A DNA stretch of 29,086 bases from a virus. Lineage: Duplodnaviria > Caudoviricetes. Every line of letters starts with the position of its first letter. The first letter of the stretch is position 1. A program made the position numbers and the translations under genes. Below the pieces are notes generated by a model, which was not told the DNA's origin, did not search any database, and saw only the letters and a list, made by a program, of their open reading frames with translations. The DNA lies in the IMG/VR virus record IMGVR_UViG_3300020185_000192, positions 1-29,086 of that record; one strand, written 5' to 3'. Of this stretch, positions 1-29,086 are shown one piece after another.

Positions 1-16
1 ATGATTTCACGCTATT

Positions 17-24
17 ATAAATAT
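17..24 (-). promoter_or_regulatory. ATATTTAT putative late promoter for a gene beyond the left edge
   Basis: Recurrent motif just downstream of the HNH stop. Confidence 0.55.
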
Positions 25-32
25 CTAGTAAT

Positions 33-722
33 TTATAAAAGTTTCACCCCTTTAATTAAATTATCCTCACCCCATAATGGTTGAAGATTCGTTAACAACC
101 AACACTCCTTAAACCCCTCACACTCCGTTGACTCAAATTCAAATGAACTCATTGGTACTATATGGTCTACATGCCACTCCCCATAATTATCCCATGTCAT
201 CCCCTCAGTGAATTGTTTCTCTAAATGTTCCATCAATTCCTCTATCCCATAACCAAGTAATTCAAAAGTAGAACGATACTTAGCCACGTTAGCTTCTTTA
301 AGACATGTATAAACAGCTGTACGTGTTCTTGCGGCTAATCTATACTTTGGGTCATTAGCTCTACGATTACGCTCATAATTACGCTTATACTCATTTACAT
401 GTTCACGATTATCTTTATTCCATTGTCTATAGTACTCTTTACGGTGTTCTTTATTCTCCTTAGACCATTCTTTATGGTATTCACTTCGTTTAACCTTAAT
501 TTCTGGTTTAGATTCATATCTTTTCTGGGCGGCAGACTTACCACCGATATTCCTTCTACCAGACGGACCCATTTCCACACCATTTTCTTTAAGGGTTCTT
601 ATTATAATTTTTTTATGGTAACCCATCTTATCAGATATAGATGGTGAACCTAATAATTCTTCTGTATAAAGTCTAATTACTTCATTTATTTCTATTTTTG
701 TTAATTCTATTTTTTTACTCAT
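33..722 (-). CDS. HNH-family endonuclease (putative free-standing homing endonuclease)
   Basis: C-terminal WDNYGEWHVDHIVP...NLQPLWGEDNLIKG HNH-type motif; N-terminal helix-turn-helix-like segment and basic helical repeats; lies just downstream of the capsid gene. Confidence 0.8.
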   Translation of the reverse strand: MSKKIELTKIEINEVIRLYTEELLGSPSISDKMGYHKKIIIRTLKENGVEMGPSGRRNIGGKSAAQKRYESKPEIKVKRSEYHKEWSKENKEHRKEYYRQWNKDNREHVNEYKRNYERNRRANDPKYRLAARTRTAVYTCLKEANVAKYRSTFELLGYGIEELMEHLEKQFTEGMTWDNYGEWHVDHIVPMSSFEFESTECEGFKECWLLTNLQPLWGEDNLIKGVKLL

Positions 723-768
723 ATTATCTTAATACGAACAATAGTTTAAATGGTTACATATACAACAC

Positions 769-797
769 AAAAAAGCCCTCACTAAGTGAAGGCTTTT
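769..797 (-). terminator. Intrinsic terminator after the major capsid gene (possibly bidirectional)
   Basis: Minus strand AAAAGCCTTCAC-TTA-GTGAGGGCTTTTTT hairpin with T tract. Confidence 0.8.
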
Positions 798-822
798 AAG
801 TTTATATAAGATTATATTTCTA

Positions 823-2625
823 TTATCTAAGCTCTGCAATGTTGAATGTAGGTACTCCGTCCACTCTAACATGCCCGTAAAACCTATTATTTACGACTTT
901 TTTCGCATAACGTGTCATAATCCCCTTCACTGGTGCGAAGTTAAATGGATTGTACATTGTAGGCGTTAATTGCATTGGTACATAAGGAGCGTAGATGTAA
1001 CCTGTGTCTAAAAGAGATTTTCCTTTGTGACCGATAATCATAGAATATGACGGTGCATAAGGGTCTCTGTAAACTTGGTATCTTCCAGAAAGAGAACCAA
1101 CTCTTTCAATTCCCATGTTATATTGGTCTTGCTCTGGAGCAGCATCAGATACGTGGAAGTATTCTAAGTCATCCATAACAGCTGAAATTTCAGAAGAAAC
1201 TACGATGAAGTTTGCACCACCTCTTAGTGTACTTTTGTGAATTTGAGCAGAAACTTGATTCACTTTCGTGATTAAAGTTTGGTTCCAATCTTTTTGTGTA
1301 TAAGGACTAGCAGCAGAAGAAGCTTTTCTCCATCCGTTATAATCCCATCTAAGAGTCCAAGCAGCAGCTTTTCTAATATCTCTAAGAATCTCTCTATCGA
1401 TTTCAGCAGCAACTTGCTCAGAAAGCATAGCAGTTAATTCAGCTTCAGCATCAATGTTGTGGAATGCACTAACATCTTGCGCTAATTCTGGAGACCATGT
1501 AGCTCTTAATTTTCTTTCTTCAACAGCAACAACAACTTCGTCTAATTTGAAAGATACTTCTCCCATTTCAGTCTCAAGTTCTAATGAAGCATATTGCGTC
1601 CAAGATACAGAGAAGTCAGCTTGTGTATAAGCAGATTGTGTTGCATCCATAATTGCACCTACATAACCATCATAAGTCGCAGTACCACCATTAGCAGAAA
1701 CTGGATGAGTTAAATCAAGTTCAATATATAAATCACCAGCAGCATCACAAATGTCATCATATTCAACAATACCTTTTCCGTATTTTTGAGTTACAAGTCT
1801 CATTGGAACTTCAGCAGCAGCAGCAATAATAGTTTCACCATCTTGGTCAATTAATATATTATCAGAAGTAGCTTTTAAAGAAGCTAAGAAAGCTTCAGTA
1901 TCCATTTCGTTACCATCTGGTCCCGTTAATCTACCTTTATCTCTACCAGCACCAAAACCAGTTACTTTAATGATAGCACTTCTAAGAGAACCATCAGTAG
2001 CAGTAGGTAAATCAGCTAATTCAGTAGCAACAGTAAATACACCATCAGCACCTAACGTTTGTAACGCAAGAACTGGGTTAGTAAAAATAGTTACAGTACC
2101 TTTAGAATTGTCAAACATACCATCATTGTAAAATAAATCATAAAGAGATTTAGCTTTCATTGAAGTTGCAGCACAGTTTCCAGCTACATCAACGCAATCT
2201 GGTAAACCTTCAGCAGCCATAGATGTATGAGCAGAAAAAGTTCCACCATCAACATAAGGGTCACCAGCAGCTCCAGAACCATCAACTCTATTAGAAGTTT
2301 GAGGAACGAAGAAGAATAACTTCCCGATTGGCATATTCATAGCTTGTACTGATACGATATCATTAGCTAATAATTTACTGAATACTCTCCTTACGATAGG
2401 GAATACTACAGTTTCGAAAGAACCAGAAGACGATGCATCTGTACTTTCAGTTAATAAAGAAGACGCTTGGTTCTCAAATAATTGAGCAACGTTTTCTTTA
2501 ACGTGACCTTTAAGTCCTTCTAAGAACCCTAAAGAATCCCATTTTGTTTGGGTTTGTTTACGAATAGCCTTCATGTGGTTTAATCCGATGTTTCCAACTT
2601 GCCCAGAATTTAATAAATGTGACAT
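823..2625 (-). CDS. gp23: Major capsid protein, T4 gp23-like
   Basis: gp23 motifs: LANDIVSVQAMNMPIGKLF, RKLRATWSPELAQDVSAFHNIDAEAELTAMLSEQVAAEIDREI, GYIYAPYVP, PVKGIMTRYA; probable maturation site LLTE near the N-terminus. Confidence 0.95.
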   Translation of the reverse strand: MSHLLNSGQVGNIGLNHMKAIRKQTQTKWDSLGFLEGLKGHVKENVAQLFENQASSLLTESTDASSSGSFETVVFPIVRRVFSKLLANDIVSVQAMNMPIGKLFFFVPQTSNRVDGSGAAGDPYVDGGTFSAHTSMAAEGLPDCVDVAGNCAATSMKAKSLYDLFYNDGMFDNSKGTVTIFTNPVLALQTLGADGVFTVATELADLPTATDGSLRSAIIKVTGFGAGRDKGRLTGPDGNEMDTEAFLASLKATSDNILIDQDGETIIAAAAEVPMRLVTQKYGKGIVEYDDICDAAGDLYIELDLTHPVSANGGTATYDGYVGAIMDATQSAYTQADFSVSWTQYASLELETEMGEVSFKLDEVVVAVEERKLRATWSPELAQDVSAFHNIDAEAELTAMLSEQVAAEIDREILRDIRKAAAWTLRWDYNGWRKASSAASPYTQKDWNQTLITKVNQVSAQIHKSTLRGGANFIVVSSEISAVMDDLEYFHVSDAAPEQDQYNMGIERVGSLSGRYQVYRDPYAPSYSMIIGHKGKSLLDTGYIYAPYVPMQLTPTMYNPFNFAPVKGIMTRYAKKVVNNRFYGHVRVDGVPTFNIAELR

Positions 2626-2662
2626 AATTTTTATTTTTTTTTATTTTTATTTATTTTTATTA

Positions 2663-4171
2663 TTATTTATTATCGACTCTTTTCATAAGGTCCATAATTC
2701 TTGAAGTTTCTTTATCAACATAAGCAGTACTTTCGTTTAATTGCTTAGAAGAGCTAGATGTTACTTCTTTATTCATTTTATTTCCAATTGATTCGTTCAT
2801 TGGTTTTCTTGAACCTAATTCACTTGCAATTGTTTTATATAACTTTTTCGATTCCTTAAGAGTTGAAACTTCATTATCAAATCTATTAAAGATTCCTTCT
2901 TTTTCATCTCTTGTAGTGGAATGTTCCATAAATAACTTAGTTGTATAAGTTAAATTAGAATTAAAAACTACTGTCTCCGCTAACATTGTTCTAAATTGCT
3001 TAAGTGCTTTCTTGTACTCGCCATTCTTAGCCTTAAGGTCTTTAGCCTCTGTTAATAGAGTATTATATTTTTTGTTAGATTCGTTAACTTTTTCTCCAGC
3101 TGGTTTATACTTATCAGCAACTGGGTTTTTACTCCCTTTTTGTTTTGGTAAAGCATAAGCACCTTTAGTTCTAGCAATTTCAGATACTCCTTCACCTTCA
3201 GCAACTCCATCTTCTTCAGTTAAATCATTTTCATTACAGTCTTCGTCAACTTCTTTTTCATTCATTACCATTTGACCTTCACCCTTACCGTGCGCTTGGT
3301 CTTCTTCAAATCCACCTTCTAAGTTATCACCAGCCCAGTTATCATCTTTTTTGTTTCCTACTGGAGCAGTAACATCATCAATGCCTCCTGTTTGTAAAGT
3401 ATTTTCATCTAACGCTATTTCATACACAACATTTTCTTCATCTTCTTCGTCACCGATTGCATCTAAATCAACTTCTCCATCTACAGCATCAACTGCATCT
3501 AAATCCATATCACCATCTACATCGTCAATGTCCATATCAACATCCATTTCCACTTCTCCATCTACAGCATCAACTGCATCTAAATCCATTTCTATATCAT
3601 CTGAATAATCATCCTCCACTTCTGGAGTACTCTCGCCAGTTTTTATTACAAACTCGCCTGGTTCATTAACTGTAAGTTTTACCTCACCAGCTTCGTCATC
3701 GACTACTACTTCGATTTCATCATCACCAGTTAACTTTTTGTAAACTGAGATAACGTCTTCATCAGATGCCATCGTCATATCCATCTCAACTTCATCGTCT
3801 GATGCTACCGCATCCATTCCAGATTCGTAATCACCTTCAAGGTCACCACCTATTTCTAAGTCTTCGATTTCTTTATCACCAGTTAGTTCAGCATCTAAAT
3901 CAAGTTCCATATCATCTCCTTCTGGAGCTTCTACTTCTTCTGGTTCTTCTGCATCCATATCATCTCCTTCTGGAGCTTCCATTTCTTCTGGTTCTACTGC
4001 CTCAACATCCTCTTCTGTATAATCTTCTTTTAAAGATTCTTTCACTAATTCGTCAATTTCTTCTTTCGCAACGGAACGAAGTATTTCTTTCGAGTTGGCA
4101 TTTAGAGCTTCCTGGATTCTTTTCGCATCCATTATTGCTTCTTCTAAAATTGATTTTTTTTTATCAGCCAT
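2663..4171 (-). CDS. Prohead scaffold/core protein (very acidic)
   Basis: Lies between protease and capsid genes; D/E-rich low-complexity centre, coiled-coil termini, many [LIVM]-x-E sites (VKES, LKED, VNES, LLTEA, TLKES, QLNES). Confidence 0.8.
   Translation of the reverse strand: MADKKKSILEEAIMDAKRIQEALNANSKEILRSVAKEEIDELVKESLKEDYTEEDVEAVEPEEMEAPEGDDMDAEEPEEVEAPEGDDMELDLDAELTGDKEIEDLEIGGDLEGDYESGMDAVASDDEVEMDMTMASDEDVISVYKKLTGDDEIEVVVDDEAGEVKLTVNEPGEFVIKTGESTPEVEDDYSDDIEMDLDAVDAVDGEVEMDVDMDIDDVDGDMDLDAVDAVDGEVDLDAIGDEEDEENVVYEIALDENTLQTGGIDDVTAPVGNKKDDNWAGDNLEGGFEEDQAHGKGEGQMVMNEKEVDEDCNENDLTEEDGVAEGEGVSEIARTKGAYALPKQKGSKNPVADKYKPAGEKVNESNKKYNTLLTEAKDLKAKNGEYKKALKQFRTMLAETVVFNSNLTYTTKLFMEHSTTRDEKEGIFNRFDNEVSTLKESKKLYKTIASELGSRKPMNESIGNKMNKEVTSSSSKQLNESTAYVDKETSRIMDLMKRVDNK
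3471..3589. repeat. 38-bp exact direct repeat inside the scaffold gene (encodes MDLDAVDAVDGEV twice)
   Basis: acttctccatctacagcatcaactgcatctaaatccat at 3471-3508 and 3552-3589. Confidence 0.9.
3908..3979. repeat. 24-bp direct repeat inside the scaffold gene (EAPEGDDM twice)
   Basis: catatcatctccttctggagcttc at 3908-3931 and 3956-3979. Confidence 0.85.
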
Positions 4172-4231
4172 TTTTTTAAATATTAATTTATATTTTTATG
4201 TAAGCGGATGAATATTTATTTCCGCTTGTTA

Positions 4232-4239
4232 ATAAATAT
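4232..4239 (-). promoter_or_regulatory. ATATTTAT putative late promoter upstream of scaffold-capsid genes
   Basis: Same octamer recurs upstream of at least 12 genes in the window. Confidence 0.7.
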
Positions 4240-4278
4240 ATCTTTTTTATATAAAAAGACATTTTTTTTTATTTTTTT

Positions 4279-4977
4279 TTAATCTAACAAAAATTTATTA
4301 ATCTTATCGACCAATAGATTTTTCTTTTCATCAATAGATTCTGTAAATTGTTTTGCTTCCTTATGGTCTTTAAACATCCAAGAGCCAGGTGTACTTGGGG
4401 ACGTTACAACGTCCCAACAAATCAACTCAAAATCATCTTGAACAATGTTCTGTCCATTTACCTCTTTAAGTGAGCCAACCCCCCTTGAAGAAACACCAAT
4501 CATAATATTATTTCTAACTAAGTTAGCAACCTCATCACCCTTACAAGAAATTATACCTTGATTAACGTATCCTGGTGACATAAGAATTTCCATCTTACCC
4601 ATGAGCGTTTTATTCTCCCACCATGTTTCAATAATGTTATGTGATATTCTATCACCAGCAATAATAGAAGATTCTGGGTGGTCTAATTCGCCTAATGCTC
4701 TTCTCTCTTTAATAAGTTGTTGATAGTTGTTGTTTTCTCTTACAAGAATATCTTTAGGATAGATTCTCCCATTCCTGTTTTGAACTCCCCACTTCTGTAA
4801 TACTACATAAAGTACCAATGGGTCAGCGATAACTTGTGAACCGCTGTTAATCTTTTTAATCTCGTTTACAAAGTCTTTGTTTCTTTCGTCACTTGGGTTA
4901 ACAAAACCAGCGTCTTGTTCGATAAGCATCATTCTCTCATTAAGAGTATTTCTTTTATTTAATTCGTAATTTTCCAT
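4279..4977 (-). CDS. gp21: Prohead (capsid maturation) protease, T4 gp21-like
   Basis: Motifs QNRNGRIYP, RALGELDHP, IGVSSRGVGSL, FELICWDVVTSPSTPGS; start reassigned to the ATG at 4977 (MENYEL...), 1 nt after the upstream stop. Confidence 0.93.
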   Translation of the reverse strand: MENYELNKRNTLNERMMLIEQDAGFVNPSDERNKDFVNEIKKINSGSQVIADPLVLYVVLQKWGVQNRNGRIYPKDILVRENNNYQQLIKERRALGELDHPESSIIAGDRISHNIIETWWENKTLMGKMEILMSPGYVNQGIISCKGDEVANLVRNNIMIGVSSRGVGSLKEVNGQNIVQDDFELICWDVVTSPSTPGSWMFKDHKEAKQFTESIDEKKNLLVDKINKFLLD

Positions 4978-4978
4978 A

Positions 4979-5677
4979 TTATGTTTTATATTTCCATTTA
5001 AACCCACCAGCACTTTTTTTCCTACCAGCACAAACATCACCGATAGTACAACGATTAATATTTAATCCTTTAGAAGCGATTATTAACCCACTCCATTCTT
5101 TTATTATTTTACCATCTAAATCAAATTGAATTATAGGTCTATATTTTTTACTTGATTCTGACCTAACTTTACCATACATTGAATTATTTTCACCACACCT
5201 ATCTTTAGACATTTTATTTTTAGTTTCTTGAGTGTGTTGTGTGTTTAGTCTAGCTTTTGAGATTTTGTCCTTAGTCTCTTGACTCATCTTTTTACCTTTT
5301 TTACTTTTTGATATCTTTTCATTAACAATAGTTCCTAAATTACCACCTTCACCTCCATCGGCAATATTAGTAAGACTTAAACCCTTTTCTCTTAATTCAT
5401 TAATTAATTTACGTTCAGATTCACCCCACTTACTTTCTGGAACTACTTTATAAATTTCTAATATGGGAATTTGATTTCGTTTTAATAAAGATTGTATCCA
5501 ATTATCTTTATGTGTATTCTTTTGTTTAGATTTTCTAATATGTTCTTTAAGTCGTTTATAGACATCCTCAGACTTACCAACATATCTAACCTCACCAGTA
5601 TCTGGTTCGTTAAGTGTGTATAAATAAACAACACTTACACTTTGACCTGGTTTAATTATTTTTATTTCATCTGACAT
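4979..5677 (-). CDS. GIY-YIG homing endonuclease with NUMOD3/NUMOD1-type DNA-binding modules
   Basis: YLY...RYVGKS...RLKEH GIY-YIG core, LTNIADGGEG, repeats SQETKDKISK / HTQETKNKMSK / GENNSMYGK, C-terminal IIQFDLDGKIIKEW...KSAGGFKWKY. Confidence 0.9.
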   Translation of the reverse strand: MSDEIKIIKPGQSVSVVYLYTLNEPDTGEVRYVGKSEDVYKRLKEHIRKSKQKNTHKDNWIQSLLKRNQIPILEIYKVVPESKWGESERKLINELREKGLSLTNIADGGEGGNLGTIVNEKISKSKKGKKMSQETKDKISKARLNTQHTQETKNKMSKDRCGENNSMYGKVRSESSKKYRPIIQFDLDGKIIKEWSGLIIASKGLNINRCTIGDVCAGRKKSAGGFKWKYKT

Positions 5678-5694
5678 ATTAATAGTTTATAGTT

Positions 5695-5702
5695 ATAAAT
5701 AT
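5695..5702 (-). promoter_or_regulatory. ATATTTAT putative late promoter upstream of the endonuclease/protease pair
   Basis: Recurrent motif, 17 nt upstream of the ATG at 5677. Confidence 0.7.
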
Positions 5703-5714
5703 ATCAGATAGCAT

Positions 5715-5743
5715 AAAAAACCCAGAAACAATGTTCTGGGTTT
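5715..5743 (-). terminator. Intrinsic terminator
   Basis: Minus strand AAACCCAGAAC-ATTGT-TTCTGGGTTTTTT. Confidence 0.8.
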
Positions 5744-5749
5744 AATTAA

Positions 5750-6190
5750 TTAATTTTTACCTCTATAGTAATCAAAGAATATTTGATTATCAAATACATT
5801 ACAAACTATATCATTTAGTATTTGATTTAAGGATTTCTCTATCTCTTTCTCTTGTATTTTTAAACGGTGTTTTTGATAAAAAGTTATTTCACAATTCATA
5901 TAACTTCTCTTACCGTATATTATTCCAGACTCCCTCATATCGAAATCCACAATACTTCTTTCGGGATTAAATAGCTCAGAATCTAGATTATCATGTAATT
6001 CTTTTTTTATTCTTTTGGTTAGTTTTTTAATTACTGAACTGTAATTAACACCCTCTTTATTTAAGGGGTCAGCCCAAGCCGAAATACTTACATAAATTGC
6101 CTTTGGATTCTTGTTATCAACAGTACCAGTGACTATGTTGTAATTCGTGTGATTCTTTACCATTAATTGTTTTCCTTTCTTAGTTATCAT
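5750..6190 (-). CDS. Hypothetical phage protein (146 aa)
   Basis: Start reassigned to the ATG at 6190 (MITKKGKQ) after an A-rich leader; the upstream extension in the ORF track is low-complexity intergenic sequence. Confidence 0.75.
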   Translation of the reverse strand: MITKKGKQLMVKNHTNYNIVTGTVDNKNPKAIYVSISAWADPLNKEGVNYSSVIKKLTKRIKKELHDNLDSELFNPERSIVDFDMRESGIIYGKRSYMNCEITFYQKHRLKIQEKEIEKSLNQILNDIVCNVFDNQIFFDYYRGKN

Positions 6191-6248
6191 ATTAATCTTT
6201 TTTTTATTAAATGTAAATAAAAAAAATGAGAAAGTCAAATATATATTT

Positions 6249-6383
6249 TTACTTCTCAACCCAATCTTCTAAAGATTTAATTGTTGTAGATAAAAGCATG
6301 ATAACAGCTCTATATGGGTTCACGTTTGAAGCTGGTCTTATATCCCCAAAATAACCCTTACCATCTAATTTAGTTTGTATTTG
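6249..6383 (-). pseudogene. glnII: C-terminal relic of glutamine synthetase type II
   Basis: Manual translation QIQTKLDGKGYFGDIRPASNVNPYRAVIMLLSTTIKSLEDWVEK* resembles the GSII signature (D)GKGYFEDRRPASNxDPY; no start codon at its 5' end, preceded by two in-frame TAA stops. Confidence 0.75.
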
Positions 6384-6386
6384 TTA

Positions 6387-6722
6387 TTAACTTTTAAATA
6401 ACGCTATGAATATTCCGAAACCTACCTGAACCACTGTCCATACAGTTATAGCTACAGTTTTAAAAACATTTAACGAAGCTACATCTTTTTTAATTTCTTT
6501 TAGTGTATTAGGACTAGCTATATCGTCCATATAACGCTTCCACTTACCTATTGCTTCCAAATCCCTTTCTATCGTATCTACCTTACCTAGTTTTAGGTTA
6601 ATCTCATTAAGGGTCTCTTGAATCTTCTCATCGTTATCATTCAACCTTTCTAGTTCAGCCAATACTAATTTAGAATACTCATTCCACCCATTCTGTGGGA
6701 CTCCTTCCTTACTCATCTCCAT
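6387..6722 (-). CDS. Small coiled-coil protein with C-terminal transmembrane helix (holin/XhlA-like architecture)
   Basis: Heptad-like N-terminal region (LAELERLNDNDEKIQETLNEINLKL), hydrophobic C-terminus VFKTVAITVWTVVQVGFGIFIALF. Confidence 0.65.
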   Translation of the reverse strand: MEMSKEGVPQNGWNEYSKLVLAELERLNDNDEKIQETLNEINLKLGKVDTIERDLEAIGKWKRYMDDIASPNTLKEIKKDVASLNVFKTVAITVWTVVQVGFGIFIALFKS

Positions 6723-6724
6723 TT

Positions 6725-7174
6725 CTATAAGTTTGTTAAATCTATGTGCATACCAACCATCTTGATTGGCTCACCATTATTATTCCATTCTATAACCTTT
6801 CCCCTACAAAGTATTTTAACTTCATGTCCATTTTTATGTTTATATCTAGCCACAATTCTAAATGGATAATCACCATTACTATCGATATGTTTTTTTAATT
6901 CACAGTTCATCTTATCCAAATCATCATTTAACATTAAATCATTCCAGGTTTCTGGGGTATTAGGTAACTCATGGTCTTTGTACCCTAGTTGAAGTTTGTA
7001 GTTAGGGCTTAAGAACGCTGTACCATGTTCCATATCCCATTCCCATAACCCATCAGAACTTGCTTCAAGTATAGCCTCTAAAGTGTCTTTTCTTCTGAAT
7101 ACAGAAGTGTCTCTAATAGTTAACTGTTCCACTAAAACTTTTAATTTATTTATGTTTTCTGATTTAGATGACAT
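6725..7174 (-). CDS. Stand-alone PAS domain protein (PAS_3-like)
   Basis: ILEASSDGLWEWD...FLSPNYKLQLGY...W...DD...RYKHKNG...ILCRGKVIEWNNNGEPIKMVGMHIDLT is the classical PAS/PAC pattern of sensor kinases and diguanylate cyclases; no output domain. Confidence 0.88.
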   Translation of the reverse strand: MSSKSENINKLKVLVEQLTIRDTSVFRRKDTLEAILEASSDGLWEWDMEHGTAFLSPNYKLQLGYKDHELPNTPETWNDLMLNDDLDKMNCELKKHIDSNGDYPFRIVARYKHKNGHEVKILCRGKVIEWNNNGEPIKMVGMHIDLTNL

Positions 7175-7175
7175 A

Positions 7176-7928
7176 TTACATTAAATCTTCTTTTAAATCT
7201 AATATTTTAAATATGTCTTTATCAAAACTTTCTTTAATATATTTTCTATTTAATAAATTATCTTTAACGGACAGTAAACTTTCTTTTAAATCAGTGTTAG
7301 CGTCTTTAAGTTTATCGTTAACTAATACTAAACATTCTTTAACTGTTTTTGAAAATAAAGCAATGTTATATGTTTCATTATTTTCTATAATTACCTTAAG
7401 TGTATCTATTTGTGATTCCGTTAAGTCACTATACTTCTCATTGAATCTATCAACAACTAAAGGTGCAAATATTTTATTAGATATACCAACACCCTCATTA
7501 ACTTGTCTATATACATTTGATTTAACATACTCTATAGTTTCGTTTAATGAATCAACAAACTTATTGATATTCTTAGAGAAAATCATATTAGTAATATTCT
7601 CATGTAGTTTATCGTTTACATAAGACTCTTTAACGGTTCTGCCGTTAGCTAACTTAAATAAAGTAGTATTAGCTTCTAATATATCTTGTCTATCATACGA
7701 CTTTAATAAATCGATATTTCTCTTTATCTTTTCACTAGCTTTAAATTGGTTATCCTCCGTCAATGATTCGATTGATGTGTATATATTGAATTGAGTTTTT
7801 AATATCTCATTTTCCTTAATCATTTTTAAATAGTTCTTAAAGGCATCTCTCTTATCGGCATTCTTAGAGCCCATAGATTCTGATAACATTGTATTAAAAA
7901 CATTTTTAATTTTACCGAAATTTCTCAT
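7176..7928 (-). CDS. Putative prohead core/head assembly protein
   Basis: Immediately downstream of portal; helical, many x-x-E sites (MLSES, IKEN, VKES, VNEG, LTES, LKES); ATATTTAT motif upstream. Confidence 0.6.
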   Translation of the reverse strand: MRNFGKIKNVFNTMLSESMGSKNADKRDAFKNYLKMIKENEILKTQFNIYTSIESLTEDNQFKASEKIKRNIDLLKSYDRQDILEANTTLFKLANGRTVKESYVNDKLHENITNMIFSKNINKFVDSLNETIEYVKSNVYRQVNEGVGISNKIFAPLVVDRFNEKYSDLTESQIDTLKVIIENNETYNIALFSKTVKECLVLVNDKLKDANTDLKESLLSVKDNLLNRKYIKESFDKDIFKILDLKEDLM

Positions 7929-7947
7929 AGTTAAATCTTTTATAATA

Positions 7948-7955
7948 ATAAATAT
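7948..7955 (-). promoter_or_regulatory. ATATTTAT putative late promoter
   Basis: Recurrent motif, 19 nt upstream of the ATG at 7928. Confidence 0.7.
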
Positions 7956-7975
7956 CTATTTTATAGATAAAACAC

Positions 7976-10000
7976 TCAATCATCAATCATTTTATCGATG
8001 TCATTAATCATATCATTAATATTTTCATTAATTTTTATGTTCTTATCCACTATCTTAACCCTTTCATTCATAATCTCCTTTTCCTTTGGTTTAATAGAAG
8101 TTATTAACTTATCGTAATAGTTTTCTTGGTACTTATTAATTTTCTTATTAATTTTATCTTTACTTTCAGTAATTAAGTTTTCAGTTCTCTTAATTGACTC
8201 TTCAGTAGCTTCTGGTTCATCACCACCGAAGCCTTCATCACCACCTTCATCATCACCGAAGCCTTCATCACCACCTTCACCGAAGCCTTCATCACCACCT
8301 TCACCGAAGTCAAGACCACCGCCTCCACCACCGAAGCCGCCTCCACCGCCTCCACCACCGAAGCCTTCATCACCACCTTCATCACCACCTTCATCACCAC
8401 CACCAGACTCACCTTCTTGAGCAACCTTAATATCACCATATATCCTATCAACCTCATCGAATGTACCAGTATGTTTAATAACCGATGATGTTTTTTCTAA
8501 TTCAGAAGAAGCAGCTTTCTCCATTCTCTGTTCAAGTAAATCTTGTTTAATTTCATCATCAGCCCATCCAAGAATTTCTCTTTTTGCCCTAGTCATAGAC
8601 ATAACACCGAATCCATTACCAGAGTCACTAACAGCATCTTTAAAAAGTGTAACCTTAGCTTGTAAATGTTCAACTTTAAGCATCTCTGCTTGTGTAGATG
8701 GATTATTAAGTGTAAGTGTAAAATTATCTAATTCTTCATCAAGACCTAAAAGGAATAAGTGTAAGATAGCAATCTTATTTAATTCCATTATCATAGCTTG
8801 TTGGATTCTATTAATTGTTCTAGTGAATCTAATATCCTGTAAAGCTAAATTCTTACCCTCGCCCATAGCATCTTCATACCCTAAGAAAGACTTAGGTACC
8901 CTTAATGCTGTAAATAATTTCTTTTGTAAATATTCGATATCTGCAATTTGGTCAAGATTAGACGCTCCAGCAAGAACATCAATTGGATTAGGAGCATCTT
9001 CACTTCTAACTGGAATAAAGAAATCCTGGTCATTCGCCATTTGATTAAATTGTAAATCTATTTGACCAGTTTGTGGGTCAACAACAGGACTTCTCTTAAA
9101 CCTATTTGCAATATCATCTACATAAGACGGTACATCTTCATCATCGATATTACCAACATAGATTTTATATACCTTTCTTTCTGGAGCTCTTGTAACCCTA
9201 TAAATAAGCATTGCATCTTCAGAAAGTATTAATTGTTTCCATATTCTCCTAGCTTTCTCTAATACTGAAGTTCCATAAGGAAGTCTCCTATCATCACCTA
9301 GAAGTCTAAAGTGTGCAATTTGCCATGAATTAAACTCAAGGTCTCTACCTCTCCATATAAACTTAACCTTTGGGTCATCCGCTTCTTCTCCACCAATCGG
9401 AGTAGAACCACCGCCATTAACCATTCTAGAATATAAATCACCCTCTCTTCTCTCAATCTCAAAGTTAGGCATTTGTCTTCCACCAATTACTCCAGCCTTA
9501 TCATCAATATTAAGAAATACGAAGTTATCACCATACTTACAGGTATTTCTAACCCACATTGGAAGTGACGTATGTATGTCAAGTCTATTAAAGAATAAGT
9601 CCTCTAGAATTGTCTTAACCCTCTTAGATTCTGAATAAATATTAAGAACTCTACCCTTTTCGTTTATTGTTGAGGATTCCTCCATCATAATATCTAAAGC
9701 AGCTGAAATCTCTGGATAACCCTCCATAGCCTCAAAATCACTATATGAACCAATACGAGTTGTTTCATAATGAATTGCCTTTTGAAACATTTCATTATCA
9801 ACCTTTCTCCATTGCCCACCAAGATACTTATTTTGTTGGGCCTGTAATTTAGCCTGGTTGAATTCCTCCTTATTTTGTGTTTTTAATAATGTATCATTAC
9901 CAATAGAATACCTATTAGTTTTAGACTTAGGTGCGTTGACACCATCTGGTCCAAATATATTGTTTAATCTTTGAAATATTGTTAAATTTTTCTTAGCCAT
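7976..10000 (-). CDS. gp20: Portal protein, T4 gp20-like, with acidic Gly-rich C-terminal tail
   Basis: YPEISAALDI, SVLEKARRIWKQLILSEDAMLIYRVTRAPERKVYKIYVGN, DIEYLQKKLFTALRVPKSFL motifs. Confidence 0.95.
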   Translation of the reverse strand: MAKKNLTIFQRLNNIFGPDGVNAPKSKTNRYSIGNDTLLKTQNKEEFNQAKLQAQQNKYLGGQWRKVDNEMFQKAIHYETTRIGSYSDFEAMEGYPEISAALDIMMEESSTINEKGRVLNIYSESKRVKTILEDLFFNRLDIHTSLPMWVRNTCKYGDNFVFLNIDDKAGVIGGRQMPNFEIERREGDLYSRMVNGGGSTPIGGEEADDPKVKFIWRGRDLEFNSWQIAHFRLLGDDRRLPYGTSVLEKARRIWKQLILSEDAMLIYRVTRAPERKVYKIYVGNIDDEDVPSYVDDIANRFKRSPVVDPQTGQIDLQFNQMANDQDFFIPVRSEDAPNPIDVLAGASNLDQIADIEYLQKKLFTALRVPKSFLGYEDAMGEGKNLALQDIRFTRTINRIQQAMIMELNKIAILHLFLLGLDEELDNFTLTLNNPSTQAEMLKVEHLQAKVTLFKDAVSDSGNGFGVMSMTRAKREILGWADDEIKQDLLEQRMEKAASSELEKTSSVIKHTGTFDEVDRIYGDIKVAQEGESGGGDEGGDEGGDEGFGGGGGGGGFGGGGGGLDFGEGGDEGFGEGGDEGFGDDEGGDEGFGGDEPEATEESIKRTENLITESKDKINKKINKYQENYYDKLITSIKPKEKEIMNERVKIVDKNIKINENINDMINDIDKMIDD
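8218..8406. repeat. Tandem GGDEG / GGDEGFG coding repeats and poly-Gly in the portal tail
   Basis: Recurring ccgaagccttcatcaccaccttca and ccttcatcacca units. Confidence 0.9.
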
Positions 10001-10057
10001 TTCTTTTACTTTTTATTATAGTTATAATTATAATGAATTTATACTAAAATTAAATAC

Positions 10058-10309
10058 TTACTTCACATAATCACATTGTGCATAAGCTGTTCTTACTGCT
10101 TGACCAGTAATAACTACAATCACATAACTATATGTTGATATAAAATCATCCCCTTGAGACCCAATTGGAGTTGTACAGTAATAATTACCAACCCCGCCAG
10201 AACTCTTAGCTTTTTTCTTAACACTAGTATCTGGACACCATTTATATAGTTTACCACCCTTTTGAAACCCTTGTTTAGTACCACATTTTTTACATCTTTC
10301 TAACCCCAT
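10058..10309 (-). CDS. Small Cys-containing hypothetical protein (83 aa) between terminase and portal
   Basis: Start reassigned to the ATG at 10309 (MGLERCKKCG), 1 nt after the terminase stop; five Cys including CxxC. Confidence 0.65.
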   Translation of the reverse strand: MGLERCKKCGTKQGFQKGGKLYKWCPDTSVKKKAKSSGGVGNYYCTTPIGSQGDDFISTYSYVIVVITGQAVRTAYAQCDYVK

Positions 10310-10310
10310 A

Positions 10311-12104
10311 TTATCTTGTTCCACTAAATAGCCATAAATATTCACCTTTTGGGTCTTGCATGTTCTTAGACACCCCTGGTTTAAATTTAGGTTTTGGATG
10401 TGCTTTCTTACCTCTATTCTTTTGAGACACGAAACCAGTACCACTTGTATCGTTATTTAATTCACCACCAACCTTCCAAGCTGATAGTATTGCTTTAGTT
10501 TGATTCTCTAACTTCTTTAAATTTTTAAATGAATGTTCAAGAGTCCATAATGGCATTGCAAATGCCATAAGTAAATCATCATGATAACCTTCCATATGGT
10601 CTGGTCTACCATTTTTATAAATAAACGTCTTCATTTCAGATGTAGTTCTTATGGACCTAATCTTAATACCATCCGTTCTAATCATATATTCTAAATGAGC
10701 AATCATTGGAAGTCTAACACCGTTAGCGTTAAATCCAGGTATTTTACTATCCTTAGTGTGGTGTTCTAATTGCCCTTTCTTACTATTAAGAATCTTACCC
10801 CTAGGTTCGTCATAGTGTAAGAATTTATAACCTAACTCAATTAACTTAAGTACTGTTGAAACACCCATACCACCTGTGATATCAACCACAGTGTAAGACT
10901 CATATAAATTACCATATTCATAAACTATCTCACCTAGTAAATCTGGCTGTACCTTTCCTTGGTACTCCATAACCTGTTCCATAGTTGTAAAATCAATTAT
11001 TACTATTGTGGATGAATCTTCACCATCACCCCTAGCTACATCGACCCCCATTATATATTGGTGACCTTCTTCTGGTTGTTTCCATATCCAGTATTCTTGT
11101 TCAAGGCCAGAAGTCCACTTAGGGTCTTGAACGTTGTTTTCTTCTTGATAAACAATATCCTCATCCTTTATTACGTTACCCCCAGAACCAAGGAATGATA
11201 CGTCAAGCTCTTGTGCAATCTTTCTTGTATTATTATTAAGAGTCATACACATATCTTCATACCATGTAGAAGTAGGTTTATAACCATCTTTAATCCTATG
11301 TTCATATTCATCAACTAAAAATTCAATCTCTGGCAACTCTTCAGTTATCTCACCATCCTTATTCTTTTTAATCCATCTTAAATCCTTATTGTAACGTGGG
11401 TCCTCAAACCAACGCATTTCAACAATATTATAATTATTCTTACCAGTTTTAGATTGGTCATATGTTTTATAATATAGTGGGTCCATACCATTCGGTGTAG
11501 AAATAAGCATTACTCTACCCCCAGTAGCACATGATGACATTGCAGCAGCATACACAGCATCTCCGTTATCAATAAAGGCTGCCTCATCAAATACTAGATA
11601 AGTGGGTGTGTACCCCCTAAGCGCATCCTCAGATGTAGCAACCGCAATAATTTGACATCCGTTAGGTAATTCAATCTCAATCTTAGAGTCAGTAATAAAG
11701 ATACTTTTCTTTTCATTCTCTACTGAACCGTAGTATTCTGGTCCCCATACCCATCTAGGTAATTGGTTACAATAATCTTTAATACCTTTAACAAATTTTT
11801 GAGCTAATTTTAACTTATTTGCGATTATTAGAATAACCTCTGGGTTATCTGGGTCAGCAAAACCACCCTTTATAGCCATATAAGCTTGTGTTGTTGTTGA
11901 TATACCAGCCTGTCTAGGTTTAGTTACTAAATTGAATCTATGTTCCTCGTATGCGTTTACGATTTGCTTTTGTCTAGGGAATAACTTAAAAGGTACAAAA
12001 CCGCCCTGTGTTAAATCTTTAGTCTCTAAATAAGTACCAATAGCATAGATAGGGTCTTGCACACATTTAACGTATTCAGTTAATATTTCTGCATTTGTTA
12101 ACAT
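10311..12104 (-). CDS. gp17: Terminase large subunit, T4 gp17-like
   Basis: FKLFPRQ adenine-binding motif, KPRQAGIST Walker A, LVFDEAAF Walker B, ISTPNG, nuclease YIMGVDVARG and HDDLLMA; start reassigned to 12104 (MLTNAEIL) downstream of the promoter motif. Confidence 0.95.
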   Translation of the reverse strand: MLTNAEILTEYVKCVQDPIYAIGTYLETKDLTQGGFVPFKLFPRQKQIVNAYEEHRFNLVTKPRQAGISTTTQAYMAIKGGFADPDNPEVILIIANKLKLAQKFVKGIKDYCNQLPRWVWGPEYYGSVENEKKSIFITDSKIEIELPNGCQIIAVATSEDALRGYTPTYLVFDEAAFIDNGDAVYAAAMSSCATGGRVMLISTPNGMDPLYYKTYDQSKTGKNNYNIVEMRWFEDPRYNKDLRWIKKNKDGEITEELPEIEFLVDEYEHRIKDGYKPTSTWYEDMCMTLNNNTRKIAQELDVSFLGSGGNVIKDEDIVYQEENNVQDPKWTSGLEQEYWIWKQPEEGHQYIMGVDVARGDGEDSSTIVIIDFTTMEQVMEYQGKVQPDLLGEIVYEYGNLYESYTVVDITGGMGVSTVLKLIELGYKFLHYDEPRGKILNSKKGQLEHHTKDSKIPGFNANGVRLPMIAHLEYMIRTDGIKIRSIRTTSEMKTFIYKNGRPDHMEGYHDDLLMAFAMPLWTLEHSFKNLKKLENQTKAILSAWKVGGELNNDTSGTGFVSQKNRGKKAHPKPKFKPGVSKNMQDPKGEYLWLFSGTR

Positions 12105-12116
12105 AGTCTTTATTAT

Positions 12117-12124
12117 ATAAATAT
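12117..12124 (-). promoter_or_regulatory. ATATTTAT putative late promoter upstream of terminase
   Basis: Recurrent motif, 12 nt upstream of the ATG at 12104. Confidence 0.7.
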
Positions 12125-12142
12125 GATGACACAAGTAAAAAC

Positions 12143-12176
12143 AAAAAAGACCCACACTAATGGACCTTTTTTTTTT
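12143..12176 (-). terminator. Probable intrinsic terminator
   Basis: Minus strand AGGTCCA-TTAGTG-TGGGTCT-TTTTT with G:U pairs, flanked by A and T tracts. Confidence 0.55.
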
Positions 12177-12198
12177 AGCATTATATATTATGATTTAA

Positions 12199-13395
12199 CT
12201 AACCTAATAATTCATTGATATCAAAATTAGATTCACCCATTCGTTCATTGTAATCATCCTCTTGTAGTTCTCTCTTAATCTCACTAATCATTTCACCCAT
12301 TCTTTTCTTACCAGTCTTAGTCTTACCGATGATTTCTTTCATAAATGAATTAAATTCAGATGGTGGTAATGCAGCAACATCAGCATAAGCGTGGTGCTTA
12401 AGGTTGAAGTCATCAACTGGTATTGCTTCACAAAATCTATTCCATATCTTAGAAAATCTCATATCCCATGGTTCGGCTTGAATAAAATCAGCTTTATTAA
12501 TTGCGTATTTAGCAATGTTTTCTTGTGATGGTTGACCATGCATAGATAATACTTCCATTACACCCTTAACTAATTCATGTATAAGTACTGGAAATACCAT
12601 TGCTTGTGCTTTAATTTGTGGTTTTGAATCCTCACCTACACCACAATCAACATCACACTTACCCGCATCAACACCCTTATCCATATCTGGCATAATGAAA
12701 AACATATAATCAGCAGCAGACATCATCTTTTTATAATTCCCAGGTAGTCTTGGATTCATACCAATTAAATCATCGTGTCTCATATGAAACATGTGGTTAA
12801 CGTTCTTAGCGGCACCTTGAGTCATTGCATTTAATACTCTTCTTTTCTTTACTTCAGCATTAGCTTGTGAAATCTCATCTGAATCTTCAAATTGAAAATC
12901 TTCTTCCATTTCTAGTGGTCCATCACTATCACTAGTTCCACTTCTTGTTATATGTGAAGTTAATTCAGCCACCATATCAATAGACCCTTCTGGAATATCA
13001 AATTCATTAAGTACCATCTCTACAGCCAACTCTTCTAATTTTTTTCTATGTGGTTCTTCCATTTCCATTGCTTGTCTAACTAAAGGCATCTGTTTTTCCA
13101 TAATTTGATTATTATCAATAGTATCAACATCAAATGCCTCACGACATCTCTCAACAACTTCTTTAAATCTTTCTTTGATAAGTCTCATTTCACTTGTTAT
13201 TTCATTTCCTTCTGGGAATATACCACATTCAGCTAATGAGTGTTTATTGTTTCTTAAATCATCTTCTAATTGTTGATGCATTCTTTCAGTAATGTTTTCC
13301 TCATAAAGAAGGTTCTCATTAATTGGCTGTTTATCACTTCCCACATTTGCCTCCTTTAAAGCTTTCTTTGCTAATTCTCTATATTTTTTACTCAT
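12199..13395 (-). CDS. Hypothetical head-module protein (398 aa)
   Basis: Long ORF upstream of terminase; globular motifs KRRVLNAMTQGAAK, FPVLIHELVKG, EPWDMR; N-terminal LKE/INE sites. Confidence 0.7.
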   Translation of the reverse strand: MSKKYRELAKKALKEANVGSDKQPINENLLYEENITERMHQQLEDDLRNNKHSLAECGIFPEGNEITSEMRLIKERFKEVVERCREAFDVDTIDNNQIMEKQMPLVRQAMEMEEPHRKKLEELAVEMVLNEFDIPEGSIDMVAELTSHITRSGTSDSDGPLEMEEDFQFEDSDEISQANAEVKKRRVLNAMTQGAAKNVNHMFHMRHDDLIGMNPRLPGNYKKMMSAADYMFFIMPDMDKGVDAGKCDVDCGVGEDSKPQIKAQAMVFPVLIHELVKGVMEVLSMHGQPSQENIAKYAINKADFIQAEPWDMRFSKIWNRFCEAIPVDDFNLKHHAYADVAALPPSEFNSFMKEIIGKTKTGKKRMGEMISEIKRELQEDDYNERMGESNFDINELLG

Positions 13396-14039
13396 TTTCT
13401 TAAGTGTTTTACTTTAAATGTTTTTATAACTTTTCTTTTTTTATTACCCAATATAGTTTCAATCAGTTGGTCTTTACTCATCTTTGGTCTAACATTCTCA
13501 TTAGTTTTACTACCCTTACTAGCCGCTAATTCCTCTTTCTCCATCTTCCCCAACCAATCCTTTAAGGATGCAAGTTTTTCAGGGTCTTTAGTGCGGTCTA
13601 TTTGGACTTTAAGAGCTTGAATGCGTGAGTGTAAATTATCATCACATTCTAACATATTATCATTAGTATCAGCACCACCTACTGAGGTAGTGTTTATTGT
13701 AGGTCTAGGTTTTTTATCACCATAATCTGGACCGCCATCTTGACCATTCCAATCGTTACTTAAATCACTTAGTTCTGGGTTAATTCCAGCTTCAATACCT
13801 CTACTAACCACATCATCAGGAAAGTCAGTTTCATTAACTTCACTATTATAAGCCGTATCTATAGCGGTTGTAGCAATCTTTGAGGCTAGGAATTTAGCGT
13901 CTTCAATATTACCAGTGATAGGCTCAACAGAACTTTCGATTTCACCAGCGATTGTAGTAATATTTTTAACATCGTTCTTAGCTAACTCCATAGCTTTATC
14001 AATATCCTCTTGTATATGTTTCTTTTTAATTCTCATCAA
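13392..14039 (-). CDS. Hypothetical acidic protein, putative internal head protein
   Basis: Overlaps both neighbours; IQE, VNE, MLE, TNE sites. Confidence 0.65.
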   Translation of the reverse strand: MMRIKKKHIQEDIDKAMELAKNDVKNITTIAGEIESSVEPITGNIEDAKFLASKIATTAIDTAYNSEVNETDFPDDVVSRGIEAGINPELSDLSNDWNGQDGGPDYGDKKPRPTINTTSVGGADTNDNMLECDDNLHSRIQALKVQIDRTKDPEKLASLKDWLGKMEKEELAASKGSKTNENVRPKMSKDQLIETILGNKKRKVIKTFKVKHLRK

Positions 14040-14436
14040 CTATTTTTTTATTAGCATTATTATATTCAAGAATAACATCTTTTTCGTATAATTTATCTTC
14101 AACTTCTTTAATATCAATTCCAAAATCAAAATAAAGCCTTGTATCTGGATATTCATCATATTCCGATATGTCTTCCCAACCAAGTGCTACAACACCATCT
14201 ACAGCATCCCAAACTGCGAATGTATCGCTTTTCTGAACCAAGTCAAATTTTAATTCAGAAGTAAGTTTGCCAACCTTCACGATAAAATCGCTACTAGGTG
14301 GTGCTGGTCTACCAGATGCTGGTAAAGCGTCCCAATCGTCACCATCAATATTCTCAATCTCATCAGCGAATAAGAACTCATAAATATTATTACCAGTCCA
14401 ATCTTCACCAACTTCATTTATATAAACTAACTTCAT
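14026..14436 (-). CDS. Hypothetical protein (136 aa)
   Basis: Tightly packed in the operon; globular composition (YEFLF, DAVDGVVALGWE). Confidence 0.7.
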   Translation of the reverse strand: MKLVYINEVGEDWTGNNIYEFLFADEIENIDGDDWDALPASGRPAPPSSDFIVKVGKLTSELKFDLVQKSDTFAVWDAVDGVVALGWEDISEYDEYPDTRLYFDFGIDIKEVEDKLYEKDVILEYNNANKKIVDEN

Positions 14437-14438
14437 TA

Positions 14439-15797
14439 TTATTCTCCCATTTTAGGTCTTGGTTTAACAATTGGTTTTGGTTCCCAAATCCTCTTTGTTC
14501 TACGTGAAGGTTTTTCACCTGGTTTAACAACTGGAGGTTTGATAGCTGGTTCAACCATTTCATCTAATTTACCTTTAATAATTATTTTCATATCCTTGTT
14601 TTCAACAAATATATCATTTTTTTTTGACTCTTGCAAATCTTCACCAACAATGTCAGAAACCTTTTTATTAGACCACATTTTACAAGACCAATATCCAGCA
14701 GTTGTTTTATCCTTCTTTTCAGAACACTTATGTCTTGCTCTAAATGATTTTTTAGCTTCAGCATTATCCCTTCTAATTTCCATATCCTTGTCTCCGAATT
14801 GAACCTTAACTACATTACCTTTATCATTCTTAACATAAACCTTAAACTTCTTACTACAACCCTTATCATCTTTTTTACATGGTGAAGGTTTATTTAATGT
14901 AACTTTATTTCCTTGATGTTCCGCTTCCATAAGCGACTCACTAGTTTTTTTCTTACAAGAACCCTTTTCACCCTCTATAGTTCCAGGCACCCTAGCATAA
15001 CCATCCCAACATGGATTACTCTCAGTTGTTAAAAAATCAGCAACTTCTTCAGCATCATCAGCTGATGTTGAAATATGGTCATCTGCCCACTTATGACCTT
15101 TTAATTTCTTTTCACGACTTACCTTATCCATTGCCAGTATAGCCTCAGCATCGTCCCTCATATTTGTAAGGTTTATTGTCATAGTATCTTCCTCACTTAA
15201 TTCATCACTAAACACCTCTTCAGTATCGCTTGTTGGTTCAGAATCTACTTCTGGCTCAACCTCTGGTTCAGCAGACACTTCTTTCTCAGCATCACTAGTA
15301 TCGTCAGCAGCTCCAGAAGTCTTAACCTTTCTAATAATATCATCTTGGTCTTCTTCATCCATTTCAGATGTGTGACTAGCAGATATAACAGAGTTAATTG
15401 CGTATTTCTCTAAATCAAAATCTGGCTCACCTCTTTCATCGTTATATTTCCTCATTGAGGTGCCTATCTTACCAGCTAATTGTTGAATGTATTTTTCTGG
15501 GTCTTCTTCTTCACTAGCCTCAACGCCAGCATCGAATGGTTCTTCATCGAATGGCTTATCACCTTCAGACTCAGCTTCATCCCCAAATCCACCAGCATCA
15601 TCAGTTGGAGCATCTGCAAAGGCATCTAATCCCCCACTACCAGAATCATCAAAAGCTGGTTCACTCTTTGGAGCGTCCAGCTTGATTTTGTATTTAGTAT
15701 CTTCTTCTAGATTTTCGGTGATATCTTCATCGATATTGACTTCATCAATATCCATTTTATTGTATCCACCATTGTTGGGTTGTTCGTCAGAAAACAA
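14439..15797 (-). CDS. Acidic modular protein, probably the C-terminal part of a frameshift fusion with 15824-16600
   Basis: Only a TTG start in the ORF track; frame is open back through the A10 run at 15830-15839; modules include a GHKWADDH helical unit, a CWDGY unit and a KKFKVYV...FG...SFRARHKC...YWSC unit seen in T4-like phages. Confidence 0.75.
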   Translation of the reverse strand: MFSDEQPNNGGYNKMDIDEVNIDEDITENLEEDTKYKIKLDAPKSEPAFDDSGSGGLDAFADAPTDDAGGFGDEAESEGDKPFDEEPFDAGVEASEEEDPEKYIQQLAGKIGTSMRKYNDERGEPDFDLEKYAINSVISASHTSEMDEEDQDDIIRKVKTSGAADDTSDAEKEVSAEPEVEPEVDSEPTSDTEEVFSDELSEEDTMTINLTNMRDDAEAILAMDKVSREKKLKGHKWADDHISTSADDAEEVADFLTTESNPCWDGYARVPGTIEGEKGSCKKKTSESLMEAEHQGNKVTLNKPSPCKKDDKGCSKKFKVYVKNDKGNVVKVQFGDKDMEIRRDNAEAKKSFRARHKCSEKKDKTTAGYWSCKMWSNKKVSDIVGEDLQESKKNDIFVENKDMKIIIKGKLDEMVEPAIKPPVVKPGEKPSRRTKRIWEPKPIVKPRPKMGE

Positions 15798-15823
15798 ACC
15801 AGTAGTGTCCCTAGGTGCTTCGG

Positions 15824-16600
15824 TTAAACTTTTTTTTTTAAAGCTTCCATCATAATAGCTCTCTCATCTTCACCAAGTGACTCAAGAATAGATTCAATCT
15901 TACTATTTTCACCACTAAGTTCATCAATTACTGAATCCATCTCCATCATTGCTTTAGCGATAGAATATCCTTTTTTCTTAGGAGCTTCCTCTACTTTACC
16001 AGTAATCATTTCATCAATAGCACTTTCAGTTTCAGTTAACTTAACATCTTTGTTGTCAGATTCAGCCTTACCTTTAGCTACGTTAGAACCAGAATTTTCT
16101 TTATCTTCGTCAGCATCATAATCTAGTTTATCACCTTTCTTATCAACAACATATTCATCAGCATCACCAAAAGCCTTATCCGCAGATAATGTAGCGTTAG
16201 CATTCATTCCGTGATGTTCTGTAATTAAGTTATCATCTAGGAATACATTTACTTGACCAGATTTACCAGCCGCTTCGTTAAGACTCATGAACTTAAGGTT
16301 AAGCATCTTAATTGCTTTTGCGTAAGAAGGATAAGATTTATCTTTCTTATTTTGTAAGCCACCAACATAATTAAAATCTTCTGTTACTAAGTTTTCTTTA
16401 TTCTCAGCAGTCTTTATGTAGTATTCGTGGTTTTCTCTAATTACACCATATATTTTACCATCTGGTCCTTCTTTAGTTAATTCAACAACAGAACCACTTT
16501 CGTTTTCATTAATAGATGTCGTACCCATTAATTCTTTCATTCTGTTAATTACTTCATTACCTTTTAAACCTACTGGTTTTACTATATTACCTTTTTTCAT
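15824..16600 (-). CDS. Putative internal head protein (258 aa; N-terminal part of the frameshift fusion)
   Basis: ATATTTAT motif upstream; sites INE, LNE, ITE, LTE, ILE; ends in LKKKV* on the slippery run. Confidence 0.75.
   Translation of the reverse strand: MKKGNIVKPVGLKGNEVINRMKELMGTTSINENESGSVVELTKEGPDGKIYGVIRENHEYYIKTAENKENLVTEDFNYVGGLQNKKDKSYPSYAKAIKMLNLKFMSLNEAAGKSGQVNVFLDDNLITEHHGMNANATLSADKAFGDADEYVVDKKGDKLDYDADEDKENSGSNVAKGKAESDNKDVKLTETESAIDEMITGKVEEAPKKKGYSIAKAMMEMDSVIDELSGENSKIESILESLGEDERAIMMEALKKKV
15830..15842 (-). other. Candidate -1 frameshift / slippage site TTT-AAAAAAAAAA
   Basis: GCT TTA AAA AAA AAA GTT TAA in frame 0; -1 frame reads AAA AGT TTA ACC GAA GCA CCT... (KSLTEAPRDTTGLFSDEQ) into the downstream ORF. 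Confidence 0.6.
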
Positions 16601-16618
16601 CTCTTTTGTGATTTATAT

Positions 16619-16626
16619 ATAAATAT
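16619..16626 (-). promoter_or_regulatory. ATATTTAT putative late promoter
   Basis: Recurrent motif, 18 nt upstream of the ATG at 16600. Confidence 0.7.
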
Positions 16627-16647
16627 TATGTTTTCTTGTAAAAGTTA

Positions 16648-16908
16648 TTATGGATTTGGATAATTACTTAATGTTGGGCTACCATCCGACACATCTTTAT
16701 TTTCACCTAACACATATACATTGTTAGTATCAGCAGTAAGACTCCTTACCTTAATAGGTAATTGCGTTGTTGCAACTAAGAATACACTTACCCCATTAAT
16801 AACTGCGTTTGAATCAACACTCGCATAAACTAGGTTATATGTGTGTGAACTATAGTCTGCATTATTCCATGCGTGTATAATTGAGTTTTGTGTTCTATTT
16901 ACTGACAT
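16648..16908 (-). CDS. Hypothetical protein (86 aa, beta-rich)
   Basis: ATG with A-rich leader, ATATTTAT at 16942-16949. Confidence 0.65.
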   Translation of the reverse strand: MSVNRTQNSIIHAWNNADYSSHTYNLVYASVDSNAVINGVSVFLVATTQLPIKVRSLTADTNNVYVLGENKDVSDGSPTLSNYPNP

Positions 16909-16970
16909 ATTATTTTTTTATTAAAATTCTATTATTTAATAATAAATATGTTGATAAACAAAAAAAAGCA

Positions 16971-17177
16971 TCATTTAGAAGCTTTATTATTTTTTAAAGA
17001 GACTTTACTAAAAAAAAATAAATATTTAGATAAAGTACATACCCTTTTTTGTGAGTCTAATCTTTTATTTTCGTTACTATTTTCTAGGTGTGTGTCACGC
17101 ATAGCCTCAATCTCTTTCCTTACAGATTGAGTGCAACCATTAAAATTCATTTTCGATGTATCCACTGTTATTATCAT
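16971..17177 (-). CDS. Hypothetical protein (68 aa)
   Basis: ATATTTAT at 17186-17193 just upstream; 3' part is low complexity. Confidence 0.4.
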   Translation of the reverse strand: MIITVDTSKMNFNGCTQSVRKEIEAMRDTHLENSNENKRLDSQKRVCTLSKYLFFFSKVSLKNNKASK

Positions 17178-17237
17178 TTGATATAATAAATATTAAGAAA
17201 CAATCAAAAGTTGAAGGGTACCCCTATTAAATTATCA

Positions 17238-18290
17238 TTAAACGGATATATTCATCTTCAAAATCGGGTGTGATTTGTAATTTTTAATAACAAAGTCGTC
17301 AAAAGTGTAAGAAAAAATATCTTCAGCTTTATTTAACTCTAATGTTGGTAATTCATATGGCGTTAGAGTTAATTGGGATTTTAAAGTGTCAATATGATTA
17401 TTATATATGTGGACGTTTGTGAGGTCACCAACCAACATATGTGGGACCATATTAACTTGCTGTGCAATCATATGGAGTAGGAATCCATATGATGATATAT
17501 TAAAAGGTAAACCAAGTCCAGAATCTACACTTCGTTGATGCCATTTAAGTGAAAGTCTTCTTTTTGGAATATCTTTCTTATCACACCATTTAGAATAATC
17601 TTCTTCCGAAAGATGGGCTGTTTTTGTTGTTAATTCTAACTCTATTGCGATATCAATTCGTTCTCTGAGTGTCAATTCCTCTGTATACAATTCAAAAGCC
17701 CAGTGACAAGGTGGTAACGCCATCTCATCAATCTCACCAACATTCCAAGCACTAACAATAATCCTTCTTGAATCGGGGTTGTTGTTTAATGTGTCAATAG
17801 CGTTTTGGATTTGATTAATACCCTTATTTAAACCCTCAACCTCTTTACCAGAAATTATCTCATAACCACCCCAATTAACCCATTGTTTTCCATAAACAGG
17901 ACCTAACTCACCATACATTTCAGCAAACTTATCATTATTAATAATCATCTCTTTGAATTCATCCATTGATAATACTTCATCACCTAAATATTCCATCTGT
18001 TTCTTATATTCTCTATAAGCGTCTGGAGTCCATATGTTGACTCCGTTACGTACAAGGTATTGAATATTGGTATCACCATTAAGGAACCAAAGTAATTCAT
18101 GAATAATCCCACGAACATACATCTTCTTTGTTGTTAGAAGTGGAAACCCTTGAGCCATATCAATCTCAAGTGTATGTGAAAAAGTGGAAATAGTACCAGT
18201 TCCAGTTCTATCTCCTTTCTCTTTACCCTTATCAATTATCTTAAGTAATAATTCTTGGTATTGTCGGTCAACATTATAAAGTAAATTCAT
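17238..18290 (-). CDS. thyA: Thymidylate synthase
   Basis: DRTGTGT, FPLLTTKK, ELLWFL, LGPVYGKQW, DSRRIIVSAWN, MALPPCH (catalytic Cys), QRSVD.GLGLPFN, HIYNNH. Confidence 0.97.
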   Translation of the reverse strand: MNLLYNVDRQYQELLLKIIDKGKEKGDRTGTGTISTFSHTLEIDMAQGFPLLTTKKMYVRGIIHELLWFLNGDTNIQYLVRNGVNIWTPDAYREYKKQMEYLGDEVLSMDEFKEMIINNDKFAEMYGELGPVYGKQWVNWGGYEIISGKEVEGLNKGINQIQNAIDTLNNNPDSRRIIVSAWNVGEIDEMALPPCHWAFELYTEELTLRERIDIAIELELTTKTAHLSEEDYSKWCDKKDIPKRRLSLKWHQRSVDSGLGLPFNISSYGFLLHMIAQQVNMVPHMLVGDLTNVHIYNNHIDTLKSQLTLTPYELPTLELNKAEDIFSYTFDDFVIKNYKSHPILKMNISV

Positions 18291-18721
18291 TATACTGTTA
18301 CCATTTGGTTATAAACTGAAAGCATACTAGTCAATCTACCAACCCTAGTGGTATCTAATTTAGATGTATCTCTAAAATGTTCCACCATTTCCTCCATAAG
18401 TTTAGAGATACCTAGTTCCATAGCTGAAGTTTCACTGCCCTTAATAGCCTTAATCTTTTTAATGACAACATCAACATCAACGTTATCATGTTTTAGAAAC
18501 GCATAAGACTTAAGGTTTGAATTAAGAATCTTACCTTGACTATCAGCGGTCTCAAATCTCATGTAATCAGTTTCCGACACATTTTGATAAGTATAACTAC
18601 CACCATGTTTGAATATGATATTTAAATCTTTATTATTTTTGTTATATGTTGATGCAACAATATTTGATGATTCATAAATTGCTTTTACTAATTTATCTTT
18701 TTCTACTCTTTCTAAAATCAT
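18290..18721 (-). CDS. KTSC domain protein
   Basis: ESSNI...Y...L.IIFKHGGSYTYQNV...Y..F..ADSQGK..N KTSC pattern. Confidence 0.8.
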   Translation of the reverse strand: MILERVEKDKLVKAIYESSNIVASTYNKNNKDLNIIFKHGGSYTYQNVSETDYMRFETADSQGKILNSNLKSYAFLKHDNVDVDVVIKKIKAIKGSETSAMELGISKLMEEMVEHFRDTSKLDTTRVGRLTSMLSVYNQMVTV

Positions 18722-18744
18722 AATTTATATTTTATCTGTTATTA

Positions 18745-18966
18745 TTAAAGTGCGTGTGTTTTATATTTTTCTATTTCAGTAAGGTTATATATTGTTCCAG
18801 TACTACTTGTTGTGGTTTCCACAACATTATCCCCATCTTCAACTATAATAATATAATTACCAGTAAACATCATAATACAATCATGATGCTCAATTTTTTT
18901 ACGACTATCACCATCCTTAACAATTAAGTCAATTCTATTGAATTTTGTATCTCTCTTTATATCCAC
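18745..18966 (-). CDS. Hypothetical protein (73 aa)
   Basis: Start reassigned to the GTG at 18966, downstream of the promoter at 18992-19023. Confidence 0.6.
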   Translation of the reverse strand: MDIKRDTKFNRIDLIVKDGDSRKKIEHHDCIMMFTGNYIIIVEDGDNVVETTTSSTGTIYNLTEIEKYKTHAL

Positions 18967-18991
18967 ATTTTTATTTATTATATAATAAATG

Positions 18992-19023
18992 CAAATATAC
19001 AACATATTTATTAATAAATCAAG
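18992..19023 (-). promoter_or_regulatory. Bacteroidota-type primary sigma promoter (-33 TTG, -7 TATATTTG)
   Basis: Minus strand CTTG-N20-TATATTTG. Confidence 0.75.
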
Positions 19024-19024
19024 G

Positions 19025-19056
19025 GTTGATTTTTAAATAATAAAGGTGTATGTTTG
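19025..19056 (+). promoter_or_regulatory. Bacteroidota-type promoter for clpC (divergent from the preceding promoter)
   Basis: GTTG-N20-TATGTTTG, 19 nt upstream of the ATG. Confidence 0.75.
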
Positions 19057-19075
19057 TTGAAATAAACGTTATATA

Positions 19076-21646
19076 ATGGATAAAAATAGAGAAATAGTAC
19101 CAAAGGTAAAATACATAATGAATAAGTCTCAAGAAGAGGCTAAACATTATGGAGATAACTATGTTAGACAAGAACATATATTATTATCAATTATTAATGA
19201 CAATACTAATAGGTGTCATAGAATACTTAAAGGAATGAAAGTAGATGTTAATGATTTATACGACAAAATTACTGAATATATTAGGTATCGTCAATTAAAT
19301 ATAGGTTCTGAAAATAAAAAAAGATTAAAATTACCCTTTAGTAGTGAGGTTAAAAAAACACTAAAGAAAATTGATTCAGAAGCTGAAAAGCTAAATGACC
19401 ATTTTATTGATACAACACATATAATGTTATCAACGTTAACTTATGTTAAGTTAGATTTGGTTAAATTATTAAATAATGAAGGAATAAACTATGATAATTT
19501 TAAAGAGCAGATTATGAAAAACAACAAGAATGAGGATAATTATTCACTAGAAGAAGAGTCAATAGATATTGAAAGGACGAGAGCTAGGATTGAAGAGGTT
19601 AGAAGTGAGTTAGATGATGAAGATGAATTCACCATGGGTGGAAGAGGTGGAAATGGTAAATTTGAAAAGAAAAGTAACAAAAAGGTTAGTTCTAAAACAC
19701 CAGTATTAGATAACTTCTGTAGAGATATATCTAAATCAGCTGAAGATGGAATACTTGACCCAGTTGTTGGTAGAGCCACAGAAATTAAAAGAGTGTCTCA
19801 AATTATTGCTAGAAGAAAAAAGAATAACCCAGTTCTTATCGGTGAGCCAGGTGTTGGTAAAACTGCAATAGTTGAAGGTCTTGCTATGTTAATTAAAGAA
19901 GGTAAAGCACCTAGAATTATTCTTGATAAACGAATTTACTCATTAGATTTATCTTCGATAGTTGCTGGTACAAAATACCGAGGACAATTTGAAGAAAGAA
20001 TGAAAGCTATATTAGATGAACTTAGAAATAACCCAAATGTAATACTTTTTATTGATGAGTTACATACGATTGTAGGTGCTGGTAATGCATCTGGGTCAAT
20101 GGATGCTGCTAATATATTTAAACCAGCATTAGCTAGAGGTGAAATACAAGTAATTGGTGCTACAACCCTTGATGAATTTAGAGAAAAAATTGAATCTGAT
20201 GGTGCCCTCACAAGAAGATTCCAACAAGTATTGATAGAGGAACCAAGTATTTCAGAAACTAAAACAATCCTTATGAATATCAAGGAAAAGTATGAAGACC
20301 ACCACAAAGTAATCTATACTGAAGAAGCTATAGAAGAATGTGTAAAGTTATCTGATAGATATATTATGGATAGGTCAATGCCAGATAAAGCAATTGATGT
20401 TCTTGATGAGGCTGGTGCAACAACCAACGTAAATCATGAAGCTCCAGAAAGTATTAAAAAATTAGAACATGCTTTAATAAAAATCAATGAAGATAAGAAG
20501 ATTGTTGTTCAGAAACAAAAATACGAAGAAGCGGCAAAACTTAGAGATGAAGAAAGAAAAATAGTCGAAAAATTAGACACTGAAAAATCAGATTGGCTTG
20601 AATCTCTTGATAAAAAGAGGACAATAGTTGATGTTGAGTTGGTTGCTGAAGTTGTTTCAATGATGTCTGGTATTCCTCTTAATAAAATTTCCTCACAAGA
20701 AACTAAGAGACTTATGAATATGGATAAGGAACTTACGGGTAAAGTGATTGGTCAAGATGAAGCTGTTGTAAAAGTAGTTAAAGCTATTAAACGTAATAGA
20801 CTCGGAATTAAAGATAAGGGTAAACCAATTGGTTCATTTATTTTCTTAGGACCTACTGGTGTTGGTAAAACTTATTTAACTAAATTACTTGCAGAAAGTA
20901 TGTTTGGTGATGCCGAATCACTTGTTAGAATAGATATGTCAGAATACATGGAGAAACATTCCGTATCAAGACTTATTGGCCCACCACCAGGATATGTTGG
21001 TTATGAAGAAGGTGGACAATTAACAGAAAAGATAAGAAGAAAACCTTATTCAGTTATTCTTTTTGATGAAATTGAAAAAGCACATGACGATGTATTTAAC
21101 CTATTACTTCAATTACTTGATGAAGGTCAATTAACTGATGGGTTAGGTAGAAAGGTAAACTTTAAGAATACCCTTATTATTCTTACATCTAATGTTGGTG
21201 TTAAAGAATTAAGTAGTTTCGGTAAAGATATGGGATTCAATACGGGTGCTGCAATTGTTAATGAAGAAGAAAAATCTCGTTCGATTATAGAAAAAGCCCT
21301 TAAGAAGAAGTTTAAACCAGAATTTCTTAATCGTATTGATGATACAATCATCTTTAATGGACTTAAAAGAGATGACATACATGTTATCATCCATAATGAG
21401 TTAGATAAGCTTAAAAGTAGAGTTATTGATGAATTAGGAATTACCCTAAAAATTAATAAGGCTGCTATTGAATATGTTGCTGACCAAGGTTATGACCCAG
21501 AATTTGGAGCAAGACCACTTAATAGGTCAATTCAAAGACATATCGAAGACCCAGTAGCTGATGAGATTTTAAATGGTAATTTTGTTGAAGGTGACACAAT
21601 TAAAATTGGTTACGACAAGAAGGAATCTAAAATCGTGTTAAGTTAA
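19076..21646 (+). CDS. clpC: ATP-dependent Clp protease ATPase subunit, ClpC type
   Basis: Clp-N repeats (EHILLSI), AAA1 GEPGVGKT / FIDELH, UVR-like middle domain ([13 protein letters not shown]), AAA2 GPTGVGKT / [11 protein letters not shown] ClpP-docking loop, GARPL. Confidence 0.95.
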
Positions 21647-21671
21647 CCTAAATGGAAATAATATATAAATT

Positions 21672-21695
21672 AAGCGGAAATTTTCCGCTTTTTTT
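21672..21695 (+). terminator. Intrinsic terminator after clpC
   Basis: AAGCGGAA-ATT-TTCCGCTT-TTTTT. Confidence 0.8.
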
Positions 21696-21697
21696 AT

Positions 21698-21705
21698 ATA
21701 TTTAT
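21698..21705 (+). promoter_or_regulatory. ATATTTAT putative late promoter (plus-strand copy)
   Basis: Motif orientation follows the gene strand, 17 nt upstream of the ATG at 21723. Confidence 0.7.
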
Positions 21706-21722
21706 CTTATATAAAGTAAATC

Positions 21723-22967
21723 ATGATAGAAGATATATTATTATCAAAGTACGGTGAACACATAAATGGAATAGATATTTATGAAAAGGAATCCAGTCTT
21801 ATACTATCCAAGATTGTTGTCAATGATGACTCAAAAGAAGAAGGTTATGGTACTAAAATTATGACTGACTTAATTAACTACGCTGATAAGAATAATAAAA
21901 TTATAGCATTAACACCATCGGCTGATTATGGTGGTAATAAAAATAGACTTAACAGGTTCTACCATAGATTCAACTTTAAACCCAACAAGGGTAAAAACAA
22001 GAATTTTGAGTTCCGTGAAGCGATGATAAGGTATCCAGAATCTGATGTGATTAAGGAAGGTAAAATTAATGACATCCTTAAAGATAAAGTATTTGATAGA
22101 CAAAAGTTTATTCAAAATATAAAGAATGGTAGTTCTCAAACTAAAGAAGCTTATAAATTACTTCATGGTAGTATTGTTAATAATGTCGATTTAAGTGATG
22201 ATGAAAAAGACTTCATTAATAATAATTTAAAAAATATATTTACAGCGTTAGGTTATGGTGCATTATTTATGGTACCAGGTGGATTAACACTTATAGGGTT
22301 AACTAAAATATTAACACCAATATTTAAAAAGAAATCGGTTATGAATGAACAGGATAAATTAAATGGTGGTCTTGCTGATAACAAAAGTAAGAAAGACATA
22401 GCTAATAAGTTTGGTATTACAGTTGCTAAGATTAACAAAGAACTTAAGATGGGTGAAGACGTTGAAATGGAACATGTAACCAATAGAACGTTATCTAGAG
22501 AGATAGCTATGGACCACCTAGTTGAAATTCCAGATTATTATACTAGACTTAAGAAGATGGAGAAAGAAGGTGATAAGTACTGGAAAGATAAAACAAAAAA
22601 ACTTAATGAATCAATAAGAGATTTTATTAAAAGAAGAATTAAAGAAAATATAACCCTATCGTTAATGGATGAAACTCCAGTGACCACAGCATTTAATATT
22701 ATGCACAAGGAAAATGTTGTTGGTCAGATAGAAGTTGGGAAATTCAACAAAAAACTTAATGATGATGATTTAGAGATTGTTCTAATAAAAATTGAAGAGC
22801 AATTTAGAGGTGTTAAATTAGGTGCTGAAACAATCAAAGCATTATGGGTTCAATTTCCAGATATAAATAGATTCATCCTTATGCCAACTCAAGAAAGTAA
22901 AGACTTTTGGGAAAGGATTGGAGCAGTAATACTTAATGATACGTATTACATGATTAATAGAAGTTAA
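21723..22967 (+). CDS. Multidomain protein: GNAT-like, helical/hydrophobic unit, DUF5661-like unit, second GNAT-like
   Basis: GNAT 1 IVV...KEEGYGTKIM...RLNRFYHRFNF; MGEDVEMEH...AMDHLVEIPDYYTRL unit; GNAT 2 IKIEEQFRGVKLGAETI...SKDFWERIG. Confidence 0.75.
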   Translation: MIEDILLSKYGEHINGIDIYEKESSLILSKIVVNDDSKEEGYGTKIMTDLINYADKNNKIIALTPSADYGGNKNRLNRFYHRFNFKPNKGKNKNFEFREAMIRYPESDVIKEGKINDILKDKVFDRQKFIQNIKNGSSQTKEAYKLLHGSIVNNVDLSDDEKDFINNNLKNIFTALGYGALFMVPGGLTLIGLTKILTPIFKKKSVMNEQDKLNGGLADNKSKKDIANKFGITVAKINKELKMGEDVEMEHVTNRTLSREIAMDHLVEIPDYYTRLKKMEKEGDKYWKDKTKKLNESIRDFIKRRIKENITLSLMDETPVTTAFNIMHKENVVGQIEVGKFNKKLNDDDLEIVLIKIEEQFRGVKLGAETIKALWVQFPDINRFILMPTQESKDFWERIGAVILNDTYYMINRS

Positions 22968-23704
22968 AGACCAACCTTACTTAATCTATCTTTAATACCC
23001 CTTATATATTTATGTTTTATTTTTAAACCACCAGAGTTTACGTACTTATTTAAACCACCAGACCCAGCATTATAGGTAATCAACGCATCAATTATTGGTT
23101 TTGTCTTTAATTTTGAACTCATAATCTTACCCCACATAGCCATATTGTTATTCTCATCCATTAACCAAACCTTAGTCATGTTAATCTTTTTTGTTTTACT
23201 ATATATTTTACTATAAGCAAAAGAAAAATCAGTAACACCCAATTCTCTAAAACACTCTTTATCTTCCTTACTAACTTTCTTTATCATATAACCATAAGCA
23301 GTTGATGGAAGTATTTGAGTAAACCCAATTGCGCCAGCACTACTAACAACTAACCTACCCTCTTTTGGGTGTGTTGGTTGGTAATACTGTTTAGCACCAG
23401 ACTCTAATAGAATTTGACCTATGGACCACCTAACCGTTTCTTTATCGTTAAGTCCAAAACAATTAACAACGTCAGCGAATCTTAACGCAGTAACACTGTC
23501 CACATACGGGTTATACTTTTTAAAGGAGTTATAAATAATAAGGAAATTATCTGGTAGATAGTTTTCTTCAACACAAATTGAATTAACCTCAACTGGTTGA
23601 CTTAATTTTACTTTAATACGAGTTTTTTGGGGTGGGACCTTAACTGATGATAAAAAACTTACAGCGAATAATAGTCCAATTAGGTTTAATAGTTTATTTT
23701 TCAT
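22964..23704 (-). CDS. Lytic transglycosylase (SLT-like) with N-terminal signal peptide/anchor
   Basis: QILLESG catalytic Glu motif, SSAGAIGFTQILPSTA, ALITYNAG; MKNKLLNLIGLLFAVSFLSS; start reassigned to 23704. Confidence 0.85.
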   Translation of the reverse strand: MKNKLLNLIGLLFAVSFLSSVKVPPQKTRIKVKLSQPVEVNSICVEENYLPDNFLIIYNSFKKYNPYVDSVTALRFADVVNCFGLNDKETVRWSIGQILLESGAKQYYQPTHPKEGRLVVSSAGAIGFTQILPSTAYGYMIKKVSKEDKECFRELGVTDFSFAYSKIYSKTKKINMTKVWLMDENNNMAMWGKIMSSKLKTKPIIDALITYNAGSGGLNKYVNSGGLKIKHKYIRGIKDRLSKVGL

Positions 23705-23708
23705 GGTA

Positions 23709-23740
23709 CAAATATACACATAAAAATCCAGTAAACCAAA
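23709..23740 (-). promoter_or_regulatory. Bacteroidota-type promoter for the transglycosylase
   Basis: Minus strand TTTG-N20-TATATTTG, 4 nt before the ATG. Confidence 0.8.
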
Positions 23741-23748
23741 TTTTTTGG

Positions 23749-23787
23749 AAAAAAAAAGCTGAGAACTACATTCTAATCCTTCAGCTT
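23749..23787 (-). terminator. Intrinsic terminator
   Basis: Minus strand AAGCTGA...TCAGCTT followed by a T tract. Confidence 0.65.
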
Positions 23788-23805
23788 AATATTTTTAATA
23801 TATAA

Positions 23806-24009
23806 TTACTTCTTAGATTCAGAAAGCATTTTAATCTTCTTCTCTAAATCAGCAACTTTACTTTCAAGAACAGTCGCTTTCTTCTTTGCTTGTTCAGCAA
23901 TCCACGATTTTTTCTTTTCAGTTACAGCTTCATTAACGATATTATCGATTAAATCAACTAATTCGTTTTCGGTAATCTTAACAGTCTTTTTAGTCTTAGT
24001 ATTTGACAT
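23806..24009 (-). CDS. Small coiled-coil protein (67 aa), putative virion-internal protein
   Basis: KKTVKITENEL...IVNE...MLSES; ATATTTAT at 24049-24056. Confidence 0.7.
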   Translation of the reverse strand: MSNTKTKKTVKITENELVDLIDNIVNEAVTEKKKSWIAEQAKKKATVLESKVADLEKKIKMLSESKK

Positions 24010-24092
24010 AATTCTAGAATTTTTTAAATATTTTTATTCACTCTTTTAATAAATATCTATAAATACCATAAAAAGTCAAAATAAATTAAAAT

Positions 24093-24239
24093 TTAATCAA
24101 TAAAAACAATACTATAAATTATTAATAGAGCCTCCCTACGTAAATTTTTAATAATTGAAAATGCTCTAATAGCGTCTTCCATTGAGCTTGCTTCTATTTT
24201 ACTTATTGCCTCACCATCTTTAGTTACTAATTTATACAT
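24093..24239 (-). CDS. Small protein (48 aa) not in the ORF track
   Basis: MYKLVTKDGEAISKIEASSMEDAIRAFSIIKNLRREALLIIYSIVFID*; ATATTTAT at 24244-24251 directly upstream; fills the intergenic gap. Confidence 0.65.
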   Translation of the reverse strand: MYKLVTKDGEAISKIEASSMEDAIRAFSIIKNLRREALLIIYSIVFID

Positions 24240-24300
24240 ACTAATAAATATATTTATATACCTTAAAAGTTAAATACCTATAAGGTTATTTGTTATTTTA

Positions 24301-24834
24301 TTACATTCTACTCATCCTATCCGCAGTTGATGAACTAGCGAATGAGTTCGGTTTTACTTTGAAATCATAACCCATACCAAGAATGTAACCAACAGCGTCA
24401 GAAAGAGCCTTATTGGACTCCCACTTAATATCTGGATTTATATCAGCGTGAACTTCTAATGGAACATTATATTCATCTAAGAGTGGTGATATTTCATATG
24501 CAACCTCAATAGATTTAGCTACTTCATAAAGCATTCTTTCTTTAACCCCCTCTTTATTATTTGTGTGATTAGTGTTAAAATAATTAGAGCCAATTACAAT
24601 ACCACCCCTACCAACAGTAGTCCCCCCACCAAGGTCTTGGTGTGTAGATATTACTATTACGGTAGCAAATTTATAACCCATACCACTTCTTTGTGAATCG
24701 GTCCCAACACATACTTTAAATTCGTAACCCTTTTCAGTTTCTTCTTTAAATATTTTTCTTAAATAATCGAATAACGGCATCCCTATTGGTCCTTTCGTCA
24801 TTCTGTTCCACTTCATTTTTACTTTTTTTTTCAT
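24301..24834 (-). CDS. RNase H-like YkuK (DUF458) family protein
   Basis: VCVGTDSQ, FATVIVI, ERMLYEVAKSIEVA, LEVHADIN, KP.SFASS..AD pattern. Confidence 0.8.
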   Translation of the reverse strand: MKKKVKMKWNRMTKGPIGMPLFDYLRKIFKEETEKGYEFKVCVGTDSQRSGMGYKFATVIVISTHQDLGGGTTVGRGGIVIGSNYFNTNHTNNKEGVKERMLYEVAKSIEVAYEISPLLDEYNVPLEVHADINPDIKWESNKALSDAVGYILGMGYDFKVKPNSFASSSTADRMSRM

Positions 24835-24835
24835 A

Positions 24836-26269
24836 TTACATCTTTACTGATGGTAATAATCTTTTTAATTTACGATAATTATCCTCTCCTATTTCTTTAC
24901 GATTAGCAACCATTCTATGTAGGCACCCACCATTTGTTTTATCAAGATATTTAATCTCATCTGGAATGTCTTTTATTTTATTCCCTTTAATATTAAGCAT
25001 TATTAGGTTTTTAAGTTTACCAATCTCTTTTGGTAATGAAGTTAATTTATTATCTGGTAATAATAATTCCTGTAACGTACCCAATGAACCAATAGATGGA
25101 TGAAGCTCAGTTAATTTAGCCCCATTAATTATAAGTGTATTAAGTTGATTAAATCTTGAGATGTCTGGTAACTTGGGTACATCTCTATTACTAAACCTAA
25201 TTATAGGTGTGTAGACTTCAATTATATCAAATAAAGCTTCAGTCCACCCAAACTTAATTAAATAGTCAATGTATAAATTATTCGTTATGTCTTTACTAGC
25301 CTTAGCCATTGTTGTTAACTCTTCATTAAAGAAATTTGCAATGCCTTCACTTTTTAATATAACATCACCGAAAAAAGTACCACTACCCTTTCCGTTTTGT
25401 TTTCTATTCTTTAGTTGTGAGGTCTCAAAATGTATTTGATATAAATAATTATCCTCCAGCTCACCTTCAAAAAACCTATTATCAATTATAATATAAATAT
25501 CAGATAATTTACCGTTAGGTTTTTTATTATTCTTTGTGTAGTTATCAAACATACCATTACCTGGGTTACACGTACACCAATTAGCAAACTTACTAAAGAT
25601 TACGTTAGCGTCTCTAGACTTAGGCATATACAACGTAAACCTCCTATCCCTAACTGGGATTTCAGCTTGACCAGCATCAACATATCTCTGCATAAGCTTC
25701 TCCATTTCTGAAGGGTCCCTATCAATGAATGGGTCAACCGCATCATATAATTGAGAAAGAGACTTATATTGATTTATGTTAGTTGGGTCTTTAACATTTC
25801 TAAGAGTAAAACTACTAACACAAAGTTCTTTAAACTTCTTCTTCCTCTTATTAGTTTCGAATAGTTCTAGATATTCTTTAGCTAATGGTAAATCTTCTTC
25901 AGCAAACCTTAGTGAGGCATCAAATTTCTTTTCTTTTAAGAGTCTATAGAATGTAGTAAGCATCCATTGGGTGTATTGTTTATTAGTTGTTAAATCAGAA
26001 TCCACCATTGCTTTAAATATAACATATGAGATACTAATCTTTGACTTAACCCTTACATATTCGCCATACTCTTCATTAATTCCACTAGTTTCTGTGTTAG
26101 AGATAAGTGCGATAACGTTATCATTGTTACCCATGATTGGAATCACAATAGTAACGCCAGATTCAGTTAGTTCATCAGTTTTTATTTTTACACCCTTTTC
26201 ATCAGATTCAAAAACATCAAATTTCTCAGCTAAGAACTCAAGCCTATCTGCCACATCAACTTTACCCAT
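24836..26269 (-). CDS. Phage protein with C-terminal leucine-rich repeats
   Basis: Central INQYKSL...NWCT...YQIHFE domain; LRRs LTELHPSIGSLGTLQELLLPDNKLTSLPKEIGKLKNLIMLNIKGNKIKDIPDEI. Confidence 0.8.
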   Translation of the reverse strand: MGKVDVADRLEFLAEKFDVFESDEKGVKIKTDELTESGVTIVIPIMGNNDNVIALISNTETSGINEEYGEYVRVKSKISISYVIFKAMVDSDLTTNKQYTQWMLTTFYRLLKEKKFDASLRFAEEDLPLAKEYLELFETNKRKKKFKELCVSSFTLRNVKDPTNINQYKSLSQLYDAVDPFIDRDPSEMEKLMQRYVDAGQAEIPVRDRRFTLYMPKSRDANVIFSKFANWCTCNPGNGMFDNYTKNNKKPNGKLSDIYIIIDNRFFEGELEDNYLYQIHFETSQLKNRKQNGKGSGTFFGDVILKSEGIANFFNEELTTMAKASKDITNNLYIDYLIKFGWTEALFDIIEVYTPIIRFSNRDVPKLPDISRFNQLNTLIINGAKLTELHPSIGSLGTLQELLLPDNKLTSLPKEIGKLKNLIMLNIKGNKIKDIPDEIKYLDKTNGGCLHRMVANRKEIGEDNYRKLKRLLPSVKM

Positions 26270-26284
26270 TAAATTAATTTTACG

Positions 26285-26315
26285 TAAATATACTTAACTT
26301 TTAACTAATAATCAA
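26285..26315 (-). promoter_or_regulatory. Hybrid promoter TTG-N20-TATATTTA upstream of the LRR gene
   Basis: Host-type -33 element and spacing, -7 element ending in A rather than G. Confidence 0.5.
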
Positions 26316-26647
26316 TAAAATTGGTTATAAAAGTCTTCCTCTATATAATCTTCTATTCTTTTTTTAATGAACCACAATAATCCAGATGTATTACTATCTC
26401 TAGTTATCACATCTAACATAACCTTATTTACACACTCATTATCTGTCAATCTATATTTTATTTCCTCAAATAATTTAACCTTATCTAAGGTAAGTAATTC
26501 TTCCATGATTAAATTATAGCTTTCCCATCTATATATCATTTCTTCATCAAGGTTTCTTAGGGTTTCTTTTAGGTATTTATTATACTCTTTGTCCAAGTCT
26601 GTGTAATGACCAGAACTCCCTTTAATAGTAAAATCAAAGTTTCTCAT
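26312..26647 (-). CDS. Hypothetical protein, paralog of 26777-27097
   Basis: W..YN.I..EL...EIKYRLT..E motif shared with the neighbour; ATATTTAT at 26678-26685. Confidence 0.75.
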   Translation of the reverse strand: MRNFDFTIKGSSGHYTDLDKEYNKYLKETLRNLDEEMIYRWESYNLIMEELLTLDKVKLFEEIKYRLTDNECVNKVMLDVITRDSNTSGLLWFIKKRIEDYIEEDFYNQFY

Positions 26648-26776
26648 TAGTCTAATTTTAGTAATTGTTATATAATGATAAATATCTTAAAATTGGTCAA
26701 TATACCAACGATTATATAACTTTTTTTTGAGATGTGGCTATATTGAATGTATAGGTAATTTTATCTAAAAATAATA

Positions 26777-27097
26777 TTAAAAATTCCTTATTTTGTAATA
26801 TAACCTATCTAATTCTGGAGTCCAATCACTTAAACCTTCAATGAAATTAATACAGACCTCCCTAGGTTCTTTCTCTTCAGTTAAGCGGTATTGTAACTCC
26901 TTTACCTTAAGCATATCCTTAAGGTTATGTTTCAATTCTAGAATTACTTGGTTATAAGTTAACCACTCTTTTTTATTCTTCTTTGTGCCAGTACATAAAT
27001 TCTCGGTAATCCGATTTTCATACTCATATTCTAAGTATGTTTGGAAACCTCCATAAACTTCCCTAAGTTTACCTTTTATTTTGTCCTTGAGCTCCAC
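26777..27097 (-). CDS. Hypothetical protein, paralog of 26312-26647
   Basis: WLTYNQVILEL...ELQYRLTEE; probable GTG start at 27097 just after the upstream stop. Confidence 0.7.
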   Translation of the reverse strand: MELKDKIKGKLREVYGGFQTYLEYEYENRITENLCTGTKKNKKEWLTYNQVILELKHNLKDMLKVKELQYRLTEEKEPREVCINFIEGLSDWTPELDRLYYKIRNF

Positions 27098-27101
27098 AAC
27101 A

Positions 27102-27440
27102 TTATTTAACACTAATATTTTTAGATAACATACCATCTACAATTTTCCTGTCACACCAATCATTAATCACTTGCTTTAAGAATTCATCACTAACTTCATA
27201 ATTTAATTTAAGATATTCCAATAAGTCGTGTGGTGTTACCACCTCACCAACATCCTTAACTTGAAAAACTACCCTTTTCTTATATTCATTACCATCTCGA
27301 TAGGTCTCTTCAGCTCTATCATAGTTACTATCTAAATTAGACGAAATCTCCTTAACCATTACTTCATGATATTCAGATTCATTCAATAACGATTTAAGTC
27401 TCGTTAATTGACCTTCAGATATAATTAACCTTTTTTTCAT
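27102..27440 (-). CDS. Hypothetical protein with N-terminal KKRLIISEGQL...LNE leader, putative virion-internal protein
   Basis: ATATTTAT at 27445-27452 directly upstream. Confidence 0.7.
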   Translation of the reverse strand: MKKRLIISEGQLTRLKSLLNESEYHEVMVKEISSNLDSNYDRAEETYRDGNEYKKRVVFQVKDVGEVVTPHDLLEYLKLNYEVSDEFLKQVINDWCDRKIVDGMLSKNISVK

Positions 27441-27459
27441 ATTAATAAATATCTGAGAA

Positions 27460-27807
27460 TTAACCTAAATTCGTTACAAACTCCGTCAACTTTGATTTTG
27501 GTATGACACCAGGTACCTTAGTTATTATCTGACCATCTTTAAATAGTATAGTTGTCGGTATACTTCTAATCCCATGTTTCATAGCTGTTACAGTATTTTC
27601 ATCAATATTCATTTTAGTAACCCTAACTGGAGTTGCCCCATCACTTTTAGTTAATAAATCTCTTTCGGTAGCAAATTCTTCCAATATTGGACCGTATACT
27701 CTGCAAGGTCCACACCATTCTGCCCAAAAGTCTATTATTGTAATTCCTTTTTGATTCACTATAGTATCAACTGTACTATCAGTAATTTCCATAACATTTT
27801 TTTCCAT
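27460..27807 (-). CDS. trxA: Thioredoxin
   Basis: IDFWAEWCGPC active site, GIRSIPT; ATATTTAT at 27838-27845. Confidence 0.95.
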   Translation of the reverse strand: MEKNVMEITDSTVDTIVNQKGITIIDFWAEWCGPCRVYGPILEEFATERDLLTKSDGATPVRVTKMNIDENTVTAMKHGIRSIPTTILFKDGQIITKVPGVIPKSKLTEFVTNLG

Positions 27808-27867
27808 TTACTTTTATTTTACTTTTACTTATTATATATAAATATAAGATAATAGAATTAAAAATAA

Positions 27868-28119
27868 ATGAGTGACACAGAAATAATATATAATTTTATT
27901 AAGGTTTCAGTACCAGACAACCACCCATCGCTGTATCAATATATTATGGGTAAGAAGCGAAGTAAAGAAACCGCAGTCAATAACATCCTTAAGTTAGCTG
28001 AAGGTATTTTAACGCCACCATATACCCACGGTCATATCAGAACCGTAGTCAGACGATTTTTAAAAGAAAAAGAAAAGGATTATAACGAAGGTCTTATTGA
28101 AATTAAATCTATTTATTAA
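27868..28119 (+). CDS. Hypothetical protein (83 aa)
   Basis: ATG after an A-rich leader, fills the gap between thioredoxin and the next promoter. Confidence 0.6.
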   Translation: MSDTEIIYNFIKVSVPDNHPSLYQYIMGKKRSKETAVNNILKLAEGILTPPYTHGHIRTVVRRFLKEKEKDYNEGLIEIKSIY

Positions 28120-28135
28120 AATTTATTGATAATCT

Positions 28136-28167
28136 TTTGGTTTTATGGATTTTTATTTATATATTTG
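28136..28167 (+). promoter_or_regulatory. Bacteroidota-type promoter
   Basis: TTTG-N20-TATATTTG, consensus match, 23 nt upstream of the ATG at 28191. Confidence 0.8.
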
Positions 28168-28190
28168 CATAAACAATAATAAATAGGTTT

Positions 28191-29086
28191 ATGGAAAAGG
28201 GTAAAAAGAAGAGTAAAAACACTTGTGATTATACATGTCTATATCACTTTAAACATGCTAAGGTTGACGCATTAAGAGAATTATACGAAAGGGATAGTTA
28301 TAAAGCTAGAATTTTATATATGAACAATACAAGTTATCATGAAAGTAATAGAGTTGGATTATTTAAAGAAAATAATGGTGAGTTCTCATTAGTTTTTTTT
28401 ACCAGAACTTATGGTATTAGTAAAACTAATAAATGGTATTCACACGAAAAAAGAGTGGCTACTATATCATATAAAGGTGGTAAGTTCTGGTTTATAAATA
28501 ACTTCCATAGAAAATATGTAACCCACCTAACTCTATCAGGTATTGGTCAGATTCCATTACACCAACGTGAAGTCATGTTAAACTACCTTACTAAAAAGTT
28601 TAGTTGGATTAATTTCATGGTTGAACATCAGGTCCTACATAATGTTAGTTTTAATACTATCGTTAGTAAAAAAATATATTCATTAAGGAAAGCCTTAACT
28701 CACCAATATAAAGTCCCATACCCAGTAGCTAAATTAATTCACAAACAAACGAAAAGTAGTGGATACCATACAGCAATAAACTTAATACATTATTTAGATT
28801 ACATTAAGGGTATTACTAACTTAAGAGAAGAATGGTTCAAAGATGGTAATCAGAGAAGTATATTTCACGACACTCTTAAGATGGGTAAAACCCTTAATAA
28901 ACAAGTTAATTGTTCCTGGTCAAATAAAAGGCTTAAACTTGAACACGATAAATGGTCTGAAGAAATATCACATGTTATTTTTATTGATGGTAATAGAGAT
29001 ATGAGAATTAATGAATCATTTATTGACTTTAATTCCTTTGCTGGATATCACATATTAACCACAACAAAAGAAATGGCTATTGAAGG
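28191..29086 (+). CDS. PcfJ-like protein, truncated at the window edge
   Basis: Open frame MEKGKKKSKN... to the end; FHDTLKMG...LKLEHDKW...ILTTTKEMAIEG resembles the approach to the PcfJ L..EG..M.HC motif. Confidence 0.6.
   Translation, partial: MEKGKKKSKNTCDYTCLYHFKHAKVDALRELYERDSYKARILYMNNTSYHESNRVGLFKENNGEFSLVFFTRTYGISKTNKWYSHEKRVATISYKGGKFWFINNFHRKYVTHLTLSGIGQIPLHQREVMLNYLTKKFSWINFMVEHQVLHNVSFNTIVSKKIYSLRKALTHQYKVPYPVAKLIHKQTKSSGYHTAINLIHYLDYIKGITNLREEWFKDGNQRSIFHDTLKMGKTLNKQVNCSWSNKRLKLEHDKWSEEISHVIFIDGNRDMRINESFIDFNSFAGYHILTTTKEMAIE

Follow-up and report, generated by a model that had tools for sequence, protein, structure and literature searches.

In the head operon of a giant uncultured phage of a jumbo clade we found a gene pair that likely ties the moment of host burst to an intracellular signal, because the pair recurs in unrelated phages, carries interchangeable sensor domains and often stands beside cell-wall-cutting enzymes. 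The first gene encodes a stand-alone PAS protein (hereafter the partner) and the second a small membrane protein (hereafter the TM protein). We give about even chances to the proposal that the TM protein is a lysis component resembling XhlA, on which a cytoplasmic regulator docks and which this regulator tunes through a plug-in domain. Known control of lysis time operates through holin accumulation, antiholins that answer superinfection, or transcriptional switches; if the proposal is true, phages would have a new means of matching burst time to host physiology, through a ligand-binding domain in the cytoplasm that docks directly on a lysis membrane protein. No description of such a pair was found in the literature searched, which excluded subscription journals and supplements, and the term PAS is absent from the main text of an overview of jumbo phages (PMC7824862).

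Genomic setting of the gene pair

The window, i.e. the whole stretch of 29,086 nucleotides that was analysed, is a T4-like phage head operon according to its Pfam and PHROG matches. Its gene order is terminase, portal, a 250-aa unknown, PAS, TM, an unknown, GIY-YIG, prohead protease, probable scaffold and gp23 (Table 1). Both ORFs of the pair are real and lie where the first-pass annotation had placed them: the 250-aa ORF ends 1 nt before the start of the PAS gene and the TM gene starts 2 nt past its stop. The same annotation had called the upstream 250-aa gene a head-module gene; its position agrees with this, but no Pfam match above cut-off and no PHROG match identifies it.

Table 1. Features of the gene pair and its surroundings in the window
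Feature	Position	Strand	Basis
Partner gene, 149-aa stand-alone helix and PAS_3	6725..7174	-	ORF call, Pfam, AlphaFold2, Foldseek; purifying selection among relatives
N-terminal helix of the partner, residues 4-39, putative docking helix	7058..7165	-	AlphaFold2 model; motif L-x-x-L-x-x-x-L-x-x-R-D common to partners with other cargo
PAS/PAC core, residues 40-146	6737..7057	-	Pfam and model; ends where cellular kinases run on into the next coiled coil
TM gene, coding for 111 aa; helical, a single transmembrane segment at the C-terminus, XhlA-like architecture, family unnamed	6387..6722	-	ORF call, hydropathy, Atlas features
Best-conserved stretch of the TM protein, residues 11-28, putative docking site	6639..6692	-	Alignment of 107 rows
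Predicted transmembrane helix, residues 90-108	6399..6455	-	Hydropathy
250-aa gene, function not assigned; first gene of the probable transcript	7176..7928	-	ORF call; position conserved only in the close clade
TATTTAT motif, candidate late promoter	7948..7954	-	26 nt before the 250-aa gene

The closest capsid proteins of deposited phages (36-43% identity) belong to an uncultured 484-kb phage, Flavobacterium phages, a phage deposited under Microcystis, and RM378. A completeness of 48% is estimated for a 158-kb relative, which puts the genomes of the jumbo clade at probably some 330 kb. Shine-Dalgarno sequences are missing at the loci examined, as is typical of Bacteroidota. This feature, the presence of Bacteroidota among the best cellular PAS matches and the prediction, in a passage of PMC7198788, that Far-T4 phages infect Bacteroidetes together point to a probable host in the Bacteroidota.

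The TATTTAT motif stands ahead of the 250-aa gene in the window and in 15/15 relatives examined. Its 8-base form occurs 16 times in the window against 7.6 expected. Together these findings suggest a single late transcript; the late expression that had been proposed for the module is therefore probable. The octamer concerned, TATAAATA, is the T4 late-promoter octamer, and most of its 16 sites are found on the non-coding strand. In its coding-strand form, TATTTAT, the motif stands 10-70 nt ahead of many window genes and is possibly the clade's own late promoter. A sigma-70 promoter scan stayed at chance level. In metatranscriptomes we observed low-depth contig pieces inside both genes, in three runs of one study; as DNA carry-over is possible in these runs, we make no claim of expression.

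Elsewhere in the window there are genes for a leucine-rich-repeat protein (24836-26269) and, in a phage genome, for a full ClpB/ClpC-type ATPase (19076-21646). A GIY-YIG homing endonuclease gene (4979-5677) lies between a 146-aa gene and the prohead protease gene; it reflects a recent insertion or loss, since the near-identical relative L001 is devoid of it. Inteins are probably present in L016, L029, L032-L034 and L037, where the portal ORFs measure 1,100-1,655 aa and the prohead proteases about 610 aa.

Architecture of the two proteins

The partner matches PAS_3 (PF08447) at residues 54-142 with an E-value of 2.8e-16 and 60 bits, against a gathering cut-off of 25.6, and no second Pfam domain was found in the 149-aa protein. 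The AlphaFold2 model (pLDDT 83) consists of one helix and a complete PAS fold, whose best Foldseek match in the PDB is 3mr0 (E 4.8e-12). With the stop codon coming after the PAS domain, it is indeed a PAS protein without output domain, as first described; the complete PAS fold of that description stands, but the helix, said to be short, has 36 residues. The partner has no hydrophobic segment, and none of the 30 window proteins scanned has a Pfam match to HisKA or HATPase. The LOV flavin motif, G-x-N-C-R-F-L-Q, is absent from its sequence and from the alignment of its relatives. Short stand-alone LOV proteins (7yx0) have the fold in common with it and differ in this motif. Stand-alone viral PAS models are present in BFVD under generic names, and a PAS search of 50,697 cultured-phage records matched two weak, unannotated ones. 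VqmA is a PAS-HTH transcription factor that times the lytic decision at the lysis-lysogeny switch. That of phage VP882 (PDB 7dwm) is likewise a phage-encoded PAS protein; unlike VqmA, the 149-aa protein has no DNA-binding domain and its putative target is a membrane protein.

Several variants of the partner were observed. Two divergent helix-PAS_3 genes stand in tandem ahead of one TM gene in L002 (5532-6441), L003 and L009, and the PAS_3 partners of L019-L024 and L374 have an insertion of 38-49 aa past the first strand. L434 (1779-2972) encodes 397 aa, with the partner helix followed by several PAS domains, and in L407 (988-1539) a PAS_3 domain of the same type is fused to its own N-terminal transmembrane helix.

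A single hydrophobic stretch occurs in the TM protein, at residues 90-108 with a mean Kyte-Doolittle value of 2.15, and W13, V20, E23 and L24 are invariant in 107/107 aligned rows. The sequence itself and weak coiled-coil Pfam matches of relatives suggest that it forms a coiled coil. We infer that it is tail-anchored with the N-terminus inside. The XhlA-like architecture proposed in the first-pass annotation was recovered: the protein is small and helical with a single C-terminal transmembrane helix, and by language-model features the nearest named family in the Atlas is XhlA (score 0.92, 169 shared features). No Pfam family was matched by the 111-aa protein, XhlA (PF10779) being unmatched at E 0.01, nor did five relatives match PF10779 at E 0.1; one relative matches the PHROG families 'hemolysin' and 'holin', only at E 0.003-0.004.

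Passages in PMC6316719 and PMC5589764 describe XhlA/XhlB of PBSX and gp24.1/gp26 of SPP1 as two-component holins, in which the C-terminally anchored XhlA and gp24.1 disrupt the membrane only with the second holin. The TM protein resembles XhlA and gp24.1 in its size, in its C-terminal helix and in having relatives in endolysin-holin cassettes. Unlike XhlA, it has an invariant N-terminal motif of its own in place of a PF10779 match and a cytoplasmic helix partner with a sensor fold, and its family occurs in probable Gram-negative hosts, the jumbo copies lying far from recognised lysis genes. Clustering at 50% identity leaves 770 representatives of the family, which come from jumbo as well as small phages; neither its long nor its short form matched any of the 50,697 cultured-phage records. 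We considered gp108 of the cultured Cellulophaga phage phi19:1, which has a PAS-like Foldseek match, as a cultured instance and rejected it as a look-alike, no TM-family motif being seen in the listed ORFs. At that locus (L417, 5167-6925, gp105-gp108) three small membrane genes are followed by the membrane-tethered gp108, at the end of the tail module.

Coupling and selection

A PAS_3 gene lies directly upstream of the TM gene in 33 of the 37 closest TM loci, and three of the four others are one genotype in which a 19-codon remnant of the PAS C-terminus is left (L032). In the reverse search, 46 of 51 distinct short PAS_3 proteins adjoin a TM-family gene (41 by script, five on inspection), this PAS_3-seeded set overlapping the TM-seeded loci; the five that do not are two contig-end fragments, a piece of a cellular kinase, an 82-aa fragment and a membrane-fused PAS. 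The two-gene unit proposed at first is thus borne out by co-occurrence. In addition, the TM gene comes next in 42/42 and 5/5 loci found with two other PAS types. The two genes stay together in relocations between the head operon, the capsid-neck junction and lysis cassettes, and the pair is not tied to the head operon. The order is reversed, with the TM gene before the PAS partner, in L411 (2064-2848) and L441 (about 3000-3599).

Across the 14 least saturated pairs, dN/dS lies at 0.03-0.33 for the PAS gene and at 0-0.11 for the TM gene; over all 95 pairs, the PAS gene has a median of 0.27 and a maximum of 0.59. These values come from relatives in the family, the window's own copy having no relative at a suitable distance. 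We observed purifying selection on the residues of the PAS core, and length and ends are conserved at 35-99% identity. A decaying fragment of a host kinase, which the first-pass annotation had envisaged, could be read into the isolation of the window's copy and into the lineage that has lost its PAS gene (L032), but these data refute decay for the family and we give it almost no credence.

Exchangeable domains on a shared helix

From searches seeded with TM proteins we kept the best 80 of 274 and the best 80 of 248 matches; the resulting 157 loci fall into 95 clusters at 95% identity. Among these clusters the upstream gene encodes a PAS protein in 63, a helix-only protein of 50-100 aa in 26 and a truncated product in four, and no partner is present in two. 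The PAS proteins are of three types, a second type of about 180 aa (41 clusters), PAS_3 (19) and a third type (three). The 180-aa type has a PAS fold, judging from its model and Foldseek, and profile comparisons between PAS types align mainly the N-terminal helix. A search led by the 68-aa form of the TM protein (best 80 of 351 matches) reached many unrelated small phages; we examined 44 new loci, 36 of them of the short type and 30 non-redundant. At these 30 loci the neighbour is a PAS protein in seven cases and a cupin in ten by Pfam (two more by eye), the rest having another neighbour or none. PAS and cupin are both ligand-binding folds and come without an output domain at these loci.

The helix was scored with a 13-column profile trained only on the jumbo PAS partners, against a background of 1,621 ORFs; the first 65 residues were scanned in partners and 45 in the background, which slightly favours the partners. 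Scores above the 99th percentile were obtained for 10/12 cupin partners, 25/27 helix-only partners and 3/3 partners of the third type, and the signal is weak elsewhere (small-phage PAS 3/7, small-phage PAS_3 0/2, further helix-only 0/6). On the TM tree, a quick tree with few columns and many open forks, at least 27 changes of the cargo label are required, where seven would be the minimum. As judged from the sequences, the constant part of the partner is its N-terminal helix and the PAS domain is exchangeable cargo.

These replacements bear on the idea, raised in the first-pass annotation, that the PAS protein is a decoy which poisons host sensor kinases by heterodimerisation, its TM neighbour being functionally unrelated. 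The partner does look like the N-terminal helix-PAS module of Bacteroidota kinases of about 380-400 aa, cut at the end of the PAS domain; it shares the fold, the helix-before-PAS layout and the domain end point with sensor-kinase PAS_3 (3mr0; the Bacteroidota helix-PAS-kinases L153 and L363), and 79 of 80 cellular relatives are multi-domain proteins. It differs from them by the missing kinase and a phage-specific N-terminal motif. Its identity to cellular PAS domains is only 30-48%, and the phage copies are not nested in a cellular clade in a quick, weakly resolved tree of 122 columns. The probable late expression also speaks against a decoy, and the linkage to the TM gene outlasts both relocation and replacement of the PAS domain by other PAS types, cupin or nothing. 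Because the PAS domain is replaceable while the N-terminal helix and the TM gene are kept, the decoy is unsupported, and we judge it very unlikely.

Sensing itself is dispensable, since 26/95 clusters have no sensor domain and 2/95 have no partner. A simpler partner can be imagined, one that acts through its helix as an antiholin or chaperone for the TM protein and senses nothing, its PAS or cupin domain serving to dimerise or stabilise the helix. The helix-only clusters favour it, as do the ten changes of the helix-only label on the TM tree, at least four of them forced by strong branches, and a PAS domain that evolves about three times faster than the TM protein and tolerates the 38-49 aa insertion. 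We nevertheless find this reading rather unlikely: what is recruited time and again is a ligand-binding fold (PAS of several types or a cupin) and not any oligomerising domain, the PAS core is under purifying selection and some genomes keep two divergent tandem copies.

Predicted docking on the TM protein

The 2:2 complex of the partner and the TM protein was predicted with a score of 0.43 (runs 0.43, 0.27 and 0.46), versus 0.00 for the best control; the runs agree in at least 81% of contacts and the pLDDT of the partner is at least 87. In the calibration, the mark was reached by 116/157 solved pairs and 2/215 mismatched pairs, just 18 of the solved pairs and both mismatches lying at 0.60 or below. 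As such scores are common to these 18 solved pairs and both mismatches, and as the job differs from the calibration, the prediction gives weak support to the interaction that the first-pass annotation had supposed. The conservation of a helix in each of two genes that are always adjacent suggests a docking pair, in which the N-terminal helix of the partner likely docks on the N-terminus of the TM protein. For inter-chain mutual information (107 pairs, Neff 74) the strongest signals fell on a column that hardly varies, and we discarded the result as phylogenetic noise.

Link to lysis genes

The TM family is linked to endolysin genes in other, small phages and not in the jumbo clade. A peptidoglycan hydrolase is present among the scanned neighbours (at most two genes before and three after, part of them submitted) in 8/30 short-TM loci, two of which also have a PHROG holin, and absent in 22/30. 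In the metagenomic contigs L388 and L389 the order is PAS_3, short TM, one gene and an M15 endolysin. When the whole records were searched with four endolysin families, 9/30 short-TM records gave a match; the method is insensitive and missed the L476 lysozyme, which has a Pfam match. The endolysin lies less than 1 kb from the TM gene in 5/9 records versus 0.84 expected (P 3e-4), under a uniform placement that ignores late-gene clustering and with L419 and L420 being kin; without the two shortest records the count is 3/7 (P 0.004). The remaining endolysins are 3.9 kb (one) and 8-21 kb (three) from the TM gene. No lysis gene adjoins the pair in the window or among the labelled neighbours in the clade, jumbo loci showing morphogenesis neighbours only, and no lysis family was recognised among 95 of the 161 ORFs of the 158-kb relative. 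The window also encodes (22964-23719) an SLT-like transglycosylase, below the Pfam cut-off, with an N-terminal hydrophobic segment, a candidate exported endolysin. From the neighbours of its relatives and its architecture, the TM protein may have a role in lysis.

The jumbo loci invite a different view, in which the TM protein has no part in lysis and anchors or times virion assembly at the inner membrane under regulation by the partner, as the T4 portal starts the prohead with gp40. The pair here lies between portal and prohead protease, which we take to be the place of the core genes 67/68 in T4; it follows the capsid gene in other jumbo clades, and the TM gene is among head or connector genes in several small phages. 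As T4 prohead formation begins on the inner membrane (a passage in PMC9958956), we keep a small share of probability for this role. Against it, the TM family also occurs in phages whose head systems are unrelated and within endolysin-holin cassettes, and the position is too variable for one structural partner.

Proposed mechanism

In the lysis proposal, the TM protein would be a tail-anchored XhlA-like component of host lysis, and the partner helix would grip its cytoplasmic N-terminus as a cytoplasmic antiholin does. A PAS or cupin domain fused to the helix would alter this grip in response to a host metabolite, a metal or the redox state. Binding of the predicted signal to the PAS domain would thereby bring lysis forward or hold it back, and partners with the helix alone would represent the default without regulation. 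A bolder version, which we find possible but doubtful, is a widespread one-step phage signalling in which a universal docking helix with a plug-in PAS or cupin domain would read the host metabolic or redox state, gate a holin-like membrane protein directly and so set lysis time, without transcription or phosphorylation.

The periplasmic domain of the T4 holin T senses superinfection. T has the antiholins RI and RIII, of which RIII is cytoplasmic (PMC8385771). As with T and RIII, a single-pass membrane protein would here be under a small separate protein; unlike T, the TM protein has no periplasmic domain and its regulator carries PAS or cupin. Pfam and PHROG searches gave no sequence match to the T, RI or RIII families. 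The TM protein is not filed under XhlA, because the XhlA profile test failed, and the proposed working is that of XhlA plus RIII.

In the small-phage cassettes (L389, L419, L420, L432 and L447) the question comes down to four or five short genes, which makes it testable. In L431 (2555-3566) and L447 (2567-3975) a cupin partner and the TM gene are followed by a stand-alone response-regulator receiver domain, a further signalling part in the cassette, and in L447 a lysozyme comes next.
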